Below, in pieces: positions 1 through 64,000 of a stretch of 64,000 bases of DNA (within the stretch, counting starts at the first letter, position 1; the number at the start of each line of letters is the position of its first letter). This DNA is from a virus. The DNA is taken from positions 13,642-77,641 of IMG/VR virus record IMGVR_UViG_3300027864_001020; one strand, given 5' to 3'. The position numbers and the translations under genes were made by a program. The notes below the pieces were generated by a model. That model had not been told where the DNA came from and made no database searches. It saw only the letters and a list, made by a program, of their open reading frames with translations.

Positions 1-134
1 TTAGGTGACGGCGGCGGTGTCGGTTTTTGAGGAGGAGGCGCAGAGGGTCGCGGCGGCTTGGGATCGCCTCCTTTTTTAACATAATCAGAATCCGAAGCTA
101 AAAGATGTTTGCCCCTATGAATAGAAATAGACAT
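1..134 (-). CDS. Possible short Pro-rich peptide running off the window edge
   Basis: Open frame from ATG at 134: MSISIHRGKHLLASDSDYVKKGGDPKPPRPSAPPPQKPTPPPSP...; overlaps the 3' end of the upstream gene; start uncertain. Confidence 0.3.
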   Translation of the reverse strand, partial: MSISIHRGKHLLASDSDYVKKGGDPKPPRPSAPPPQKPTPPPSP

Positions 135-592
135 ACCGAACCACCTATAAATAAAAGAATTTGAAGATACCCCATGACAATATTAACATCAAATAGTACG
201 CTCCTATTCTTATATTCGGGTTCTTTGCCATCGTACTTTAGGATAAGGGCTTCCCTTTCCTCCTCTGCCGCTAACGTATTCCTTATAGAACTTATTATAA
301 AGCCTATAAAACCAAACGCAAGAACGCATAAAAAACATGACCATCCCCCGATAAGGAAGCCAGCCAAGACAGCGCCTTTTATCTCTACAATTTTATCAAT
401 AAACGCAAATGACACGCCGAACGAACCGGCGGCAACTGTCATAATCCATGTATCAAGCTTTTCAATATTCCTGCTTTGCCTCTCATTGCACATTTTTATA
501 TAATCATTGCTTGCTTCATATAGTTTCCAATTCCGCTCTTCATTTTCCTTACACTCGGCAAGGTCTTTTTCATATTTCTCCTGTTCTGTCAT
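98..592 (-). CDS. Multi-pass membrane protein (moron-like)
   Basis: 164-aa ORF with AGGAG RBS; charged N-terminus then three hydrophobic segments. Confidence 0.75.
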   Translation of the reverse strand: MTEQEKYEKDLAECKENEERNWKLYEASNDYIKMCNERQSRNIEKLDTWIMTVAAGSFGVSFAFIDKIVEIKGAVLAGFLIGGWSCFLCVLAFGFIGFIISSIRNTLAAEEEREALILKYDGKEPEYKNRSVLFDVNIVMGYLQILLFIGGSVCLFLFIGANIF

Positions 593-610
593 TGATTCTC
601 TCCTTTTCTA

Positions 611-639
611 TTGACTTTTCCTTTATAATAAATTATACT
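611..639 (+). promoter_or_regulatory. Sigma70-type promoter for sRNA unit 1
   Basis: TTGACT-N17-TATACT. Confidence 0.7.
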
Positions 640-644
640 TCGGT

Positions 645-737
645 GTAGGTGCAAACCTTACGAGCCGTGCAATAGAGGGGCATTAAATCGGTTTTTCCGA
701 ACTGGTGCCAAAACCTGAGCGCGGCTCAATTTTTTTC
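645..737 (+). ncRNA. Putative structured small RNA 1
   Basis: AGGT-GCAA-ACCT GNRA hairpin; closing stem GAGCCGTGC(662-670)/GCGCGGCTC(719-727); internal TCGG/CCGA hairpin; T-run after; no ORF. Confidence 0.55.
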
Positions 738-745
738 ATTACTCC

Positions 746-774
746 TTGACTTCCATAATATCTCGTAGTAAATT
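746..774 (+). promoter_or_regulatory. Sigma70-type promoter for sRNA unit 2
   Basis: TTGACT-N17-TAAATT. Confidence 0.6.
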
Positions 775-780
775 TAAATA

Positions 781-853
781 TATGGCGATACCTCGCTGCG
801 GGCGAGCCGTTAAATCGGTGCCGAGCGTCTGGAAGGGTATCGCCGTATTTTTT
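781..853 (+). ncRNA. Putative structured small RNA 2
   Basis: 12-bp closing stem TATGGCGATACC(781-792)/GGTATCGCCGTA(836-847) followed by T6; shares TTAAATCGGT..CCGA with unit 1. Confidence 0.6.
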
Positions 854-892
854 AAATCATCAATTTTAGAAAAAATTGGGCTTGCAAAGACA

Positions 893-921
893 TTGATTTT
901 CTCCCTCTTTCAGTATACAAT
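893..921 (+). promoter_or_regulatory. Sigma70-type promoter of a probably leaderless moron gene
   Basis: TTGATT-N17-TACAAT; ATG lies 7 nt after the -10 box; no SD. Confidence 0.5.
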
Positions 922-927
922 TTAATT

Positions 928-1305
928 ATGAGAAAAGCGATAGCCTTGGTTGTTTTAATATTAGCCGCGTCCGCTGTGTTCGGGCAGGAAATAAGCCAGA
1001 GCGATCTTTATGGAATGTGGGAATATGAAGATTACGAAGATTTTCCAAGTTGCTATTTTATAAATGCTACAACTCTTACCTTTATAACTAATTTTGATTA
1101 TAAACAATGGTCAGATAATATACTATCATGGCGACTATTTATTAATGAAAATGTTGATACCAAATTTGATTATCCATACGGCTTTGATATTGTAGTAAGA
1201 TCAACATTTGATCAATTTATATTTATACGCACTTACTTAGTTCATCGCGATAAAAGAAAAATGTTTTGGACATCTTTACCTGATGTAATTTACATCAAAA
1301 AATAA
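928..1305 (+). CDS. Secreted/periplasmic protein (moron), unknown function
   Basis: Only convincing plus-strand CDS; signal peptide MRKAIALVVLILAASAVFG-Q; AT-rich; stop abuts the tape-measure stop. Confidence 0.75.
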   Translation: MRKAIALVVLILAASAVFGQEISQSDLYGMWEYEDYEDFPSCYFINATTLTFITNFDYKQWSDNILSWRLFINENVDTKFDYPYGFDIVVRSTFDQFIFIRTYLVHRDKRKMFWTSLPDVIYIKK

Positions 1306-3459
1306 TTATGAAGGTATTTCTACATTAACAACTATTTTCATCTCTCTAAATGTATCTATTATATTCTGTAGCAATCTATGTACTTCGGTATCAGGAGTCA
1401 TTTCGATTCCTTTATTTATGGCATCTCTATCATTCGCTAACGCTCTCTGTTCAGGTGTTAATTCCTTTAAATAATTAAGAACGTCTATAAATGATTTTTG
1501 TTTTTCTGGATTATCAAAACTATCTCTAAGACCAATAAGCCGGTCGTGTGCCTCTTTATCACCTTCATTATCAAGATCAAAATACCCCCGACTTTGATGT
1601 CTCCCAGTATTTCTTCCTACAAACATAAGACGATCCTGTGGGCTTCCTCTCGTCATAGCTATGGCATCCTTTAATGCCTTTGCATCTTCACGCACAGATT
1701 CCGGCAGTTTCTCATAATCAGTAAGCGAAATCTCGTCAAGATTAGGTAAACTATAATCTTTCTCTCCTTTCAAATGTGCTAAAATCGCCGCAACATCACT
1801 TTGAGTTTTTTCCAGCACTTTCAGTTCCTTCGCAAATTCCATACTGCCGATGCTTGCAAGGGTAACATTTATTCTGTTTAAAGAATCTTGGAGTAATTGC
1901 GAATCTGATTGCATACGTGGATCTTTTGTAAATCTTTTTATGTCTTCTTCAAATTGTTTCGCGTTAAAATTAAAACTTGTAGTACCGTCTTCATTTTTGA
2001 CCATTGAATTTTTATACATTGACCATACTTCGGTCGCGCCGTGATAATTAAGCCCGAACATAGTTTTAAACCGCTCAATTATTCCGGCTGTGTTATTGCC
2101 TTCAAGCTTGTTAATGGCTTCAAATTGTCCTTTTAATAAGTTCGCCGATACTCCATGTTCGAGCAATAACTGTTCGTCTACATAAGTACCTGTATAAAGT
2201 TTTGGGTCTTTCCCTGCGGCGATAAATTTTTTCTCTCTCTCGTTTTCTTCAGTCTCCGGATCATCTATCCCTAATATTTCACGTGCAACTGAAAAACTTA
2301 TAACATCCTCAACGCTTTGCAAATTGGTAGCGTTAGCAATCGCGCTGTTCATTTGGCTTAACCGCTGCGCTCCCTGTTCGCCCTGCCATAATTTTGAACC
2401 GCCCGACAATTTGTAAAGCATCGTCATGTTACCGGCGATCTCTTCGGAACTTCTCACAAACCCCTTGGCGATCCCCTCTTCCATAATTCTGCCCATAGAA
2501 GTAAGGAATTCAGAAAACTGTCCCTTCCCCATATTCGATGCCATGAGTCCGCCGTAGGCTGTCGATGTTGCGTTTGTTTCTCCGCCGTAACGATAAGCCG
2601 TCCCCGCGTATTTTTGAATTGCGGAAAGATCCGTTCCTGTAAACCTCGACCATAAGGCTTGTGTTTGCGCCATGTTACGCGCTTGCGTTTCGGTTATGTT
2701 TCCGAATTTCCCCGCCTCTTTCATCGCATCGATAAAATCCTGCGTTGACAGTCCTGTTCCTGACGCGGCTTCTGACGCTTTCGAATACATTGAAAGACCG
2801 TAACGGTTGTTTTCTTCGGCTGATTTCCTGTCAACCGCTCCGCCGAAAAGCTGGTTAAGTGTATCAATATGCGGTAAGACGTTTTTATACTGCTGCGATC
2901 CTGCGGCGGTTATCTCGGCTTGTCTCGCATCATAACCGAAAGCGTGTTTTAACAACGGGTTTAAAACGCTCATAGCGGCGGCGGCTAATTGCGGACTTTT
3001 GAATACAACGCCCAAAATTGCGGACAGACCCGTTCCAACTACATCACCTGCTAACTCACCCTTCGCTCTTGTTTCGGATATATGAGCGCCCATATAATCA
3101 CCGCTTAACTTTTGCACTTTTGCGGAATGAAAAGCCTCCGCCGTTTTTACAATGCTTTGGGATAATTGGCTTAAAGCGGATTGAAACATAATGAAAGCAC
3201 CGTTCTGCATTATAGCGTTTGCCATATTTTGCTGCGCTTGCGGGTTTTGTTGTTTGACCTGATTCATTATTTGCCCGCGGGCGGACGTAGCATTATTCAT
3301 TGCCTGTGTAAGTTGGGCAACAGCTCTCCAATCCCCCGCGTTTGTAGCTTGTACTATTTTATTATTTAAATCCGCTATGGTATTCGACAGATCATTAACT
3401 TGGCTTTTTCCCTGTGAGACATCTACATTAAACTTGATACCAATATTACTTTGAGCCAT
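1306..3459 (-). CDS. Tail tape measure protein
   Basis: 717 aa, Ala/Gly/Gln-rich, helical; follows sheath, tube and chaperone. Confidence 0.8.
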   Translation of the reverse strand: MAQSNIGIKFNVDVSQGKSQVNDLSNTIADLNNKIVQATNAGDWRAVAQLTQAMNNATSARGQIMNQVKQQNPQAQQNMANAIMQNGAFIMFQSALSQLSQSIVKTAEAFHSAKVQKLSGDYMGAHISETRAKGELAGDVVGTGLSAILGVVFKSPQLAAAAMSVLNPLLKHAFGYDARQAEITAAGSQQYKNVLPHIDTLNQLFGGAVDRKSAEENNRYGLSMYSKASEAASGTGLSTQDFIDAMKEAGKFGNITETQARNMAQTQALWSRFTGTDLSAIQKYAGTAYRYGGETNATSTAYGGLMASNMGKGQFSEFLTSMGRIMEEGIAKGFVRSSEEIAGNMTMLYKLSGGSKLWQGEQGAQRLSQMNSAIANATNLQSVEDVISFSVAREILGIDDPETEENEREKKFIAAGKDPKLYTGTYVDEQLLLEHGVSANLLKGQFEAINKLEGNNTAGIIERFKTMFGLNYHGATEVWSMYKNSMVKNEDGTTSFNFNAKQFEEDIKRFTKDPRMQSDSQLLQDSLNRINVTLASIGSMEFAKELKVLEKTQSDVAAILAHLKGEKDYSLPNLDEISLTDYEKLPESVREDAKALKDAIAMTRGSPQDRLMFVGRNTGRHQSRGYFDLDNEGDKEAHDRLIGLRDSFDNPEKQKSFIDVLNYLKELTPEQRALANDRDAINKGIEMTPDTEVHRLLQNIIDTFREMKIVVNVEIPS

Positions 3460-3598
3460 TTAAATCCATCCCCGCGACATCTTCATCGGAATACCCCAGC
3501 CGCTTCATAATGTCCTCGCTTGGTCCCGACTCATTATCTGCCCGTAATTTTAAAAATCCGTGCAATACAGAATCTTCTGTGAAGGTGTTTGCAAAATT
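3446..3598 (-). CDS. Tail chaperone C-terminal extension (gpT-like; frameshift product or overlapping ORF)
   Basis: Frame +1 relative to the chaperone fills the gap to the tape measure and ends ...SEDIMKRLGYSDEDVAGMDLNGSK. Confidence 0.5.
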   Translation of the reverse strand, partial: NFANTFTEDSVLHGFLKLRADNESGPSEDIMKRLGYSDEDVAGMDLNGSK

Positions 3599-4154
3599 AA
3601 ATATTATCTCCAGCAGATTCGGATCCACCTCGCTTAACGGTTCCGCCAACTCCCGAAAATAGACCACCGCCCACATCTTTGGAAACACCATCGGATATTT
3701 CTTCAGCAGTTTTGTTATTGGCATTTCGCTCAATTCCTCTAAGTTTTGTCTGCACGTTCTGACGAAAGGACAGAGCCTTAGCATACACTTCGTCTACGAA
3801 GTGAGCGTCAGGCATATTCCTCCATGAAAAATTAGCGTCTTTTTTGGCTTGGTTAAACCACGCGGGACCGCTGTCAACAACTACATCAAGGGTAGCGACT
3901 TTTTGAATTTCGTAATCCCCTGAAACATCAAAATTCCCTGCCGATATGCCGTTTCTCATAATTGCGGCTAACCTTCCAATTGCGATCAAATCGTTCTGTT
4001 TCGGGAATTTAATAACAAAATTGCCTCTTGAAGTAGAGACAGTTTCTTTAACCGTTTTTCCGTTTAGTAAAGCAAAAAACAGATCGCCTTCTTTTTGATC
4101 CGCTTCCGATATGCCTTCTTTTTCCTGCTGTTTGATTTCTTCTGTAATTTCCAT
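3597..4154 (-). CDS. Tail assembly chaperone (gpG-like)
   Basis: 185 aa, acidic; lies between tube and tape measure; AGGAG RBS. Confidence 0.75.
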   Translation of the reverse strand: MEITEEIKQQEKEGISEADQKEGDLFFALLNGKTVKETVSTSRGNFVIKFPKQNDLIAIGRLAAIMRNGISAGNFDVSGDYEIQKVATLDVVVDSGPAWFNQAKKDANFSWRNMPDAHFVDEVYAKALSFRQNVQTKLRGIERNANNKTAEEISDGVSKDVGGGLFSGVGGTVKRGGSESAGDNI

Positions 4155-4167
4155 AAAATTACTCCTT

Positions 4168-4200
4168 AAAAAAATTAACCTTGCGCCGAAAGACGCAAGG
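4168..4200 (-). terminator. Intrinsic terminator after tail tube gene
   Basis: CCTTGCG/CGCAAGG hairpin followed by T-run on minus strand. Confidence 0.65.
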
Positions 4201-4207
4201 CGTTTGA

Positions 4208-4729
4208 TTATACTTCTGATTTATAATCTGTTCCGTTTTCGTAACCGATGGCTTCCATTGTACAGTCAGCGGTTACATATCCCTTGCCGCTTATGGAATC
4301 GCCGTAAGATGTCGGTATCGCCCAGTTGACATATCCAATGATACATTTATGTTTATCATCGTATAAATCAAGATAGGGAAGTTTTGTAGCGACTTTCTTC
4401 TCAATGAGATTTGCGTCATTGGGGTTGAAAGATTTTAAGTGAACCACACCGCCGCCTCTTGCCGATTCAACACCGACTTCGCAGAGGCTTTTTGAAGGAA
4501 CGAATCCGCGAAGGGTTATCGTTACCGATATTCCTGTCGGGTCAAGCGCAACCGGCAAAATCTCACCGATAACTTCCGCCCTCTGAATGTTGATCTGTTT
4601 TCTGATTGTAGCTTCGCTTACAAACCCTACTTCGGTAGGATTGCTTCCGCTTTCATCATCAACGTCAACCCGAACAATACAGTTTATACCCTGTGCTAAT
4701 AAATCGCCCTGAATGTTATATCCTGCCAT
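4208..4729 (-). CDS. Tail tube protein
   Basis: 173 aa, beta-rich, directly downstream of sheath; GGAGG RBS. Confidence 0.8.
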   Translation of the reverse strand: MAGYNIQGDLLAQGINCIVRVDVDDESGSNPTEVGFVSEATIRKQINIQRAEVIGEILPVALDPTGISVTITLRGFVPSKSLCEVGVESARGGGVVHLKSFNPNDANLIEKKVATKLPYLDLYDDKHKCIIGYVNWAIPTSYGDSISGKGYVTADCTMEAIGYENGTDYKSEV

Positions 4730-4740
4730 AAACCGCCTCC

Positions 4741-6453
4741 TTATTCAGCATCCGCAGAGCGGTAAATTTCGTTATTCGCCGTTCCGAAAATAAAGTTATT
4801 CGGAGTTCGGAGATACCTTGAATATTCGAGGAAGGTAGCATCGCCGTCAAACCGAACCTTGATACCAAATACCAATTCGCCGCTGTCTGACTTTGTTATC
4901 ATTCCCATTCGATACCAAATTTTCGCGCGCTTCTTCAGAATGTCGATTACGTCTGATTCCGAAGGTTCGTCATTTGTTCCAATCCGGCGATTGTACGCTT
5001 TTCTGAAATCCCGATCCATGTAAAGGGCTTCCCTCATGCACGATCTTTCATTGGAAGCGAGATTGTCAGCTTGGTAGGTTGTCATTGCGCGAATAACAAC
5101 CAAATACCCATCATCGTTTATGCCGAAAGGCATAATTCCACCGGCGATCAGTTTTTCCATTTCGGTATCGGTGTATTTTTCAACAATGGCGCTTACATTA
5201 ACTTGTTTGTTGGTCAGCGGATTGGCGATTCCCATTGCGCCTTCCATGCCGGCGGTAGCACAAGCGAACATAGCGGGAGAGATTATTTCTTTCGCGCCGG
5301 TAAGCGGATTGCTTTTAATTGCGCTGTTTATAACAAGGCTTCCCAAGTCTGAATTGAAATCCGCTGCGAGAGCGAGACCGTCCTCAATAGATGTGCCTTC
5401 GGGCGCTCCCAAGAAATACTGGCGTTCTCTTTTCTTCGGTGTCCCGCTCATTAAAACACAATGATTTACAATGAGTGTGTGGACTGTCGAATCATCGGAA
5501 GGTGTAGAGATAGATTGCACATTTTCTTTTTCAAGCAGTTCAAGGGCGGCAACCCAGTCACTTATTGTGTAAGTACCTGCCGTTGCGCCTTCAAGATATA
5601 CAAACCCGTCTGTATTTTCCGGTACTACTCGGACTGCTTTTGCCTTAACTTCAATTTCGCCGATATATAAACCGGCTTTTAACTGTAAGGCTTTGATAAA
5701 CGCGGCGAGATTACTGTAGAGCGTTGCTGCTGTTCCTTTTACCGACATTTTCTGTACGGTGTCAAGATCGGCTGTTTTTGCGTTAGTTGCAACATCGAGA
5801 ATGGCGGCGGAATAAAGACCGGAATCATTTATTCTGGCTGCCAAGTCTTCTAATGTTTCGCACTCTTCCCATGTAACGGCAAGATCAATTTTATCCGATG
5901 TTAATGTCATGCCTTTATCTGTAATGCTTATATCTGCGCTGTTTCCGCTGCCGGTATACAAAACGGATATTGATTTTTTTACAATATCATCAATCGTGAT
6001 CTCATTGCCTTTGTAAGAGATCAAAACTTTTTTTGAATTTTCGGCATCGCCGTCTTTTACCCAAAGTTTAATTTGGTTTGTGTGAACGCCGTAATCGCGG
6101 CTTCTGACGGTAATTATCTCTTCGTTTCCGCTTTTCAGCGTAAGAGATGCTCTTGTGCCGTTGTTTACCCTGAAAGCAAAAACCTTCTGCGGCACAAAGT
6201 CTTTTGAACCTGTAAAAGCGTGCGCGACACCCTCAAGCAGGTTTCCGCCGACAAGAGCGTTTCTGGCTTCGGAAATGTCGGTTAACGGTATCAAAGTTCT
6301 CGGCTTTCCGCCGGTTGACTGCCCCAAAATTACCAAATTCTGCGAAGGCGATCCTGCTCCGCTTGCTACGTTATTTCGCCGTGTATATACGCCGGGCTTC
6401 AGGTGTTCTGTTCTTTTTCCGGCAGTTTCAAATACAACTGGACTTACTCCCAT
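4741..6453 (-). CDS. Contractile tail sheath protein
   Basis: 570 aa; N-terminus PGVY...VILGQSTGGKP...EARNALVGGNLLE resembles phage K/PBSX-type sheaths. Confidence 0.9.
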   Translation of the reverse strand: MGVSPVVFETAGKRTEHLKPGVYTRRNNVASGAGSPSQNLVILGQSTGGKPRTLIPLTDISEARNALVGGNLLEGVAHAFTGSKDFVPQKVFAFRVNNGTRASLTLKSGNEEIITVRSRDYGVHTNQIKLWVKDGDAENSKKVLISYKGNEITIDDIVKKSISVLYTGSGNSADISITDKGMTLTSDKIDLAVTWEECETLEDLAARINDSGLYSAAILDVATNAKTADLDTVQKMSVKGTAATLYSNLAAFIKALQLKAGLYIGEIEVKAKAVRVVPENTDGFVYLEGATAGTYTISDWVAALELLEKENVQSISTPSDDSTVHTLIVNHCVLMSGTPKKRERQYFLGAPEGTSIEDGLALAADFNSDLGSLVINSAIKSNPLTGAKEIISPAMFACATAGMEGAMGIANPLTNKQVNVSAIVEKYTDTEMEKLIAGGIMPFGINDDGYLVVIRAMTTYQADNLASNERSCMREALYMDRDFRKAYNRRIGTNDEPSESDVIDILKKRAKIWYRMGMITKSDSGELVFGIKVRFDGDATFLEYSRYLRTPNNFIFGTANNEIYRSADAE

Positions 6454-6463
6454 AGTAACCCTC

Positions 6464-6763
6464 CTAACTTACCTTTTGATTCAGCAGTTTGTTTACAATC
6501 TGCTGCCATTCCGCCAAAGTATGCGCTTCCATTGCTTTTGTTTTTTTCAGCATGGCTTCTACATATTTGTTGGGCTTAGATGACTGGATAAAAGCAACAA
6601 GCCCGAATTTTTTATCCGGATCGAGCTTCGTCTTTTTATCGCCGCTGCCGTCCCCTGAATTATTGACTTGGGTGTCGGCTCCTTGTCTGTCCTGTTCTAC
6701 CGGCGGTGAATCTTCTTCTTTTAAATCAAATTCATCACTGTTTGAGTCTTTAGGCTTCGACAT
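6464..6763 (-). CDS. Small virion-module protein (YqzN/YkzM-like C-terminus)
   Basis: 99 aa; C-terminal HTLAEWQQIVNKLLNQKV; sits before sheath. Confidence 0.55.
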   Translation of the reverse strand: MSKPKDSNSDEFDLKEEDSPPVEQDRQGADTQVNNSGDGSGDKKTKLDPDKKFGLVAFIQSSKPNKYVEAMLKKTKAMEAHTLAEWQQIVNKLLNQKVS

Positions 6764-7523
6764 GGATTATTACCTCCTTAACTATGTCCTTGCTTGGACT
6801 GTCTATCGCTGTATCTAATACAATCTGTTCGACTGCGTAGGTCACATCAAAATTTATACTTCCGCCGGTAAGTGTTTGATCAAATTGATCATTGTACGCG
6901 CCTGACGGCTGACCGATGATTGTGTCATCATCAATTTTTATGTCATGGACTTGATATTTTTCTGCGGTTAAAATATGGCGGAGATTTCCAACGGTAAATA
7001 GCAGTAATTGTTTGTAAATTTCGTTTTTTAATTGCGTGTTGTCAGTCCATATATCAAGAGATATTTTATCCCTGCGGTATGCGCGTATAACAAACCCTAT
7101 TATTTCTCCTTTTTTTGTTATGTGCTCTTTTATTGTTTGCAAAACTTCAGGCGCGACTACGGTACAAAGTCCCGGTATATTGCGCTCTTTCTCTTTGCCG
7201 TCTTTGATAATTTTTTCTTTTACATTAACAATTTGATCAATATCGCTCTGTTTAAGTTTAATTCCTTGAACCTGTGGACGCAGCGTATCAAGATCGGGCG
7301 GTTTGCCGTCATCATAAGTAGAGACTACGACAGCCGGAAATAAATCCGCAGCGTTAAGCGTTTGCGATGTTTTGAATATTTGAGCGAAGGGGTGATCTAG
7401 AGTGGCTTTTATGTGATAATTTTCATTGTAGAGATTATCAAATTTAAGAGTATCGAAATAATCATTAACGACAGAGACGATTGCCTGTTCGAGTATGATT
7501 GCCCGATTAAGATAGCAAACCAC
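6750..7523 (-). CDS. Tail completion/terminator-type protein
   Basis: Likely start GTG at 7523 after GGGGG SD (the track's start at 7601 lies in the leader); position between neck and sheath genes. Confidence 0.6.
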   Translation of the reverse strand: MVCYLNRAIILEQAIVSVVNDYFDTLKFDNLYNENYHIKATLDHPFAQIFKTSQTLNAADLFPAVVVSTYDDGKPPDLDTLRPQVQGIKLKQSDIDQIVNVKEKIIKDGKEKERNIPGLCTVVAPEVLQTIKEHITKKGEIIGFVIRAYRRDKISLDIWTDNTQLKNEIYKQLLLFTVGNLRHILTAEKYQVHDIKIDDDTIIGQPSGAYNDQFDQTLTGGSINFDVTYAVEQIVLDTAIDSPSKDIVKEVIIHVEA

Positions 7524-7539
7524 AAAAAACCCCCAAAAC

Positions 7540-7600
7540 GAAAAAAGGACAGCGGAATCCCGGCGCAAAGTCCGTAATTCCTGCTGCCCTTTTCGGTGCA
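7540..7600 (-). promoter_or_regulatory. Attenuator leader: conserved 18-nt box overlapping an intrinsic terminator
   Basis: TGCACCGAAAAGGGCAGC (7600-7583) is identical to 15757-15740; stem AAAAGGGCAGC/GCTGTCCTTTT plus T-run. Confidence 0.7.
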
Positions 7601-7628
7601 AACAGTTTGCTTATCTCAATTTCATATA

Positions 7629-7658
7629 ATTATACCCTCTTAAAGAGAATATTGTCAA
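7629..7658 (-). promoter_or_regulatory. Sigma70-type internal late promoter
   Basis: TTGACA-N18-TATAAT. Confidence 0.7.
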
Positions 7659-7666
7659 CAGAACGG

Positions 7667-8476
7667 CTACAAGCCTAAATCTGCCATAAATCCGGCGTTT
7701 ATCATTTTTTCAACCGCCGGACGTGTTGTTCTTTCAAGCGCACTTACAACATCAATAGGAGCAATTTCTTTCCTTATCCAACTGCCTTTTCGGCTATGTG
7801 CTGATATAATCCTGAAAGTAAAATAAGTAGCTGTGTTAGTTTTTGGATTATCAGGAAACCTCACAAGCCCATTTACATTGCCCTCCGCTTCTAACCGACC
7901 TCCCCATTTATATTCATCACGTTGAATCGGCTGCCCACGATAATTCTTCTCTATATGTACCGCTTGCGATCCGTCTGGGCGTGTAGACAGCCGCTGTGAT
8001 ATTTCCATATCGAAGGCTAAAATTGCGCTGTGCATATTTTGCGGTATTACGTTCTGGAAGTTCGCTCTCTTTCCGCCTTTATCGTTGGGAGTTCCCCACC
8101 TGAAAGGAATTATTAGGTACGGAACACCATCTTTTGAAACGCGGCTTTTTTTTCCGAACGGGTGAGTGGTTTTCATGTCAAGTTCAGGCTGCCCTTCCTG
8201 TATTCGTTTCATTTGCGGCGAATCCGTCTCGATATTCACATCGAAGGGCGCATTTTTTCTTATCTTGATTGATTGAGCATATTTAGTTGAAGGATGCTTA
8301 TTTTTTTCAATACCGTCAAGCTCCCCTGCTCCAACACCCCAACCAATCCACATACCTTGAATATGTTTAGCTGATTTTCCGAAGGCGGCGTTTGCCGCAG
8401 GAAATGAGTTACCCAATCCCAATGTCGCTAATCTGTCGAGAATGTCTGAATCTACCGTTACATCAAACTTCATCAT
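7667..8476 (-). CDS. Neck/tail-completion morphogenesis protein
   Basis: 269 aa in the head-tail joining cluster; basic; no decisive motif. Confidence 0.5.
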   Translation of the reverse strand: MMKFDVTVDSDILDRLATLGLGNSFPAANAAFGKSAKHIQGMWIGWGVGAGELDGIEKNKHPSTKYAQSIKIRKNAPFDVNIETDSPQMKRIQEGQPELDMKTTHPFGKKSRVSKDGVPYLIIPFRWGTPNDKGGKRANFQNVIPQNMHSAILAFDMEISQRLSTRPDGSQAVHIEKNYRGQPIQRDEYKWGGRLEAEGNVNGLVRFPDNPKTNTATYFTFRIISAHSRKGSWIRKEIAPIDVVSALERTTRPAVEKMINAGFMADLGL

Positions 8477-9639
8477 TGCTCATTAACCTTCTTTTTATCC
8501 GCATAAGTTGTATGCCATTTAAGCACCGCTTTTTTCGGCAGCCGCTGATTTTCGCTGGTTCTTAATTGCGGAACCGCTTTTGCGACTGTATAAGTGGGAT
8601 TTTCTCTGTATGTGATACTGTATGTTTCTCCTACGTCCGGCGCATCTTCGCATAACCATTTAATTCTGTTTGTGCCGGTTAGAATAAAATCTACACCTTG
8701 AATAAAATCCCTGTTATTGCCCATGCAGGTAACAATTTCTTGTACAAAATAAACGCCGATTGTGTCATCTGTATTTGCAACTCTTTTTTTAACTTCCTTT
8801 TTTGTTACAGTGCCGGATAATACCGTTATTACATCGTCATCGGCGACATCACACGAATAAGGGAACGTGCAGACCGCATCCCCCTGATATTTTATCAACG
8901 CCTGTTCATCCGCTTTCGACATATTTTGATTTGCGATTGCAAACAGAAACGGCGGTATATAATCAATATCATAAGCCGTTATCGGTTCCGCTATTTCGAT
9001 TGTCTCTTTTCCTTCTTCGGGTACAGGGGGCTTTATAAAAAATATATCTGTCCGTAATTCCTTCGCTTCGTATACGACATTGTTTGCGTCAATGATTTTT
9101 CCGATTTTTACAAGATCCCCGGGAGCGGTGTGATATAAACCGTCAATGCCGTTGCGGTGTGAGCGTATGCCGTTTACGCGGTAATAACCCGCGCCTAATT
9201 TTTCGCATGAAGCCTGTGACACTTTTTTTACTATATCTTTTATCATAACAGCGTAAACATAAGTGCCTTTCATAACAGGGCTGTTTAAGGATATATATTT
9301 TCCTGTTTTAACCGCGTCTTTGAATTTCACGCCCTGAAAATCATATATAAAATCAAGAGCGCAATTCTCATATTCGTCTGCTACTTCCACAATTCCGGAA
9401 ACATCGGACATAACAGTCTGCGTAACCGTAACTTTCGCCTGATGACCGTACATGACACCCCTTCCGCCGCACCGCTTACATCGAGGATTCGGCTGCCCTG
9501 TTTCTTCAGTAGCGCATGGGCATTTTGTGGCGATTCTCCATCTCACGAATTGACCGTGTCTTTCGATTAATGCTTCGTAAGATTCTTTGCCAAAAGAAAG
9601 AACAACAGGTGAATTTTTTCCTAATCCTAAAGAAGCCAT
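8473..9639 (-). CDS. Head closure/neck protein
   Basis: 388 aa; GQFVRWRIATKCPC...CKRCGG motif resembles phage K/SPO1-type neck proteins. Confidence 0.6.
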   Translation of the reverse strand: MASLGLGKNSPVVLSFGKESYEALIERHGQFVRWRIATKCPCATEETGQPNPRCKRCGGRGVMYGHQAKVTVTQTVMSDVSGIVEVADEYENCALDFIYDFQGVKFKDAVKTGKYISLNSPVMKGTYVYAVMIKDIVKKVSQASCEKLGAGYYRVNGIRSHRNGIDGLYHTAPGDLVKIGKIIDANNVVYEAKELRTDIFFIKPPVPEEGKETIEIAEPITAYDIDYIPPFLFAIANQNMSKADEQALIKYQGDAVCTFPYSCDVADDDVITVLSGTVTKKEVKKRVANTDDTIGVYFVQEIVTCMGNNRDFIQGVDFILTGTNRIKWLCEDAPDVGETYSITYRENPTYTVAKAVPQLRTSENQRLPKKAVLKWHTTYADKKKVNEQ

Positions 9640-9657
9640 TATTCCCTCCTTTGACCG

Positions 9658-10404
9658 CTAACTTTGCTTGACATTTAGAATGTCTTGCAGTATATTTTTT
9701 ATATAGGCAATGCTTTTGCTCGGCTCGCCAACAGGTTTTCCTGCGCTACCGGCTTTGATAGCATTGCCTATATTTTTAAAAAGATTATTTACAGTAAATA
9801 TATCGTGAGTATAAAATTTATTATCCTGTCCTTTAACCATTCTTAACCTAACGACTAGAATTTCCTTTCTATTACCAATTTGAATAGGAGCGGCTATAAA
9901 AGTATTTTTTATTTGATTGCCGTCAAAATCATTTGAAATATCAATAACCTTTCCAAGTTTAATTACTGCGGAAATAGCGGGAAGCGCGTCTAATTTATTC
10001 TGGTATATCCGATGCTCAAAACTGGTTTTTACTCCCGCTTTATTAAATACCGCTTCTCCAATATCATGCCTTTTGACAGATATTTGCCCAATCTTATTAA
10101 TCCAATCTATAGCCTTTAATTTCGCTTCTTTTTTACTTTTTGCTTTAATAAAATTTTCATTCACTCTTTTTATAGGATTGCTTAAAAGAAAATCGCGGAC
10201 TTCTATTTTTTCATTGTCAGTCAGTTTTTTTTCTTTATAACTGTCAAATATTCCGCATAATTTCTTTATCCTTAAAGGGCTTTTCTCGGGTAATCCCGGC
10301 GAAATATAAACAGTCCTGTCAACCCCATTTTTATCCGGTCTTTTAACTCGAACCAGTTTAGAATAATCCTTAGCTTTTTCAACGCAAAGTACAAAATCAA
10401 CCAT
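9658..10404 (-). CDS. LPD3-like (BECR-fold, putative RNase) protein with N-terminal FVLxVEKA motif
   Basis: IGEAVFNKAGVKTSFEH...ALPAISAVIKLG...FIAAPIQIG...FYTHDI matches the LPD3 pattern of polyvalent proteins. Confidence 0.65.
   Translation of the reverse strand: MVDFVLCVEKAKDYSKLVRVKRPDKNGVDRTVYISPGLPEKSPLRIKKLCGIFDSYKEKKLTDNEKIEVRDFLLSNPIKRVNENFIKAKSKKEAKLKAIDWINKIGQISVKRHDIGEAVFNKAGVKTSFEHRIYQNKLDALPAISAVIKLGKVIDISNDFDGNQIKNTFIAAPIQIGNRKEILVVRLRMVKGQDNKFYTHDIFTVNNLFKNIGNAIKAGSAGKPVGEPSKSIAYIKNILQDILNVKQS
9668..9696 (+). promoter_or_regulatory. Antisense sigma70 promoter inside the LPD3 gene 3' end
   Basis: TTGACA-N17-TATATT. Confidence 0.7.
9701..9777 (+). ncRNA. Putative antisense small RNA
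   Basis: 13-bp perfect stem TATAGGCAATGCT(9702-9714)/AGCATTGCCTATA(9760-9772) followed by T5. Confidence 0.6.
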
Positions 10405-11540
10405 TACAATGATCCCATAGGCAAATTTCCGAGTTTTCTCTTATTCTCGTTGACATATTTTTCCAACTCATCCTGATATACTTTAACCCTTGCGCCGAAA
10501 TACGCAGAAGTAGCGCACTGCGTGGAACTGAACGATTCGCTTAATCCGTCCATTGATAAACTTGAACTTGAAAAACCCGACATAAGACCGTCCCCGATTA
10601 CATTTAAGAGCGCAATGGCGGCGGACTTGCTCACCGCTTCCCTTATATCGTGCGGCACATCGGCGGCGGAATCGAATCCCGCATCATAATCTATTTCGTA
10701 AAATAAATGCTGGCTCATCGTTTCGGAGCCGTACATATTTATCGCCGTCTGTATGCCTCTCACCGTTTCCGACTGTCGGAGGGGGCGTTCTAATAATTTC
10801 AACAAACCTTTTCTTTTATCCGCGATTGTTCTCGAAGTAATATCCTTTTTTCCCACAATGCGGCTTAATTGTTCAATTCGGTGTAATTCGCAAATAGGGT
10901 GATAGCGTGTAGCGATAACTCCGTATCTCTGTATTTTCGATAATTTAAAATCGTATACGGCATCTTCAATGTCGTAATCCCTGCCTTTTACATATCCGCG
11001 CTCTTTGGGATTGCACCTAACACGCTTTTTCCTGATTGTTATATTTAATCGCCTCTCAATTTCGGCGGTTGCGTTCTCGATATAATATAGTATTTGTTCA
11101 TCGGTAAATATTTGTCCGTTGGTTGCCTTAAAATCAGTCCCGAAAATCCATGTATAGCGGAGATCGTCAGGTGTGCATATCTCACCCCATTGACCGGGCG
11201 GCGGTGTGTAATTGCCGAATGACCAACCAATGGGACCGGCTTCACCGCAGCGCACAAAATTGGAATATGAATAATCGGTGTCTTTTGGCTCGTCTTTCAT
11301 AACAGGAACAGACCTGTATGCGTACACGCCTGTTTCTACTCGATTGTCTAAAAAATCGCCTACGGAAACAGAGAGCGGCGTGGCTGTTTCTTCAGAGCTA
11401 AATCCTGAATCAGTCCATGGCTCCCATTTTGCGCCATGCCCTTGTTTCAACCGCTCAAAATAAAAGGGACCGATACCTGAAAGCGTTATTACAACTTTAT
11501 TTTTTAATGATGCGGCGAATACCACATTGTTTCCGTCCAT
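10404..11540 (-). CDS. Head-tail adaptor/head completion protein
   Basis: 378 aa; C-terminal YDAGF...VPHDIREAV...SSSLSMDGLSESFS typical of adaptor proteins; position after capsid. Confidence 0.65.
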   Translation of the reverse strand: MDGNNVVFAASLKNKVVITLSGIGPFYFERLKQGHGAKWEPWTDSGFSSEETATPLSVSVGDFLDNRVETGVYAYRSVPVMKDEPKDTDYSYSNFVRCGEAGPIGWSFGNYTPPPGQWGEICTPDDLRYTWIFGTDFKATNGQIFTDEQILYYIENATAEIERRLNITIRKKRVRCNPKERGYVKGRDYDIEDAVYDFKLSKIQRYGVIATRYHPICELHRIEQLSRIVGKKDITSRTIADKRKGLLKLLERPLRQSETVRGIQTAINMYGSETMSQHLFYEIDYDAGFDSAADVPHDIREAVSKSAAIALLNVIGDGLMSGFSSSSLSMDGLSESFSSTQCATSAYFGARVKVYQDELEKYVNENKRKLGNLPMGSL

Positions 11541-11549
11541 TTTAATTCC

Positions 11550-12320
11550 TTATTGTTTCGGCTTTACTTCATTAAGTTCTTTTTCATATTTTCCAGCGTC
11601 AATATCTTCTTTTGCCCATTGAATTGCTCGACCTTGGTTTTTTTCATCATAATAAGTACCTGCCGCAATTTTTTCAAATTTATGACCGGGTACGCGAACA
11701 GATATACCATTATTAACGCGCTCTATTCTAAGCCCTTTGTAATTCATGGATTCGCCATTTTTTAATCCGCCGAATTCGCTTGACGCTCTGGTTTTCTTTG
11801 CATCATTCACAATTATCTTTATTTGGGCTGCTTTGACATTTTCACCTGTCTTGGATCTAATTTCCATTAACCTTTTCGTTGCTTCTTCTGCTTGCTCGGC
11901 GTTTAAGTTAGTTTGCTCCATAAGGCGGTTTTGAATATTTGTAATAACGGTAGGTTTTACAGTAATCGCAGATGATTGCGGTTTTTCTTTGGCAAGTTTC
12001 TTGCATCTTTCCGCATCTTCTATTGAAAATCCGAACTTTGGCAGTTTACCGTCTAATTGCACGGCTCTCATTGCTTTTATTCCCTGCGCAGGATCAGCGT
12101 TAGGATTCTTTGTAAAATAATCGGTAAGCCAATCTTCGCATTTTCCCCAATCGCCTCTGTCTTTAGTTTTCTTTTTTGCCGCATTTAAATCTTTTCTTGT
12201 CCCGATGCTCCCGTCCGGCAATCTATAAAAATATTTATAATTACCGGGCGTTCCTTCGCGCTTTACATACTTATGCGATTTTTCCACCGTTAAAACAAAG
12301 TTTACTAACGTTTTTTTCAT
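11550..12320 (-). CDS. Putative internal head protein
   Basis: 256 aa, basic; N-terminal NFVLTVEKSHKYVKR shared with other head-module proteins. Confidence 0.55.
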   Translation of the reverse strand: MKKTLVNFVLTVEKSHKYVKREGTPGNYKYFYRLPDGSIGTRKDLNAAKKKTKDRGDWGKCEDWLTDYFTKNPNADPAQGIKAMRAVQLDGKLPKFGFSIEDAERCKKLAKEKPQSSAITVKPTVITNIQNRLMEQTNLNAEQAEEATKRLMEIRSKTGENVKAAQIKIIVNDAKKTRASSEFGGLKNGESMNYKGLRIERVNNGISVRVPGHKFEKIAAGTYYDEKNQGRAIQWAKEDIDAGKYEKELNEVKPKQ

Positions 12321-12333
12321 AATAACTCCATAT

Positions 12334-12366
12334 AAAAACAGGGGATAATTGTTACACTATCCCCTG
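12334..12366 (-). terminator. Intrinsic terminator after capsid and accessory gene
   Basis: CAGGGGATA/TATCCCCTG stem followed by T5 on minus strand. Confidence 0.7.
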
Positions 12367-12394
12367 CCATAACTCCCCATTGCTGATTACAAGA

Positions 12395-12814
12395 TTAGTT
12401 TGTTATCTCATAACCGGGCAGGGCTTTAAGATAAACAGCGTCTTCCAAAGACGCAACGGCTTCGCCGTCATCGTTGAAAGTTATCGGCTTTCCTGTCGTA
12501 GCGGTAATTGTTATACCGGCGTTAGCCGAACATTTAACCGTTACGCTTCCCTTGCCGTTTCCGCCGCCGGTAGACTGCTGATTTTCGTCTTTTTTGTCAG
12601 ACGGCGGATCGTTCGCGCGTTTGTCTTCGCTTTTTGGCGGTGTGTCGCCTCCGGCTTCGTCTTTAAGAGCCTTCGTAATGACTTCGACAATGACATTGGT
12701 TTCCGCCGTAGCGTCAACATCAATTTCATTTGCTTTTGCCAATTCCAATAACTCTTCTTTCGACATTGCGGGGAGCAACGTAACATCAACAGGTTGTTTA
12801 ATACTACGCGGCAT
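12395..12814 (-). CDS. Small capsid-associated protein with HeH/LEM-like helical motif
   Basis: MSKEELLELAKANEIDV motif, acidic linker; directly downstream of the capsid gene. Confidence 0.55.
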   Translation of the reverse strand: MPRSIKQPVDVTLLPAMSKEELLELAKANEIDVDATAETNVIVEVITKALKDEAGGDTPPKSEDKRANDPPSDKKDENQQSTGGGNGKGSVTVKCSANAGITITATTGKPITFNDDGEAVASLEDAVYLKALPGYEITN

Positions 12815-14234
12815 ATTTCAAGCCTCCTTGATATTGGAGATTCTTCACAAGTGCGCAGAACTCCGGCGCTCTGACTTCCAAACTTGCGTAAAGCAAAATA
12901 AGGAAGGGTGTCTCTGCTCTGTCTGTGGGATAGAGCGGATATGTACAGAGCGGCAATAATTGACCGAATGTATAAACCGGCGTGATTCTCTGTTCGGTAA
13001 GGAACAGCATTGAAGCAGTACCGGGAAGATCGGTGTTAATATCCCTGTATACGGTTTTTCCGTCTGTTCCGGGCTTGACCGGTATCTGTACCATTTCCAT
13101 TACTTCGCTTCCGTCTTTTGCGGAACGGCAAAGTATAAAACCTGTTGGCGGTACACTGTTGTCAGGTGTGATCGAGAGTTCTACTCCGGCACCTGCGCCA
13201 ACCGCTACAGGGTTAGCGAGCGGTAAACCTTCGGAAATACCGGCGCGGTTAATTGCGTGAACGGTGTAATTGTAATTTCCGCCGTCCGCTACAAGGAACT
13301 GTGAACCGGCTGCACCGGCTATGGCAGCGGCGGTAAATGCTGTTGGTGTTCTTGGTCTTTCGACAGGATCGCCTTCGGCTTTCACAACGCCCTTGACCTG
13401 ATAGAACTTGTCAGCGCCCGCGTCTTCGCCGGAAAATTTGATTGTGGGTCCGATTGCGGTAGGATAGTCCGGCAGTTGCACGAAGGATGCTGTATTATCC
13501 TTCATTGTCATACGGAGCATATCCCTGAACAATTCCTTGATGTCTCTTGCGAGAACCGAAGGGAACATGGCTTTATTGACCGATCCGCCTCTGTCCCACA
13601 ACTGGCGAGCGACATCATCAAACAGACCTTCGCCTATTGCGCCGAGTGATTTGCCGCGCTTGTCTAAGACATTCGGCGATTTTGATTTTTCGATTGCAGA
13701 AATAAATCCGTCAAATTCTGTCGGAATAATATCGCTGTTACCGTGAAAGATCAAATATTCCGCTGACTGACAGGCGACTTCTGTTCCGGCAAGTTTTTCG
13801 GAAGTGTATGCGTCTTCGAGTGTGTCGGCAACTTCCATCTGCTTGGTAACAGAGCGGCGTGTCTGTATGTATTTCTGCGGAAAGAAAGTTCTTTCAAGCG
13901 CCTGATCGGTATCAAGAGAGCGTCCACGCTCTGCGACCGTATTAAACCGATAACCGCCGAATTTTGTCCTGCGGTTAATTTCGTGTACGGTACTCTTAAC
14001 AGGTACTTTCTTGACTGAATTGAGAATCTTGCAATCCTCTTTTAATGCAGCAACTACATTCATCATGGTTGCTTCCAAATTTTCCGGTAAAAGAGTACGA
14101 CCGCCGACCATAAGGGCGGAGTCTGTTTCATAACCGGCAGTGAGGGCTTTGTTAAGTTCCTCGATCTGTTGGGCTTCAGCTACGTTCGACCCGGTTGTGG
14201 CTCCTCCTAAAGAGCCTCCATCAAAATATCCCAT
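12804..14234 (-). CDS. Major capsid protein (phage K/SPO1-like)
   Basis: 476 aa; ELNKALTAGY...GGRTLLPENLE N-terminus with a probable K/A cleavage site; position after protease. Confidence 0.85.
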   Translation of the reverse strand: MGYFDGGSLGGATTGSNVAEAQQIEELNKALTAGYETDSALMVGGRTLLPENLEATMMNVVAALKEDCKILNSVKKVPVKSTVHEINRRTKFGGYRFNTVAERGRSLDTDQALERTFFPQKYIQTRRSVTKQMEVADTLEDAYTSEKLAGTEVACQSAEYLIFHGNSDIIPTEFDGFISAIEKSKSPNVLDKRGKSLGAIGEGLFDDVARQLWDRGGSVNKAMFPSVLARDIKELFRDMLRMTMKDNTASFVQLPDYPTAIGPTIKFSGEDAGADKFYQVKGVVKAEGDPVERPRTPTAFTAAAIAGAAGSQFLVADGGNYNYTVHAINRAGISEGLPLANPVAVGAGAGVELSITPDNSVPPTGFILCRSAKDGSEVMEMVQIPVKPGTDGKTVYRDINTDLPGTASMLFLTEQRITPVYTFGQLLPLCTYPLYPTDRAETPFLILLYASLEVRAPEFCALVKNLQYQGGLKYAA

Positions 14235-14264
14235 TTTTAACCTCCAATGGTTTTTGGACTGCCT

Positions 14265-15677
14265 TTAGGCTGTCTTCATTTCCTTAACAAGGAAATCGTA
14301 ATCTTCTTGGCGAAGATTGAAATTCGGATTACGCATTGCTTTTTGTAAATCCGATTCAAGTCTTGTTGATTTGTGGAGATCGATCCTTCCTGCGCGATAC
14401 GCTTTTGAAATCGCCTCCTGCGCCGCTTCAAAATCCTGAAGTGTCGGTCTGTCGCCGGTTGCGCTCTTTTGGGCTCCGCCCGTCTGCGTTGTGCTTTTGC
14501 CCATAACAGACTGTTTAGGCGCGGGCTGTCCGCCGATGATTGCGACCGCTTCAGCGATACCCTGTAACGCAACGCCGATGTCGTCAACGGCTTTTTCGAG
14601 ATCCTCGATTTTTGTTGTAGCGGACTTCCTGATTTCAGCAAGATCCTCTGACAGAGACGTAAGAAGCACGTTTACGTTGACTGTTGATTTTTTAACATCG
14701 TCATCATCGTTTTCTTCGTTATCGTCGCTTTTGATTTCGAGTTCGTCATCATCTAAGATATCCTCGTCCTCGTCTTTTTTCGCGTCTCCCTTTCCGCCTG
14801 TTATAGACTTCAGGATAGACTGAACCGCACTGGTAAACTTTCCTTGACCTTCGTTTGATTTAGCCATAGTAGTTTGCCCCCCTTGAAATATAATTTCGCG
14901 GACGGCAGTCCGCGCTCCGGCTTCATCGAAGCCTTGATCCATTAAGTAGCCGACAGCATCAATCTCTGTATCAATGCTGCCTATGTTCATTAAATGAATG
15001 AGTTTTTTTAATCCTGCTTTTGTTACGTCAACAGTTTTATCGCCTAAATCTTCAGGAATTAATGAGCGACCGTCTTTATAATCTGCGCTGTTAGTTGAAA
15101 CTTCACCTGCCATAAGCGCTTTTACAAAATCTTCAGGTTCAAAACTTTTCGCAAAACGGACAGCAGAAACAGTATGATTAACCGGCGAAGGAGTAAGAGC
15201 AAGATCATTCCAAAATACACTTGTAATTTTTTCCACGCCTGATTTTGCATCTTTAATTATTTTTGGGAATATACCGCCGACACTTGCCTTAATCCGTGTC
15301 GATCCGGCTTTTAATAAATTGATTATTTCTTGTGCTTTCGGGCTTGTGTGATACAGCTTGCCTTTTACTATTGTTTTTTTGCCTTCCGCTCTGACTTCAA
15401 TCGGCTCACCGATTATCATTGACGGATCTGATGTTGCTTGACCTTCTGCGTTCCTTCCCTTGTGCAAGTGATCATAACTGATAACACCGACATTCAAAAA
15501 ATCATCTTTACTGTTTAATAACGCTCTCTGTAATACAACCTGTTTCTGTAAATCTAAATTCTCATTGCTTGCCTCGACCTCAAAGATATAATTCCCTTCG
15601 GCATCAGGTTCACCGATTCCTTTTCTTAGCGTGAGATTAAGATAAAATTCGTTTTCTCTTTCAATCGCTTTTCTCAT
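14265..15677 (-). CDS. Prohead protease-scaffold fusion
   Basis: Likely start ATG 15677 after GGGG SD; YDH, ASVGG and WNDLALTPSPVN motifs; acidic coiled-coil C-terminus. Confidence 0.8.
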   Translation of the reverse strand: MRKAIERENEFYLNLTLRKGIGEPDAEGNYIFEVEASNENLDLQKQVVLQRALLNSKDDFLNVGVISYDHLHKGRNAEGQATSDPSMIIGEPIEVRAEGKKTIVKGKLYHTSPKAQEIINLLKAGSTRIKASVGGIFPKIIKDAKSGVEKITSVFWNDLALTPSPVNHTVSAVRFAKSFEPEDFVKALMAGEVSTNSADYKDGRSLIPEDLGDKTVDVTKAGLKKLIHLMNIGSIDTEIDAVGYLMDQGFDEAGARTAVREIIFQGGQTTMAKSNEGQGKFTSAVQSILKSITGGKGDAKKDEDEDILDDDELEIKSDDNEENDDDDVKKSTVNVNVLLTSLSEDLAEIRKSATTKIEDLEKAVDDIGVALQGIAEAVAIIGGQPAPKQSVMGKSTTQTGGAQKSATGDRPTLQDFEAAQEAISKAYRAGRIDLHKSTRLESDLQKAMRNPNFNLRQEDYDFLVKEMKTA

Positions 15678-15691
15678 TAAAACCCCGAAAA

Positions 15692-15757
15692 AACAAAAAA
15701 AAGGGCAGCCAAGAAACCCGACCTTGATCGAGATTCCCGGCTGCCCTTTTCGGTGCA
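15692..15757 (-). promoter_or_regulatory. Attenuator leader: conserved 18-nt box overlapping an intrinsic terminator
   Basis: TGCACCGAAAAGGGCAGC box; stem AAAAGGGCAGCC/GGCTGCCCTTTT plus long T-run before the protease gene. Confidence 0.7.
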
Positions 15758-15782
15758 TACCAATTTTATTCAGTTATACTGA

Positions 15783-15811
15783 ATATTATAATTATATATA
15801 TAATATGTCAA
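15783..15811 (-). promoter_or_regulatory. Sigma70-type internal late promoter
   Basis: TTGACA-N17-TAATAT (TATAAT also present at N15). Confidence 0.65.
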
Positions 15812-18800
15812 GCGGTTATTTTCATTTCCGCAAGTACCTCTGATACGGCTTTCCTGATACTCTCATTTTCCTTGCCATTCATGCCTATAGATAATTTTTC
15901 ACCGGCATAAAGCCTGTCTAACGCCTCTTCTACAGAGTAGCGCTCTCCGCTTTTTTCGTCAACGAATGACAGCCCTTGTAAAGCCTTTTTTAAGGCTTTT
16001 ATGTTCAACATACGCCCTAAAATATCCTCTCTGCTCTCTACGCCGCCTAAGAATATATCAGCTTCGCCATTGGCAGCCACTTTCAAGCCGCCGTTCATTG
16101 TCTTCATAAACTCTGCGAAGGCTTTTTGACCGCCTTCAATCCGTTTTGCCAATTCGACCGATACAGGATCAAGGCTTTCAAACATATTGTTTTGTAATGA
16201 GAATTCCTCAACGCTCTTGAATTTGTCTTTATTGATTGCTACCTGCATAGCGACATCTACGGCGCTGTTCAATTCGCCGTTTATTGAATAGCCGGTCATT
16301 CCCTTATTTTCTACAAGAGGAATTAAAGCCCTTAACAGCGTAGAGCGTATACTTTTACAGCCGGGTCGATTAAAACCGCGCAAGTTCGCTTCATTGATAA
16401 CAGTTCCCAGTAGAGCGGTTTCAATAAATGTTTTTCCATCATCTGTCAAATTGCCGTTTTCAAAATACCGCCCTGTTTCATTTTTACCGATTAAACCGGC
16501 ATCTAAAAACATATTGAATATCGACCTTGACGCATTAACATCTTGGTACAATTCGCCGATTGTTTCAAACTCTTCAATCTTTGCCGATACCGCCTCGATA
16601 GTATCCATTTTTATCATCTTTGATACTTTGGCGGCTTTCTCTGTCGGTCCCTGTTCTTTGCCTTCTTTCTCATTAAACTTTGCAAATTGTTCTGTTGAAT
16701 AATCGCCTTTTTGTTCAACCTCAAATACTACTCTTGGATTTTTAAACCCTGACAGATCGCTTTCAGAGAACCCGAACTTTTTAGCACGTTTCTTTAACGC
16801 TTCAATGTATGCTTTGTCAGTGCCTCTTTTTGCTGCGATTTTAGATGACATTGTGCGGTTGTTACCTGAAATTACTATACCGTCAGTTGTAACCACAACA
16901 GGGTTATCAAACTGTAAAGCCCTGCCGTCATAATCGTTTCCGGCATCCCACACCGCTTCTTTATTCGCCTCAAAATGTTCATAATCACGATCATTTATTG
17001 ACGATCCGTCTGCGTTAGCAGGAAAGCCCGGAGTTTTACTAAAAGTCTTTTCGTCATGGGAAGCGGTAGGCGCATCGGCTTCGACCAATTTCCATTTACC
17101 TTCTACGGTATCTTTGCCTACTTGAATTTCGTCTTCGTCTCCTTCTACGGATTTGGCATCAATGTATTTATTCTTAATTTTTAAGAACGCATACTCTGGT
17201 TTTTCTCTGTATTTTTTTATTTTTTCATCAAGAAATTCACCATCTTCATCAACAGGAACAGCCCTGTTATTTAACTCTTTTCTCGCATAGTTAATAATTT
17301 CAACACTTTGTTTTTTCTCCTTCACGATATTCTGCAATTCATTTTTACCCATCTTCAATATATCAGCACGGGTAGGCTCGTTTGCGATTTGCTTTTTACT
17401 ATCTTGTATTTTTTCTTTTTCTCTGTTTTTTCGATTTCGCTCTGCCTCTCGTTCAAGTTTTTTATATTCTTTACCTGCGGCTTTACCTTTTTTTTGGTCT
17501 TCATCAAACTTGTTACCGGCATTTTCTATTTGTGCATTTCTCACAAATTCGCTTAACTCTTGCACAAATGGTAATGGGTGTCCGTCTTTATCGGAAAATC
17601 TATCCCTGTTGGCAAGTATAATCTGCATCATCTCATGTGCATCTTTGGCGGCGGTTATTTTCTTTTTGATTGCCGATACCGCCATTTTTGCGCCTCGATT
17701 ATGGCTGTCATATTTCGGCTTCCATTTTCCGTTAGCTGTTTTGATATATTTCTGTCCCTTCCAGTCTCTTATCGTTCCTACTGGAAGTCCGCGCCCTGCC
17801 TTTTTTATTTCGGTTCTTTCCGCTACGATAAGGGATTTTTTCAATTCCTTAGTATCGTCATCGTCATTTACGCTTTCAAGATGATCAAGGATTTTCTTTC
17901 GGAACACTTCAAGTTTGTTGTCGGATTTTTCCATAACCGATCCTTTTTTACTCGCTTCAAATTGGATTTTCTCAATCCCTACAAGAAGCGCCTCTGCATA
18001 ATAATATTCACTATCGGTTACTTTTTTTCCGTTTATCTCATAAGGGGCTTGCCCTTTTTGTGGTCTTGTTTTCTTTATTTTTAATGTGCCGTTTTTAGCC
18101 AACTCTCTAATTTGGTTTTTTAATTTATCAGAATATATCTCGCCGTATTTAAAATCATATTCTTTTTCTATTTTATTTAACATTTCATCTGTAGCAGGCA
18201 GTCTGACTGTATTTCTTCTCTCATATTCAGCTTTAAGCTGTTCACTCATAAGTTTTGCTCTATGTTCATTATAAGCGTGTTTTAATGCTTTTTGTTCGTC
18301 TATATTGCCATTCATATCAACTAAATACTCTCTTGTTTGTTTTAAATTACTATATAACTTTCCTGTCTGATCAATTTCAGAACGAAGCTCTTTATCGCTC
18401 ATGTTTGCAATTACTTCTTCAGCTTCTGTTTTCCGCTTTTCTGCGTTACTTTCAAGTCTCTTTTTCGCTTCTTCATATATTTTTTCAAGTCTCTTATCCA
18501 TTGGTTTTTCTTCATTAGGATTAACCCATACAGTTGTTGTATAAGTTCTGCCATTTCGCTGTACCTGCTTTTTTTGCGGTACAAGCCCATTTCTGGATTT
18601 ATCCAGCGTTAAAACAAAATCTGCCATAATAGCCTTCCTTATTGCGCCGGTTTCTTTTACAACTCTGAAAAGTTGTTCCATTGCGGTATTTATGCGCTCT
18701 CTTTCCTCACCTTCGGGGTATGGGTATTGATCGCCGAATAACGGATCTTTATAGAATTCGTTTGTGGTTGCGTAAGCTAAATAATCATTTAATCGGTTAC

Positions 18801-21800
18801 TTTCACGCAGTTTATCGTCAATAAAAGCCGAAAATGCTCTTGCTGCCAATTCAATGGTTGAAGAAAAATACGGCTTGCCTCCGCCGTCCAAGTCTAAGGC
18901 GCATTTTTTATATGAAGACGCTTTCTCTCCGCTGTTAATTGATACGGCGTTTCCGTTGGGATTTTTGTCATACCATGCAGTTGTAATCAAAATCCATTCT
19001 TTTTGGTTTCTCGGCGGTAAACCTCTTTTGTAAATTATTTCGAGCGCATTATCAAGGCTTCCTGCGTCTCTGATACTTGTAGCGAACTGTCCCGCCCTGT
19101 CTCCAAAATTGCGTTTCGCCGAATTATAATCGCTTTCCGTGTAACGGACTTTTGTTTTAATAGGTGTATTGCCCTCGACCATTGTTTTAACAAGGTTATT
19201 AAATGCCGCTTTTACTCTCTCGATATGATCTTCATCGGAGCCTTTTTCATGGAATACGACACCTGCCGCTTCCGCTTTCTTTTTTGCCTGTTCGTATTCG
19301 TAAGCTAAATATTTTTTTATATTATCAGATTTACCGGCATATTCAGGAGCTTCAATTTTCACTTTTATGTCATCTGCTAATTTTTTAAGTTTTAACTGTT
19401 TGCTGTTTAATTTTGCGTTCGGATCTGTTAAAAACTTGCTTGTGTTTCCGCCGGTCATTGCGTCTGTTAAGAGATTGTCAAAGGCGTGGAACCATTCATG
19501 CCCTAGATTTCCGCCGCCTCTCATTTTTGTAAGATTTATAACACGCTCTACAGGCTCATAATGCGCCGCTGCCGATCCTTTCCACCCTGCGTTTCCTGAA
19601 CCCCTCGCGCCGATGGCAAGAGCCAATCTGCCGTTTAATGATATTAAATCGTCAGATATGCCTGTCATATCGCCAAGATCGGCAAGCGCCGATGTTATAT
19701 TATCGACATGGAATTTTGCCGATTCAGGATCATTCAATACCCAGTTCCCGGATTGAACATCTCTCAAATTAAACAGATTTTTTAATTCAAGAGTTGATTC
19801 TGCTTTTATTGGTCTACCGCCTTTACGTTCCAATTTTGAAGCGACTTTTAACTCGAATTCTACCCTGCGTTTTTGCCCTCCGCCGGTTGTAACTCTTTCT
19901 TTACCTGCCCATTCCCAGTTATCATGTTTTCCCCTTCGGGCTTCAGAAACATGACTATAAAAAGTTTCTGACCCTCTGCGTGTGCCGTAATTTAATACAC
20001 CTTGAAACTTAGAACCAAGGGAAGTCCATGCCAAGTGTAATGGATTGCTGATAATAATTTCCGCCGCTTTTCTGTCATAAAGTTCTTTCCGTTTCGCTTC
20101 AAGTTCTTTAATTTCGTTATAAAAATAACCGCGCCGTCTCCAACCCGATCCGTTTTTGTCGCTGAAATCCTCATCTTCAAGCCAATTATGTTCCTCTTTG
20201 AATTTCCTTAATCTTTCAATTTTTTCTTGCCTTGATTCTTCTTTAAGTCTCTCGTATTTTGCTTTGGCTTCTGCTGGAAAATCATATTCAGAAATATGTT
20301 TTTTCCGTTTGTCTTTCGCTTTTATTTTATCGACTTCTTGATTATAAAAATCAGCCGCTATTTTATCTAGTTCGGTTTCAATTTGCGTCCGCCAACCCAG
20401 TATTTTACCTTCTTCGGTTATTAATGCTTGCCTCTGTTGATATAATTCGTTTAACTGTTTTGACAATTCTAAAACTTCAGGCGTTTCTCTTGCCGCGATA
20501 AAATCGCCGTTCATTTCCGCCTTGATCTCTTTTATTGTTGATGTTACTTCGTCAACTGTTTTACATAATTCAAGACGCGCCCTTAAACCGTCAATAGCGA
20601 TAGAATAATTATGTCGGCTTTCGGCGTTATCCTCTGCCGGTTCTGCGCCCACTGAAGCGTAAACTCTATCGACCAAAAAAGCAGCACTGCCGGACATTCC
20701 GTTTTCTTTTAATCCGTCCCAGTCCACTTTACCGAAAATATTTGATTTAGTTATAAGTTGTTTTGCTTGTCTCGGATTTTCTTCTATGGCTTGCCAATCT
20801 ATTTCGGTTGTTAAAATATGCTCACCGGCTTTCGCCCTTGACCGTATTTGACTGACCGCCAATTCTTTGCGGCTTCCTGCGATATAACCTGTATCTCTGT
20901 AGCGGTAATCTGCGCTGTTAGGATTCCATGTGGAATCTTCCATTGCCGATGTTCTTTCAAATATTCCTGTAGGCGGCATCCCTGCTTTTTTTCTCGCTTT
21001 TTTCCCATTTTCCTGTTCGGTCTTAACCTGCTTACTCGCTTTTATATCGTCTTTTGAACCGCCTTTATAAGCGTTCTTGTTTCCCTTCATGCCTTCGCTG
21101 CGGTTGCGGTGTTTTTCCTCTTCGGATTTTTCCCTTGACTTTTCATCAATTTTAGGCGATATTGTATGAGGGTGGTTTTGATCTCCCGTCTTTAGGCTGC
21201 CGCCACCGGAGTCCATGTTCGGGGTTGTCTCGGCAGAGGCGTTATCCTGCTTCTTTGAAGCGTGGGCATGACCACTTGTAAGGGTAATATTCTTTTCATA
21301 GAGGATATTACCCTCTTTTATTTTATTTATTACATTATTTAAACCTCTACGGTGTGTTGAGATTGATATTTTTTTTCCTTCTTTTTCTATGACCACAGAA
21401 ATAACAGCTTTTGTTTCTTGATTCTCAATAAAAGACTTTGCATATATTTCAGTATCACCTGATGCAAAGATGGTAATAGGATCTTCTAAAGTTTGCTTAA
21501 TAGCACCTAGAAGTTCTGTACGTTCTTTGGCTTTCAATTTATCAAATTGATGCTCGCCAAGTTTTACCTCGCCAATAGGTGTGTTTATTTTTCCATTTGG
21601 AAATAATTTTTTATAATTATCTTCAGTAAATTCATATTTCTCCATTTCAACAGCCATGCTTTCAAATTTATTTTTTAGCTGTTCTTTTTGCGCATCGGAC
21701 AATATTTGTTTGTCAGGTGTTTTAGCCGCAACCGCTCTATCTTTCTTCGGCTTTGGTTCGGGGTTTAATTTCCCCTGCCGTTCCGAAATATAACGGCTCA

Positions 21801-22170
21801 ATTCCTGCACAAGCGGAATCGGACTACCGTTATTATCGCAAAATCGGTCTCTGTGTAATAATATGAGTTTCATAAGCCCTTCGGCGGAGTTAATAGCTTC
21901 GACTTTTTTTATCAGGTTTTTTATTGATATTTTCGCGCCTCGGCTCTCTTTGTTGTAATGCCTTCGCCATTTACCGTCCGCGCCTTTAATGTATTTTTTA
22001 CCCTTCCATTCCCGGATTGTGCCGGTTGCCATGCCGCCCTTTTCGAGAATTGAGACAATGCTTTTTTCAAGGGTATCTTCTTCTTGCAGGTGTGCGATAA
22101 TTTTCTTTTTTAATTCCTGAAGTCTTTTATCGACACCGTTATTGGATTTTAAGAAAAACAACAGGTTCAT
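15808..22170 (-). CDS. Large polyvalent protein (PBECR-like nuclease, LPD1, DdrB-like ParB domains)
   Basis: 2120 aa; TPIGEVKLGEHQFDKL...TLEDP (PBECR-like); AHYEP..INLTK..GHEWFHAFD and ELAARAF..YPEGEERERI (LPD1); NDRDY..PVVVTTDGIVISGNNR (ParB-like); ~120-aa internal duplication. Confidence 0.75.
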   Translation of the reverse strand: MNLLFFLKSNNGVDKRLQELKKKIIAHLQEEDTLEKSIVSILEKGGMATGTIREWKGKKYIKGADGKWRRHYNKESRGAKISIKNLIKKVEAINSAEGLMKLILLHRDRFCDNNGSPIPLVQELSRYISERQGKLNPEPKPKKDRAVAAKTPDKQILSDAQKEQLKNKFESMAVEMEKYEFTEDNYKKLFPNGKINTPIGEVKLGEHQFDKLKAKERTELLGAIKQTLEDPITIFASGDTEIYAKSFIENQETKAVISVVIEKEGKKISISTHRRGLNNVINKIKEGNILYEKNITLTSGHAHASKKQDNASAETTPNMDSGGGSLKTGDQNHPHTISPKIDEKSREKSEEEKHRNRSEGMKGNKNAYKGGSKDDIKASKQVKTEQENGKKARKKAGMPPTGIFERTSAMEDSTWNPNSADYRYRDTGYIAGSRKELAVSQIRSRAKAGEHILTTEIDWQAIEENPRQAKQLITKSNIFGKVDWDGLKENGMSGSAAFLVDRVYASVGAEPAEDNAESRHNYSIAIDGLRARLELCKTVDEVTSTIKEIKAEMNGDFIAARETPEVLELSKQLNELYQQRQALITEEGKILGWRTQIETELDKIAADFYNQEVDKIKAKDKRKKHISEYDFPAEAKAKYERLKEESRQEKIERLRKFKEEHNWLEDEDFSDKNGSGWRRRGYFYNEIKELEAKRKELYDRKAAEIIISNPLHLAWTSLGSKFQGVLNYGTRRGSETFYSHVSEARRGKHDNWEWAGKERVTTGGGQKRRVEFELKVASKLERKGGRPIKAESTLELKNLFNLRDVQSGNWVLNDPESAKFHVDNITSALADLGDMTGISDDLISLNGRLALAIGARGSGNAGWKGSAAAHYEPVERVINLTKMRGGGNLGHEWFHAFDNLLTDAMTGGNTSKFLTDPNAKLNSKQLKLKKLADDIKVKIEAPEYAGKSDNIKKYLAYEYEQAKKKAEAAGVVFHEKGSDEDHIERVKAAFNNLVKTMVEGNTPIKTKVRYTESDYNSAKRNFGDRAGQFATSIRDAGSLDNALEIIYKRGLPPRNQKEWILITTAWYDKNPNGNAVSINSGEKASSYKKCALDLDGGGKPYFSSTIELAARAFSAFIDDKLRESNRLNDYLAYATTNEFYKDPLFGDQYPYPEGEERERINTAMEQLFRVVKETGAIRKAIMADFVLTLDKSRNGLVPQKKQVQRNGRTYTTTVWVNPNEEKPMDKRLEKIYEEAKKRLESNAEKRKTEAEEVIANMSDKELRSEIDQTGKLYSNLKQTREYLVDMNGNIDEQKALKHAYNEHRAKLMSEQLKAEYERRNTVRLPATDEMLNKIEKEYDFKYGEIYSDKLKNQIRELAKNGTLKIKKTRPQKGQAPYEINGKKVTDSEYYYAEALLVGIEKIQFEASKKGSVMEKSDNKLEVFRKKILDHLESVNDDDDTKELKKSLIVAERTEIKKAGRGLPVGTIRDWKGQKYIKTANGKWKPKYDSHNRGAKMAVSAIKKKITAAKDAHEMMQIILANRDRFSDKDGHPLPFVQELSEFVRNAQIENAGNKFDEDQKKGKAAGKEYKKLEREAERNRKNREKEKIQDSKKQIANEPTRADILKMGKNELQNIVKEKKQSVEIINYARKELNNRAVPVDEDGEFLDEKIKKYREKPEYAFLKIKNKYIDAKSVEGDEDEIQVGKDTVEGKWKLVEADAPTASHDEKTFSKTPGFPANADGSSINDRDYEHFEANKEAVWDAGNDYDGRALQFDNPVVVTTDGIVISGNNRTMSSKIAAKRGTDKAYIEALKKRAKKFGFSESDLSGFKNPRVVFEVEQKGDYSTEQFAKFNEKEGKEQGPTEKAAKVSKMIKMDTIEAVSAKIEEFETIGELYQDVNASRSIFNMFLDAGLIGKNETGRYFENGNLTDDGKTFIETALLGTVINEANLRGFNRPGCKSIRSTLLRALIPLVENKGMTGYSINGELNSAVDVAMQVAINKDKFKSVEEFSLQNNMFESLDPVSVELAKRIEGGQKAFAEFMKTMNGGLKVAANGEADIFLGGVESREDILGRMLNIKALKKALQGLSFVDEKSGERYSVEEALDRLYAGEKLSIGMNGKENESIRKAVSEVLAEMKITA
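21135..21163 (+). promoter_or_regulatory. Possible antisense promoter just after the PBECR-like domain
   Basis: TTGACT-N17-GATATT followed by a stem-rich ~110-nt segment. Confidence 0.4.
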
Positions 22171-25100
22171 ACAGCTTCCCTCTTTATTGTGAATTGTCTG
22201 TCAAGTAAAAAGATTATTTGCGATTTTCCCATTGCTTTCATCTCGGCTTCTTTACGCGCTCTGACATCTTTCATTGGTATAAGGCTTTCATTTACGATTT
22301 TATCAATCTCATTAACCGCTGCCGATACCGCCATTCCCTGCCTTGAATCCGCTTTTATCTGCCTCTCCGCCTCTTTGATAAAATCCTCTTTACTGTTTTT
22401 TATCGTCTCGATTCGCTCTTTATACCGCAGGGCTTCTTGGGATAATTTTTTACTTACGGCTTCAGCTTCGCCTTCGTCTTCGGGATTTTGAACGCCGTAA
22501 CGCTTTAATGAATTGTTAATAGTTTCAACTTTGCCTTTGCAACGGTTTATTGTTTTCTGTTCATCGGCGATTCTGTCTTTTACGGCTTTTAAGTAATTGT
22601 CCCTTAATTCTTTTATATTGCTGCCGCTTACATTGCCATATTCGGTGTAAATTGTCCGGCTCCAACGCTCGTTAAAATCAATCTCATGTTCTTTGATAAT
22701 CTCTTCGTCTGTCATTTTGGTAAACTTTTCGATCTCTTTGCGCCTTGCGTCAATTTCTTTTTGACTGCGCCTCATATCGTCTGTATGCTCTTTACGCTCT
22801 GTCAGTGCGCTTATGATCTTGTTACTGTTCGCTTCGGATATTTTTTTCGATTGTTCCATTTCGGCGGTTTTTTCCTTAATAATCATATCCGCTCTTTTCT
22901 TCGGATCTTTGATTAAAAGGAATTTCAACTCTTCGGCGCTTATGGCTGATATTTCCATTTTGTTACTTTTTGAGTTCCATAATGTATCAAGCCTTGATTT
23001 TTTTTCATCGTGTTTCTGATACATGAAAGAATCAACGCTGTCATTCATTAATGGGATTGTAATATTGACCATGCCTTGCGCGTTGCCCTGCCGGTGTGAA
23101 CGCCCTGCAAGTTGATCTAAATCCGTATTATTCCACGGCAGATCGGTAACTATTGTCTGCGCCGTATTTCCGTTAAGATTGACACCTTCAAGAATCGTAT
23201 CACCAGCGATAATAATTTTACATATATCTTTCGAATCATTAAACCGGGCTTTTCGGACTTCTTTTAATTCATTGCTAGCGTCTGTGTCGCCTGTTAAAAA
23301 CAGGCTTCTGTTTTTTGCGCCATCGGGCGGTGGAGCCATAAAAGTAATTGCGTCTGCCGGAACTCCCTGTGATATTAAATAATTTCTCATTGATTCGTAA
23401 TTATTTATTCCCTGCGGAACATAAACAATCTGCCCGATGTCAGGATGCGCTTTATTAAACTTTGCTACAGCGTCCGCTGTGAATTTCATTTTTGGACTAT
23501 CTGTAACAAAATCATTGCCCTTGACTGTAATTATTCGCTCTTTTATCCCTGCTTTTTTCGCCGCAAGTTTGTCTTTAAATTCAAATCCGTCAACTAAGAC
23601 AGGAGATAACGCCGCTTGTTTTAATTTCATTATGCAGCGCAGGGTTGCGCCGGGGTCTTCTTTCATATCCGGTCCCGCTTCCATGTAAGCCCTGATTTTT
23701 TCCGTTATGTCTCTTTGTTCCGGCGTCATGTTCAGGTATATATGGCGGTCTTCTTTATCCGGTCTGATAATTCCCGCGTCTTCGCCGTCAACTTTCATAA
23801 TGTAACGGTTAAGCAGTCCCTGTAATGCCTGAAGATTCTTAAATCCTTTCATTACGTTTTTCTGCTTAATATCGTTCTTATAATCGGGAGCAAGTTCGGG
23901 TTTTAATTCCGCAAACTGCGCCAAGAATTCATTAAAATTGATTATTCCCATTTTCTCTAATTCTTTACGCGCAACCAGTGAGAGCATATTGTATATTTCA
24001 ACAGGCGAATTTTGAAACGGTGTAGCGGTCAATAAACAAACATTCCGCCCATTGTTTTTTTCCTGTATCATTTGCGCTATTGCGAATAATTTAAGCGCAC
24101 CGATAGCGGGTTTACCACCGCAGGGAATATCCTTGAATTCGTCAGCATCGCCAGATTTTTTTGTTCTCGGCTTTTTGAACGAATTGCGGAAATTATGCGC
24201 TTCATCTGCCACGATATAGTCAAACCCTGTATCTTCCCAGTTTATACTGTTATCGCCTGTTCGTGATGCCTTGCCAACCATTGTCATTATTGATTCTTCT
24301 TCTTTCGCCTCGTTACGCTTCCCCTTTTTGCCTTTACTATTTCCGCCTTCATCTTCCATGACTTTCAGGGCTTCTTTGAATATCTCTTTTAATTCATTGT
24401 TTATTGTACCTTCTTCAAATCCTATCTGTTTCAAGCCCTCATAAGTACAAAGTGATATACTGCCGTCTTCGATGTTCAGTTTGCCGTTTTTATCTTTCCA
24501 TTTCGCAATGTCGCTAAAATTACCAATTTTATTTATTTTGATATTTGGGAATAATTCTTTTATCTCGAATTCCCAGTTATCAATAACAGCTTTAGGAACT
24601 GTAATAATGGGTTTTTTACAGCTTCCCATTTGCATCGCGCTCATTGCTGCCATTATTCCACATATGGTCTTTCCAACACCAACATCGAGCGCTAATATTC
24701 CGTTACCCTGATTTACAAGACGCGATGCGCCTCTTATTTGCGATTCGTTTGCGATAAACTCTTGACCCTTGAATTGTGTTGTAATACCGTCAAGGAACAA
24801 CGGTATTTTATCAATATCAGGCAATACAAAACCTCTGCTTTGCCTGTTGTATGTGTCTTCTAATCTCGTTTGATCTTCGACTTTTAATTGTTCCCGGACA
24901 TACTGCATAAAAAGACGATCCCCGTCTTCGCGCCGTTTTGTTCTCGTTCTGTCCGCTTCCATTGCGGCGGCTTTTTTATCGTCTTCGGATGCGCCTCTTT
25001 TGCTTTCCGCTCTTACGCTCTTTTTGTCTATGTAATCGAGAATATCCCTTTTATTTGTATTTAACGCTAATTGATCTTGCGGAGTATTCCATAACCAATC

Positions 25101-27686
25101 CCTAAACGCTTTGTTAAGACTGACTTCGACCTCTTCGCCGGTATCATCTCCCCATTTGCTTTTTTCAGGTACTTTGACCATGAACTTATCCGCAATATCC
25201 TGTAAGGGATTGATTTCAATATCCATGACAGATAACGGCTTCGGCAAGGCTGATAACAAAAGCGCTTTTTGCCTCTCGTATTCTTTTTTGGATAATGAAT
25301 CTTTAGCTATTTCGAGTTGATCCAATTTATTGTATATATCGCCGCTTGCGAAATTAACAGCATGATACCATAAACCGTCAACGGCTTTTACATAATTGTC
25401 GCTTTTTTCCATGTATTTAACTTGATCGGGTGTGAGTTGTTTTGTGTTTATTGAAAAATCCCAACCGATAGTTTTCCATATCTGCAAGTCTTTCGGATCG
25501 ATTTTCTTGTTATACTTTGCGTTAAATTGCGCTGCGGTGTCTACATTGACCGTACGCTGACCGGCGGCGTTATCGTTACCCATCATGGCTTCGGAACGTG
25601 TTTTTCCGGTGGGTTTTTCGGCGGTGCTTGTTTCGGTTTCCGGCAGTCTATATTTGTTTACTATGGCATTGAGCATAGCCTCTTGGGCTTTCTCTTTTGA
25701 ATTATACTCACCTCTTTTTTCTCCGCCGATTTTACATACCCATAAACCGTTTCCCTGTAGGGCGATATAATAATCCGTTGATTCTGTCGTGCCGGTTTTA
25801 TTGACATGATAAAGGTTTTCACCTGTTCTGCTGATTGTGTGAATATTACCGTCTTTATCGGTTGCCGTAATTTTTACACCTTCAAGCGTGTTTTTCAAGT
25901 CATCAATAAAATCTTTTCGCGCGTTTTGGTTTCCTTTCATTGCTTCAGATCGGCTTTTCCCGCTTTTCGGTTTCTCGACTGAAAAAGTTGTATTATCGAG
26001 TACGCTCTGCTCTTCAGGTTTTATCCCTGTCGGTGTTGCCTCGATTTTACCGGCGTTTATGCCGTCTATCGCTTCATCAAATGTTACGCCGTGTTCAAGA
26101 GCGACATATTTTTCAGTTCCGAATCGCCCTGTCCGGGTTGATTCCGTTCCTACAATCATGTCGGGATTATTTTGAAAATAGGCGTTATCGGATAATTCGG
26201 CGGGATCGCCCTTTTCTTTTCGGATAATTATTATGTCAGTACCTACGCCGGTTGTGTTGAATGTGCCGTTGGGTAACCGCCACGCTTCGAGCAGTTTACC
26301 CTTAGCGGCGATTTTCTTTTTGATTTTATCGTTTCCGCTGCGGAGAAAACCGGAAGGCACTACAAACGCCATTATTCCGCCCTCTCGTAGCGTATCAAGC
26401 CCCCTGTCAATAAAATATTCGTCATACTTTTTATGATCTTCGCCTTCGCCCTTGCCCTTCCATACGCCTTCATAATCGCCATAAGGCGGATTGCCGATTA
26501 CAACATCGTATTTTCTGCCGGCGTATGGCTTACCGGGCTTAAACATTGCCTGAAAAGCGCCCTGTTTGTTTTCAGCTTCGGGGTTTAATATACCGGCAAT
26601 TCGTGAAGATATTACATCGAATTCGTTAAGCGTGAATCGATCCATCGGTCTGTTTTCGGCGAAGCGTCCGGTACCAGCCGACGGTTCAAGAACTGATTTT
26701 GCGCCGGGCATATATTTGTCTACTAATTGCCAAACTTTTGATATTACATTTCGGGGTGTGTAGTATTCGTAAAGCGTTCCATGCGTTGTAGCGTTTTCTT
26801 CGCCAAGACCGCCGGAGCCTTCATATTGGCGGAGTAATTCTTTATCCGCCTCTGTCATTTCATTATCTGATTTATTTTTGAGAAGTTCTAAACATTTCTC
26901 TCTGATTTTTAAGGTTTCTTTTTTGGTTAGGCGAATTGACCTGCCAGATCGCTCTCCAAGTTCACTAGGCAACTGTACATCATCGCCGCTGTTATCGGGC
27001 GTTCCTTGTACTGTTTCACTGCCATTTTTGCCGCCATTTCCTTGATTTTGTCCGGGCTGTACCGTTGTAGTATGTTGGGAAACTTGTCTTCCTGTAACAC
27101 CAATTCTATCGCCGGTTGTTCCTTCATTGTTTGCCTCCTGTCCGTTATATATTCCCCATATTTTACGCATCAGGCTTCTGTTGACTGTAATTTTATTATC
27201 GTTCTTTTTTGCTGTCTTGTCAACAGGTTTCTTGCCCTTGCCGCTGTCTGTAGGCGGTGATTTTCGGGGTGTCTTATGGATTTCGCTGTTTTCCTTGTTA
27301 CCGAAAAAATTATCCCATTTTAATTTATTTGATAGATATTCAAGAACGTGCGCCATAAAAGTCTTTTTATCCGCGCCGTAATCTTTTTGAATATTGTTTT
27401 TTGAATAGGTGTCGTCAATGACTTTCGACTGTAATCCGAAAATCTGTTTTAAGGCTTGTAACGGCTTTTTAAATGTTTCCGCATAAATATACCAATAGCC
27501 TTTACCGCTCTTTTTTGGAACGCGCCGGATATATTTATGATTAAGGGCTTTCTCTATTCCGTCCCAGTCATCGGAAGATTCGCCGAAAGATTTAATCAAA
27601 TCGGGAAAAATAGTGTGTTCGTCAATCACAATATTCTTACTGCCCATTCCTCGAACATCTAAAACAAAATCAACCTGCTTATTCAT
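22167..27686 (-). CDS. DarB-like N6-adenine methyltransferase / SNF2 helicase fusion
   Basis: 1839 aa; VLEPSAGTGRF and IGNPPY (MTase); LDVGVGKT, DEAH, TATP, QLAGRSHRQG (SF2 helicase). Confidence 0.85.
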   Translation of the reverse strand: MNKQVDFVLDVRGMGSKNIVIDEHTIFPDLIKSFGESSDDWDGIEKALNHKYIRRVPKKSGKGYWYIYAETFKKPLQALKQIFGLQSKVIDDTYSKNNIQKDYGADKKTFMAHVLEYLSNKLKWDNFFGNKENSEIHKTPRKSPPTDSGKGKKPVDKTAKKNDNKITVNRSLMRKIWGIYNGQEANNEGTTGDRIGVTGRQVSQHTTTVQPGQNQGNGGKNGSETVQGTPDNSGDDVQLPSELGERSGRSIRLTKKETLKIREKCLELLKNKSDNEMTEADKELLRQYEGSGGLGEENATTHGTLYEYYTPRNVISKVWQLVDKYMPGAKSVLEPSAGTGRFAENRPMDRFTLNEFDVISSRIAGILNPEAENKQGAFQAMFKPGKPYAGRKYDVVIGNPPYGDYEGVWKGKGEGEDHKKYDEYFIDRGLDTLREGGIMAFVVPSGFLRSGNDKIKKKIAAKGKLLEAWRLPNGTFNTTGVGTDIIIIRKEKGDPAELSDNAYFQNNPDMIVGTESTRTGRFGTEKYVALEHGVTFDEAIDGINAGKIEATPTGIKPEEQSVLDNTTFSVEKPKSGKSRSEAMKGNQNARKDFIDDLKNTLEGVKITATDKDGNIHTISRTGENLYHVNKTGTTESTDYYIALQGNGLWVCKIGGEKRGEYNSKEKAQEAMLNAIVNKYRLPETETSTAEKPTGKTRSEAMMGNDNAAGQRTVNVDTAAQFNAKYNKKIDPKDLQIWKTIGWDFSINTKQLTPDQVKYMEKSDNYVKAVDGLWYHAVNFASGDIYNKLDQLEIAKDSLSKKEYERQKALLLSALPKPLSVMDIEINPLQDIADKFMVKVPEKSKWGDDTGEEVEVSLNKAFRDWLWNTPQDQLALNTNKRDILDYIDKKSVRAESKRGASEDDKKAAAMEADRTRTKRREDGDRLFMQYVREQLKVEDQTRLEDTYNRQSRGFVLPDIDKIPLFLDGITTQFKGQEFIANESQIRGASRLVNQGNGILALDVGVGKTICGIMAAMSAMQMGSCKKPIITVPKAVIDNWEFEIKELFPNIKINKIGNFSDIAKWKDKNGKLNIEDGSISLCTYEGLKQIGFEEGTINNELKEIFKEALKVMEDEGGNSKGKKGKRNEAKEEESIMTMVGKASRTGDNSINWEDTGFDYIVADEAHNFRNSFKKPRTKKSGDADEFKDIPCGGKPAIGALKLFAIAQMIQEKNNGRNVCLLTATPFQNSPVEIYNMLSLVARKELEKMGIINFNEFLAQFAELKPELAPDYKNDIKQKNVMKGFKNLQALQGLLNRYIMKVDGEDAGIIRPDKEDRHIYLNMTPEQRDITEKIRAYMEAGPDMKEDPGATLRCIMKLKQAALSPVLVDGFEFKDKLAAKKAGIKERIITVKGNDFVTDSPKMKFTADAVAKFNKAHPDIGQIVYVPQGINNYESMRNYLISQGVPADAITFMAPPPDGAKNRSLFLTGDTDASNELKEVRKARFNDSKDICKIIIAGDTILEGVNLNGNTAQTIVTDLPWNNTDLDQLAGRSHRQGNAQGMVNITIPLMNDSVDSFMYQKHDEKKSRLDTLWNSKSNKMEISAISAEELKFLLIKDPKKRADMIIKEKTAEMEQSKKISEANSNKIISALTERKEHTDDMRRSQKEIDARRKEIEKFTKMTDEEIIKEHEIDFNERWSRTIYTEYGNVSGSNIKELRDNYLKAVKDRIADEQKTINRCKGKVETINNSLKRYGVQNPEDEGEAEAVSKKLSQEALRYKERIETIKNSKEDFIKEAERQIKADSRQGMAVSAAVNEIDKIVNESLIPMKDVRARKEAEMKAMGKSQIIFLLDRQFTIKREAV

Positions 27687-29677
27687 ATTATACCTCTTAA
27701 TGTTTCAAATACCCTTGCGGATATAGATTTAATTACTTTACCTCGATATTCTTTTGATAAAACTTTTTCCTTGAATTCCGCAATCGGCATTGTATCAACC
27801 CTGCCTAAAAATCCCGGTCTGTCATACTGTTTCAAATAGGCTTTTTCCGCTTCTTTGAGAGAATTAAAGCCAAGCATAACCTTGTCTTCGTCATATCTGC
27901 CGGTAGTGGGATCGTTCTGATGAACGATATACACATTGGGAGCGTTCTCATTACTGCCGATATAAACGTCTACATGATCCTTGTCAACGCCGACACTGCC
28001 TCGAATATAACCATAATCATAGTGCATTTTAATTGACCACTTATGACCGTCTTTGTCTGTTCCGCTGCGTGTACTGTCTTTTTTGTTTTCTACGGAAATA
28101 TCCAGTCCGGCAAATCTGTACCTGTCTTGTAATTTATGTCCGCTGAATGTAAGGCTTTTTTGCGTGTCATCGAATAATTCGCCGATCATCTCTTCGTACA
28201 CTTCTTGAACTCTATCCCTGAATCCCGGAGTTTTGCCGGTAGGATATTCTATGCCTTGTTTCTCAAACTCTCTTTTAACCTCATTAAACGCCTCTCCGTA
28301 TATTTTCCTGTCCATTGAATTGCCGGTGTTGGGACCGTAACGATAATTTCCGCCTGTTCTTTCGGCGGTTTCGGGCGTTTTGGTTTTCGGGGTGTTTAAG
28401 AATTTTTTTGCTCCGCCGGGTTTATCTTCGCCGCCTATAACATCGTATATATCATTTATCCGCTTAATGAATCCGGGCGTTTGATCATTAGGGCTTTTTA
28501 TCCCTTTATTTTGATATTCGGTTTTGGCTTGCGTAACCGCTCTATCAAACAATTCTGATTGATTTTTTGTATGCGCTACAAGAGCGTCAACAGTACCGTT
28601 ATGGCGCATCCATATTCCTCTGCAATAAGGGTGAAATACGCCGTTTGCAATAAAATCTTTTTTACCGTCCCAGTCTTTGCCGTCCCATATCGCAAAATCG
28701 GCAATCGGATCATCTATCTTATCAGACGGCAATGGGTGATCACTCCATAGAACAATAACGCCATGCATCTTTTTACAGAAGGGGCAGGTGTTACCGTCTA
28801 TAATCTCTACTCGCTGAAAATAAATCTTTTCTCCCGGTTCTGCGTTTTGAACTTCGTCAAGTAAATATGAATTGTTAGAAGCGTTTTGTATTTCGGTATC
28901 GGCTATTCTTTGAAAGTCCCTATTTGCGCCGGTCATGCGGTCGAATAGGGATTGTGATATTTCTCCCTTACTCTTATAACTTTTTACACCATCAATGAGT
29001 ATTTGCTGTATATCCGCTTTCATTGCGGCGGTTGTCTTTGTTATTTTCTGCGCTGCCGATTGCTGTAATACTTGTATTCTTGCGGCTTCGGATCGGCTTA
29101 ATTGTTCGCCGAAAGTATTTTGCATATTCTTTACTGAATCGCTTATCCAATCCAGTGTTTTACCTCGATATTTAACATCGTCAAGTCTTAATTCCGTTAC
29201 GGCTTCCAGTGTGTTATATTTCAGCATACGGTTTAATATGCGGTTTAGCGCCTTGCCGTCCAATATGATTTTTTTGTCAGTGTCTTTTAATTTTTTATTT
29301 AGGTACTTTTCAAGAGTTTCTACAAACCTATCCCAATCGCCTTTTTTAATCGGCTGACCGGTTTCGGGGCTGTAAAGTATTTTGCCCTTATGAACTAAGG
29401 GATCGGCTTTTGATATTATCGTTATTTCAGGCAATCCAAAATAAGCGGCGAGAAATGAGTAAGTTTCTTTCAGGATAGTTGAAAATCGGTTATACCATAA
29501 ATAATTTAACTCTTCCTGCGCCTTGAATAAAAAAGGTTCGGGACCGTGATTATGTTTCTGCCTTCCTGCTACCGATACCGGCACTCCCAGTTGCTGCGAT
29601 AATGCGCGGACTGCCTTCATCATCTTTAAGCGCCTGTTTTGGGGTGTGATATTGATAACGGAAAGATTTATGTTCAT
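27683..29677 (-). CDS. Head morphogenesis protein (SPP1 gp7/MuF-like) fused to an InPase-like domain
   Basis: RIADTE..CPFC..HPYCRG (MuF-like); ISVENKKDSTRSGTD..YGYIRGSVGVDKDHVDVYIG..DEDKVMLGF (inorganic-pyrophosphatase-like domain of polyvalent proteins). Confidence 0.8.
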   Translation of the reverse strand: MNINLSVINITPQNRRLKMMKAVRALSQQLGVPVSVAGRQKHNHGPEPFLFKAQEELNYLWYNRFSTILKETYSFLAAYFGLPEITIISKADPLVHKGKILYSPETGQPIKKGDWDRFVETLEKYLNKKLKDTDKKIILDGKALNRILNRMLKYNTLEAVTELRLDDVKYRGKTLDWISDSVKNMQNTFGEQLSRSEAARIQVLQQSAAQKITKTTAAMKADIQQILIDGVKSYKSKGEISQSLFDRMTGANRDFQRIADTEIQNASNNSYLLDEVQNAEPGEKIYFQRVEIIDGNTCPFCKKMHGVIVLWSDHPLPSDKIDDPIADFAIWDGKDWDGKKDFIANGVFHPYCRGIWMRHNGTVDALVAHTKNQSELFDRAVTQAKTEYQNKGIKSPNDQTPGFIKRINDIYDVIGGEDKPGGAKKFLNTPKTKTPETAERTGGNYRYGPNTGNSMDRKIYGEAFNEVKREFEKQGIEYPTGKTPGFRDRVQEVYEEMIGELFDDTQKSLTFSGHKLQDRYRFAGLDISVENKKDSTRSGTDKDGHKWSIKMHYDYGYIRGSVGVDKDHVDVYIGSNENAPNVYIVHQNDPTTGRYDEDKVMLGFNSLKEAEKAYLKQYDRPGFLGRVDTMPIAEFKEKVLSKEYRGKVIKSISARVFETLRGII

Positions 29678-29889
29678 TCTGTTTTTTGTTCCTGTAATGC
29701 TTCGTTTATCCTGTCAATAAAATATGATCTTGCTCTTTCTTCGGCGACATAATCACTATGACTAACAATTTTAGGCGTAACGCTTAATACATTGCGGAAA
29801 CATTTTATAGCGTCAATAATTTGTTTTGCATCTTCGTCTTTTATATCATGCTCTAGCGCAACCGTTAGGCTGTTGTATCTATCACTCAT
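29674..29889 (-). CDS. Hypothetical phage protein
   Basis: 71 aa, coupled to neighbouring genes. Confidence 0.6.
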   Translation of the reverse strand: MSDRYNSLTVALEHDIKDEDAKQIIDAIKCFRNVLSVTPKIVSHSDYVAEERARSYFIDRINEALQEQKTE

Positions 29890-29891
29890 AA

Positions 29892-30740
29892 TTATTTTGT
29901 CTCCTTTTTTTCAAATAATCTGCAATATCCGCTTACATCTGTAAACACTGATTCTTCTGTCTTTTCACTAGCACAAAGGCACTTTACAAATTCTCTATCT
30001 CCGGGTAAGTCTATAAAGTTTTCACGCTCTTCATCTGTAAAGTCTATACAGCTATTTTTACAAGTCCTACACATAGACACTCCGTCAGGACTTTGATTTC
30101 TCCATTCATATTCTTTTGTAAAATAATTTTCAAATTCATCAAGTTGCTCAATTTTTGTAAGCCCTATTCTTAAATGTCCTTTATATGGAGCATTGGCTGA
30201 TATTAATAAACCCTCTCTTAAATATTCTTCGATACTTTGCCAATCCACATGGGGTTTCATGGTATCAAAGTCCATATATAACGGACACCCAAGAGCGGCA
30301 TCATCAATATATAAATTGGCGTATACTTTCGGTGATTGTGTCCATTCCTTTTGTCCGGGGTCTTCATTAACGCCATAAAGCGGAATATCATTTTCCTTAA
30401 ACCAATTTTCTGCGGCTTCCAGTTCGGGACCGCAGCGCATTGTGTTTAATATAAGTTTATGCCCTTCGGCAATTAACTTTTTCAATACGGGTACTGCGCC
30501 TATGTCTTTACCGATATTCGGGTATTCATGTGTTACGCAAGTTCCGTCAAAATCAATGGCGATTTTTAACGGCTTAAATATTTTTTTTGTGCTTTGTATT
30601 GTGCTTTTTATCAGTCCTTTTTGATATTCCTCATAAGTAAACTGTTTTTCATATAAATTCGGATCGTTCCTGTCGAAGCCGTCAGGGTCTAATATTTCAA
30701 TTCCGTCAATGATTGCCCATTCTTTAATTGTTTTTGTCAT
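29892..30740 (-). CDS. HAD-family phosphatase domain protein with extra N- and C-terminal domains
   Basis: IAIDFDGT motif I, LILNTMR, KVYANLYIDD. Confidence 0.7.
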   Translation of the reverse strand: MTKTIKEWAIIDGIEILDPDGFDRNDPNLYEKQFTYEEYQKGLIKSTIQSTKKIFKPLKIAIDFDGTCVTHEYPNIGKDIGAVPVLKKLIAEGHKLILNTMRCGPELEAAENWFKENDIPLYGVNEDPGQKEWTQSPKVYANLYIDDAALGCPLYMDFDTMKPHVDWQSIEEYLREGLLISANAPYKGHLRIGLTKIEQLDEFENYFTKEYEWRNQSPDGVSMCRTCKNSCIDFTDEERENFIDLPGDREFVKCLCASEKTEESVFTDVSGYCRLFEKKETK

Positions 30741-31002
30741 CTTTTATTTCTCCTAATCTGGTTTTAGTAACGGTTAATCCCTCGCTACTTATTGAGAATA
30801 ATTCTTTATAGTTATAACCGTTATAATCCCAAATCGTTATATGAGACATTTTACCCTTCATGCTAATATTGTAATTAAGTTTTCTGTTTGTTTCGTCAAA
30901 TATTACAGTTCCTGCGCTGTCAGTAATTACAACCCTATATAATAACTCTGGTTCACAACCGATTAAAAGAATAGCGACTAAAAGGATAATAATTTTTTTC
31001 AT
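30724..31002 (-). CDS. Putative lipoprotein (moron)
   Basis: MKKIIILLVAILLIG-C lipobox; AT-rich. Confidence 0.65.
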   Translation of the reverse strand: MKKIIILLVAILLIGCEPELLYRVVITDSAGTVIFDETNRKLNYNISMKGKMSHITIWDYNGYNYKELFSISSEGLTVTKTRLGEIKDDKNN

Positions 31003-31241
31003 TGTTCAACCTCATGTAAGAACGATAATGCTTTTACCGTTATGTTTTCTCTGGTAATGTTAAAATGGTACTTTTCTTCAATTTCACTTTTTATACTATC
31101 TACATATAAATCAACAAATTCTATAAATCGATCACCGTTATCAATTTTTATATTTAAATTTATAACCCCTTGATAAAAATGAAATATATTAGTATTTATT
31201 GGATTAACAACTCTTATATTATAAAAATATGCGTATCTCAT
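30999..31241 (-). CDS. Hypothetical AT-rich protein
   Basis: 80 aa; ATGA overlaps with both neighbours. Confidence 0.55.
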   Translation of the reverse strand: MRYAYFYNIRVVNPINTNIFHFYQGVINLNIKIDNGDRFIEFVDLYVDSIKSEIEEKYHFNITRENITVKALSFLHEVEQ

Positions 31242-32833
31242 ATCACTATCCTTATAGTTTTTTCCCTGTTTAGGGATTTTTCCGTTTTCTGTTCCTGCTC
31301 TCCGCTGCCGTTATTTTCCTCGATTGCGTCCCATTCCTCGCTGCCTTCGTTATCCGGCGCATCCGCTCCGTCTTCTGCCATATCGCCGAATCCGTCCATA
31401 TTACCGGAATCGTCCATCATGCCGCCTCCCTGCCCTGACTGGAATAATTGAACAGCTTGCGGAGACATTGGAATATCCGCCCAATCATGCTCTAACGCCG
31501 GCAAACCTTTTTCTTTTCGCTTTTCATTAAGCGTCTTGTAAGAATCAACCTCGCCCTTATCCAAATCCAATATTTGCTGCGGATCGTCTCTCTCATAGCC
31601 GACAAATTCAAGTTCAAACTGCGGATTCACTTTTTCGATTATTTTATTCAAATATGCCTGAAGGAATGTAAGGGTATGACTTAATATTGCGGATTTTCCG
31701 GCTTCGATTTTCGGCTTCGCATCACGTTCTACCATCGGCATAGACTTTTGTAATTGTAAGCCTATATCGTCCATCGTTGTACCGAATAACGATAAAACGC
31801 CGGAAGTAAGGAACTCCAACCAATTTTGAAATTCCATTTCTTTATTTGTTCCGCCAAGTTGCTGCCATTTAATACCGCCGCCGTCTTTTAATCCTGAAGG
31901 AATAATCGGAATCCGCCATTGCGAAGAAGGGTTGCCGCTCATAATATCGCAGATATAGTCTTCCATCATTTCTACGGTTTCCTGATCTGCGTCTCCGTCA
32001 ATTAAAAGCATACCTCTTGGCAGTTTATTCTCTGTAAAAAATCCGGCGTTATAAGCAAATGTATTTATCACGCTTGTAATTAAATCTATGGCTTGCTCGA
32101 CATAGGAATAACCGTAAAAAGAATAATCTATATCGGTTCGGGGATTTTGAAAGTCAAATATAAGTTCGTTTTTTGTATACCACGCATAAGGTATGTTATC
32201 AATAATTTGCGCATATCTAAAATTGTCAGGGTTATCTTGACCGGGTAAAACTCTCTCTATTGTCGCAGCGTCAACAGCCCAATAAGCGCATGGTTTTTTT
32301 GCTCTTGTATATTGTATTTCCGTAGCAATTTGATCTATCTCTAATAAATCACGAATTATTTTTGTACAGTATTTAATAAAACTATCATCACGATCTATGT
32401 CTTCGTCAAAGCCTGTATGAAGTAAAAACTTTTCTATTGCCTCACGCTCTTTTGATTGTTTTCCGCTTGCTCTTGTTATGTCTTCGCCTCGTTTTAATAT
32501 GACAAAGCCTCTGATATTTCTGTCAGTAGACGGCTTCAAAAACGGTTCTATTTTTCTTATTGTGTTTCCGATACAGGAATTTATAATCCATGCCTTGCTT
32601 GAAACACGCCGCAAGGTTTGACAGTTTATTGACCGGTTGTAATATCGGTCTACCGTTCTTAAACCGCCGTACCTGTTTTGTATTTGTTTTAGCGGATCAA
32701 AAAAAGCGGACTGGACACCGTTCATATTTCCGGCATCCCTCATATAAACAGCAGGATAATTGTGTCGGTACGATCTTGCCAATTCTCTTTTTAGATTAAT
32801 TGGGCTTATTCCATTACTTGGGTTTATAAGCAC
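31238..32833 (-). CDS. Portal protein
   Basis: 531 aa directly after TerL; GYSYVEQA..NAGFF..NKLPRGML motifs; acidic C-tail. Confidence 0.9.
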   Translation of the reverse strand: MLINPSNGISPINLKRELARSYRHNYPAVYMRDAGNMNGVQSAFFDPLKQIQNRYGGLRTVDRYYNRSINCQTLRRVSSKAWIINSCIGNTIRKIEPFLKPSTDRNIRGFVILKRGEDITRASGKQSKEREAIEKFLLHTGFDEDIDRDDSFIKYCTKIIRDLLEIDQIATEIQYTRAKKPCAYWAVDAATIERVLPGQDNPDNFRYAQIIDNIPYAWYTKNELIFDFQNPRTDIDYSFYGYSYVEQAIDLITSVINTFAYNAGFFTENKLPRGMLLIDGDADQETVEMMEDYICDIMSGNPSSQWRIPIIPSGLKDGGGIKWQQLGGTNKEMEFQNWLEFLTSGVLSLFGTTMDDIGLQLQKSMPMVERDAKPKIEAGKSAILSHTLTFLQAYLNKIIEKVNPQFELEFVGYERDDPQQILDLDKGEVDSYKTLNEKRKEKGLPALEHDWADIPMSPQAVQLFQSGQGGGMMDDSGNMDGFGDMAEDGADAPDNEGSEEWDAIEENNGSGEQEQKTEKSLNREKTIRIVI

Positions 32834-34451
32834 GATCCACCCCTCTTAACACAGAATGTAAAGATTTTCCGCGCCCCCTTGTCAGAGTAGGAGCGTTCGT
32901 GCCGTTGGTTGCTTGTTTATGCTCTGATTGTACAACAGTTCCATTCTTTTTACTAGAGTATGCGGAATAAAAGTTTCCGGCGTTTTCGCCCTTTATGACA
33001 GCCCTGTCAGCAAGCGCCCAAGCCCAAAAACTGTCGGCGTGTCCGTCTTCGTCTCTTTCGCTGTCATAGCGGAATGCGCCGCCGGAAATCGGTGTCCGCT
33101 TAATTGAATGTATCTGCCTATGAAACTTTGTATCGTTCTGTAATAGGAACATCTCTTTTTCAAGTCCGGTTTTCACATTGATTGCCATTTCCTCTTTTGA
33201 TACAACGTCAAACTTAACGCCTTCGACTTTTGCGTCTCCATATTGTTTCTGTAAGGTTTCACGCAGCGGATCGCCTATCCCTGTACTGTCAAGACAAGCC
33301 CTTACCACTGGAAGCGGCGAACTCATTATTTTTCTGAATTGATCAAGCTGATATTCATATTCTTTACTGACCATTTCTATTTCCGCTACGCTTATTCTCT
33401 TGCCGTTTGGCAGTTCGCCGATAACGAAAATAACAGCGGCATCCCTGAATCGGGCTACATCATAACCAATAAACAACCTGCCATGCAATTCAGGTTTATA
33501 TCCCAATAAAAGAGAATCAGCGTCTTTAAATACTTTAACCTCGATGTCTTTTTCTTCTTCTAGGTCTTCGGTGTCATATTCCCGATCTCCCTCTCTCATT
33601 CCGGGTGTGTTTTTGTATATCAGATCAAGCGGAATATAACTTAAAGCGGAATCAATAAACGTACATTCAAATTCCTGTTGGAAATCTTCAAGGAACATCG
33701 AGCGGAATTGTGTCTGTATTGATTCTTTGCCGAATATTGCGACACGATCCTCTGTACTCATGTTCGGGGCAAGTTTTACCGCCTCTTTAACATCTTTACA
33801 AAGCTCACCAACATACCACCATGGGACCATAAAACGCGCGTATTCAGGATATTTCTTTTTATCAGTGTATATGTCATAAAATATTCCCAACTTGCCAAGC
33901 GGAGTGCTTCCCATTTCAACGCATCCGCCTCTCGCTACAACCGGCAGACCGGCGGTATAAATTACTCTCTGCCTGTTTCTCGGATATATCGCTATTTCGT
34001 CAAATACAATATCGCCGCCTTTACCTCTCGGCGGTCGGCAAGCAATGGAAATCAACCGGCTTGTGGTTTTTCCGCCTGCGTCCAGCCATTCCATGCTAGT
34101 CCTGGTTTCACTTAATAATTTTTTTCGGTGTGCTTTCGGGATTGAATGATAAAACTCTTTGGCATAATTTATTTTTTCTTTAGCGTCATCAAAATTGTAT
34201 GATACGAATTGTCTTGTATATTTATATCGGGCTTTATCCTGCGATTTTATTATTCCCTTCAAGGCGGATATTAAAGAAAAACCTACGCGCCGACTCTTGA
34301 GATTTATGGAATATTTACTGGTGTCTCTAATTAAATCCTGCTGCCAAAAATCAAGATCAATCGGCTTTTGGTCTAAACTTATAAAGGCATCCGCATAATT
34401 TAAACGCATTTCAGGGGTAAATAGATGTTGAACCTTAGCCGAATTACTCAT
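32814..34451 (-). CDS. terL: Terminase large subunit
   Basis: LKSRRVGFS Walker A-like, VFDEIA Walker B, GSTP, IGYDVAR and HADSFWA nuclease motifs. Confidence 0.92.
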   Translation of the reverse strand: MSNSAKVQHLFTPEMRLNYADAFISLDQKPIDLDFWQQDLIRDTSKYSINLKSRRVGFSLISALKGIIKSQDKARYKYTRQFVSYNFDDAKEKINYAKEFYHSIPKAHRKKLLSETRTSMEWLDAGGKTTSRLISIACRPPRGKGGDIVFDEIAIYPRNRQRVIYTAGLPVVARGGCVEMGSTPLGKLGIFYDIYTDKKKYPEYARFMVPWWYVGELCKDVKEAVKLAPNMSTEDRVAIFGKESIQTQFRSMFLEDFQQEFECTFIDSALSYIPLDLIYKNTPGMREGDREYDTEDLEEEKDIEVKVFKDADSLLLGYKPELHGRLFIGYDVARFRDAAVIFVIGELPNGKRISVAEIEMVSKEYEYQLDQFRKIMSSPLPVVRACLDSTGIGDPLRETLQKQYGDAKVEGVKFDVVSKEEMAINVKTGLEKEMFLLQNDTKFHRQIHSIKRTPISGGAFRYDSERDEDGHADSFWAWALADRAVIKGENAGNFYSAYSSKKNGTVVQSEHKQATNGTNAPTLTRGRGKSLHSVLRGVDRAYKPK

Positions 34452-34815
34452 ACGACACCCTTTTGTTAAGTTTTGTTAAGGTTTTTTTTTCTGTCTTTAA
34501 TCTGTTTTTAAGAACGGGTAATAAATCAATATAATTCCATGCGTTATTTCTTGGGTTATCGGTGTAAATATCATAATCAAACTTTTTAACATATTTAGGC
34601 GGGTGATTAGAAATACGAAAAATAATACGTTTTCCTTTACTGACAGGTACTTCAATATATCGGGAAGAGCGCGATCTTTTTGAATCGTAAATATAAATTT
34701 TAAAGCCGTAATTAAGTATTAATTTTGAAATAATGCGGTATATACGTTTTAACTCTGCGCTTAATGCTGGTATTTGTGGAAGTTTAGGATGTTTGTTTTT
34801 AAAGTTCTTGGGCAA
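34444..34815 (-). CDS. Basic protein with R-I-S-N-H motif between TerS and TerL
   Basis: 123 aa, AT-rich, overlaps both terminase genes. Confidence 0.55.
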   Translation of the reverse strand: MPKNFKNKHPKLPQIPALSAELKRIYRIISKLILNYGFKIYIYDSKRSRSSRYIEVPVSKGKRIIFRISNHPPKYVKKFDYDIYTDNPRNNAWNYIDLLPVLKNRLKTEKKTLTKLNKRVSYE

Positions 34816-35602
34816 GTATCGATCCCCCTCTGTCCTGAATAAAACCGGCTATATTACTTATTTCATCTTTCGACTTACGAATTGTTGTCTTAATAGTGAG
34901 GCGTTCCCTTATAAGTTCTATCGTTGCCTCTCCGTCATCGTTACCGTCTCCGGCGGGACCGCCGTACAGACTTTTATAAATCGCCGTCATTTCGGACATG
35001 GATTTTTCTCTGTCGGCGAATTGAAACACTTTGCGCCCTGCTTGCCCTTTATAATCTACGCCGTCAACCGCCAATAACTGTTCGGGCGTGAGTTCGGAAA
35101 TGTCTTTTAATACCTCTATTTCCTTTTCTTCAAGTTTCTCCGTAATCGGGTTTTTCTCGAATATCGTTACCTTTTTGTAATAGTCTGCTACGTTATATCT
35201 TATCCGCGCCATGCGCCGCCGGATTATCAACTCATATTCCTCTTTGACTTCGTTCCTATGATATTCAAGAAGGCGGTTTATCGCCTCTGCCACTTTGGGC
35301 TTTCCATGCAACTGGACGGCAGTTATCCGCGCGGTTTCGGCTTTATACCCGGCTTTTACCGCCGCTCTTGCTTTAACCTGAAATGTGTCTGTATATTCGG
35401 GGTTCGTAAACAAATAAACATATCTGATTTCTTTGTCCGTTAAATCAAGGTCTTCAAGCCCCAAATCCTTAGCGCTTATTACTACCTTATCCGGCAGGGC
35501 GATCTCTTTCGTCTCTTTTTTGGACTTCGGCAGCGGTTTCTTAATTGCCGGTTTCTTTTCTGTGGCTGTCTTTGTTTTCGACTTCGGTTGTTTTACCGCC
35601 AT
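34799..35602 (-). CDS. terS: Terminase small subunit
   Basis: AAVKAGYKAETARITAVQLHGKPKVAEAI HTH typical of TerS; upstream of TerL. Confidence 0.8.
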   Translation of the reverse strand: MAVKQPKSKTKTATEKKPAIKKPLPKSKKETKEIALPDKVVISAKDLGLEDLDLTDKEIRYVYLFTNPEYTDTFQVKARAAVKAGYKAETARITAVQLHGKPKVAEAINRLLEYHRNEVKEEYELIIRRRMARIRYNVADYYKKVTIFEKNPITEKLEEKEIEVLKDISELTPEQLLAVDGVDYKGQAGRKVFQFADREKSMSEMTAIYKSLYGGPAGDGNDDGEATIELIRERLTIKTTIRKSKDEISNIAGFIQDRGGSILAQEL

Positions 35603-35768
35603 TGACCTCTCCGCATTTATGTTGCCGATAACCTGTAACTAACCGTCCGTGTTCATTTACAATGGTTATTGACTCCGCATCCACTGTATATATTCCCTGC
35701 TCGGCGGCGACCCGCCTTGCTGCCGGTATATACCTTAATTCGACACCGCAATTAGGACACTCTTGCAC
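35541..35768 (-). CDS. Small Zn-ribbon-like protein
   Basis: CPNC at the N-terminus and HKC later; overlaps neighbours. Confidence 0.5.
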   Translation of the reverse strand: MQECPNCGVELRYIPAARRVAAEQGIYTVDAESITIVNEHGRLVTGYRQHKCGEVNGGKTTEVENKDSHRKETGN

Positions 35769-36096
35769 TTACTTTACCCTTCATTGGGGTGCTGCTTTTT
35801 TCTAAGAGAGTTTTTATGCTTTGCCCTGCCCATGTTTGAATATAGGAAAAATGAGTAATCGCTCCGGCTTCAAAAACGAAGTAGAGAGATCCGTAATAAT
35901 CGCTTAAACACGCTTTCTTTAATACTTCTTGTGGGTTAAAGTCAGATGGAACAGGAGGCGGCGAAAATTCAGGATTACTGTACTCCGAACAGTTCACGGG
36001 TCTGCCGTACTCGAAGCCCAGTTTAATTCCGCCGGTAAATCCTTCCTGTATTTTTTTGTCAATTAGACAGGATAATGACTCAGCGCTTTCTTGCAT
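35752..36096 (-). CDS. First late-operon gene; two DUF2292-like repeats
   Basis: FTGGIKLGFEYGRPV and YYGSLYFVFEAGAIT are similar segments. Confidence 0.55.
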   Translation of the reverse strand: MQESAESLSCLIDKKIQEGFTGGIKLGFEYGRPVNCSEYSNPEFSPPPVPSDFNPQEVLKKACLSDYYGSLYFVFEAGAITHFSYIQTWAGQSIKTLLEKSSTPMKGKVSARVS

Positions 36097-36141
36097 AAAA
36101 CACGCCCTTTTTGGGTATGGCTAAGTCAGATCGCCTCCCAG

Positions 36142-36210
36142 TGATCTATTGCGCTGTCTGGTTTCTGATATATAATATAGCGTACTATTCCGTAATCCGT
36201 CAATAGATCA
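36142..36210. promoter_or_regulatory. Face-to-face promoter pair within a 10-bp inverted repeat
   Basis: Minus: TTGACG(36203-36198)-N18-TATATT; plus: TTGCGC(36149-36154)-N16-TATAAT; TGATCTATTG (36142-36151) and CAATAGATCA (36201-36210) are perfect inverted repeats. Confidence 0.55.
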
Positions 36211-36215
36211 AACGG

Positions 36216-36237
36216 AAAATTCAGACGTCTGAATTTT
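36216..36237. repeat. Perfect 22-bp palindrome (operator or bidirectional terminator)
   Basis: AAAATTCAGACGTCTGAATTTT, no loop. Confidence 0.7.
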
Positions 36238-37034
36238 TAATCTTCGTCATCATCGAACCAAAATCTTTCAGGAAGAAGATCATGAACCTTTTTATTAAGG
36301 TAGTAGGCTATTTCATATATTTTAATAAGCGACACCCTTGCTTTGCCACTCTCATACCCTGATAATGTTGTCCGATCCACTTTTAACAATTGGGCTAATT
36401 CCTCTTGTCTTAACTTCCTCTCTTTCCGGCACTCTTTTATATTCAGCCCAATGCGATAATATAACCTGCGACCGTCAATTTTTAACGGCGGCTTTTCGGC
36501 TACCTCATTCCCTGCCTCGATTTCTGACAGGTATTCGTCACTTTTCCGATATTTTTTAACCCACTTTAAGAGTGTTTGCAAGCCGTTTATCTCTTCAGTA
36601 ACTCGCCGCTCGATTGCTGCAATGGAATATTTCATATTATTTCTTAAGGATTTAGCGCATTCCGCTTTTGTCTTAAAGGTTGTGTTATCATAAAGCAAAT
36701 AGCCTTTATGGTCTGTATTCGGGTATTTGTAATCTTCGGTCTGCGTTTCATGAATTTTACCGTCTCTCCACATGAATACCGGCAGCGGATTTTCTATAAC
36801 ATCGTCTTTTGATATTATTTCTTCTAAAACCTCGCGCGGTAAATTTTCAATTTGCATGACAATAAAATTAATCTCGGAAGAATTGCCTATGCCTGTTATG
36901 GCTTTCACTTTAAGCGTATCAACATCCACTGTAATAATGTCATGCGCATACGGAGAGCCGACAGCAAGGTATGTGTCTTTGTTTTGCACAATGTAATTTG
37001 CTTTTATCAATTCCTTAAATCTTCTTACCTGCAT
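36237..37034 (-). CDS. Protein with C-terminal XRE-family HTH
   Basis: IGLNIKECRKERKLRQEELAQLLKVDRTTLSGYESGK. Confidence 0.75.
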   Translation of the reverse strand: MQVRRFKELIKANYIVQNKDTYLAVGSPYAHDIITVDVDTLKVKAITGIGNSSEINFIVMQIENLPREVLEEIISKDDVIENPLPVFMWRDGKIHETQTEDYKYPNTDHKGYLLYDNTTFKTKAECAKSLRNNMKYSIAAIERRVTEEINGLQTLLKWVKKYRKSDEYLSEIEAGNEVAEKPPLKIDGRRLYYRIGLNIKECRKERKLRQEELAQLLKVDRTTLSGYESGKARVSLIKIYEIAYYLNKKVHDLLPERFWFDDDED

Positions 37035-37046
37035 AATTACTCCTTT

Positions 37047-37310
37047 TCAATATCCTGTTAATTTATTTAAGGCATCGAAATCATCAAACATCTTTTCTGC
37101 CCCTTTTATGCTTTTTTTAAGACGTTCAAAATCATGGCTTGCTACATTGTCAGGCAGATAATCCATGAAATTTTGGCTATATTCAACTTCTATTCTGTTT
37201 GCCAATTCAGCAATTTTACCCGCCTTTTCCGGCTGTGAAATAACCAGCATACCGATCCTTTCTCTTAATCCATCTCTTATATTTTTCAAATTATAAAATG
37301 TTCTTGTCAT
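37047..37310 (-). CDS. Hypothetical protein
   Basis: 87 aa with RBS, coupled to upstream gene. Confidence 0.6.
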   Translation of the reverse strand: MTRTFYNLKNIRDGLRERIGMLVISQPEKAGKIAELANRIEVEYSQNFMDYLPDNVASHDFERLKKSIKGAEKMFDDFDALNKLTGY

Positions 37311-37543
37311 CTTTCCTCTCCTGTAATTAGATATTCAACGCTTGTATTTAATACCGTTGCAACTGCGACAGCGTTCACCGCATTCGGCACTTTCCTTTCA
37401 GCTTTAAACCATGAATTTAATGTGCTTTCATCAATACCCGCCTTTTTCGCTAATTCCTTTCTCGATAAGCCCATGAGATTCATACAGGCTAATATACGTT
37501 CCGCAAAAGGCGTTTTAATTCCTGGCTTTGCTTTTCTGCCCAT
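37307..37543 (-). CDS. XRE-family HTH regulator
   Basis: LSRKELAKKAGIDESTLNSW..VATVLNTSVEYLITG. Confidence 0.85.
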   Translation of the reverse strand: MGRKAKPGIKTPFAERILACMNLMGLSRKELAKKAGIDESTLNSWFKAERKVPNAVNAVAVATVLNTSVEYLITGEER

Positions 37544-37546
37544 TGC

Positions 37547-37876
37547 TCACCACCACTTCTCACCATTAAAATCACGGGCAAGGATTTTTTGTTCTTTTTC
37601 TTTCAGGTTGTTCAACATGGCTACCACCTCGTCTCTGCCATCGTTCACGCCTTTTTGCCAATATGCCGCTGTCATTTTTTCTAATATATCTACAAACTGT
37701 TCTGGTGTTATGTGCTTATACGCAAAGTCTTTATATTCATCAGGTACATATTCGGATATAAGACGGCTATCCTGACAATAAAAGCTAATTCTACCATCAT
37801 TTTCTAACTGGATTTTATATTGCGATTTTTCAAACATTTTTATTTCCTCTCCGGCTGATTTAACGCCTGACCGCAA
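37547..37876 (-). CDS. Hypothetical protein (start possibly at MFEK)
   Basis: 109-aa ORF in the gene-dense early operon. Confidence 0.55.
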   Translation of the reverse strand: MRSGVKSAGEEIKMFEKSQYKIQLENDGRISFYCQDSRLISEYVPDEYKDFAYKHITPEQFVDILEKMTAAYWQKGVNDGRDEVVAMLNNLKEKEQKILARDFNGEKWW

Positions 37877-38391
37877 TTAGGGCAGTAGTTAAATGTGGCG
37901 GCTTGCAAGTTTCCGCCATCGCCATATTTACGAACATCGTATTCACATTCTGAACAGGTATAAAAATCAACGCTTTCAATCCATGTAGGCTTTTTTTGGT
38001 TTCCGTATTTCTCTTCGCAATTACACCGGCGTTTATCGGACTCGGAACAAATAGGGCAAGCCTCTTCGTCAGTGGTAATAATTTGGTGATCGGGTTTGTT
38101 TATTTCACATTCCCATTTTTCATTCATAGTAGCGGCTACAAACTCTATAATGTTTTGAATATCTTTTGAGTAAAAACAACTGACATTTTTCTCTGGATCG
38201 TAAGGGCTTTTAACCCATTGACGATTTAAGTTTATTGACGCTGTTAAAATAACTCTGTCTGTACTGTCAACGATAAAATCATTATCAGCAGCTCTAAAAG
38301 GCGGTTTTAACAGTTCTTTAAGCGTTTGGTTCATCGGATACCTCATTGCACTTCCTGACATCTCCAACACCAATTTCAAACACAGGCGCAC
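37840..38391 (-). CDS. Cys-rich phage protein with C-terminal CxxC...FNYCPNCG Zn ribbon
   Basis: Motifs in the translation; true start probably near 38354. Confidence 0.6.
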   Translation of the reverse strand: MRLCLKLVLEMSGSAMRYPMNQTLKELLKPPFRAADNDFIVDSTDRVILTASINLNRQWVKSPYDPEKNVSCFYSKDIQNIIEFVAATMNEKWECEINKPDHQIITTDEEACPICSESDKRRCNCEEKYGNQKKPTWIESVDFYTCSECEYDVRKYGDGGNLQAATFNYCPNCGQALNQPERK

Positions 38392-38452
38392 TATGTCCTT
38401 GAAATAAGACTGTTAATCTTTTTATCATCTCTCTACCCTCCAATATTAATAT

Positions 38453-38695
38453 TTAACTAGCAACGCTAGATATAGATAATTTGCTTATAGCAAGGTGTTC
38501 TTCAACACGATCACTAAATCGCACTTTGTCACATTTAGGACATTTAAACGCAGGATAATCTTTCCAGTGAAGAAAAGGTAAAAACTCGCCTCTATCACTG
38601 CCTCCAGCTCTCATTGGCGCGGTTGTATTATCAAACTCACCTTCGTATCCGCAGTCGCATTTTAAAATTAGTGGTAAAGGATTAGCTTTCTTCAT
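38453..38695 (-). CDS. Small Zn-ribbon protein
   Basis: CDCG...CPKC. Confidence 0.55.
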   Translation of the reverse strand: MKKANPLPLILKCDCGYEGEFDNTTAPMRAGGSDRGEFLPFLHWKDYPAFKCPKCDKVRFSDRVEEHLAISKLSISSVAS

Positions 38696-38877
38696 TCTCC
38701 GCTCCTTTTATTCCATGCTTCGGTTGCTATTTCTTCGGTGTCGTACTTATCAGCAGTAAGTGTATGCCCTGATTTTTCACACCTAACATAAAATGATATA
38801 TCACGACCGAAGCCATCAGTATTCGTTGCTAGGTATGCTGTATCGCCACAAAACGGACAAGGTTTTAATTCTATCAT
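38692..38877 (-). CDS. Lar-like restriction alleviation protein
   Basis: MIELKPCPFCG...VRC..C/G..EAWNKR. Confidence 0.75.
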   Translation of the reverse strand: MIELKPCPFCGDTAYLATNTDGFGRDISFYVRCEKSGHTLTADKYDTEEIATEAWNKRSGE

Positions 38878-39206
38878 TTCGGTCTCCATTCCTTCGGAGG
38901 TATACCAAAGGGAGTACAGGCGCAGACGATATAACAACGCTCATCTTCAATTGCGTTTTCAATACAATCTAATTCCCATGTATCATTAGGATCATCTCCA
39001 TCAATGTAATAAACTGCGCCAGTCCATTCCTCGCCGTACTCTTCTTTAAACTGTTCCGGCGTTGGATATTTGCGGCGAAAATTTTCACATTCACCAACAC
39101 ATTTTTTAAGCCCGTTTTCAGTTACACATTTTGCTACTATGCCGTTTTTATCATAACAAGTCGCACTACAATAAAAATCTTTGTCAATTTCTGTTAACAT
39201 TTTCAA
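38874..39206 (-). CDS. Cys-rich protein of the local paralog family
   Basis: PTPEQFKEEYGEEWTGAVYY...IVCACTPFGIPPKEWRP resembles 39886 and 52671 proteins. Confidence 0.6.
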   Translation of the reverse strand: MKMLTEIDKDFYCSATCYDKNGIVAKCVTENGLKKCVGECENFRRKYPTPEQFKEEYGEEWTGAVYYIDGDDPNDTWELDCIENAIEDERCYIVCACTPFGIPPKEWRPK

Positions 39207-39360
39207 CCTCCAATGTACAAGTTATAACGTCATTATCATTAAATGGTATCGATATATTTTCACCGCTTGAAAGTAGCAACATAATCGACAGATTTTTAGA
39301 TTGATAATCTTTTATTGATACAACGTTCCAATAGATAGTGTTATTTATTATTACTTTCAT
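39184..39360 (-). CDS. Small hypothetical protein (not in ORF track)
   Basis: 58 aa MKVIINNTIYWNVVSIKD...; ATG overlaps the upstream stop region. Confidence 0.45.
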   Translation of the reverse strand: MKVIINNTIYWNVVSIKDYQSKNLSIMLLLSSGENISIPFNDNDVITCTLEVENVNRN

Positions 39361-39362
39361 GA

Positions 39363-39734
39363 TTACTCCTTATTTTCAGGCGGTAAAAGTTTTATACCGC
39401 AATGAGGACAGAAATTCGGAAAATCATCATCGGATAATTCTTCTTTATCCCAATTGCCATGTGGTTCTTTTTTACATATAGGACAGGTTATATAATAGCC
39501 AATAGTTTCTGTCCCGTTTCCCTGCCACCGCAGATTATCTTCTGTTATTTTAAGCGGACAGTCGGGGTGTCGGGTAGTTTCGTACTCGCGTATATCTCTT
39601 TTGAGCTTTATACATTCGTGGCGATTGTATCCATGTAAATCTCTGTACTTCGTTTGAACATGTAATTCACATTCCCTACACGACTGCGGTGTTTCTTCTA
39701 ATTTATATGTTGCGCTCATAGCATTGACCTCCAT
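39363..39734 (-). CDS. Cys-rich protein with PNFCPHCG Zn ribbon
   Basis: CREC...CPL...CPIC...CPHC. Confidence 0.6.
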   Translation of the reverse strand: MEVNAMSATYKLEETPQSCRECELHVQTKYRDLHGYNRHECIKLKRDIREYETTRHPDCPLKITEDNLRWQGNGTETIGYYITCPICKKEPHGNWDKEELSDDDFPNFCPHCGIKLLPPENKE

Positions 39735-39885
39735 TCCTTACAACACCATTCTAATTTTATTTATTTATCATCTTTACGACACAAATAACTTGCAGGCTTG
39801 CCTATCTCAAATGTTGAGTGGATACAATTTTTACACGATCTATTTAATAACTTAAAAATCAAACGATAAAACCAATTTATTATTT

Positions 39886-40242
39886 TCATGCTTCCTCCTC
39901 CGGCACATAATCATCAGGTGGCGGTTCGGGTGAGGCGGCGCAGACTACTGGAACATCATACCAATTTCCTCTTACTGACGCAGGTCGCCAACCTTCACTT
40001 TTAAACTTAACCCACACCGCGCCGTTCCACTTCTTCCCTGTGCGTTTTTCGTATTGCGAGGGAGTTTCAAAGTCAGGGAGTTCGATTAGTAATTTATCAA
40101 GATCGTCATTACCGCATATAGGGCAGTATTCACCATCATCCCAATGAATCGTGTTATCATCTTTAAAATTAAATTCTGTTTTACAGCTTTCACAATAAAA
40201 TCTGCCAATTGGTTTGGCAAATATTCCATACATTTTAATCAT
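39886..40242 (-). CDS. Zn-ribbon protein, paralog of 52671-53012
   Basis: IELPDFETPSQYEKRTGKKWNGAVW...CAASPEPPPDDYVPEE is nearly identical in both. Confidence 0.65.
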   Translation of the reverse strand: MIKMYGIFAKPIGRFYCESCKTEFNFKDDNTIHWDDGEYCPICGNDDLDKLLIELPDFETPSQYEKRTGKKWNGAVWVKFKSEGWRPASVRGNWYDVPVVCAASPEPPPDDYVPEEEA

Positions 40243-40265
40243 TTTTTCTCCTTGTATTATTCTTT

Positions 40266-40514
40266 TTATTTGATATATATCTGACGTTCAATTTTTTCTA
40301 TTACATTGAGCTTACTTTCTATTATCAAAAACTCTTTTATAATTTTAGACACACATGTCGGACAAATTGTAATCCAATTATTTTTATAAGGCTCAATATA
40401 CCATCCTTTATCTCTTGCTTCGTGGAAAACTAATATACTATATTTTCTCCTATAGTTTTTTTTGCAATTATCGCAATATATAGCTGGGCTTTTAGTTCCT
40501 ATCTTTTTAATCAC
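40266..40514 (-). CDS. Small Zn-binding protein
   Basis: YCDNC...GWY...ICPTC. Confidence 0.55.
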   Translation of the reverse strand: MIKKIGTKSPAIYCDNCKKNYRRKYSILVFHEARDKGWYIEPYKNNWITICPTCVSKIIKEFLIIESKLNVIEKIERQIYIK

Positions 40515-40750
40515 TTACTCCCCCTTTTTCTTGTTGGTGTCGCCTTCGGGCTAACATTGATTAGTTTTAATTTGTCGAGATAATCATTAGGATTACTATG
40601 CCATTCATTCCATTCTTTAATTGCTCTATATCTAGTTGGTTCTGTAAATCCGTTGGAAATATTACAACTTAAACAAAAAATCTCGTAATAATAACCGGGC
40701 TTTGTTATTTTAGGATTCTCTCCACAATGCCTACATGGTATAGGTTTCAT
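40511..40750 (-). CDS. Second Lar-like protein
   Basis: MKPIPCRHCG...IFCLSC...AIKEWN. Confidence 0.6.
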   Translation of the reverse strand: MKPIPCRHCGENPKITKPGYYYEIFCLSCNISNGFTEPTRYRAIKEWNEWHSNPNDYLDKLKLINVSPKATPTRKRGSK

Positions 40751-40950
40751 TTTGCCTCCTGTATAAGAACATAACCTGTACTATTAGGTTTAAACCTTGA
40801 CAGCTTGATTCTGACTTTTCTTATACGCTTATTTCGTTCGCTGTTACATATTGCAAATGTCTCATTTACTTCAAGAACTGTTACGAATCTCTCGCCGTAA
40901 ATATCTATTCTTTTATCGTTGTCTTTCCAGACTTGACCTACTTTTACCAT
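40747..40950 (-). CDS. Small SH3-like phage protein
   Basis: VKVGQVWKDNDKR...VTVLEV. Confidence 0.55.
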   Translation of the reverse strand: MVKVGQVWKDNDKRIDIYGERFVTVLEVNETFAICNSERNKRIRKVRIKLSRFKPNSTGYVLIQEAK

Positions 40951-41111
40951 TATTTTACCTCCTCTGCGTCTGCTGTTATAGAATCAAATGTAAAAAATCC
41001 ATATTCTTCTTGAATCAATTGAATAGCTTCACTCTCTGCTTCGCTTTTATTCTCTGCCTTTATTTCATAATCTTTGAACGCTACACCTTTAACGCATACG
41101 TTATATTTCAT
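40950..41111 (-). CDS. Small hypothetical protein (not in ORF track)
   Basis: 53 aa MKYNVCVKGVAFKDYEIKAENKSEAESEAI...; coupled on both sides. Confidence 0.5.
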   Translation of the reverse strand: MKYNVCVKGVAFKDYEIKAENKSEAESEAIQLIQEEYGFFTFDSITADAEEVK

Positions 41112-41479
41112 TTCGCCTCCAATAATTCAGGGTTGTCATGGATATTGCCGATTACTACCGATTTTCCCGCATCTAAATATAATTCACTGTAATATGTTCT
41201 GCCATCTACATCACCAACAAAACGACCTTTATTGAATTCAACGATGCCAATATAATTGTCTTCATCATGAAAAATATCCCCTTCAAAAATCTTTACGCTG
41301 TTTTTATCGAGTAAGCCTGTGAATTCGCCAACGGTGTTGGGATCGATATCAACACAACAACTATTAAAATCACCATCTTCGTCCAACCCTGTGCATATAC
41401 AGCTAATACAGGACATAAAATCACCCTCTACCCACTCGCCGTTATCAATTCGCTTTCCACGATAGATATGTTCTCTCAT
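41108..41479 (-). CDS. YopX-family protein
   Basis: YRGKRIDNGEWVEG...TVGEFTGLLDKNSVKIFEGDI...VIGNIHDNPELL. Confidence 0.9.
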   Translation of the reverse strand: MREHIYRGKRIDNGEWVEGDFMSCISCICTGLDEDGDFNSCCVDIDPNTVGEFTGLLDKNSVKIFEGDIFHDEDNYIGIVEFNKGRFVGDVDGRTYYSELYLDAGKSVVIGNIHDNPELLEAK

Positions 41480-41676
41480 AATTGCTCTCCTTCATCGTCA
41501 ATTTCCCCATATTCGTTATATTCGATGTCATCAACATAATTTTTATCTCCGTTCATTTGAAAAAACGCCTCTTTTATAGCTTTCTTTTCGTTTTCTTCAG
41601 AGTAACAACCTTTAACGGTAACGGTAACTGTTCCCTTAAAATGAACTTTGTAATCTGTATATTTTTCCGCTCTCAT
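41476..41676 (-). CDS. Small acidic hypothetical protein
   Basis: 66 aa, coupled to yopX. Confidence 0.55.
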   Translation of the reverse strand: MRAEKYTDYKVHFKGTVTVTVKGCYSEENEKKAIKEAFFQMNGDKNYVDDIEYNEYGEIDDEGEQL

Positions 41677-41691
41677 TTATGTACTCCTTAA

Positions 41692-42192
41692 TTAAATTTC
41701 TATTTCAATTAGATTATTCCAACTGTCAATAACGCAGTGGGTTAAATATTTTCCTCTAGGTTTTTGTATGCCTTTTGGTCTCATTGGATAAGTCTTACAA
41801 AACTCTGCGAACCATATTTCGTCATCGGTGAAGGGCAGCAGACCGAAATTCAAATGCTGTTTTATTCTAGGTAAAAATTCTTTATGCTGCCTGTAAACCT
41901 CTTTCCAGTTAAGATACCATTTACCGTGAATTGTTATAATCATAATGTACCAGCCGTCAAAAAACCAATCGGTATTGAGTTTAAAAACGTGTATAAAACA
42001 TGGTACTCTTTTATGGCAGTAACGCTTTTCCCTGATTATTGCATCCTGTTTCTTTTTCCTTTCTGCGTTGCGCTCGGCATAAGTATATTCTTTCCATTCA
42101 CCGCCGAAATCATCTTTATACATATGAATTACATTTTTTGGCAGTTCTTCTTTCCACCATGTCCGCGCCCCTTCTCGTGTCATTATTGTCAT
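41692..42192 (-). CDS. Hypothetical protein
   Basis: 166 aa, Trp-rich. Confidence 0.55.
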   Translation of the reverse strand: MTIMTREGARTWWKEELPKNVIHMYKDDFGGEWKEYTYAERNAERKKKQDAIIREKRYCHKRVPCFIHVFKLNTDWFFDGWYIMIITIHGKWYLNWKEVYRQHKEFLPRIKQHLNFGLLPFTDDEIWFAEFCKTYPMRPKGIQKPRGKYLTHCVIDSWNNLIEIEI

Positions 42193-42225
42193 ACTATGCC
42201 TCGATTTTCCCAGATTTTCATTCTT

Positions 42226-42600
42226 TTACCCTAAATTATTAATCATTTCATTAAGGCTTATCGACATAGGAGAATTTGTATTTAATATTTCTCTCATTTG
42301 ATTTATATAAATCTCTGCCTCTTCGGGTGTACATATTTCTGTAGGTCGTTCCGGTATAGCAAATTTAAGCTTTCGCCTTTCAATTTCATTATATATTTCG
42401 TCAGTATATTTTTCGAGAATTGCAGGATCGGGCGATTTATTAAAAGAGCGCGGATATTTTAATACCATTGTTTTTGATAACGCTTCTAAATAATCATCTG
42501 AAAAATTATTAAGATATTCAGTCATCACTTCTAAAAATACACCTGTGTATTTTTCTCCGTAATAATTTTCAAAAAAATCTAACAACCCTCTTACTGTCAT
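42226..42600 (-). CDS. Replication-associated protein (possible helicase loader/inhibitor)
   Basis: Start MTVRG at 42600 overlaps the initiator stop (ATGA); function inferred from position only. Confidence 0.45.
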   Translation of the reverse strand: MTVRGLLDFFENYYGEKYTGVFLEVMTEYLNNFSDDYLEALSKTMVLKYPRSFNKSPDPAILEKYTDEIYNEIERRKLKFAIPERPTEICTPEEAEIYINQMREILNTNSPMSISLNEMINNLG

Positions 42601-43799
42601 TTGAATAACCCCCTTATTATTTGTTTTACTTCCGGCGATTCTGTTTTTGGAAGCGAATCTATAACCAATTCCCATATCCAATTAGTTTTTAAGCATCTTG
42701 GCGTATAAGTCCATTTGCCTTTATATTTGCCGTTGCATAATGCGTAAAAATGTTCTGTGATGTTTATAAATAATTCTTTAGGCATATTAGGCGCAATATT
42801 TAAGCATCTTGCAATTATGTCTTGTAAGCATTGAAACTGAATATTTTTTGAATATTCGTCTTGAAATATCATTGCTTTAATTGCCGGTTCTTTTATGAAA
42901 CAGTCAAGCGCAGTATTATACAACGGCGTTGCTACCAATGCCACGCTATCGCTTAAAACATTTATTTTATTTATAACGCTGTTTATATACGAGCTTGATA
43001 AAATATTTGTCAAGGAATATCCTTTTTGCATTATCCAATTTTCACGTAATGCGCCGTTAATTATTTCTACAAGTTGAATCGGTTTTATATTTTTATCAAA
43101 ATAATTTTTTAACAGCTTTCTTGACTGCCCCCAGTTTACAAAAGGGTCTTCGGTCTGCACTAATTTTTTAGAGTAAAGCATATCCCAGTTAGTCCAGTAG
43201 GCTTTTTCAACGAATTCAAAATCATTTTCGGGTTCACGGTCTCTAAGGCGCGGTTTATGCGGCTTGCCGCAAATTTCTTTACTCTTCTTTACTTTACTCT
43301 TCTTTACTTTACTTTGTGGGTTATTGTCTCCGTTTTCAGCCGATAATCCTGTTTCCGTAGCCGTAAACGGAGTTTCCGCACCCTTTAATGGCGATGAAAT
43401 ATCACTGTTTGTGTATTTTGCTCTTATTTCCTCAATGGTAATAATTACATTGTTTCTTTTATTATATGCGTCTTTTATGCTTTCAAGAAAAGCAGGGCAA
43501 GCAATAACCTTATGATTTCTCCATAATTCTTTATCGAGTTTTTCCGTTTTAACCATAAGTTCAATCATATCTATTACTTTTTTTTCATCAGTCATTAAAG
43601 TTAATGACATAAAATGCAATAAATCACTTTCATCTTTTATCTTATAATGATGATCTGGAGTAATAGCTAGGAATGAAAGCATCTTATAAAAAAAACCATA
43701 ACCTTCTATTCCATACTTATTTTGTAAAACTGTTAATGTTTTTCCTGATTTTACAAGAAGTGGAAAATAATCTACATCATGTCTTTCAGGTCTAGCCAT
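42597..43799 (-). CDS. Replication initiator (DUF4373/Lin1244-like N-terminus)
   Basis: DYFPL...LQNKYGIEGYGFFYKML; KSKVKKSK linker. Confidence 0.75.
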   Translation of the reverse strand: MARPERHDVDYFPLLVKSGKTLTVLQNKYGIEGYGFFYKMLSFLAITPDHHYKIKDESDLLHFMSLTLMTDEKKVIDMIELMVKTEKLDKELWRNHKVIACPAFLESIKDAYNKRNNVIITIEEIRAKYTNSDISSPLKGAETPFTATETGLSAENGDNNPQSKVKKSKVKKSKEICGKPHKPRLRDREPENDFEFVEKAYWTNWDMLYSKKLVQTEDPFVNWGQSRKLLKNYFDKNIKPIQLVEIINGALRENWIMQKGYSLTNILSSSYINSVINKINVLSDSVALVATPLYNTALDCFIKEPAIKAMIFQDEYSKNIQFQCLQDIIARCLNIAPNMPKELFINITEHFYALCNGKYKGKWTYTPRCLKTNWIWELVIDSLPKTESPEVKQIIRGLFK

Positions 43800-44484
43800 T
43801 TTTATTTATCCTCTCATTTTCAAGTTCAATAATGGTTAAATACCCTTCTTTGTTGTAATAGCGCCTAACAAGCCCGGTATCTATGTATATATATTTGCCG
43901 TATTTTGTGGGTTTTTCTAATATTGTATGACCGACATATACAGTATTTATTTCAGGAATATATAATGTCGGCGGTGCTTGCCTGTATGTCAAAATTGTAT
44001 CAATGTACTTGTCAGAATTGTTTTCAATCTCTTCAAGGTTCGGGACCGCAGGAACAGCAGCATGAGCGATTAATACATCGCCTACTCGAATTATTAAAGG
44101 AAGATCGTCAATAGCAGTCAGCATTTCGTTAGCTTTTTCCGCTTCCATTTCATAAGCCCATGCGCCGCCGTTTTTAAGATGTCCGTCTTTGAAAACGTCT
44201 CTTTTTGGCGTGTCTGAATTCGCCATTAAAAACATACATTCATGATTTCCCAATACAGAAAAAAACCAATGCCGCCTCATGTAATAAGTTGCCATTTCAG
44301 AGCGTGGTCCCCTGTCAATAAGATCGCCGGTACAAAAAAGCCGATCAAATGTCTTGTTAAACTTGATTTTTTTCAATTCCGCTTCTAAATCATCGAAGCA
44401 TCCATGAATATCGCCACAAACAAAATCACGCCCGAATTTGTTTTTTTCAAAATGCGATATACATTTCCAATTTTCGCCGGTCAT
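43792..44484 (-). CDS. NinI-like Ser/Thr protein phosphatase
   Basis: GDIHG, GDLIDRGP, GNHE metallophosphoesterase motifs. Confidence 0.88.
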   Translation of the reverse strand: MTGENWKCISHFEKNKFGRDFVCGDIHGCFDDLEAELKKIKFNKTFDRLFCTGDLIDRGPRSEMATYYMRRHWFFSVLGNHECMFLMANSDTPKRDVFKDGHLKNGGAWAYEMEAEKANEMLTAIDDLPLIIRVGDVLIAHAAVPAVPNLEEIENNSDKYIDTILTYRQAPPTLYIPEINTVYVGHTILEKPTKYGKYIYIDTGLVRRYYNKEGYLTIIELENERINKNG

Positions 44485-45137
44485 AAAAATTCCCCTCCTG
44501 TAATTTTATGTATTTTGAATTCATAGACCCAAACAAATGGATTTTCTTTCCATGAATAAATGCCGTTTTTTCGCTCACCATTAATGCTGTCCCAAAGAAT
44601 TTCAAATTCTTCTATGTATCGCTTATGATCAACGAGGCATTTCTCGCCGCCATATTTCATATAATGTGGTTTTTTAACTGCGCCTTCAGCAACGCAGTCT
44701 TCAGGGCTTATTTTTTGCAATCTTTCAATGCGGATTTTTTCAACTTTAAGAAATAGTCTTGCCGCTTCTTGTCTCATGTGTATTGACGGTTTCCATTTCC
44801 ATTCTTTGGGATCGTAGTCTTCAAAATCACAGATAAAATTATCAGCAAAATAATGGTATTCAGGTTTTATTCCGGGTTTATTTATGTTACACCACGTTTC
44901 TCTAACCCATAAAATATCGCCAACCTCATAGGGTTTTACTTCTTTGTCTTCGCCTTCTTCGGTTTGTATAATTACTTTTGCATGGTTTCCAAAATACGTT
45001 GGGAAACCTTCCCATGTAACGAAGCGAATACATGGATCGTCTTTATCTGGCTGCGGTCTAATTACTCGCCTTGTCATTGTTTTGCTACCGTTAATAATCG
45101 CCGCTACCATTTTTGGACTAAAAATAATTGGTTTCAT
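44481..45137 (-). CDS. ASCH-like phage protein
   Basis: MKPIIFSPKMVAAIINGSKTMTRRVI...WKPSIHM...NPFVWV. Confidence 0.75.
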   Translation of the reverse strand: MKPIIFSPKMVAAIINGSKTMTRRVIRPQPDKDDPCIRFVTWEGFPTYFGNHAKVIIQTEEGEDKEVKPYEVGDILWVRETWCNINKPGIKPEYHYFADNFICDFEDYDPKEWKWKPSIHMRQEAARLFLKVEKIRIERLQKISPEDCVAEGAVKKPHYMKYGGEKCLVDHKRYIEEFEILWDSINGERKNGIYSWKENPFVWVYEFKIHKITGGEFL

Positions 45138-45982
45138 AATAATTCGCCTCCAAAAAGATCAATGTCAATATTTTTAAGCCATAAGACTTCAATTCGCTCT
45201 TTTTCAGTTACGCTGTCGCAATAAGTATTTTTTTCTTTTACAGTCCAATCTTTATAAAGTTCGTTGTATAACTCGCTATGATAACCGGATAAAATGACAG
45301 AGCCTTTTATCTCATGTAATTTTTTTGCCAACTCTATATGATCCTGCTCTGTCATTTCATAACGATAATCAGTTCCGGCATCTCTTACAGAAAATAAATA
45401 TGGCGGATCTACATAAAACAGAGTTTGATCCGTATCGTGTAAATCAAATATTTCAAGAGCGTTTCTGTTTTCAATAACAACACCTTTCAGGCGGTCTATA
45501 AGAGCGTCTAAGGCTTCAGGATATGAAGCCCACACTTTAGCAGCGGATTTTCCGCAATACCTTGTATTTGCCCTGAAGCCGGTTGCTATTGATCCGTTTT
45601 CTGATATTTTTCCGGTTGCGCCGGTGTTTGCACGTCCCATGAAAGCCCTGATAACTGTCCGCCTTGCCTGTTCAATCGGATTGTCCGCCGGTTTATACGC
45701 CTGTAAATATTCATCTCTTGAAAATGGAGTATTTTCTAACAGTTTCTTTAATTCGGATCCGCTGTCTCTTGTTACCCGAAACAGATTGACTATATCGCTG
45801 TCAATATCGTTGTAAATTTCTTCATGGCATCTTGCTTTACGCAGCAGTATTGCGCCTCCGCCGCCGTATGGTTCGGCATAAACACGATGGCTAGGGATAA
45901 AAGAGATAATCCAAGGGGCGATTGCCCATTTACTGCCGTGATAACGGACAAGCGGACGTGTTATCATTTGATCAATCTCCAA
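45134..45982 (-). CDS. Dam-like (D12 class) N6-adenine methyltransferase
   Basis: YHGSKW, YAEPYGGGG, FYVDPPY. Confidence 0.88.
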   Translation of the reverse strand: MEIDQMITRPLVRYHGSKWAIAPWIISFIPSHRVYAEPYGGGGAILLRKARCHEEIYNDIDSDIVNLFRVTRDSGSELKKLLENTPFSRDEYLQAYKPADNPIEQARRTVIRAFMGRANTGATGKISENGSIATGFRANTRYCGKSAAKVWASYPEALDALIDRLKGVVIENRNALEIFDLHDTDQTLFYVDPPYLFSVRDAGTDYRYEMTEQDHIELAKKLHEIKGSVILSGYHSELYNELYKDWTVKEKNTYCDSVTEKERIEVLWLKNIDIDLFGGELL

Positions 45983-46605
45983 AAAGCATCGTATTGGTTT
46001 TCGGAAATTTTATTACCTGTAAACGGCGGCTTAAACCATATTACGCAGTAATCGATCATGTTTTGTCCTTTTTGTCTATCGCCATTTTTATAGCAATGCG
46101 CTCTTGCGCTGTAGTTATAAACAAAAGAAGGTTTGTAAGTTTGATATATTTTGAATCTGCGTATGCTTGATAAAAAGGAAAGCCTGACAAAAAATATTAC
46201 AGCGACATTCATTTTAAGAGCGTGTAATAAAAACTCTTCTTGAATATTAAACGGCGGATTCGTAAATATGGTTTTACAGCCTTCACATTTATTCGCTACG
46301 AAAAAATCAAATCCGATAATATCTATCTTGTCATCTTTGTAAGGGTATAAATCCGATGATTTTACATCGTAACCATGACTGATTAATGTTTTTGATATAT
46401 CGCCTTGCCCTGCTGCTGGCTCCCATATTGGAGAAGGTATAATCATTTTATCTCTTTTAAGGGCAGATAAAAACCGCTCTATGTCTTTCGGTTCGGTTAC
46501 ATAAAGATCACGCCCCTCGATTTCCGCAAGCCGATATGTCAATCTTTGCATGGAAGTTAAATCTTTTTCTTCAATGATATTTCCAAATAAATCTATATCC
46601 GGCAT
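45964..46605 (-). CDS. Small N6-adenine methyltransferase
   Basis: IWEPAAGQG and TNPPF; start MPDID after GGAGG SD. Confidence 0.8.
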   Translation of the reverse strand: MPDIDLFGNIIEEKDLTSMQRLTYRLAEIEGRDLYVTEPKDIERFLSALKRDKMIIPSPIWEPAAGQGDISKTLISHGYDVKSSDLYPYKDDKIDIIGFDFFVANKCEGCKTIFTNPPFNIQEEFLLHALKMNVAVIFFVRLSFLSSIRRFKIYQTYKPSFVYNYSARAHCYKNGDRQKGQNMIDYCVIWFKPPFTGNKISENQYDAFWRLIK

Positions 46606-48242
46606 AGTGCCTCCTTGATTCTGGTTAAAACAAATATTACGCATGGAAGAGCAAGGCTATTGCCTAACGCTTTATATCTTGCGCTGTCTGATATTTGTTT
46701 GTTGTTATAGCCGTATTCAGTCCAATAGTCCGGGAAACCCTGTAAGCGTTCACATTCAAGCGGTGTCAATCGGCGGACTGCGTAACCATGACGAACTAAA
46801 TCTGAAGCATCTTTTTTGCCGTTACTTTTTAATGTTGAGCCGATTTCCGCCTCTTTATATTCACTATATTTTTGAAATGTGAAAACAGGGTTTATGTAAT
46901 TCAGGCTTTGACCGCCATTTTCTTTTGCTTGTAATGTTGCGCTTAATTCAATATTTAACGCATTGTTTCTACAGTCATAAGCGATAACAGCCTCTTCATT
47001 ATCTGTCATTATCAATGGCGCATTTCTACCGGTTGCATTGCTGTTTGTGTTTAGTGTATTTACAACTTCGCCAACCCTTACTTCGCCGCATTGATTTTGA
47101 TGAACAGAAACAGGCAAGCAGTATAAGCCTGTCTTCGCTCCGGCTCCGCCGCCTTCGGCTTGCAATGTAACGGCTTTATCGGCGTTCATTTGTATTCGAT
47201 CCGCTACACGCCCGAAATCTACTGTATATTGTTCAGAACAGACTAATGGCAAATTACCATGCGCCTCACTTCGCAAGTATGGCGCAATATCTTTGCTCTC
47301 TACGTTGATTCGCTCTCCGCCTTGATCGTCAACAATTATCAATCCGACATTATCACCGTCCGATCTTCCGCCTCTTAATGTTTGCGCTACATCACCTGTA
47401 ATATTTTGATTATATCCGTCAACACCGATAACAGCGTTAGGCGGCATATTCGCCTGTATGCAAGGCGCTCGATCTTCAGCATATTCTATTGTTCCACTTG
47501 CGCTTCTGAATCCGTTAAAACCTGCTGCTTTAACGCATTTTCCAGAATCTTCGGCAACTCCTTCCCTCGGCTCTTCGCTCTCCGTAATATTCCCAAACAC
47601 GCCGTCCGGCTTAAAAAGAATTTCGGCGGCACATTCGCTTGCAAAATCTGCGATAAGAAAGATTCTACGGCGGCGTTGGGGGACTCCCCAGTATTGGGCA
47701 TCCAAGACACGCCATGCAAGCGACCAACCGTCTCCCACAATGGTTCCAGCATATTCCCAAAAAGTGTCTTTGTTTGTGTCTCTTGCCGGAGGTCTAGGTA
47801 TTGAAATATGCCCCCCCCCATTGACCTTTGCGATTTCTTCAATGACGATTCTAAAATCTTCTCCCTTGTTTGAGGAAAATGCTCCGTGTACGTTTTCCCA
47901 TACTGCGAATCTAGGCTTAACTCCATTTGTTGCATAACGCATCTCCTTAATTATTCTTACGGCTTCCATAAACAGACCCGAACGCTCGCCGCTTAATCCT
48001 TCTCTGTTACCTGCAATAGATAAATCCTGACAGGGCGATCCAAAAGTAATTACATCAACAGGCTCTAATTTTTCGCCGCTTAATATTTTAATGTCCCCAA
48101 AATGTTTCATATTCGGGAAGTGTTTTTTTGTAATGCTTATTGGAGCGGCTTCGATCTCGCTTGCCCATAAGGGAGTGATACCGATTTTCTCTGCGGCAAG
48201 TGGGAATCCGCCGATACCGTCAAACAGACTGCCTAATGTCAT
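46593..48242 (-). CDS. C5-cytosine methyltransferase with long variable region
   Basis: SLFDGIGG (I), GSPCQD (IV), ENV (VI), QRRRRIF (VIII), RRLTPLECERLQGFP (IX), RYKALGNS (X). Confidence 0.92.
   Translation of the reverse strand: MTLGSLFDGIGGFPLAAEKIGITPLWASEIEAAPISITKKHFPNMKHFGDIKILSGEKLEPVDVITFGSPCQDLSIAGNREGLSGERSGLFMEAVRIIKEMRYATNGVKPRFAVWENVHGAFSSNKGEDFRIVIEEIAKVNGGGHISIPRPPARDTNKDTFWEYAGTIVGDGWSLAWRVLDAQYWGVPQRRRRIFLIADFASECAAEILFKPDGVFGNITESEEPREGVAEDSGKCVKAAGFNGFRSASGTIEYAEDRAPCIQANMPPNAVIGVDGYNQNITGDVAQTLRGGRSDGDNVGLIIVDDQGGERINVESKDIAPYLRSEAHGNLPLVCSEQYTVDFGRVADRIQMNADKAVTLQAEGGGAGAKTGLYCLPVSVHQNQCGEVRVGEVVNTLNTNSNATGRNAPLIMTDNEEAVIAYDCRNNALNIELSATLQAKENGGQSLNYINPVFTFQKYSEYKEAEIGSTLKSNGKKDASDLVRHGYAVRRLTPLECERLQGFPDYWTEYGYNNKQISDSARYKALGNSLALPCVIFVLTRIKEALCRI
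47486..47935 (-). CDS. Nested out-of-frame ORF resembling the beta subunit of split C5 methyltransferases
   Basis: Own SD (AAGGAG 7 nt before ATG); WMPNTGESPNAAVESFLSQIL...KFFLS...ILRRAKSRGKELP resembles the M.EcoHK31I beta polypeptide as I recall it. Confidence 0.65.
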   Translation of the reverse strand: MQQMELSLDSQYGKTYTEHFPQTREKILESSLKKSQRSMGGGIFQYLDLRQETQTKTLFGNMLEPLWETVGRLHGVSWMPNTGESPNAAVESFLSQILQANVPPKFFLSRTACLGILRRAKSRGKELPKILENALKQQVLTDSEAQVEQ

Positions 48243-49372
48243 GTTGACACCTCATTGAATAAACCCATTTCATCAGAGATACGCTGTTCGGCGATTTTTA
48301 TATATTCAGGATTTAATTCGCATCCGATATATCGCCGAAAGTTTTTTACAGCGACTACCGCCGTTGTGCCGCTGCCAAGAAAAGGATCAAGTACAATTCC
48401 GTTTTCCGGGCATCCGCATAAAATACATGGCAAAATAAGTTTTTGCGGAAATACTGCAAAATGCTCTACTCCTAGTGATTCAGTAGGTACAGTCCACACA
48501 TCTCTTTTATTTCTGTACCCTGTTCCTGCTGTTTTTGAATTTATATTTTCCTCTTTTCTTTTTTGTATACTTGCGCTATGCCATGCGATTTTATCGTCAA
48601 CAATAGATTTACCGCGAAGCAAACCAATATCTTTATTTTCGATTGCTATTTCTCTAATCGCCGTATTATCAAAATAATAATTTTTAGATTTACTAAATAA
48701 AAATAAATACTCATGTGATTTTGTACATCTATCAGTTACACTCTCCGGCATCGGATTCGGTTTATGCCATATTATGTCTTGCCTTAAATAATAGCCGTCT
48801 TCACGCAATGCAAACGCTAACGCCCAGGGTATACCGATTAAATCTTTCGCTTTAATTCCTTTATAAGTTTTTCCCTGCGGTAAATTTGGTTTATTGATTG
48901 TTCCTAAACTCGTTCCCTGTTTACAACCTATAGTAGCATCAGGGTAATGTGCGCCGCCGTTACCGCTTCCGGCGTATGTGTCTCCGATATTTACCCAGAG
49001 AGTACCATCATCTCGTAGCACTCTTTTTACTTCTCTGAAAATGTCGACCAATTTTTGTATATATGCTTCGGGCGTTTCTTCTAACCCTATCTGGCTATCG
49101 TTACGAATTGCGCCGCATTTTCCGCAAATAGTTTTATAAAATGTTGCCGCCCCTATGGTTGACAAGCCCCCTTCCAATCCCCGGCGCGGGCGTTCATCCC
49201 TATTTGAATTATTAACATGATTACATTTAACATCGCCGCCTATCCATTGCGCGGTTTCATAATCACGAAGACCGAAATAAGGCGGAGACGTTACGCAACA
49301 ATGCACATAATTATCCGGCAGCATTTTTAGAGTATCTATATTGTTACCGGCTAATATGTGATCAACTATCAC
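48239..49372 (-). CDS. N4-cytosine/N6-adenine methyltransferase (beta class)
   Basis: VTSPPYF near the N-terminus, VLDPFLGSGTT near the C-terminus. Confidence 0.9.
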   Translation of the reverse strand: MIVDHILAGNNIDTLKMLPDNYVHCCVTSPPYFGLRDYETAQWIGGDVKCNHVNNSNRDERPRRGLEGGLSTIGAATFYKTICGKCGAIRNDSQIGLEETPEAYIQKLVDIFREVKRVLRDDGTLWVNIGDTYAGSGNGGAHYPDATIGCKQGTSLGTINKPNLPQGKTYKGIKAKDLIGIPWALAFALREDGYYLRQDIIWHKPNPMPESVTDRCTKSHEYLFLFSKSKNYYFDNTAIREIAIENKDIGLLRGKSIVDDKIAWHSASIQKRKEENINSKTAGTGYRNKRDVWTVPTESLGVEHFAVFPQKLILPCILCGCPENGIVLDPFLGSGTTAVVAVKNFRRYIGCELNPEYIKIAEQRISDEMGLFNEVST

Positions 49373-49388
49373 TGTTTTTTCTCCTTTG

Positions 49389-50219
49389 TCATGCTTTTAC
49401 AATCTCCTTATATCTCTTTGACATTGCCGCCGGTCTTTGATAAACCCACGCGAATTTTATCCAGTCTGGATCTCTATATCCTGTATTATCCCTGTACAGC
49501 ATGGCGTAAGGCATAAAACCAGCTTTCATTGTGTCAGTTATTCGAGATTCCGCTTTTTCAAATGTATCACCTTGATAGCCCATTAGCACATAACAGCGCA
49601 GATTTTGAGACCGGGTATTAAAACCATTTTCAAATAATAATTTTCCTGCTTCAAATAGCGGCTCTTTGTCATCGGCGGTATCGTATGCAAAAAACACTTC
49701 TTTCGGTTTTAACTTAAATAATTCTTCAACGTGCCATTTCTTTAAATTTTTTGCTTCAAGTCCGCCGGAAAATATAGGGCGTTTTTTTTGTCTTGCAAGC
49801 ATCGCAAAAACATTTTTAATATGAATGTCAGAGCATGATAATAAATTATCATCTAAAACATTATAGCCGTCTGTTATCGGTAATTCACGCAAATCACCTT
49901 CGCGCTTCCACACGCTACAAAACCAACATTTATTCGGACAGCCTCTTGATGTTATGACATATCCTTTTTTAAGGTACATTCCCGGAATAAAATCTTCGCC
50001 TCGCTGATTTAATGCGGGACCGCCGATCTCTGTTGGCGCAATTTGATTCCACTCTTTATATAATCGCTCTGCTTCTTGAATATCCCAAGTGAATGTTACA
50101 GATATATGAACTTTATCTACTTCTATTTTTTGAGAAAATAAATCAGGGCTTCCGATAAAAGCTAGAGCATCAATAGGAGTAGCGTTATTACGTCTTGGGA
50201 ATACTCTTGCTATTTTCAA
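49389..50219 (-). CDS. Radical SAM protein
   Basis: SRGCPNKCWFC CxxxCxxC motif; DDN. Confidence 0.82.
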   Translation of the reverse strand: MKIARVFPRRNNATPIDALAFIGSPDLFSQKIEVDKVHISVTFTWDIQEAERLYKEWNQIAPTEIGGPALNQRGEDFIPGMYLKKGYVITSRGCPNKCWFCSVWKREGDLRELPITDGYNVLDDNLLSCSDIHIKNVFAMLARQKKRPIFSGGLEAKNLKKWHVEELFKLKPKEVFFAYDTADDKEPLFEAGKLLFENGFNTRSQNLRCYVLMGYQGDTFEKAESRITDTMKAGFMPYAMLYRDNTGYRDPDWIKFAWVYQRPAAMSKRYKEIVKA

Positions 50220-50596
50220 TTTGCGACCGCCTTCTTTTTTCTTTTAGATGTTTTTTTGTTAAAAAGAAAATTGCTGTCTCTTTGTTTTTTCAATTGATTA
50301 TTTTGCTTTGCTGTTACCATTATCAAATTGTCAAGAGCGTTATTTATCCTGTCTCCGTCTTTGTGATCAATTTGCATTTTAGGAAATATCACGCCGTAAA
50401 AAGCGGAATAAATAAACCTTGAAACAAACCAATGAATCCGCTTGCCGTCATCTCTTGTTAATTTGACTTTCATGTAGCCGCCGTTTTGATGTCCATCCGA
50501 GTGTTGATGCATATACTCACCGGTTTTTACATTGAGAATCATGCCGTTTTCTAAAGCTTTGTATCTTGTATAATCTTTAAGTACCGCTTCTCTCAT
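50216..50596 (-). CDS. NUMOD4-HNH endonuclease
   Basis: GYMKVKL...VSRF...QIDHKDGDRINNALDNL. Confidence 0.8.
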   Translation of the reverse strand: MREAVLKDYTRYKALENGMILNVKTGEYMHQHSDGHQNGGYMKVKLTRDDGKRIHWFVSRFIYSAFYGVIFPKMQIDHKDGDRINNALDNLIMVTAKQNNQLKKQRDSNFLFNKKTSKRKKKAVAN

Positions 50597-50605
50597 AATT
50601 ACTCC

Positions 50606-50785
50606 TTATAAAGTACAATCGCATTGACTGATAGCTTCGCCGCAAACTAGACAGCGTGGCTCGCCTCTCATATAATCCCAATTCTTGTCTTCTTCATAAT
50701 CATCTTCTTCATCTTCTTCAGTACACACTTGCCTCATTCCATTACAACCATTACATTCATTTAACAAATCAATTTCACATCTCAT
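50606..50785 (-). CDS. Cys-rich acidic microprotein (not in ORF track)
   Basis: 59 aa MRCEIDLLNECNGC...EEDEEDDYEED...CLVCGEAISQCDCTL; ATG overlaps the upstream stop. Confidence 0.5.
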   Translation of the reverse strand: MRCEIDLLNECNGCNGMRQVCTEEDEEDDYEEDKNWDYMRGEPRCLVCGEAISQCDCTL

Positions 50786-51636
50786 AATTCTTTCTCCTTA
50801 TCCCACGGAAATTCCTGTATCAACGGCTCATCCCATATCTTTGGTTGTACCAAAATCATCTCACCTGTTTTCTTATCTTTTCGCCACACTTCTTTGGCGA
50901 GATTATTTTTCATAAACACCGGCACGTTCTTTTCACGGCAGTAATTGACGATGTTTTCAATCCATTCTTTTTTAGGGATTATTTTGTCTTTGCGGTTGCC
51001 TGTTTCCGCACCGATGATAATCCAGTCAACGGCAAATCCATATTTTACAGTTTTTTCAAAATCGCTTTGTATTGGTTCTATACTTAAAAACGTGTTATGG
51101 TTTTTAGAATAAAAATACATTGATTCTGCATTTATAACTGTAGTACCAAACCAAAAATTATCTGGTACTTTATATTTAGATAAAATGTCGTTATATCTCT
51201 GTGGATTCTTAGTTAAAAACAAATATCTGTGCTGCGGAGCTTTACTACAAGCCTCAAACACCTTTTCAATCCATTCGTCAGGAACCCACGCGCCGAACAG
51301 ATCCGCCATAGAACATACGAATATATTCTGCGGCTTTTTTATCTGCGAAGGTTCATTGAGGCGGTATGCGTGGAAGGTAGGATCAAATACATAAGGGTAA
51401 GGCGCATCTACATTATGAACAGGTTTATATCTATTCTTCCCTGTAGTATGCCGTATCATCGGTTCATATATTTCATGGATATTTCCGTTACCGCCAAAAC
51501 TGCGCAGTTTTTCGTCTGACCAATGACCTCCGAATCTTCGTGCTATATCCTTTGCGTAACAATAAGGGCACTTATAAAAACACCCAGTGACAGGATTCCA
51601 TGATCTATCACACCAATCAATTTTAGTCGGATTCAT
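50782..51636 (-). CDS. DUF5131 (Gp37Gp68-like) radical-SAM-type protein
   Basis: IDWCDRSWNPVTGCFYKCPYCYA, FVCSMADLFG, LTKNP, SIEP, WIIIGAETG. Confidence 0.85.
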   Translation of the reverse strand: MNPTKIDWCDRSWNPVTGCFYKCPYCYAKDIARRFGGHWSDEKLRSFGGNGNIHEIYEPMIRHTTGKNRYKPVHNVDAPYPYVFDPTFHAYRLNEPSQIKKPQNIFVCSMADLFGAWVPDEWIEKVFEACSKAPQHRYLFLTKNPQRYNDILSKYKVPDNFWFGTTVINAESMYFYSKNHNTFLSIEPIQSDFEKTVKYGFAVDWIIIGAETGNRKDKIIPKKEWIENIVNYCREKNVPVFMKNNLAKEVWRKDKKTGEMILVQPKIWDEPLIQEFPWDKEKEL

Positions 51637-52104
51637 TTATTTTCCGTCCTTATCATAACCAAGTTGTAATCTTGGCATTTTTCCTGTAGCGGACATATCT
51701 TTTAATTTTGGCAATATATGATCGCTTAAACTTTTACCGTCCGGCATAATTACAAACGCCATAAATTCTTTTTCGATTGTGCTTATACCGCACTCGATGG
51801 CTTCCAATTTCGCTTTTATCGCCAACAGTAACGCCCTCCATCTTTGGCGGATCGCTTGCACATGGGCTTCGTTGGCAGCGGATTTTTTTCTTGATCTTCC
51901 GGCGCTTGTTTTAATAAAATCATTGACATCGGGAAGTTCTACGGTGAGTTGGATCATAAGATTATTGATCTCAAACATTACATGAGCTTTACCGTCCTCC
52001 TCCATAACGCCGAATTTTCTTGCGCCGTATTTCCGCAATGTTTCTCTTATATCGCTTTGTGTTTTCTCCGGCGATACTGTTGTATTACTCGCATACTGTC
52101 CCAT
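51637..52104 (-). CDS. Conserved hypothetical phage protein
   Basis: YASNTTVSPEKT...RQRWRALLLAIKAKLEAIECGISTIEKEFMA. Confidence 0.65.
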   Translation of the reverse strand: MGQYASNTTVSPEKTQSDIRETLRKYGARKFGVMEEDGKAHVMFEINNLMIQLTVELPDVNDFIKTSAGRSRKKSAANEAHVQAIRQRWRALLLAIKAKLEAIECGISTIEKEFMAFVIMPDGKSLSDHILPKLKDMSATGKMPRLQLGYDKDGK

Positions 52105-52547
52105 TATCTAATCCCCCTTATCATAGGATTTATATATCGAACGCCCTCTAATTCGTGCCATCGGCGTATTACTCTTGCTCCGTAACCTGCTGACGATTCA
52201 GGCGGTCCCTTTGCGCTGATAAATCTTGCATATCCGCAGTTGTAAGCGACTGCAACCGCCCAGTATGTATTTAACGCCTCTTTCCGCATTAAGTTTTTTA
52301 TATGTTGGCAACCTGCCCGAATATTCGTCTCTGGATCTTGCCAATTTCCGTTATACCAAGAGGAATTTAATTGCATAATTCCGCGGTCAATCGTGCCGTC
52401 TTCGTTCACATATTGCGCTAACGGATCAAGTCTTGAATTTTCCTCTAAGGCAATGGCAAGCGCGAAGTTAGGCGGAATTCCTACTTCGGCGGCGATTGTT
52501 AGAATCAGTACAACAAAACAATCAAACATTTTCCCTCCCAGTTTCAT
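52104..52547 (-). CDS. Lytic transglycosylase (SLT domain)
   Basis: AIALEEN catalytic Glu, DRGIMQLN, NIRAG, AVAYNCG. Confidence 0.8.
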   Translation of the reverse strand: MKLGGKMFDCFVVLILTIAAEVGIPPNFALAIALEENSRLDPLAQYVNEDGTIDRGIMQLNSSWYNGNWQDPETNIRAGCQHIKNLMRKEALNTYWAVAVAYNCGYARFISAKGPPESSAGYGARVIRRWHELEGVRYINPMIRGIR

Positions 52548-52670
52548 TTGTCAGTTTCCTTCCTGTTTACAATTTTTGTTTCCTTGCAATCGGCACAATG
52601 AAATGTCCGAACCATACTACCGGTTGACATTAATCTCATGGGCTTTTTGCATTTCGGACAATCAGGCTTT

Positions 52671-53012
52671 TTAATTTTTTCGTTCATAATTTATCTCCTC
52701 TGGTACATAATCATCTGGTGGTGGTTCGGGTGAGGCGGCGCAGAGAGCAAAGTAATCACATTTTTTCCCATCTAAGAAATCTAAAGCATAAGCCTTCCAC
52801 TTTTTGTCAAAAAACCTATACTTAAACCACACCGCGCCGTTCCATTTCTTGCCTGTGCGCTTTTCATATTGCGCCAGAGTTTCAAAGTCAGGGAGTTCGA
52901 TTAGTATTTCACCACATTCTTCTCCGTTATCCTCTAACATCGTGCAATAGCCGGTTGTTAGCTTTTCACCGACCACATATTCACTTTTACATTCAGGACA
53001 CCAATGTTTCAT
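52671..53012 (-). CDS. Zn-ribbon protein, paralog of 39886-40242
   Basis: Shared LPDFE..QYEKRTGKKWNGAVW and CAASPEPPPDDYVPEE. Confidence 0.65.
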   Translation of the reverse strand: MKHWCPECKSEYVVGEKLTTGYCTMLEDNGEECGEILIELPDFETLAQYEKRTGKKWNGAVWFKYRFFDKKWKAYALDFLDGKKCDYFALCAASPEPPPDDYVPEEINYERKN

Positions 53013-53217
53013 TTATTACTCCTTTCTCCTCATTTGTTCCCGCCTCATATCTTCTATTTAATACAAAATAACCGTTACGCCCAAAATCACATTTACGACA
53101 CGTTGACCGGATACATTTTCCATTTTCACGGAAGGCGCATTTTTCGCAGTTTGGCATTGTTGGCGGATCGAGCGGATAATTTACAAACTCAACATCATAA
53201 ATAAATGTTACTTTCAT
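52993..53217 (-). CDS. Small Cys-rich protein
   Basis: CEKCAF...C...CRKC. Confidence 0.5.
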   Translation of the reverse strand: MKVTFIYDVEFVNYPLDPPTMPNCEKCAFRENGKCIRSTCRKCDFGRNGYFVLNRRYEAGTNEEKGVINETLVS

Positions 53218-53232
53218 TATTTTTCATCCTTT

Positions 53233-54033
53233 CTATGTATGTAACAAAGCTCTTGCCAATTTATTAGCTCTTTTAAACTTCCCTCTTAAATGAGGATAAA
53301 CTCTCAAAAAATAATCGTCTCCCTTTTCATGGATTGTCGTGTGTTCATCATGCGTAAGTGATAGCCAATTCCATGCTTTGTCTTCCGCTGCTTTATTGCT
53401 CCCTCTTGTAACGATATGATGCAAAACGATAGCACCGCCTCTTCCGCTTGATTCTGATACTGTATGTTTCTTCCGCCATTGAGCTTCTGTTAATAATTGT
53501 GTACATTCAATATCCGAATAATCAGAAGGGTCAATTTCTAATTCACCTCGCCATTCGTGATAGCCTTGTAACGCATCTATGACAGTGGATTGCTGTTCTG
53601 TTGTAAGTTCGCAGTATTGCGCTAAATGAGAAATCAAATTGTCAATAAAATATGCGGCTTCGGCGGAATTTGCTTCGGAAATATGAACGGGACGCAATTT
53701 CCCGGTAATCTTAGATGGTTTTTTTACAGCGTATTCATCAAGCAGGTCAAGATAAAGCGCATATTTTTCATCTTCGTCCGGCAATCTTCCTTCCAATGAT
53801 TCATGAATCGCAGTAACTAAAACCCATACACTGGAATTCTGTTTGACTGTTCTTTTCTGATAACGCAATTCCATTGTTGTTTGCAAGAAATATTCTTTTT
53901 TATTTCTTTCTTGCCATTCTGTTTTTTTTCTAAAAAGTTCTTCAATAAGATTCTTCCCGCTCTCGTTTACCGCTTTAAGATAGACGTGTCCTTCGTGGTA
54001 TGTTGCGTGAACAGAAAGATTTATTTTTTTCAT
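53233..54033 (-). CDS. NinB/HNHc-type recombination-associated protein
   Basis: KRTVKQNS (NinB-like) and HHIVTRG...LSLTHDEHTTIH; directly after recT. Confidence 0.65.
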   Translation of the reverse strand: MKKINLSVHATYHEGHVYLKAVNESGKNLIEELFRKKTEWQERNKKEYFLQTTMELRYQKRTVKQNSSVWVLVTAIHESLEGRLPDEDEKYALYLDLLDEYAVKKPSKITGKLRPVHISEANSAEAAYFIDNLISHLAQYCELTTEQQSTVIDALQGYHEWRGELEIDPSDYSDIECTQLLTEAQWRKKHTVSESSGRGGAIVLHHIVTRGSNKAAEDKAWNWLSLTHDEHTTIHEKGDDYFLRVYPHLRGKFKRANKLARALLHT

Positions 54034-55064
54034 GCTTTTTCTCTTTCAAACAAGTCTTCAAGCCTCGCCGCTTCGTCATCTTGAAAAGCCGGATTTTTTT
54101 CGGTAGTGGCTGCCGGTTTGCTTGCCGGTTTTTCGGGAGTTGGTTCTTTGCTTTCGGTTTTTGTTTCCGCTTCTTGCTCAACTGTTTCTTCAAAATCTTC
54201 AGCATCGGAAATATTATCATCAGCGTTGTAAGAAACAGCGTCAACATATTGCACGTTTTCATAGTCAATAGGCTTACTGAAATCTCTTATAACGGCTTGA
54301 TCTGCCATATTAGCAGTTTGCATTGTTACAGATAAAATTCCCCATTTTGAAATAAGATTTTTTAACGGTGTTTTCGCATACATCGAGTGCGGATCTTTCT
54401 GCCACAAGCTATTAGGATTCTTGAATGATTTTGAGAACCTTTTACCATGCGCTTGCAACCTGCTCATTGACCAATATTCGATTCGCTCAAACCCATTTAA
54501 CAGGCGGAAATATGCGGCATATCCAATTATTTTGTCGAGATTTTCCCGCTCTCTATATCCGTTTGCTACAGGGTGTATTTTAACCTCACCGGTTATAATG
54601 TCGTATGATTCAAATTCGTCTTCATAAACCGGCGTAACATTTATTGTTTTATATTGCCCTGTACGTAGCGCAAGCTGAATAAAACCCTTATACATGATCT
54701 GGAATTGAGCAAGAGATACCCATGTTTCTTCTGTTACCTCTTTGCCGTCTTTCATAACCTTCTTTTTAATTTTAGTATTGTAAGGAACTATCGCAGCAAA
54801 ACCTAAATTTGAATCAATAGGCAGATCAAGGGTTGCCGCTACCATTGCCGATGACAATATTGATTTTTGATCGCATTTAGACAATTCAGGGTTTTTCTGC
54901 GTAGCGTTTAACACTGACGCAAGGAAGGAAGGGGCTTTTTCTCCCATAACTTCCATAAACCTGTTTTTAACATAATCAGAGTTGATTAAATCTTTTAAAC
55001 TCTGAACCGGCGAACGTTCTAAGGCTCCGCCTTTTTCGTTTTGATCACTTCCGTCTGTTTTCAT
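54030..55064 (-). CDS. recT: RecT-family single-strand annealing protein
   Basis: SAMVAATLDLPIDSNLGFAAIVPY...AQFQIMYKGFIQLALRTGQY...MYAKT. Confidence 0.92.
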   Translation of the reverse strand: MKTDGSDQNEKGGALERSPVQSLKDLINSDYVKNRFMEVMGEKAPSFLASVLNATQKNPELSKCDQKSILSSAMVAATLDLPIDSNLGFAAIVPYNTKIKKKVMKDGKEVTEETWVSLAQFQIMYKGFIQLALRTGQYKTINVTPVYEDEFESYDIITGEVKIHPVANGYRERENLDKIIGYAAYFRLLNGFERIEYWSMSRLQAHGKRFSKSFKNPNSLWQKDPHSMYAKTPLKNLISKWGILSVTMQTANMADQAVIRDFSKPIDYENVQYVDAVSYNADDNISDAEDFEETVEQEAETKTESKEPTPEKPASKPAATTEKNPAFQDDEAARLEDLFEREKA

Positions 55065-55083
55065 AATATCCTCCTAAAATAAT

Positions 55084-55173
55084 TTGCCTTGCCTTGCAAA
55101 ACAGCGCCAAACATGGCATCACTACGCATTGCTGCTCTTCGCAATACATTACAACGCAACGCAACGCGCCACA
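55084..55173 (-). repeat. Pentamer array 2: 18 x (NGY-NN)
   Basis: tgtgg cgcgt tgcgt tgcgt tgtaa tgtat tgcga agagc agcaa tgcgt agtga tgcca tgttt ggcgc tgttt tgcaa ggcaa ggcaa; 17/18 fit NGY. Confidence 0.9.
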
Positions 55174-55195
55174 TTGATTTTTTATCTTTATTCCC

Positions 55196-55290
55196 TTGCC
55201 TTGCTAAACTTCGCATCACAACGCCAGAACTCGCAATACCTAACAACGCTGTACACCGCTTTGCTCCACAGTACAATACACAACATTGCA
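55196..55290 (-). repeat. Pentamer array 1: 19 x (NGY-NN)
   Basis: tgcaa tgttg tgtat tgtac tgtgg agcaa agcgg tgtac agcgt tgtta ggtat tgcga gttct ggcgt tgtga tgcga agttt agcaa ggcaa; 18/19 fit NGY. Confidence 0.9.
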
Positions 55291-55293
55291 ACA

Positions 55294-55860
55294 TTATTTT
55301 TCCTCTTCCCATTTTGTAACAATAAATCTGCCAAACGGACCCTTTCTTGCAGGGCGAAAATCACCTAACCCGACTTTTGATCCTGCGTCATCTACCAAGA
55401 GGCGGACAAATTTCGGATTAAACATCGCTTCGTCAACGGCAAGCGTGAAATCTGTTTGCCAAACATCTAATCGCGGTCTATGGCACATAATCCGACCGCC
55501 GGTTGACGGAATAACAACGCTTCGGCTGTCAACTTCAAATTCTTTTGTGTTTAACGGACAGACAATTTCTTCGATAGTTATTCCGGCAGGAATCAAACTT
55601 GATTTTTGTGTAGTTACTTTAGTTTTTCCTACTTTATGGAAAGAGCCAGCCGCAATTAAACAGGCAAATATATTCGGTCCCGGTATATAAAGATTTCCTT
55701 CTCCATCGCTGTATGTTTTTGGCAGTGCTTGATCTCGCGGTGTACCTTTATTACCAACCGAAACAGACGATGTTCCCGAAGATACTTTGATCTCGTTCGC
55801 TTCAGTAAAACGATTCATAATTAAAGGCGTTTTACCCTGTATTGAAACTTTTATTTTCAT
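55294..55860 (-). CDS. RAMP/Cas7-like protein
   Basis: N-terminal KVSIQGKTPLIM strand, central YIPGPNI, C-terminal Gly-rich loop GSKVGLGDFRPARKGPFGRF; likely start at 55860. Confidence 0.65.
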   Translation of the reverse strand: MKIKVSIQGKTPLIMNRFTEANEIKVSSGTSSVSVGNKGTPRDQALPKTYSDGEGNLYIPGPNIFACLIAAGSFHKVGKTKVTTQKSSLIPAGITIEEIVCPLNTKEFEVDSRSVVIPSTGGRIMCHRPRLDVWQTDFTLAVDEAMFNPKFVRLLVDDAGSKVGLGDFRPARKGPFGRFIVTKWEEEK

Positions 55861-56471
55861 TTTTTGTTCCTTGATTTTAACCACAAGACTTCATATAACC
55901 GCCTTGTGGCTTTAATATCTGACATTGCGCCGTGCGCATCTGCGTGTTCAATGCCGAGCGCTTTTGTCATTGTTTCGAGTTTTTGATTTTTCGTTTTAAT
56001 TTTTAACTGTGGCGCAAGCTGTTTTACTACATCAAAAACATCTATCAACCTTCCGCTAAAAAAGAAATTCATATCAATACCGCATCTGTCAAAAAGTGCT
56101 TTGACATGACCATAATCAAAACCGCAATTATAACCTGCGAAAACGAATTTATTGTCAGCGTCAGCATGATCATTCATACCGTTATACGACCATTGGATTA
56201 ACCAATCGGCAATTTCTTTCATAACAATTTCTGCCGATGGGTACGATCTTATTGTTTCCTCTGACACGCCATGAACTTTATACGCGCCTTCGTGAAACAG
56301 TATTTGATCATTCAATGGGTTTAAGTGAAATTCCTTTTCGCCTACAAGAACATGAGACATTTTTCCGTCAATTTCTTTATCCTGATATACCAATATTGCT
56401 ATTTCAAAAGCTGCGGAGTTAGTCGGATCAATGCCGGTTGTTTCAACATCACACCATACTACTGTCATCAT
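55857..56471 (-). CDS. DnaQ/DEDDh 3'-5' exonuclease
   Basis: WCDVETTG, AGYNCGFD, HGAMSDI. Confidence 0.88.
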   Translation of the reverse strand: MMTVVWCDVETTGIDPTNSAAFEIAILVYQDKEIDGKMSHVLVGEKEFHLNPLNDQILFHEGAYKVHGVSEETIRSYPSAEIVMKEIADWLIQWSYNGMNDHADADNKFVFAGYNCGFDYGHVKALFDRCGIDMNFFFSGRLIDVFDVVKQLAPQLKIKTKNQKLETMTKALGIEHADAHGAMSDIKATRRLYEVLWLKSRNKK

Positions 56472-56700
56472 GCTGTGTTTCCTCCAAAATCTTTTTTGCT
56501 TCTTGCTTGGCTTGATACCATTGGTTATACGCTTCGGGAAATGATAGTGCTTCGTATTCTTTATACTTTGTCCGACATAATGTTGTACTAACTCTAATTC
56601 CTTCCTGTGGCTTTTCTGTCATGGTTTTACCATCCCAAGCAAGATATAAATTACCTTTTCTTAAACAGAATAATTTTGTTGACTTGTATACTTTACCCAT
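56449..56700 (-). CDS. Hypothetical protein
   Basis: 83 aa, coupled to neighbours. Confidence 0.55.
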   Translation of the reverse strand: MGKVYKSTKLFCLRKGNLYLAWDGKTMTEKPQEGIRVSTTLCRTKYKEYEALSFPEAYNQWYQAKQEAKKILEETQHDDSSMV

Positions 56701-56968
56701 TGGATATATTTTCCTTTCCTCGCTCTTTAATCATTGCGTCCGCAATTAAATATGCAGTTTTCGCAAATGCAATTAAATAATCAGGGTCCGCCGATAGGTT
56801 ATTAAAATCTTCACAGGTTTTAGGCGGTATAATTATTGCGGTCATTGCCTTTGCTGCGAAATAATCGCGTAACGTCATACCATTTTGGGCTTCATTGTAG
56901 GAACAACCAATATTATGAGTGTGTCCTATAGGTCTTGGAAATGCGAATTTGTCTCCTTTCTTAATCAT
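56693..56968 (-). CDS. Conserved small phage protein
   Basis: AFP...GMTLRDYFAAKAM...AYLIADAMIKER. Confidence 0.8.
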   Translation of the reverse strand: MIKKGDKFAFPRPIGHTHNIGCSYNEAQNGMTLRDYFAAKAMTAIIIPPKTCEDFNNLSADPDYLIAFAKTAYLIADAMIKERGKENISNG

Positions 56969-58233
56969 TTTGTTACAACCTCGCCTTCTTTTATGTAAAT
57001 GATTTGATCTTCCAACTCTTCGGGGAGTTCTGCGACTTTAAGCAAGATTACCAAAAAGCCGGAAGTTTCCGCCCATTTTGAAATTGCGCCGGTTGTATTT
57101 GCGTCTAACGATTCCCCGTTGTCCACGACTAATATTTTCAATTCGCCGGAGAAACGTGCGCCGAGCATGAAAAACACCTGTACGCTTTCAGCGGTTGACC
57201 AGTTGCCTTCATCGTTTGTATCTGTCACGCCTCGCAGTGCGCCCTTATAATAAAGAGCGTTGTCTTCGCCGATTTCCAAGTCTTTAACGCCAAGATTCAT
57301 TTCCGCAAGTGTTGTTTTTCGCTTTGTACGGAGTGTTTCAATTTCTTCAGTGAGTTTGTCGTACTGTTCAGTTAATTTGTCATGCTCCGCTTTTTTATTC
57401 AGGTAGTCATCATAGGCTTTCGCAGCGGTTTCAAGTTTTAACCATTCTGACAATTCATTGTTAAATGCGTCTACATCGCCCTGCGTGTATTGTTTCTGTT
57501 CTGCGATTGATTTTTCTGCCGATTCAACGGTTTTTTCCAAAATTGGAATAAGCGCATGAATATCATCAACAGAATTAAACCTGCATTTCGCCCGGATAAT
57601 TTCTTCGGCTTTGTCGAGCGTTGACCGAAGCCATTTAACATAACCTGCTGCTTCGTCTCTTCTTGCGGTGAGTTCGTCTGCCGGTTTGGGGTGCTGCGCT
57701 TCGTCAACAGGCTTTATTTCGCCCATTTTCTTTTTATCCCTGCCGATTTCTGTACGGAGCTGCTCTTTTGATTTTGTTTCATCGTCAATTTCTTTGATTT
57801 TTTCAGAGATACCACAGCGTTGTTTTAATAATTCAATGATTTTTGTGTCAGTCATTTTCCGCATCGCCCATGGGAACTCTAAACCGCTGCTGATGGAATT
57901 AAGAAATTCCCTTACACCGCCGGAAACATTTACATACCGGCTTGTAGTTTCGTCAAGACGCTGTACCGTCTGCTTTACGGAATCAGACAATACAGTCCTG
58001 ATTTTTAATCCGTCATCGGTATAGCCGATAATTTCTGCGGATTTTTCGCCATGACTTATCATGCCGGGCGTGTACGCTTTTGTACCGTTCATTGTCAGAG
58101 ATATACTCTGCGCTAATGATGTTTTTCCGCTCTTGTTTACTCCCTGAATTACCTGTAATCCGGGACCGTGAAAATCAATTATTGCTTGTTTTATTTTGCG
58201 AACATTTTTGATTTCTAGCCGTTTTAATAACAT
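56965..58233 (-). CDS. AAA/SMC-like coiled-coil ATPase
   Basis: LEIKNVRKI...IQGVNKSGKTS Walker A; coiled coil; STAESV signature-like; LVVDNGE Walker B. Confidence 0.82.
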   Translation of the reverse strand: MLLKRLEIKNVRKIKQAIIDFHGPGLQVIQGVNKSGKTSLAQSISLTMNGTKAYTPGMISHGEKSAEIIGYTDDGLKIRTVLSDSVKQTVQRLDETTSRYVNVSGGVREFLNSISSGLEFPWAMRKMTDTKIIELLKQRCGISEKIKEIDDETKSKEQLRTEIGRDKKKMGEIKPVDEAQHPKPADELTARRDEAAGYVKWLRSTLDKAEEIIRAKCRFNSVDDIHALIPILEKTVESAEKSIAEQKQYTQGDVDAFNNELSEWLKLETAAKAYDDYLNKKAEHDKLTEQYDKLTEEIETLRTKRKTTLAEMNLGVKDLEIGEDNALYYKGALRGVTDTNDEGNWSTAESVQVFFMLGARFSGELKILVVDNGESLDANTTGAISKWAETSGFLVILLKVAELPEELEDQIIYIKEGEVVTK

Positions 58234-58246
58234 TACGCTTCCCCCC

Positions 58247-58516
58247 TTAATTAACCATGCGCCCGATGTCGCACATTCCTTTTTTACCGTCTGATGCGGC
58301 AACTTGTTCGGGTTTCACAGCATCTTCAAGTATCTCGATACGCCCGACATCAAAAGCACGGCTTTCCGGTATTTCGTTTTTTCCTTCTAGTATGCGCGGC
58401 TGGATACTGTAGCTGTCGCAACCTGTTATGTGGTTGGCATAGCAGGTGATAATTCCCTCAAACCCGGTAATTTTGTCTCTAGCACGTTTCCCGATGTTTT
58501 CTTTCATAATTTTCAC
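58247..58516 (-). CDS. Small conserved phage protein
   Basis: GKRARDKITGFEGIIT...ITGC...FDVGRI. Confidence 0.7.
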   Translation of the reverse strand: MKIMKENIGKRARDKITGFEGIITCYANHITGCDSYSIQPRILEGKNEIPESRAFDVGRIEILEDAVKPEQVAASDGKKGMCDIGRMVN

Positions 58517-58540
58517 TCCTTAAAAAATATTTATAATTCC

Positions 58541-58894
58541 CTAACAGGGAATATTTACGCTGTCCCCGCAATATTCTTTCTCTTCTGCTTCAAGTTTTGC
58601 TATTTGATTTAATTCAACCAGCCTTGCCTTTTGATCTCCAATATGTACTGACAAAACCGCTTTTGCCATTGTCGGTTTAAGATGATAAATTCTGTGTGAA
58701 TCTCTATTGGAAAAACTCGGTATACCTAATTCGTAATAGTATTCTCTGTTCGTTAAATCGCTTCGATCAAACGTATTTTCATTTCTCTCTTTTTCTTTTT
58801 TCTCTTCATCCTCAATTTCTTTTAGAATTTTTTCTGCATTTATAATTTCTGAATAACAGTTGTAAATATTTCTCGCCGTTTGCTGTTTAATCAT
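58541..58894 (-). CDS. Hypothetical protein
   Basis: Likely start MIKQQ at 58894. Confidence 0.55.
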   Translation of the reverse strand: MIKQQTARNIYNCYSEIINAEKILKEIEDEEKKEKERNENTFDRSDLTNREYYYELGIPSFSNRDSHRIYHLKPTMAKAVLSVHIGDQKARLVELNQIAKLEAEEKEYCGDSVNIPC

Positions 58895-59357
58895 TTTTTT
58901 CTCCTTTTGTTTCCTCTGTGTTATTTGATAAAAGTGATTTGATATTAATTTCAGATAGATCGCTTGTAAGATTAAAGCGGTCATTTTCGAGTTTCTTTAT
59001 ATCGCTATTCAATGCACATATTTGTTTTATTAATTCTTCGTTTTGTGGAGTATCTTTATAAACCGTTCCAGTGTACTTAAATCTTTCTTTTGCTATAGTT
59101 GCCCAAATTTCGCCTTTTGCTGTAATTGATGTAACGGTAATTAGCTTGTAAGTATTACAATCGTAACTATATTCCCTTTTAACAATATATGCAGTGAACG
59201 GCACAATTTTGGAAGATTCTCTTATTCTCCGATCAATGGCTTCTTTTGCTTTTTTGAGCGATTCATAACTCTTTGATAATTCGTAACAACGCCATGTATT
59301 ATCATCTTCATCGTAACGGATATCAAAATCTTTATATTCGATTTTTTCAATATTCAA
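58887..59357 (-). CDS. Hypothetical protein
   Basis: 156 aa, follows the YqaJ gene. Confidence 0.6.
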   Translation of the reverse strand: MNIEKIEYKDFDIRYDEDDNTWRCYELSKSYESLKKAKEAIDRRIRESSKIVPFTAYIVKREYSYDCNTYKLITVTSITAKGEIWATIAKERFKYTGTVYKDTPQNEELIKQICALNSDIKKLENDRFNLTSDLSEINIKSLLSNNTEETKGEKND

Positions 59358-59358
59358 T

Positions 59359-60396
59359 TTACACCACCTTCTTTGCGGTTACGGTTAATCTGTCTGAAGG
59401 GGTAACTTTGGAATATTGATCATACAGACCGGCATCTTTCAGGGCATCACTGTCAACACTACGTCTGTCAAAAAAAGACCATGATACTGAATATTGATCG
59501 CCGGAAGCGGAAAGTTTACGCTCTGTTTTACTTGGCTTCGCTCTTGCTATTAAACTTGATTTAAGCTCGATTTTAACGGCTTTGTCTTCTTTTTCAAGCG
59601 GCGCAATTTGCTCTTTCAAATGACAGATTTTTCTGCACATATTTAATTCATTGGCTGTGAGCGTTAATGGCGCAGCGCAGCCTTCGTACATTCCTGTTAT
59701 CATGTCATCTTCGGCAGGGATGCCGACCGCAGGGGGACGGTTTTCGGGGATTACGTTTTCGTTCCAAAACTTTGTTTCAACGGTCAGCATTTTTACAATA
59801 AATTGATCATTGCGGAAAATTACATAATCTTTGATTTCTTCGGTATCAAGGAAACAGGCGGAAATAACAAACCATTTTAAACCTAAAACGTACATATAAT
59901 GTTGTACTTGCGCAAAATACGAATCGGGAATTTCATCTTCGTTAAAATCATAACCATACTTTGATGATTTGATTTCAAGTCCACCAAAACCGGCAATTTC
60001 TTTATCGTTGATGATAACAGGATTTTCCGCATATATTATGCCGTCTACGTTAGCCGACATATAATCGAAATCGGGTGAGTAGAACATATAAGGAACTGTA
60101 AATATTTTCAGTTCGGGATGCGCTTCGGCAAACCAATTTCTTATAACAGGCTCCAAGAGTTTACCTCTCTTCGCCGCCGGACTCATATCAGCAGATTTGT
60201 CTTTGCCTTTTTTCTGCCAATAAATAGTATTAGGGCTGCCGTATTCGCCGTTTAAGAGCATGAGGCTTCCGGCATCCGAACCGCCGATACTGTTTCGGCG
60301 CAATATTAACCAGTCTTCATAAGTCATTGTGTCTGTCTGTATTGTTTTACAGCGATCAAACAATGGCTGTAATTGCTCATTCATAATTTCCTCCAA
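59359..60396 (-). CDS. YqaJ-like viral recombinase/exonuclease
   Basis: WLILRRNSIGGSD...RGKLLEP...SANVDG...LEIK...YFAQVQHY. Confidence 0.9.
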   Translation of the reverse strand: MEEIMNEQLQPLFDRCKTIQTDTMTYEDWLILRRNSIGGSDAGSLMLLNGEYGSPNTIYWQKKGKDKSADMSPAAKRGKLLEPVIRNWFAEAHPELKIFTVPYMFYSPDFDYMSANVDGIIYAENPVIINDKEIAGFGGLEIKSSKYGYDFNEDEIPDSYFAQVQHYMYVLGLKWFVISACFLDTEEIKDYVIFRNDQFIVKMLTVETKFWNENVIPENRPPAVGIPAEDDMITGMYEGCAAPLTLTANELNMCRKICHLKEQIAPLEKEDKAVKIELKSSLIARAKPSKTERKLSASGDQYSVSWSFFDRRSVDSDALKDAGLYDQYSKVTPSDRLTVTAKKVV

Positions 60397-60420
60397 TCAA
60401 AAAATTTTCCTTGCGGAATA

Positions 60421-60555
60421 TGGGAGCGGTGAGATTCGAACTCACACTTCGCCAATGGGATACTGCACGACCGGATCATTTAGCGTCTGATCTGGACTGC
60501 GCGGACATCATGCAGCGCCTTAGTCGGTTGCGTTTGCCAATTTCGCCACGCTCCC
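60421..60555 (-). tRNA. tRNA-Leu-like RNA with an ~40-45 nt expansion in the anticodon region
   Basis: Acceptor GGGAGCG/CGCTCCC plus discriminator A; Leu-type D arm TGGCGAAATTGGCAAACGC; T arm GTGAG-TTCGAAT-CTCAC; CT-AAG-G at positions 32-37; 135 nt total; no encoded CCA. Confidence 0.7.
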
Positions 60556-60860
60556 TAAAATCGGGGGTGAGCGATTCAACTGGAACCCACGCCCCGACCT
60601 GCCGTTCCGATATAGCTACCTTCGTTACGGCTTTTATAATTTTTTCGCATTCATTTTTCAATTTCTTCAGCCAGGGCGTGGAATAGGAAATCCCCTATTA
60701 AACCTCATTTCCCATCTTTTATCTCTTATTTTTCCCCAATGGGCAGGGCAAACAAAACCGTTTCGTTTAACGGTTTTTGTTACACATTTTGCCAGTAATA
60801 TTTCAATTTCACGCCAATAAGCGAAATAATTAAAATATATAAGCAAATACACAAATACCA

Positions 60861-61601
60861 TTACGCGATTACCTCGATTCCGGTAACAAGTTTTTTGATA
60901 AACTCGACAATGCTGTTCATTGCTTTAATCGTCCATGCGCCGCCGTCTGCCTCAAATAGCGCAACTGTTGGCTGTTCGTTGCTGTCAAGGCGGACGCGCA
61001 AGAGGAATTCGCCTTCGGGCTGTTCAATTTCCCGGAACGTTCTGTAAGGTGAAAGATTTACAATGGCTTTCAATTCTTCCGTACCTTTTAATGCGCCCGA
61101 TACGCCTCTTTTTACGCCGACCTTTTGGGTAATTCCGTCATCTTGCGTGTCGATCTGCGTTCCGCCGGTCAACTTCGATGCGTATTCGAGTACATAATCG
61201 AAATCGTCATTTTCTTTTTTTACAAAAAGAGAGCGGAACATGATCGCAAATTCTTCTTGGGAGAAAAACCTGCCGAATGGGTATTTTATTAATTCGCTGC
61301 TTATTGTTGCGGAAATAAGAGATGTTCGTTTTTTTTCTTCTTCATCGTATGCTGATATAAGATCAACAGATTCATACGAGTTTACGATAATAAGGTGAGG
61401 CTTGCCTCGAATTGCTTTGTCAATGTCATTGTTAATGAACTGACAGAAACCGCGCAGGTTATAAACGGTAAGCGTTTTGGGCTTTGGGTTGAATATGACA
61501 GGCGTCAGGTTTACGGCGGTATATTGCCGACCGTCAGCTTCTACTGTCATTCCATTTTTTACCAATTCTTCAATTTTGTTAATTGCTTGTACGTCATCCA
61601 T
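60861..61601 (-). CDS. Conserved phage protein
   Basis: LSPYRTFREIEQPEGEFLLR...ALFEADGGAW. Confidence 0.7.
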   Translation of the reverse strand: MDDVQAINKIEELVKNGMTVEADGRQYTAVNLTPVIFNPKPKTLTVYNLRGFCQFINNDIDKAIRGKPHLIIVNSYESVDLISAYDEEEKKRTSLISATISSELIKYPFGRFFSQEEFAIMFRSLFVKKENDDFDYVLEYASKLTGGTQIDTQDDGITQKVGVKRGVSGALKGTEELKAIVNLSPYRTFREIEQPEGEFLLRVRLDSNEQPTVALFEADGGAWTIKAMNSIVEFIKKLVTGIEVIA

Positions 61602-61616
61602 GCTAATTAACCTCCT

Positions 61617-61994
61617 TTAGCTGTTGACTGCCGCAGCAGGAAACTTCCTGACATTCGGCGCATCGTCTTTGTCTTTAAGACCGGGCAATTCCGGTCCCGG
61701 GTCATCGTCATAAGCAGCAAGCTTCCCTGTTTCGCTGTCCCTGTCGAAAAACAGGAAAGATTCTGTAGGCTTGATTTTTGCAAGTGATGATGACACTTGA
61801 ATTTTGATCTCGCCTACCTTTCTTGTTTTATCCGGCTTCAGAGAGACCTTAATCGTTACCGATCTCTCCTGATTCGGAGCGGTGTTTTGGTCTTCGATGT
61901 TTGCAAGAACTTTGTTGAGTTCTTCATCAAACAGTTCTAAGACGGCACCGTTCTGAATCGTGTCTAATTGGACTTTCTTCATTCCAACCTCCAT
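61617..61994 (-). CDS. Conserved phage protein
   Basis: GAVLELFDEELNKVLANIEDQNT...RSVTIKVSLKP; usual partner of the downstream gene. Confidence 0.7.
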   Translation of the reverse strand: MEVGMKKVQLDTIQNGAVLELFDEELNKVLANIEDQNTAPNQERSVTIKVSLKPDKTRKVGEIKIQVSSSLAKIKPTESFLFFDRDSETGKLAAYDDDPGPELPGLKDKDDAPNVRKFPAAAVNS

Positions 61995-62025
61995 ATAATT
62001 AGGCTATGCGCCCGAATTTACCGAG

Positions 62026-62133
62026 TTATTTTTTCCGCCGCTTCTTGATGCGCTTCCAGCGGTTCCAGTTATTGAAAATCCATATTCCTAAGAATCCGAT
62101 AATACCGATAACGGTCATTATTAAAAAAATCAT
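62026..62133 (-). CDS. 35-aa membrane peptide with basic tail (not in ORF track)
   Basis: MIFLIMTVIGIIGFLGIWIFNNWNRWKRIKKRRKK; AAGGAG SD. Confidence 0.55.
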   Translation of the reverse strand: MIFLIMTVIGIIGFLGIWIFNNWNRWKRIKKRRKK

Positions 62134-62309
62134 TCTGTCTCCTTTATTACGAAAGAGCCGAATTGCGGATCGAAACTCTTATTCATTAATGGGTTATTTT
62201 CTTTAACCGATCCGCTGTACCCGATCATGAATTTGATCCAGTCGACCGCCTGATTTTTTGTCGCTTTGTTATCAGGTATCTCAATATCAAATTGAACATT
62301 AAATTTCAC
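62130..62309 (-). CDS. Small hypothetical protein (GTG start, not in ORF track)
   Basis: 59 aa MKFNVQFDIEIPD...; GGAGG SD. Confidence 0.5.
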   Translation of the reverse strand: MKFNVQFDIEIPDNKATKNQAVDWIKFMIGYSGSVKENNPLMNKSFDPQFGSFVIKETE

Positions 62310-62336
62310 ACAACCCTCCCCTATTCACAATAAAAA

Positions 62337-62687
62337 TTAATTCTGAACGGCTTCCTTATGTTTTTCAGGTTTGTACTCAATTTCTTTTGCAACGAGCAAA
62401 ATCCTTGACTGTTGTTTTCCTTCGGCGTTGTTCCATCGTTCTTGTTTTAAACGCCCGTACACACGGACACCGCGTCCTTTCTTTGCGTATGTCTGACAGT
62501 ATTCGGCAATTTCGCCCCAAGCTTCCACATCGAAGAAACTTGTTTCTTGTTCTTTGTCATCGCCCTTGCCGTAATATCTGTTTACAGCGATTGAAAAATT
62601 GCAAATAAGCGTTCCGCCCGGCGTACTACGGTAGGCAGGATCTTTTGTCAGGTTTCCTTCTAAAAAGAATTTGTTTAATGGGTTCAA
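62337..62687 (-). CDS. ssb: Single-stranded DNA-binding protein
   Basis: LNKFFLEGNLTKDP...TSFFDVEAWG...KGRGVRVYGRLKQERW. Confidence 0.92.
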   Translation of the reverse strand: MNPLNKFFLEGNLTKDPAYRSTPGGTLICNFSIAVNRYYGKGDDKEQETSFFDVEAWGEIAEYCQTYAKKGRGVRVYGRLKQERWNNAEGKQQSRILLVAKEIEYKPEKHKEAVQN

Positions 62688-62699
62688 AATAATTTCTCC

Positions 62700-63374
62700 T
62701 TAAAATGGTATGTCGCCGAATTCGCTGTCTTTGACAGTGTAGTTTTCATCGGTGTCAGCTTCGTTTAACGATTTGCCAACTTCAAAAGACGGATTATCAG
62801 TTGCCGGAGCAGTAATGGCGGTACATTTTTCAGCGGCTTCAATAAAAATCTTTCCTCTGATTGGGAACTTTTTACACATAGTCTTAACACTATTTGTTTC
62901 AAGTTCCATTTCCTTTGATCCGAAGCGTGTTGCAATACCGATACTGCTGTATGGTAATTTTTCATAACGGTCTGATATTGATTTGTGTAATGATTGCAAG
63001 GATCTTCTTGATTTTCTTAAATATTCGTTGTAATCGTTATGCAATTTTTTTTCGTCTTCGGTGTATTCGATTTCAAACCATGACAATTCGCTGATCATTG
63101 TTATATTTTCAGGCAGAGCTACAACCGTATCTTCGTCAAGAAAAATATGACTTTCCTTCGAGTTGATTACTTCGCCTGTTTTTACTATTTTGTCGCTGAT
63201 GTCCATTTCCTTCGGCTGTTCGATTATGACTTCAAGCCCTTCATAACGATTTTTGAAATAGTTAAATACGTCTGAATAATTAAAAATATCAGACACATTA
63301 ACAACCGAATGGCTATGTTCGCGGAATTTTCCCTTGCGATTTTTTGTACCAATCTGCACAAAATAAACTCCCAT
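62700..63374 (-). CDS. Hypothetical protein
   Basis: 224 aa; ends in SSB-like acidic DIPF tail. Confidence 0.6.
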   Translation of the reverse strand: MGVYFVQIGTKNRKGKFREHSHSVVNVSDIFNYSDVFNYFKNRYEGLEVIIEQPKEMDISDKIVKTGEVINSKESHIFLDEDTVVALPENITMISELSWFEIEYTEDEKKLHNDYNEYLRKSRRSLQSLHKSISDRYEKLPYSSIGIATRFGSKEMELETNSVKTMCKKFPIRGKIFIEAAEKCTAITAPATDNPSFEVGKSLNEADTDENYTVKDSEFGDIPF

Positions 63375-63377
63375 GAT

Positions 63378-63851
63378 TTAATCCTCCTTATTGTTATTTG
63401 TCGCTCCGCCATGAGCGAGTTTGCCGATTTCATTAAAACGCTCGACATAATCTATTGCCGCCGTTTTATCGCAGATAAAAATTGAGCGCACATTTACCCA
63501 TGTTCCCGGACGGCGTTCTGTATCGCCTTCGTCAAATTGAGGATAATGATCGCTTTCAATGAAAAATATTATTTTTGCCTCGTTGGGAAATTCGCCTGAA
63601 TGTGATTTGAATTCCTGTACAAGATAAAATGTTTTTTCGTTTTTACTTTTAACTTTTGCTTCGTACTCTTCGGCAGCGGCTTTGGTTTCAAAATACAATG
63701 GGATTGTTAAGGTATTGTTACCGCTGCGCTGCGATACCTGCATATCACATTTACATCGTTTAAATTCGCCGTGATATGTCGCGCCGACCGATCCCTTTGC
63801 CGATATTGATACAGTCAATAAATGTATCACCTGATTTTCTTTTTCTGTCAT
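63378..63851 (-). CDS. Hypothetical protein
   Basis: 157 aa with SD. Confidence 0.6.
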   Translation of the reverse strand: MTEKENQVIHLLTVSISAKGSVGATYHGEFKRCKCDMQVSQRSGNNTLTIPLYFETKAAAEEYEAKVKSKNEKTFYLVQEFKSHSGEFPNEAKIIFFIESDHYPQFDEGDTERRPGTWVNVRSIFICDKTAAIDYVERFNEIGKLAHGGATNNNKED

Positions 63852-64000
63852 ATGTTCCTTCCTTTGGAGATTGTCAGAGTATCTCCGCTTCTCGTTTCGT
63901 TACCGTTTTTTACGGTTGTTTTTTGACATCTCTGTCGTGCAGTCAATCCACATCTTGCGGCTTCCTGCCTTGACCAGCGCAATACATCCTTTAAGGCTGT

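What the first reader, a model, noticed from the sequence alone, without database searches (positions are those of the whole stretch)
55084..55860. RAMP/Cas7-like gene followed by two NGY-NN pentamer arrays: candidate non-CRISPR RNA-guided system
Seen: on the minus strand, 3 nt after the stop of a 188-aa gene, there are 19 in-phase pentamers (55290-55196), a 22-nt A-rich linker, then 18 more (55173-55084). 35 of 37 pentamers start N-G-Y (mostly TGY/AGY) and end in a variable dinucleotide. Both arrays end in GCAA-GGCAA. Known: the protein's N-terminal strand, YIP motif and terminal Gly-rich loop are hallmarks of RAMP (Cas7/Csm3-like) RRM folds, which polymerise on RNA with a fixed nucleotide step. 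Inference: each array is a guide RNA; the constant triplet is bound by one protomer and the NN pairs are displayed for gapped target pairing. From memory this resembles recently reported phage RAMP plus GGY/NN repeat ('VIPR'-type) systems, which I cannot verify here. The TGY/AGY triplet would be a variant. No cas genes or CRISPR repeats are in the window.
Basis: partly seen in the sequence, partly recalled or inferred. Interest (0 to 1): 0.95.

Follow-up and report, generated by a model that had tools for sequence, protein, structure and literature searches.

The report
Phage VIPR guide-RNA system, relaxed repeat
This termite-gut phage carries a VIPR system (a small Cas7-like protein plus guide RNAs made of 5-base repeats), a CRISPR-related DNA-silencing system first described in 2026 preprints, so it is a further example of a known kind and not a new one.

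Summary
On the minus strand, 3 nt after the stop of a 188-aa gene, lie 19 and then 18 in-phase pentamers. 35 of 37 fit N-G-Y-N-N, and nothing else in the window comes close.

The protein is a Vipr:
- It matches the solved SUSP1 Vipr chain by sequence (E 4.5e-9).
- It folds as a Cas7-type RAMP.
- Its best AlphaFold-DB neighbours are the five founding Vipr accessions of the VIPR paper.

In 75 related viral loci the homolog is almost always flanked by same-strand pentamer arrays. Their NN dinucleotides differ completely, and many end in a conserved motif, about GCAAGGCAAGG. Guides of this clade match genes of rival related phages best under the published 1-nt-skip rule, with the skipped base on the codon wobble position.

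The T/A-rich first triplet base corresponds to the 'YNNNG' repeat class already named in the VIPR paper's Methods. It coincides with Asn in place of the G1-contacting His of SUSP1 Vipr. No conserved accessory gene is present.

No target was found for this phage's own guides, and no RNA data exist. A third array lies just outside the window. This scan has already noted VIPR-type loci in at least 24 other genomes. Verdict: a new member of a known kind.

The parts
55294..55860 (-). vipr gene, 188 aa: a Cas7-like RAMP that is the protein subunit of the VIPR filament. Its ATG overlaps the TGA of the upstream gene (ATGA).
   Evidence: phmmer hit to PDB 36pp_D 'SUSP1 Vipr protein', E 4.5e-9. BLASTP to SUSP2 Vipr over residues 3-181, E 2e-16. 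Model pLDDT 83.8. All top 50 listed PDB fold matches are CRISPR RAMP subunits. AFDB rank 1 is X1U2U4. PHROG 4652, no Pfam family. SUSP1 R138/D177/W178/R179 align with R128/D167/F168/R169.
55206..55290 (-). vr1 guide body: 17 N-G-Y-N-N pentamers. The NN pairs carry the presumed targeting information.
   Evidence: The same layout is seen after the stop codon of homologs in related loci.
55194..55205 (-). vr1 conserved 3' end: AGCAA GGCAA GG, in register with the repeats.
   Evidence: The motif GCAAGGCAAGG occurs only twice in the 88-kb genome, at the two array ends. Family-wide enrichment at array ends is shown.
55174..55193 (-). A-rich linker between vr1 and vr2. It is presumed single-stranded and a possible site of endonucleolytic separation (inference).
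   Evidence: Sequence. No Rfam family or ribozyme is found here.
55099..55173 (-). vr2 guide body: 15 N-G-Y-N-N pentamers.
55084..55098 (-). vr2 conserved 3' end: TGCAA GGCAA GG, then CAA. It can form a small hairpin with the preceding TTTT.
   Evidence: The hairpin is not conserved across the family, so the sequence motif is the conserved feature.
55062..55075 (-). Shine-Dalgarno AGGAGG and the ATG of recT, 9 nt after vr2. This shows the arrays sit inside a same-strand gene string. It is context and not a part of the system.
   Evidence: RecT family, E 6e-40.

Best explanation
The locus is a VIPR (Viral Interference Programmable Repeat) system of an uncultivated termite-gut phage or provirus. 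The 188-aa Vipr protein is a minimal Cas7-like RAMP. The two arrays downstream are genes for guide RNAs (vrRNAs), and a third array lies about 9 kb away, just outside the window. By homology with the SUSP1 system solved by cryo-EM, one Vipr protomer binds each pentamer. The thumb and glycine-rich loop flip out and hold the constant part of the unit, here mainly G2 and Y3. The two variable bases of every unit are presented to pair with double-stranded DNA that carries the same dinucleotides separated by one skipped base (NNx). The resulting filament blocks transcription of the bound gene, most likely in a competing phage or other mobile element in the same host. Each guide ends in a short conserved in-register motif (GCAAGGCAAGG), where the SUSP1 type has a long pseudoknot tail. 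The arrays lie between vipr and recT with no convincing promoter or terminator of their own. They are therefore probably transcribed with the early operon and cut out or protected by Vipr binding. What is shown here: the periodic arrays, protein homology and fold, family-wide linkage of protein and arrays, hypervariable NN, the conserved 3' end, and the 1-nt-skip and wobble behaviour of this clade's guides. What is inferred from the literature: filament assembly, DNA binding and silencing. What is unknown: the targets of this phage's three guides.
For: Arrays: 35 of 37 pentamers fit NGY, unique in the window.
Protein:
- E 4.5e-9 to the solved SUSP1 Vipr chain.
- Full-length BLASTP match to SUSP2 Vipr, E 2e-16.
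- The residues that contact G2 and Y3 align with R128, F168 and R169; R128 and R169 are invariant in the family alignment.
- Confident RAMP fold.
- The five founding Vipr accessions are AFDB ranks 1, 2, 3, 6 and 8.
Family: 1561 homologs. In 75 IMG/VR loci, same-strand in-phase arrays start within about 25 nt of the stop and/or just upstream of the start. Position 2 is G and position 3 is Y everywhere, while NN differ completely.
3' end: NN is AA in 43-56% of the last three repeats against 12.5% in interiors. The strict 11-mer is found at 46 of 235 array ends against 11 per 2614 interior repeats.
Code: among 192 guides searched against 570 kb of fetched phage DNA, the seven best matches all use the 1-nt skip (E 5e-5 to 3e-3). 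The best shuffled guide gives 0.016 and the best hit under the 0- or 2-nt skip rules gives 0.011. Guides from five loci hit the homologous gene directly upstream of vipr in four rival phages, and the skipped base falls on codon position 3 in all 8 mapped targets.
Other: no self-target in the phage's own genome, as the paper reports for other VIPR loci. The record is an IMG/VR provirus. No CRISPR repeats and no Cas1.
Against: No target was found for vr1, vr2 or vr3 in any collection I could search. No RNA library holds the locus, so transcription, processing and binding are untested. The canonical first G of the GGY triplet is present in only 19% of units. No accessory vap gene is conserved next to vipr in this clade. 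The long structured tail that caps SUSP1-type vrRNAs is absent. The N-terminal region that forms the target-contacting helical bundle in SUSP1 Vipr is poorly modelled here (residues 23-34 have pLDDT below 50).
Confidence: 0.92

Rival explanations
1. The arrays are a protein-coding gene. Automatic gene callers place a 77- to 83-aa ORF over them (55061-55312, minus strand).
For: One frame is open across both arrays. A called gene of 77 aa covers them on an independent contig. 73 of 95 long arrays in the family have at least one open forward frame.
Against: The constraint has a 5-nt period, which does not fit codons. The open frames follow from the composition, since G-Y at fixed positions removes most stop codons. 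Arrays in homologs differ in number, length and every NN, so no peptide is conserved. There is no ribosome-binding site, and the putative start lies inside vipr. The partner protein is homologous to one shown to bind exactly such RNAs.
Confidence: 0.02
2. The arrays act as DNA, for example as iterons or a protein-binding array of a replication origin, because they sit in the replication and recombination module.
For: The neighbours are a RecT recombinase, a DEDDh exonuclease and an SMC-like ATPase. Phage origins often contain short periodic repeats.
Against: The arrays are strand-specific and always co-oriented with vipr in 75 loci that have otherwise unrelated neighbours. Iterons conserve the whole unit, whereas here two of five bases are hypervariable. 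The guides of this clade match rival phage genes by the RNA-guide rule.
Confidence: 0.03
3. It is a VIPR locus, but its guides do not attack a competitor. They could be decoys, regulators of the phage's own early operon (vr2 abuts the recT ribosome-binding site), or directed at a host gene.
For: No competitor target was found. Decoy and non-canonical uses of vrRNAs are documented for SUSP1 satellites. vr2 matches 29 of 36 guide bases at the 3' end of a bacterial clpC-like gene in a metagenome contig.
Against: No self-target exceeds the shuffled-guide null. The clpC match is only marginal after correcting for 54 seed hits, and it lies in a conserved peptide motif. The collections searched hold little termite-gut virus diversity, so a missing target is weak evidence.
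Confidence: 0.05

Closest known systems
VIPR systems in general (Vipr protein plus vrRNA; bioRxiv 10.64898/2026.04.26.720920), including the alternative 'YNNNG' repeat class named in that paper's Methods
   Same: A small stand-alone RAMP protein with an RRM core, thumb and G-loop. Adjacent same-strand arrays of pentamers with a constant part and hypervariable NN. A conserved 3' end. A phage or provirus location with no cas genes or CRISPR array. The 1-nt-skip, wobble-aligned matching of this clade's guides to rival phage genes. The best structural neighbour is X1U2U4, the paper's search seed.
   Different: Nothing that defines the family differs. I could not assign one of the seven types because the supplementary tables are not held. 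The lack of any conserved accessory gene fits the one type that the paper's count (seven types, six vap genes assigned to types II-VII) leaves without a vap. That is my inference, and no hammerhead ribozymes were found to support it.
Type II VIPR of Escherichia phages SUSP1/SUSP2 and the Pseudomonas fulva prophage (experimentally characterised; cryo-EM in 10.64898/2026.04.26.720927)
   Same: Homologous protein (25-27% identity, full length). Conserved thumb Arg (R128) and a G-loop Asp-aromatic-Arg (D167, F168, R169). One pentamer per protomer is expected. Arrays lie directly next to vipr.
   Different: SUSP arrays are strict GGT/NN, have 7-13 detected units per vrRNA in SUSP2 (the paper gives 9-16 repeats) and carry a long conserved tail (about 40 nt and a pseudoknot per the papers), followed by the accessory gene vap1. 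Here the first triplet base is free (G 19%). The His that contacts G1 aligns with Asn16. The 3' end is an 11-nt in-register motif. Guides have 15-17 units. No vap is present.
Cas7/Csm3 backbone subunits of class 1 CRISPR-Cas effectors
   Same: The same fold and the same logic of a protein filament on a guide RNA, with a thumb that breaks pairing at a fixed step.
   Different: 10-15% identity only. No second RRM or other cas genes, no CRISPR repeats, no Cas1. The step is 5 nt with 2 paired bases, where class 1 effectors have a step of 6 with 5 paired. The guide information lies inside the repeats and not in spacers.

Membership tests
VIPR system | Protein homologous to an experimentally characterised Vipr | tested here: met
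   phmmer E 4.5e-9 to PDB 36pp_D 'SUSP1 Vipr protein'. BLASTP E 2e-16 over residues 3-181 to SUSP2 Vipr.
VIPR system | Minimal RAMP fold: RRM core, thumb hairpin and glycine-rich loop, without a second RRM | tested here: met
   Model pLDDT 83.8 with order beta1, helix, thumb hairpin 109-131, helix, G-loop 164-178, beta4. All top 50 listed PDB matches are CRISPR RAMP subunits. AFDB ranks 1, 2, 3, 6 and 8 are the five founding Vipr accessions.
VIPR system | Tandem pentamer arrays next to vipr with a conserved part and hypervariable NN | tested here: met
   35 of 37 pentamers in the window fit the pattern. Arrays flank the homolog in nearly all of 75 loci, with unrelated NN.
VIPR system | Canonical GGY constant triplet | tested here: not met
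   The first base is G in only 7 of 37 units. The unit instead fits the alternative YNNNG class that the paper itself includes in the family, so this does not exclude membership.
VIPR system | Invariable 3' extension capping each vrRNA | tested here: met
   A short conserved end, GCAAGGCAAGG, occurs at both window arrays and is strongly enriched at array ends family-wide. It is much shorter than the SUSP1 tail.
VIPR system | Guides match natural targets by the 1-nt-skip rule, with the skipped base on the wobble position | tested here: inconclusive
   Met for the clade: the seven best of 192 guides all use skip 1, and the skipped base is on codon position 3 in all 8 mapped targets. Not met for the window's own three guides, for which no target was found.
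VIPR system | Viral or proviral location without cas genes or a CRISPR array | tested here: met
   The record is an IMG/VR provirus of 88 kb. No CRISPR-type direct repeats. No Cas1.
VIPR system | vrRNAs of about 100 nt are expressed and co-purify with Vipr | not testable with these tools
   No RNA run was listed for this locus.
VIPR system | Accessory vap gene next to vipr (typical, not universal) | tested here: not met
   The window's neighbours recur in at most 1 of 75 loci. The commonest neighbour family in the clade occurs in 16 of 75 loci.
Type II VIPR (SUSP1 clade) | Strict GGY/NN, a roughly 40-nt pseudoknot tail and vap1 | tested here: not met
   Comparison with the SUSP2 locus L151. 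None of the three features is present here.
CRISPR-Cas class 1 effector | Cas7 encoded with other cas genes and a CRISPR array | tested here: not met
   The PADLOC library gives no hit for the protein.

The most novel reading that the evidence does not exclude
This large vap-less clade may be a mechanistically distinct, minimal VIPR design with three linked features. First, replacing the G1-contacting His by Asn (N16) frees the first base of the triplet, so only G-Y is read by the protein. Second, a short in-register GCAAGGCAAGG cap replaces the pseudoknot tail as the filament end signal. Third, the guides are carved out of a polycistronic early mRNA, not made as separate transcripts. The evidence does not exclude this. 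His at that column is seen only in loci with 67-100% G at position 1 (three cases). Position 1 composition tracks genome GC as the NN positions do. The skipped target base shows no pairing with position 1 (39 of 115 matches).
Probability: 0.35. Interest if true: 0.4.

Novelty: new member of a known kind. Interest (0 to 1): 0.3.

Why it matters
VIPR was described only in 2026, and all experiments so far are on the SUSP1 and P. fulva type. This locus belongs to a large clade (1561 homologs) that consists of protein and RNA only, with a relaxed repeat and a very short 3' end. That makes it a compact candidate for testing which parts of the system are really needed. It also shows that routine annotation misses these loci: the arrays are called as a small ORF, TRF and Rfam do not see them, and the 2023 PADLOC library does not recognise the protein. 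For biology in general it is ordinary, because the system, its code and its variant repeats are already in print.

Tried and rejected
Target searches:
1. The phage's own genome under 0- to 3-nt skip rules: nothing above the shuffled-guide null.
2. IMG/VR with six 9-repeat NNx seeds for vr1 and vr2 and the full vr3 guide: 9 seed hits (none for vr3), all at chance outside the seed. L080 matches 11 consecutive 3' repeats but only 3 of 14 bases upstream, so I treat it as unproven.
3. Metagenome contigs with the vr2 middle seed: 51 loci. Several share a conserved peptide motif that the codon-like seed encodes. The best, L127, scores 29 of 36 in the 3' end of a bacterial clpC-type gene, which is marginal after multiple testing.
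4. Genome collection with the vr1 middle seed: 13 hits, all at chance.
5. Whole records of five close relatives with up to 3 mismatches, and the closest relative scored in both directions: nothing.

Hypotheses tested and dropped:
- Position 1 is a third guide base that pairs with the skipped target base. The match rate is 39 of 115, against 35 of 119 for the same-repeat control.
- A conserved accessory gene. None is found.
- Hammerhead ribozymes between vrRNAs. None is found in the window or in 20 related loci.
- A conserved hairpin in the 3' end. It is present in vr2 only and is not conserved in the family.

Expression: no RNA run was listed.
Type assignment: not possible because the supplementary tables are not held.

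Full report
OBSERVATION. I read the region on the minus strand and parsed it by script. The 188-aa ORF 55294-55860 ends in TAA, and 3 nt later 19 pentamers run from 55290 to 55196. A 22-nt A-rich linker follows (55195-55174), then 18 more pentamers (55173-55084). Position 2 is G in 36 of 37 units and position 3 is a pyrimidine in 36 of 37. Position 1 is T 21, A 8, G 7, C 1, and positions 4-5 vary. No other 90-nt window on either strand of the 64-kb window reaches 12 of 18 in-phase NGY units, whereas the arrays reach 17 of 18. Tandem Repeats Finder sees only a 3.2-copy fragment. Rfam has no match. Gene callers place a 77-aa ORF over the arrays.

THE PROTEIN. Pfam gives nothing significant and PHROGs gives family 4652 of unknown function. 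A sequence search of PDB chains finds 36pp_D, 'SUSP1 Vipr protein', at E 4.5e-9. BLASTP against the SUSP2 homolog aligns residues 3-181 with 4-187 at 25% identity, E 2e-16. An AlphaFold2 model built on 28 homologs is confident (pLDDT 83.8, pTM 0.79). It has the order strand, helix, long beta-hairpin, helix, glycine-rich loop, strand. All 50 top listed PDB matches by Foldseek are CRISPR RAMP backbone subunits or effectors: type III Csm/Cmr complexes, type VII, and Cas7-11. In the AlphaFold-DB clusters the best match is X1U2U4 (TM 0.78/0.82). A0A0F9A1L0, A0A661D0E2, A0A1F4YLN4 and A0A2D6XG06 are at ranks 2, 3, 6 and 8. These are exactly the five accessions that the VIPR discovery paper lists as its founding hits, and X1U2U4 was its PSI-BLAST seed.

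KEY RESIDUES. The cryo-EM paper names the residues that hold the constant triplet. The thumb Arg138 and the G-loop Asp177, Trp178 and Arg179 of SUSP1 align with R128, D167, F168 and R169 here. In the family alignment R128 and R169 are invariant and D167 is nearly invariant.

THE LITERATURE. VIPR systems are described in three 2026 bioRxiv preprints. The published points that matter here are:
- Vipr is a minimal RAMP.
- vrRNAs are arrays of GGY/NN pentamers with an invariable 3' tail.
- One protomer binds one repeat and hides GGY.
- The NN pairs recognise double-stranded DNA with one skipped base per unit, usually the codon wobble base.
- The outcome is transcriptional silencing of competing phages and satellites.
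- Seven types exist, and alternative repeats 'NNNGG, YNNNG and NNNNG' were found.

The unit in this window, N-G-Y-N-N, is YNNNG read in another register.

THE FAMILY. The protein has 1561 homologs at E 1e-3 or better. I fetched 75 IMG/VR loci with 40-82% identity. In nearly all that have enough flank, in-phase NGY arrays lie on the same strand, starting within about 25 nt of the stop codon, or just upstream of the start, or both. Some loci carry 15-20 arrays. Position 2 is G and position 3 is a pyrimidine throughout. The fraction of G at position 1 ranges from 2% to 100% between loci. The NN dinucleotides are unrelated between loci, but many arrays end alike, in about GCAAG GCAAGG, in register with the repeats. 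NN is AA in 43-56% of the last three repeats against 12.5% in array interiors. The strict 11-mer is at 46 of 235 array ends against 11 per 2614 interior repeats. In the 88-kb genome GCAAGGCAAGG occurs only at the ends of the two window arrays. This is the two-part layout of a vrRNA, a variable body with a constant 3' end, with a much shorter end than in SUSP phages. SUSP arrays are strict GGT/NN followed by a long conserved tail (about 40 nt per the papers) and the accessory gene vap1.

DOES THE PUBLISHED CODE HOLD IN THIS CLADE? I took 192 distinct guides from the phage genome and the 75 loci. I scored them against all fetched phage DNA (570 kb, both strands) under 0-, 1- and 2-nt skip rules, with shuffled guides as the null. 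The seven best matches all use the 1-nt skip, with E from 5e-5 to 3e-3. The best shuffled guide gives 0.016 and the best hit under the other two skip rules gives 0.011. Guides from five loci hit the homologous gene of roughly 105-191 aa that lies directly upstream of vipr in four other, related phages. Three of those guides converge on L056:217-270. In all eight mapped targets the skipped base falls on codon position 3 of a long ORF covering the site, on either strand. So this clade uses the published rule and aims at rival relatives. The skipped base equals position 1 of the next repeat in 39 of 115 matched units, against 35 of 119 for a same-repeat control. There is thus no sign that the free first base is read.

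THE RELAXED FIRST BASE. SUSP1 His17, which hydrogen-bonds G1, aligns with Asn16 here. Across the loci, His at that column occurs only in L071 (position 1 is 100% G), SUSP2 (strict GGT) and L066 (67% G). Almost all others have Asn, with G anywhere from 8% to 86%. The G+C content of position 1 follows the GC content of the flanks (Spearman 0.45, p 4.5e-4), about as strongly as positions 4-5 do (0.48). I read this as a weakly constrained position that drifts with genome composition. The T/A richness here fits a 39% GC genome. The link to Asn16 rests on three His cases and is an inference.

CONTEXT. The window lies in an 87,970-base IMG/VR provirus record that is 74% complete. It comes from termite-gut metagenomes and has no close relative among deposited phages. 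The gene string on this strand is an SMC-like ATPase, two small ORFs, a DEDDh exonuclease whose stop overlaps the vipr start, vipr, vr1, vr2, and then recT. The recT Shine-Dalgarno sequence begins 9 nt after vr2. None of these neighbours accompanies vipr in the other loci, apart from L001. The commonest neighbour families in the clade occur in at most 16 of 75 loci and are ordinary replication genes. So vipr plus arrays is a self-contained module without a conserved accessory gene. No convincing promoter or terminator separates the arrays from the flanking genes. I therefore infer co-transcription with the operon and later processing. There are no CRISPR-type repeats and no Cas1.

A THIRD GUIDE. 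Scanning the whole record found a third array at G000:C1:78138-78197 on the minus strand, about 500 nt beyond the window's end. It has 12 of 12 NGY units, ends in TGTTT GGCAA GG, and is again followed directly by the ribosome-binding site of the next gene.

TARGETS OF THIS PHAGE'S GUIDES. None was found.
- Own genome: best 25/38 and 23/36, inside the null. This agrees with the absence of self-targets in the paper.
- IMG/VR with six seeds plus the full vr3 guide: only chance-level hits.
- Metagenome contigs: the best match is 29 of 36 in a bacterial clpC-type gene, which is marginal.
- Genome collection: chance only.
- Five close relatives' whole records, and the closest relative in both directions: nothing.

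Termite-gut viruses are thinly sampled, so this is weak negative evidence.

POPULATION AND EXPRESSION. No RNA run was listed. In a second termite-gut study, contigs that match recT with one difference and the 3' half of vipr with none stop exactly at the two borders of the array region. That would fit strain-level variation in the guides, but a gap in contigs proves nothing.

VERDICT. Both the observation and the interpretation stand. The locus meets the defining features of a VIPR system that can be tested in silico. It is not the SUSP1 type. Its repeat class is already named in the discovery paper. This scan has already noted VIPR-type loci in at least 24 other genomes. It is a new member of a known kind. 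Three modest points may be new: the Asn-for-His pocket residue, the short conserved 3' end, and the clade's targeting of the gene upstream of rivals' vipr.

Noticed in passing
G000:C1:78138-78197, minus strand (would be window 64497-64556, just past the window's end): A third vrRNA-like array: 12 of 12 NGY pentamers in an intergenic gap. It ends in TGTTT GGCAA GG and is followed directly by a Shine-Dalgarno sequence and the ATG of a 57-aa ORF. No target was found for it.
   Followed up: partly
window 55061-55312 (-) and L083:3189-3422: Automatic gene calling annotates a 77- to 83-aa ORF across the two arrays. This is almost certainly a false gene. TRF, Rfam and PADLOC 2.0 also fail to flag the locus.
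   Followed up: yes
window 55857-56471 (-): A DEDDh (RNase T family) exonuclease whose TGA overlaps the vipr ATG, which suggests translational coupling. It matches PADLOC's generic Cas-associated DEDDh model (E 3.8e-22). It is not linked to vipr in the other loci, so it is probably an ordinary phage exonuclease paired with RecT.
   Followed up: partly
L056:217-270, L054:2752-2787, L075:2689-2739, L046:2715-2756: Guides from five different related phages target the homologous gene of roughly 105-191 aa directly upstream of vipr in rival phages. The skipped base is always on the wobble position. This suggests an arms race centred on the vipr neighbourhood in this clade.
   Followed up: partly
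L127:5580-5633 (metagenome contig SDBT01005589.1): vr2 matches 29 of 36 guide bases (10 consecutive perfect units) in the last codons of a bacterial clpC-type AAA+ chaperone gene. This is marginal after correcting for 54 seed hits and is probably a conserved-motif coincidence.
   Followed up: partly
L080:131-184 (IMG/VR contig): vr2 repeats 8-18 (22 bases) match perfectly inside a metallophosphatase-like phage ORF with the skipped base on the wobble position. The first seven repeats match only 3 of 14 bases.
   Followed up: partly
L053, L066, L060, L047: Some relatives carry very large guide sets. L053 has about 20 arrays spread over 6.5 kb plus a tRNA gene. L066 has 15 consecutive arrays. L060 has one run of 97 in-phase units. 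L047 has a 40-unit array.
   Followed up: no
window 55091-55307, in run X2: In a second termite-gut study, contigs matching recT (one difference) and vipr (none) end exactly at the two borders of the array region. In the source sample a variant contig replaces 55080-55527 with 344 other letters. This may reflect strain-level guide variation.
   Followed up: no

Follow-up and report, generated by a model that had tools for sequence, protein, structure and literature searches.

Positions 55084-55290 show the strongest 5-nt periodicity within the window, that is, the whole 64,000-nt stretch of viral DNA analyzed here, and the question that this locus raises is what a run of fixed triplets alternating with variable dinucleotides encodes, and how it is read. 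Our answer is that the locus almost certainly belongs to the VIPR systems, gene silencers of phages that are related to CRISPR and whose first descriptions, dating from April 2026, included structures and functional assays (10.64898/2026.04.26.720920, 10.64898/2026.04.26.720927), and that it very probably works by the published code.

Array anatomy and genomic setting

Read on the minus strand, the region resolves into two arrays of NGY-NN pentamers, with 19 units in array 1 (vrRNA 1; 55290 to 55196) and 18 in array 2 (vrRNA 2; 55173 to 55084), separated by an A-rich spacer of 22 nt (55174..55195). The first-pass annotation had listed both NN series exactly as they stand. Scaffold position 2 is G and position 3 a pyrimidine, each in 36/37 units, and position 1 is T21/A8/G7/C1, i.e., mostly TGY, with no correlation between this first base and the GC content of the locus (rho -0.07). 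The best 18-unit run fits the scaffold at 17/18, against 9/18 at most elsewhere in the window. The NN pairs, whose invariance among related phages had been raised as a possible objection to guides, vary freely: 155 arrays from relatives use all 16 dinucleotides (each 3.6-11%) on a fixed scaffold.

The 3' ends of the arrays should be considered separately. AA predominates at the last three positions across the 155 arrays of relatives, and we therefore treat the last three to four units (TT, then AA) as a tail; in one relative's guide, the TT unit is the sole mismatch in an otherwise perfect target. These terminal units, judged from such alignments, probably do not read the target, and the earlier decoding of them as codons should be dropped. 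On the minus strand, vrRNA 1 thus divides into a guide part of 16 NGY-NN units (55211..55290), with an inferred tail boundary, and the conserved units TT, AA, AA (55196..55210), whereas vrRNA 2 has a guide part of 14 units (55104..55173) and its conserved 3' units at 55084..55103, beyond which come an A/T tract and the ribosome-binding site of recT. A separate pseudoknot tail was not seen; the 3' end of the array continues as pentamers (TT, AA, AA).

Leaving out the tail also matters for base composition. The first-pass annotation had counted a purine at the first NN base in 30/37 units, and the count is correct (p 1e-4 vs 0.5), but it includes the conserved tail; in the guide proper the figure is 25/30 (p 1.6e-4 vs 0.5, and p 0.003 vs the strand's own 58% purine). 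Such a count agrees with what the first codon position shows in this phage (68% purine), and the second NN base is unbiased (15/30 purine in the guide proper). When six codon-register models are compared, sense codon positions 1-2 fit best for both arrays (+4.2 and +5.5 bits), and the same register is the best one in 73/155 arrays of relatives. An Rfam search gave no match, and a promoter scan remained at chance (3 seen, 2.9 expected).

The window is part of an 88-kb IMG/VR provirus (74% complete) in which genes for terminase, major head, and tail sheath were recognized; Logan run SRR6219166 contains the locus too. Where close relatives of its capsid and ATPase are named, they come from Treponema or Spirochaetia, which makes a treponeme the probable host; a termite-gut origin is suggested by the names of the relatives' records. 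The arrays lie 3' of a 188-aa vipr gene (55294..55860, minus strand) and 5' of recT (54030..55064, minus strand; Pfam RecT, 6e-40), and a DEDD exonuclease gene (55857..56471, minus strand; Pfam RNase_T) lies immediately upstream of vipr, with YqaJ among the further neighbors. The cassette of vipr and two vrRNAs therefore occupies approximately 800 bp of the early operon, between exonuclease and recT. Three sister phages have the exonuclease gene directly next to recT, without an intervening vipr, from which it follows that insertion of the cassette is optional and that the exonuclease is a member of the phage recombination module, with no accessory role in VIPR. No vap gene is evident in the cassette.

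Several other features of this provirus were recorded along the way. A solo third NGY-NN array of 12 units with a TT/AA ending (G000:C1:78138-78197, minus strand; window-equivalent 64497-64556) is intergenic, approximately 500 bp past the end of the window and 9 kb upstream of vipr, and is probably an additional vrRNA. The early operon also holds an apparent cluster of DNA methyltransferase genes (45134-49372, minus strand), called by eye from motifs, and an out-of-frame ORF of 149 aa (47486-47935) is nested in the cytosine-type methyltransferase gene of that cluster.

The Vipr protein and the published systems

The identification of the 188-aa protein as a RAMP/Cas7-like effector is based on homology, fold, and residue alignment. 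It matches the Vipr of Escherichia phage SUSP1 (PDB 36PP chain D) with a phmmer E-value of 4.5e-9, at approximately 27% identity to the SUSP1-family protein. Its AlphaFold model (pLDDT 85.7) has as top Foldseek matches the Cas7/Csm3 subunits of type III and VII CRISPR complexes (E ~1e-6). In the comparison with Felixounavirus Vipr, R138/D177/W178/R179/G87 align with R123/D167/F168/R169/G78, and these include the thumb Arg and the G-loop Asp-aromatic-Arg of the SUSP1 family; R138, D177, W178, and R179 are reported to hold the guide triplet (10.64898/2026.04.26.720927). SUSP1 His17, the reader of the first G, aligns with Asn16 here, a change that may relax the first scaffold base.

The homologue family contains 1561 proteins, and arrays are found at 62/65 loci with Vipr homologues (some of the loci are duplicates). 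Homologues in different phyla have this pentamer scaffold beside them, on one side of the gene or the other, with NN that are unrelated. Among approximately 20 treponeme-phage loci without vipr, an array is present in only one.

In the published systems, vrRNAs alternate GGY with NN, and the rule by which they read double-stranded DNA is a 1-nt skip; what is passed over is mostly the wobble position, by which, according to the authors, synonymous escape is blocked (10.64898/2026.04.26.720920). The structures account for the gap (10.64898/2026.04.26.720927). Satellite silencing, solo guides, anti-vipr guides, and a lower self-match have been described as well (10.64898/2026.10.15.759431), and so have relaxed scaffolds, namely YNNNG (10.64898/2026.04.26.720920, methods) and WGT/NN and TGH/NN (10.64898/2026.10.21.760802). 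The wobble-skipping code, non-GGY scaffolds, anti-vipr guides, and self-avoidance are, therefore, already published.

With VIPR type II, as found in SUSP1 and a Pseudomonas fulva prophage, the locus shares a small (~20 kDa) RAMP protein, adjacent pentamer arrays of a fixed triplet and variable NN, a phage or provirus location, and the 1-nt skip with wobble alignment, the last being shown for relatives in this clade. In the clade, too, guides are aimed at other vipr genes, at related phages, and at what look like satellites, self is matched less well, and solo guides occur at a distance from the gene. The differences are a scaffold of NGY rather than the GGY of SUSP1, arrays of 18-19 units rather than the typical 9-16, a pentameric 3' end in place of the pseudoknot tail, no vap gene, and a host that is probably a spirochaete. 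The type II features of a vap gene beside vipr, strict GGY, and a structured 3' tail are absent from the window cassette, which is not type II by architecture. It resembles the non-canonical arrays (YNNNG, WGT/NN, and TGH/NN) in that several bases are tolerated at the first scaffold position, the second G is retained, and a Vipr-fold protein is the neighbor, and it shows no clear difference from them; the NGY-NN pattern of its 37 units corresponds to the published YNNNG variant. Class 1 CRISPR Cas7/Csm3 proteins (types III and VII) have the same RRM/RAMP fold, thumb, and glycine-rich loop, but here there is a single gene and pairing is gapped and not contiguous; a CRISPR-like repeat family is absent at 50-60 kb, the window has no tandem repeat-spacer array, and the neighbors of vipr are RecT, exonuclease, and YqaJ rather than additional cas genes.

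The code is of interest because it makes for a DNA binder that is compact, programmable, independent of a PAM, and robust to synonymous escape; in this form it was published in April 2026. What the locus contributes is an example, probably from a spirochaete phage, in which the scaffold is relaxed and an accessory gene is lacking, together with computational evidence for the 1-nt skip rule in a clade approximately 27% identical to the tested protein. It is useful for classifying VIPR diversity or for picking a minimal tool; it does not add a new principle.

Targets of the two window guides

Neither window guide has a self-target in the 88-kb record (74% complete) at skips of 0-2, with best scores (at skip 1) of 22/34 for array 1 and 20/30 for array 2, which agrees with the earlier failure to see a match within the window. 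For array 1, three 16-base seeds gave 24, 29, and 19 matches in viral contigs, with best extensions of 24/34, 25/34, and 23/32 (none reaching 80%), a 20-base seed gave 0 matches in metagenomes, and 12- and 11-unit patterns with ≤3 mismatches gave 0 and 0 in 218 genomes of one Treponematales family. For array 2, the seed search returned 62 matches in viral contigs (best 24/30) and 36 in metagenomes (best 24/28, none in a recognizable termite element), and the 218 family genomes yielded 4 matches vs 3 for controls (best 22/28). Against sister-phage loci, both arrays remain at chance level. The solo array has 3 viral matches, of which two contain a stop codon in the frame being read; this is chance level for a 20-base guide, and no target emerged for it.

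The degenerate peptides of both arrays, when compared with the phage's own proteins, likewise gave matches within or near the range of shuffles. Array 2 was also considered as the N-terminus of a tape-measure protein, but 35 relatives of the putative tape-measure protein do not support this. As no targets were found, the decoded peptides should be regarded as unverified.

One might conclude that this is a VIPR system with both guides obsolete or decayed, or aimed at non-coding or antisense sites, so that the decoded peptides are meaningless. The blank searches for both guides fit such an explanation, as does the fact that published VIPR guides match both strands and non-coding REP elements (10.64898/2026.04.26.720920, 10.64898/2026.10.15.759431). 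The scaffold is, however, intact at the two positions that are conserved in 36/37 units, and the sense codon 1-2 register is the best of the six for both arrays. The searches required long exact seeds or ≤3 mismatches, and a sister ATPase gene occurs in only 2/121 Treponematales genomes, that is, termite-gut prophages are poorly sampled and the relevant ones are rarely present in the genome set; blank results of this kind do not, therefore, show absence. On balance, we consider obsolete or non-coding guides unlikely.

The one-nucleotide skip in guides of relatives

Guides of relatives provide a test of the skip rule in this clade. A Mesorhizobium guide (L101), whose Vipr is ~70% identical, matches 26/26 bases over 13 consecutive units in 1/201 genomes, with only the terminal TT unit mismatched; the reversed-pattern control gave 0 matches in the 201 genomes, and skips 0 and 2 gave 0 matches in controls on two genomes only. 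The target consists of codons 5-17 of a tape-measure gene, on the sense strand with the wobble position skipped. It is located in a small element (L186:12554-19441; G049:C53) with tape-measure, terminase-small/excisionase-like HTH, and DUF3102 genes, and no capsid gene was identified among the ten neighbors scanned. Because of the HTH gene and the lack of an identified capsid gene, the element resembles published satellite targets, and it may be an undescribed Mesorhizobium satellite.

In an all-against-all comparison of 137 guides over 1 Mb, perfect 10-unit matches occur only at skip 1; one of these is the Mesorhizobium site itself, and hence circular, and the other is independent, being the guide of a sister phage (L096) on another vipr gene. 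This guide scores 24/24 on the L099 vipr, 21/24 on the window vipr (55495..55530, minus strand; in frame, at the thumb motif), and 18/24 on its own vipr, which ranks near the bottom among ~65 vipr loci. The three mismatches in the window vipr correspond to Arg and Ser codon-family switches. Four more 5' units of the L096:1656-1760 guide fit the window vipr provided that one target codon is left out as a loop, a pattern suggestive of a one-unit bulge.

In 536 kb of treponeme-phage DNA, 4/8 sister guides match at skip 1, sense and in frame, with scores of 22/22 on the ATPase Walker A motif, 27/30 on the exonuclease, 32/38 on YqaJ, and 21/24 on vipr, against shuffled maxima of 18, 23, 27, and 18, respectively, and with no excess at skips 0 and 2. 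The Walker A score should be read with care, as the guide is an 11-unit piece of a 30-unit array picked after a match was seen and the perfect target was fetched following a peptide match. The homologous sites in the window are at 58117-58149 (Walker A), 55875-55919 (exonuclease), 59668-59724 (YqaJ), and 55495-55530 (vipr). The other four sister guides have no target in the 536 kb, and two proxy guides have none in 251 Desulfovibrionaceae and 201 Mesorhizobium genomes (hosts assumed). The gapped comparison with shuffles that the first-pass annotation had proposed separates four of the eight sister guides from background, at skip 1 alone, and leaves the two window guides at chance level.

Could the clade use another skip length or register, given its NGY scaffold and altered first-G residue? 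Position 1 is T in 21/37 units and Asn16 stands in the place of SUSP1 His17, but every match with a high score in the clade falls at skip 1, and nothing at skips 0 and 2 rises above the shuffles or reaches 100%, so that for the sister guides this explanation is refuted, and for the clade it is very improbable. That the repeats and purine bias come from a small ORF (an 83-aa open frame, 55061-55312, minus strand, most likely a shadow ORF, covers both arrays, and a gene caller reports 77 aa in L006) or from a hairpin, for which array 2 gives a folding z of -2.2, or a degenerate microsatellite is scarcely credible, since the period is 5 and not 3, the scaffold with unrelated NN recurs beside homologues in several phyla, and the perfect gapped targets of relatives' NN strings refute it.

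The preferred reading remains a VIPR system using the published code. The original proposal, that in-frame guides skip the wobble base and so resist synonymous escape, is the published mechanism, as the VIPR papers describe the same 1-nt skip code, and guides of the same clade bear it out. Two vrRNAs would be transcribed from the minus strand and then processed. Each pentamer would be held by one Vipr subunit, with the NGY triplet buried and NN presented, as published for SUSP1 and as the conserved residues suggest here, and the subunits on a vrRNA would form a filament. Successive NN pairs would read the double-stranded DNA target as two bases read and one skipped, the bases read being most likely codon positions 1-2 of the sense strand, as sister guides show and as the composition of the window's own guides supports. 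The effect of binding would be transcriptional silencing of one gene in an element that competes within the same host, whether phage, prophage, or satellite, as in published systems; here, a related treponeme phage or satellite would be the most likely element. Escape would be possible only via amino-acid changes or Ser/Arg/Leu codon-family switches, and wobble changes would provide none.

One joint reading, possible though doubtful, would see the termite-gut treponeme phages as a mutual VIPR-targeting network directed against conserved motifs of the recombination module (Walker A, exonuclease motif III, YqaJ, and the vipr thumb). They would use a VIPR clade that lacks vap, in which the His17->Asn change leaves the first scaffold base free and the pseudoknot tail gives way to TT/AA pentamers at the end of the array, with switching between six-fold Ser/Arg codon families as a systematic route of both self-avoidance and escape. 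If so, one would expect a measurable codon-usage scar at the targeted motifs.

Some unusual arrays among the relatives should also be kept in mind. The 30-unit array that contains the Walker A guide (L001:3559-3708) matches relatives' ATPase Walker A with its 3' 11 units (22/22 in L255) and its own ATPase gene at 18/22, partly via a Ser codon-family switch; its 5' half may be a second guide. A GGC-NN array of low complexity, located in the early region of a treponeme phage (L249:2086-2170) on an 8-kb contig where no vipr was called, is a possible solo or decoy guide. Upstream of another vipr homologue (L005:347-2156), vrRNA units, 14 or more in tandem and all with the same tail and spacer, resemble a guide library of the CRISPR-array kind. 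Unbroken arrays of 45-60 pentamers, far over the published 9-16, are present at L110:2762-2986, L110:3596-3895, L149:1479-1748, and L141:3573-3812, and probably hold several guides per run.

What the first reader, a model, noticed from the sequence alone, without database searches (positions are those of the whole stretch)
60421..60555. 135-nt tRNA-Leu-like RNA with an intact elbow but a swollen anticodon arm
Seen: a perfect 7-bp acceptor stem, A discriminator, Leu-type D arm and canonical T arm. After ACCGA-CT-AAG-G (a Leu AAG loop with G37) come about 40 extra nt before (T)CCGGT closes the stem, followed by a long variable arm. The insert has its own GATCA/TGATC hairpin, and an alternative 9-bp helix CTGCATGAT/GTCGTGCAG is possible. 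Known: 37/38 is the archaeal/eukaryal intron site, but I find no bulge-helix-bulge, and the insert is too short for a group I intron. Inference: a non-decoding tRNA mimic (decoy for anticodon nucleases, or a ligand for LeuRS or T-box elements), or a tRNA needing unknown processing.
Basis: partly seen in the sequence, partly recalled or inferred. Interest (0 to 1): 0.7.

Follow-up and report, generated by a model that had tools for sequence, protein, structure and literature searches.

The report
Oversized tRNA-shaped RNA cassette in prophage
A termite-gut bacterial virus carries a gene for an RNA with the complete outer frame of a transfer RNA but an oversized middle that should not read codons; related viruses swap different middles, or a normal tRNA, into the same spot, so it is probably a maintained tRNA look-alike whose job is still unknown.

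Summary
The element is real and lies on the minus strand (60555->60421) in the early recombination operon of a termite-gut Treponema prophage, 37 nt before yqaJ. Acceptor, D and T arms, elbow bases and A73 are intact; CCA is not encoded. CU-AAG-G is probably a tRNA-Leu relic (0.25% of shuffles). Splicing is unsupported. In 16 of 26 related loci the same region holds tRNA-shaped shells of 57-144 nt. They are swapped as cassettes (flanks 90-96% identical, middles unrelated; one locus has a plain tRNA-Glu), and most sit right behind a strong hairpin. Sister middles covary, but no homologue of this middle was found. At least 83 other viral shells share the design, as does phage T5 RNA1 (function unknown); this scan noted similar RNAs on other DNA. 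Best reading: a non-decoding natural 'tRNA scaffold', cut out by RNase P/Z, that carries an exchangeable structured cargo. The main rival is a plain mRNA-cutting signal. No expression data were available.

The parts
60421..60555 (-). Whole tRNA-shaped RNA, 135 nt, CCA not encoded
   Evidence: RF00005 43.6 bits; ARAGORN -i; identical in an independent assembly L070
60549..60555 (-). Acceptor stem 5' strand GGGAGCG (G+1)
   Evidence: 7/7 Watson-Crick pairs with 60422-60428
60530..60546 (-). Leu-type D arm (3-bp stem, A14 A15, G18 G19)
   Evidence: The 20-mer spanning the arm occurs in dozens of phage tRNAs, mostly tRNA-Leu
60518..60523 (-). CT-AAG-G, probable relic of a tRNA-Leu anticodon loop; not an exposed 7-nt loop in the favoured fold
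   Evidence: 0.25% of shuffled middles; resembles host tRNA-Leu(UAG); fold
60446..60529 (-). 84-nt middle (positions 26-48): extended branched arm replacing anticodon and variable arms, ends in U48
   Evidence: Constrained fold; no homologue in 2.6 Mb of fetched loci or 218 host-family genomes
60463..60515 (-). 9-10-bp helix, 60507-60515 paired with 60463-60471
   Evidence: Pair probability about 0.83; helix of 10 bp or more in 3% of shuffles
60474..60492 (-). GATCA/TGATC hairpin with 9-nt loop
   Evidence: Pair probability 0.87
60429..60445 (-). Canonical T arm (5-bp stem, TTCGAAT loop)
60421..60428 (-). Acceptor 3' strand and A73 discriminator
60558..60600 (-). Terminator-like leader hairpin with T-run, ending 2 nt before the shell
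   Evidence: -20.6 kcal/mol, z -2.1; the Treponema-prophage shells average z -2.8 upstream versus about -1 for other phage tRNAs; missed by the strict terminator scan
60407..60418 (-). Trailer hairpin TTCC-GCAA-GGAA (GNRA loop) between the discriminator and the yqaJ ribosome-binding site
   Evidence: A TTCCG..CGGAA-type hairpin with covarying arms follows the last shell in most relatives
59359..60384 (-). yqaJ viral recombination exonuclease, next gene downstream (SD GGAGG at 60390-60394)
   Evidence: PF09588 E 6e-19; nearest homologues are 59-65% identical, one named from Treponema sp. R6D11
60667..60861 (-). 64-aa hydrophobic-then-basic ORF upstream; similar small ORFs are called in several relatives
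60861..61601 (-). Conserved 246-aa phage protein of no known family, upstream marker of the slot

Best explanation
A non-decoding tRNA-shaped small RNA, in effect a natural 'tRNA scaffold'. Shown: an intact acceptor/D/T shell with an 84-nt non-anticodon middle sits in an exchangeable slot of the early operon of termite-Treponema prophages, between a leader hairpin and a trailer hairpin. Inferred: (1) it is co-transcribed with the leftward early operon, having no promoter of its own. (2) Host RNase P cuts at G+1 and RNase Z after A73; CCA is then added, as for the host's CCA-less tRNA genes. (3) The elbow makes the product stable, the ribosome cannot decode with it, and the two mRNA pieces keep protective hairpins at their new ends. 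(4) The swollen arm is a structured cargo exchanged between phages like an accessory gene. Most likely it binds or decoys a host or rival-element protein during early infection (anti-defence). This copy probably descends from a tRNA-Leu that gained about 40 nt and refolded. My odds: non-decoding and maintained by selection about 0.8; the full scaffold-plus-cargo reading about 0.5; anti-defence as the cargo's role about 0.3.
For: Perfect shell. Shells occur upstream of yqaJ in 14/26 related loci by script plus 2 by eye, against 0 in reversed or reverse-complement controls. Cassette swaps: L077 vs L079 have flanks 96%/90% identical and middles 41% (random baseline 50%); L085 vs L086 have upstream flanks 93% identical, one with a 129-nt shell and one with a canonical tRNA-Glu. 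Middles are themselves conserved in sister families: L078/L107 middles are 72% identical with flanks at 56%/42%; 12 of 44 pairs show two-sided changes, 6 of them inside the middle. A G19-C56 to A19-U56 elbow swap occurs in L083. Wider class: the acceptor closes in register in 83/101 distinct viral hits versus 0-6 when slid, with 44 different acceptor sequences; U48 in 80/82, A73 in 65/82, U33 at chance. Treponema MAGs carry RNase P RNA (4/4) and RNase Z (5/5), and their tRNA genes lack CCA. Engineered shells with foreign RNA in the anticodon arm are processed and stable in E. coli (PMC3753655). T5 RNA1 has the same build and is annotated as a stable RNA.
Against: No homologue of this particular middle was found, so its own covariation is untested, and its fold is no more stable than shuffles overall. 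Sister-family covariation rests on three related sequences each, and the shuffle control is not significant (39/500). Ten of 26 related loci have no shell before yqaJ, so it is dispensable. No target, partner protein or antisense match was found. The anti-defence role is inference from the swapping pattern only.
Confidence: 0.5

Rival explanations
1. Cis-acting mRNA punctuation only (a bacterial-phage 't-element'). The shell serves to have RNase P and RNase Z cut the early operon before yqaJ. The middle is free filler and the excised RNA is a by-product.
For: The slot accepts a canonical tRNA, an armless 57-nt shell or swollen shells. A strong hairpin ends 2-5 nt before most Treponema-prophage shells (mean z -2.8) and a hairpin precedes the yqaJ SD. 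The acceptor and T stem are the best-kept parts, while D arms and T loops vary. t-elements act this way in plant mitochondria (PMC1920247).
Against: Middles of 74-93 nt are conserved with compensatory changes across prophages whose flanks are unrelated. Up to four shell-like elements share one intergenic region with no gene between them (L076). Frequent whole-cassette replacement is not needed for a cutting signal. The upstream hairpin entries are not independent, and in the wider class the hairpin excess is no greater than for canonical phage tRNAs.
Confidence: 0.25
2. A tRNA-Leu that was recently inactivated by a ~40-60-nt insertion and is now a neutral pseudogene riding in a slot that tolerates tRNA genes.
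For: The Leu-like CU-AAG-G and a GATCCGGT stretch resemble host tRNA-Leu(UAG). The middle has no homologue and no excess overall stability.
Against: All 15 shell pairs and the tertiary bases are intact while the anticodon stem is not. Nine other related loci hold equally swollen shells with unrelated middles. The 9-10-bp helix joins insert and former variable arm, and a helix this long occurs in 3-6% of shuffles. No intact Leu gene was seen at this slot.
Confidence: 0.15
3. An intron-containing tRNA-Leu(AAG) spliced at 37/38 by unknown machinery.
For: ARAGORN -i reads a 61-nt intron after G37. Either excision gives a cloverleaf that ARAGORN accepts at a relaxed threshold. CTT is 26% of Leu codons in the prophage. 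[quoted passage not shown]
Against: There is no BHB at 37/38 and no group I ends (the 5' exon ends in G and the insert does not end in G). No PF01974 endonuclease was found in the prophage or four host-family MAGs, which are incomplete. Product A has a 4-bp stem with an A-C mismatch, a G-U pair and no variable arm; product B has an A31-C39 mismatch and an unpaired variable arm. 0/82 class members keep a Leu loop.
Confidence: 0.06
4. A LeuRS- or T-box-specific ligand (leucylated mimic or amino-acid-sensing decoy).
For: A73, U8-A14, A15-U48, G18-U55 and G19-C56 are kept, and the anticodon arm is dispensable for leucylation (PMC2377443). The wider class keeps U48 and A73. Some host-family MAGs have T-box leaders.
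Against: LeuRS also needs the variable-arm orientation (PMC2377443), which the favoured fold lacks. Slot relatives use non-Leu D arms and G or C discriminators. T-boxes need an exposed anticodon. The wider class was selected with a Leu D-arm pattern, so it is biased towards Leu identity.
Confidence: 0.12

Closest known systems
Phage T5 RNA1 (AY543070 30501-30644, annotated 'tRNA-like stable RNA with unknown functions'), also T5 RNA2
   Same: 7-bp acceptor position, Leu-type D arm (74% identical), ~80-nt middle ending in U48, canonical T arm, 131 vs 135 nt, no encoded CCA
   Different: Unrelated middle (54%, random level). T5 RNA1 lies in a large tRNA cluster of a lytic phage, whereas this one is alone in a prophage early operon, in an exchangeable hairpin-flanked slot.
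Phage T4 RNA C and RNA D (species 1 and 2 RNAs)
   Same: Phage RNAs of 120-140 nt with unknown role (PMC3014915, PMC9697503); RNA C has a canonical T arm
   Different: RNA C has an imperfect acceptor and no recognisable D arm; RNA D has no shell by my finder; both lie in the tRNA cluster.
Engineered tRNA scaffold (acceptor, D and T arms with foreign RNA in the anticodon arm; PMC3753655)
   Same: Same architecture; the predicted processing and stability rest on this precedent
   Different: Man-made. Here the cargo is natural and of unknown function.
Plant mitochondrial t-elements / tRNA punctuation (PMC1920247)
   Same: tRNA-like structure inside a long transcript, a likely RNase P/Z substrate next to mRNA ends
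   Different: Organellar, usually degenerate. Not exchanged as cassettes, and no conserved large insert.
Bacterial class II tRNA-Leu
   Same: D arm, A73, elbow bases, possible anticodon-loop relic
   Different: No 5-bp anticodon stem with a 7-nt loop and no paired variable arm; about 50 nt too long.
Allo-tRNAs and irregular tRNA polycistrons (PMC5389517)
   Same: Irregular tRNAs in mobile DNA, some apparently not used in translation
   Different: Those have 8/4 or 9/3 acceptor branches and anticodon loops; this one is 7/5 with the anticodon domain replaced.

Membership tests
Canonical tRNA-Leu (class II) | 7/5 acceptor-T branch, D arm, elbow bases, A73 | tested here: met
Canonical tRNA-Leu (class II) | 5-bp anticodon stem with 7-nt loop | tested here: not met
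   66-nt insert; both candidate stems have probability 0.02 or less
Canonical tRNA-Leu (class II) | Paired long variable arm | tested here: not met
   Unpaired in splice product B and used by the 9-bp helix in the favoured fold
Canonical tRNA-Leu (class II) | Leucylation by LeuRS | not testable with these tools
   Needs an assay
Archaeal/eukaryal BHB intron tRNA | Bulge-helix-bulge at the splice sites releasing a canonical tRNA | tested here: not met
   One chance-level geometry elsewhere; costs 11 kcal/mol and gives a non-tRNA product
Archaeal/eukaryal BHB intron tRNA | Splicing endonuclease (PF01974) in phage or host | tested here: inconclusive
   0 of 5, but the records are incomplete
Group I intron in bacterial tRNA | Catalytic core (>200 nt), 5' exon ending in U, intron ending in G | tested here: not met
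   Insert of 41-66 nt, no Rfam intron hit, ends do not fit
Allo-tRNA | 8/4 or 9/3 acceptor branch | tested here: not met
   Branch is 7/5 (PMC5389517)
Integrase att-site tRNA remnant | Partial tRNA duplicated at a prophage end next to the integrase | tested here: not met
   Single copy, internal to the operon; the integrase lies beside tRNA-Thr 10 kb away
T5 RNA1-type tRNA-like phage RNAs (no formal family) | Intact acceptor/D/T shell with a large non-anticodon middle | tested here: met
T5 RNA1-type tRNA-like phage RNAs (no formal family) | Sequence homology of the middle to T5 RNA1 | tested here: not met
   54% versus a random baseline of about 50%
T5 RNA1-type tRNA-like phage RNAs (no formal family) | Accumulates as a stable RNA in infected cells | not testable with these tools
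   No RNA run was listed
t-element / tRNA punctuation | RNase P/Z cuts define neighbouring mRNA ends | not testable with these tools
   Substrate shape and host enzymes are present; no RNA-end data

The most novel reading that the evidence does not exclude
Phages use the tRNA outer frame as a natural expression scaffold for a large, exchangeable repertoire of structured RNA cargos, inserted as cassettes at fixed operon slots and acting as RNA-based anti-defence or regulatory factors.
Probability: 0.3. Interest if true: 0.82.

Novelty: new variant of a known kind. Interest (0 to 1): 0.52.

Why it matters
T4 RNA C/D and T5 RNA1/2 have been known for decades without a function. These data suggest the T5 RNA1 design is very common in phage DNA, invisible to default tRNA finders and without its own Rfam family. 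The Treponema prophages give natural swap pairs (the same flanks with a normal tRNA, an armless shell or different swollen shells), so 'cutting signal versus functional cargo' becomes directly testable. If the cargo reading holds, phages have an overlooked class of RNA accessory genes, and nature anticipated the engineered tRNA scaffold. If only punctuation holds, it shows organelle-style tRNA punctuation in phage operons.

Tried and rejected
Default ARAGORN: nothing found. BLASTN against cultured phages: only short D- or T-arm matches. Single-protein locus searches in viral contigs: no close relatives. The exact D-arm pattern returned mostly ordinary tRNA-Leu plus about 10 swollen shells. The T-arm+TTCCG pattern returned only unrelated tRNAs or chance hits. 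Homologue of the middle: none in fetched loci, among 101 class members, or in 218 host-family genomes; a strict swollen-shell pattern hit 0/218 host-family MAGs. Antisense target in the prophage: nothing beyond 10-nt chance matches. Own promoter: none on the minus strand; the plus-strand promoter-like hits are near chance (4 vs 2.2 +/- 1.5). Sequencing runs: no RNA holder listed, which is no evidence either way, so read laying could not be used. The closest homologues of the 246-aa protein lie in other phage types without the slot. The VIPR preprint does not mention tRNA-like elements, so no link to the VIPR locus 4.5 kb downstream is claimed. Five literature searches found no paper on this class; the library lacks most subscription journals and the old T4/T5 papers. 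Larkin et al. 2002 on minimal tRNA-Leu was not held. A hammerhead-like core in sister family B was considered by eye and rejected (core not intact). tmRNA and Y RNA were rejected: no G3-U70, and the D stem and linear acceptor are present.

Full report
Setting. The window is part of an 88-kb IMG/VR provirus. The neighbours are SSB, YqaJ, an SMC-like ATPase, an exonuclease and RecT, all on the minus strand. The closest YqaJ homologues are 59-65% identical; the named ones and the matching genome records are termite-gut Treponema. The integrase and a tRNA-Thr(TGT) lie about 10 kb away at the prophage end. The element is single-copy, so it is not an att remnant. It is identical in an independent assembly.

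Observation. The element runs 60555->60421. Rfam scores it as a tRNA (43.6 bits) with 66 nt inserted in the anticodon loop. Default ARAGORN misses it, and the intron mode calls Leu(aag). All 15 pairs of the acceptor, D and T stems are Watson-Crick, the tertiary bases U8/A14, A15/U48, G18/U55 and G19/C56 are present, the discriminator is A, and CCA is not encoded. With the shell fixed, the middle folds as one long branched arm built on the 9-bp helix (probability 0.83) and the GATCA hairpin (0.87). The middle is not unusually stable overall (z -0.3), although a 10-bp helix occurs in only 3% of shuffles. CU-AAG-G is unlikely by chance (0.25%) and, with GATCCGGT further on, resembles host tRNA-Leu(UAG). 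Descent from a tRNA-Leu plus an insertion is therefore plausible; that is ancestry, not the present fold.

Splicing. Removing 61 nt gives a 74-nt type I cloverleaf with a 4-bp anticodon stem; removing 42 nt gives a 93-nt one with an A31-C39 mismatch and an unpaired variable arm. The only BHB-like geometry is elsewhere, is found in 28% of shuffles, costs 11 kcal/mol and yields no tRNA. Group I ends do not fit. No tRNA splicing endonuclease was found in the prophage or four incomplete host-family MAGs.

Relatives. DNA around YqaJ homologues shows tRNA-shaped shells upstream of yqaJ in 14 of 26 loci by script and in two more (L077, L108) by eye; reversed and reverse-complement controls give none in 37 kb. 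Lengths run from 57 nt with no anticodon arm (L243) through a canonical tRNA-Glu (L086) to 125-144 nt. They are exchanged as cassettes. L077 and L079 share 96% of the upstream 150 nt and 90% of the downstream 60 nt, but their middles are unrelated (41%; random 50%). L085 and L086 share 93% upstream and hold a 129-nt shell and tRNA-Glu respectively. Two sister families keep their middles. Family A (L078, L109, L107) has 72-80% identity, even where the flanks are unrelated, and 12 of 44 pairs with two-sided changes, six of them in the middle. Family B (L072, L079, L083) keeps an 8-bp inner helix and shows a G19-C56 to A19-U56 swap at the elbow. These sets hold three sequences each, and the shuffle control is only suggestive (39/500). 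Most shells are preceded at 2-5 nt by a strong, often T-tailed hairpin (mean z -2.8, against about -1 for other phage tRNAs or shells; entries are not independent). The last shell is usually followed by a TTCCG..CGGAA-type hairpin before the yqaJ ribosome-binding site. Ten loci have no shell at the slot. No homologue of this element's own middle was found.

Wider class. In 83 of 101 distinct hits a 7-bp acceptor closes exactly in register (0-6 when slid), with 44 different acceptor sequences. U48, not part of the pattern, is present in 80/82 and A73 in 65/82. U33 is at chance (20/82) and none keeps a Leu anticodon loop. CCA is encoded in 2/99 hits, and most loci contain no ordinary tRNA. Selection therefore acts on the elbow and acceptor, not on decoding. 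This sample is biased towards Leu-type D arms by construction.

Mechanism. Shown: the shell, the slot, the swaps, conserved sister middles and the flanking hairpins. From established knowledge: RNase P removes leaders, RNase Z cuts after the discriminator of CCA-less precursors, and CCA is then added (PMC10424219). Treponema MAGs have both nucleases and CCA-less tRNA genes. Shells with foreign RNA in the anticodon arm are processed and stable in E. coli (PMC3753655). Inferred: the element is cut out of the early transcript as a stable non-decoding RNA, leaving hairpin-protected mRNA ends. Its middle is a cargo under its own selection, most likely acting on a host or rival protein (scaffold plus cargo about 0.5; anti-defence about 0.3). 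The rivals are pure mRNA punctuation as with t-elements (PMC1920247; 0.25), a fresh pseudogene (0.15), a LeuRS/T-box ligand (0.12; could coexist with the main reading, since the anticodon arm is dispensable for leucylation but the variable-arm orientation is not, PMC2377443) and a spliced tRNA-Leu (0.06). No RNA data were available.

Known relatives. T5 RNA1, annotated 'tRNA-like stable RNA with unknown functions', has the same build: Leu D arm, 80-nt middle ending in U, canonical T arm, 131 nt. Its middle is unrelated. T4 RNA C and D are remoter analogues, also of unknown role (PMC3014915, PMC9697503). Earlier notes of this scan pointed me to T5/T4 and to t-elements and report similar RNAs on other DNA; I checked the T5 and T4 records myself. 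I found no paper describing the class, the cassette exchange or the hairpin-flanked slot, within the limits of the library.

Verdict. A real, non-decoding tRNA-shaped RNA of the T5 RNA1 kind, in a new setting that shows cassette-like exchange. New variant of a known kind, interest 0.52.

Noticed in passing
L076:3267-3965: A 780-nt intergenic region before yqaJ holds three shells (99, 79, 77 nt) plus a 43-nt acceptor/T-arm minihelix near 3440-3485 and further hairpins, with no called gene between them.
   Followed up: partly
L243:1586-1706: Two tandem tRNA-shaped shells with no anticodon arm (57 nt and about 58 nt) at the same slot.
   Followed up: partly
L078:3854-3934, L109:2339-2418, L081:3426-3506, L088:3280-3360: 80-81-nt tRNA-like genes with enlarged, non-canonical anticodon stem-loops and intact shells.
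   Followed up: partly
L072, L079, L083 shells (alignment A3 columns 43-60): Conserved GAAA...AGTA motif capping the inner helix, reminiscent of a loop E / sarcin-ricin motif (by eye only).
   Followed up: no
L076 about 3630-3655, L108 about 2325-2347, L081 after 3506, L088 after 3360: A recurrent hairpin, CAGCCC-GGAAAGAC-GGGC, abuts shells on either side; no Rfam hit in the loci scanned.
   Followed up: no
L072:3735-3775 and equivalents in L076, L077, L078, L079, L084, L108, L109, L111: A conserved element GGAGG-TGTTACCGGG...CCCCGCGGTAAACC lies upstream of the slot, after the small ORF; it is present even in L084, which has no shell, and is not obvious in the window.
   Followed up: no
window 60667-60861 (-): Conserved 60-85-aa ORF with an aromatic/hydrophobic N-terminus and a basic tail, often not called by gene finders.
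   Followed up: no
It lies in the same operon 4.5 kb downstream; no link to the shell was found.
   Followed up: partly
L114-L230: One shell with acceptor AGTCAGG/CCTGACT recurs in dozens of unrelated viral contigs with entirely different 63-92-nt middles; L188 carries two shells 600 nt apart.
   Followed up: partly
G000 85022-85094 (outside the window) and 85190-87964: tRNA-Thr(TGT) beside the integrase is the probable attachment site; it is followed by a kinase-ankyrin repeat gene, probably of the host.
   Followed up: partly
G005:C16:160-396, G004, G002: T-box riboswitch matches in termite-gut Treponema MAGs (one above the gathering score).
   Followed up: no
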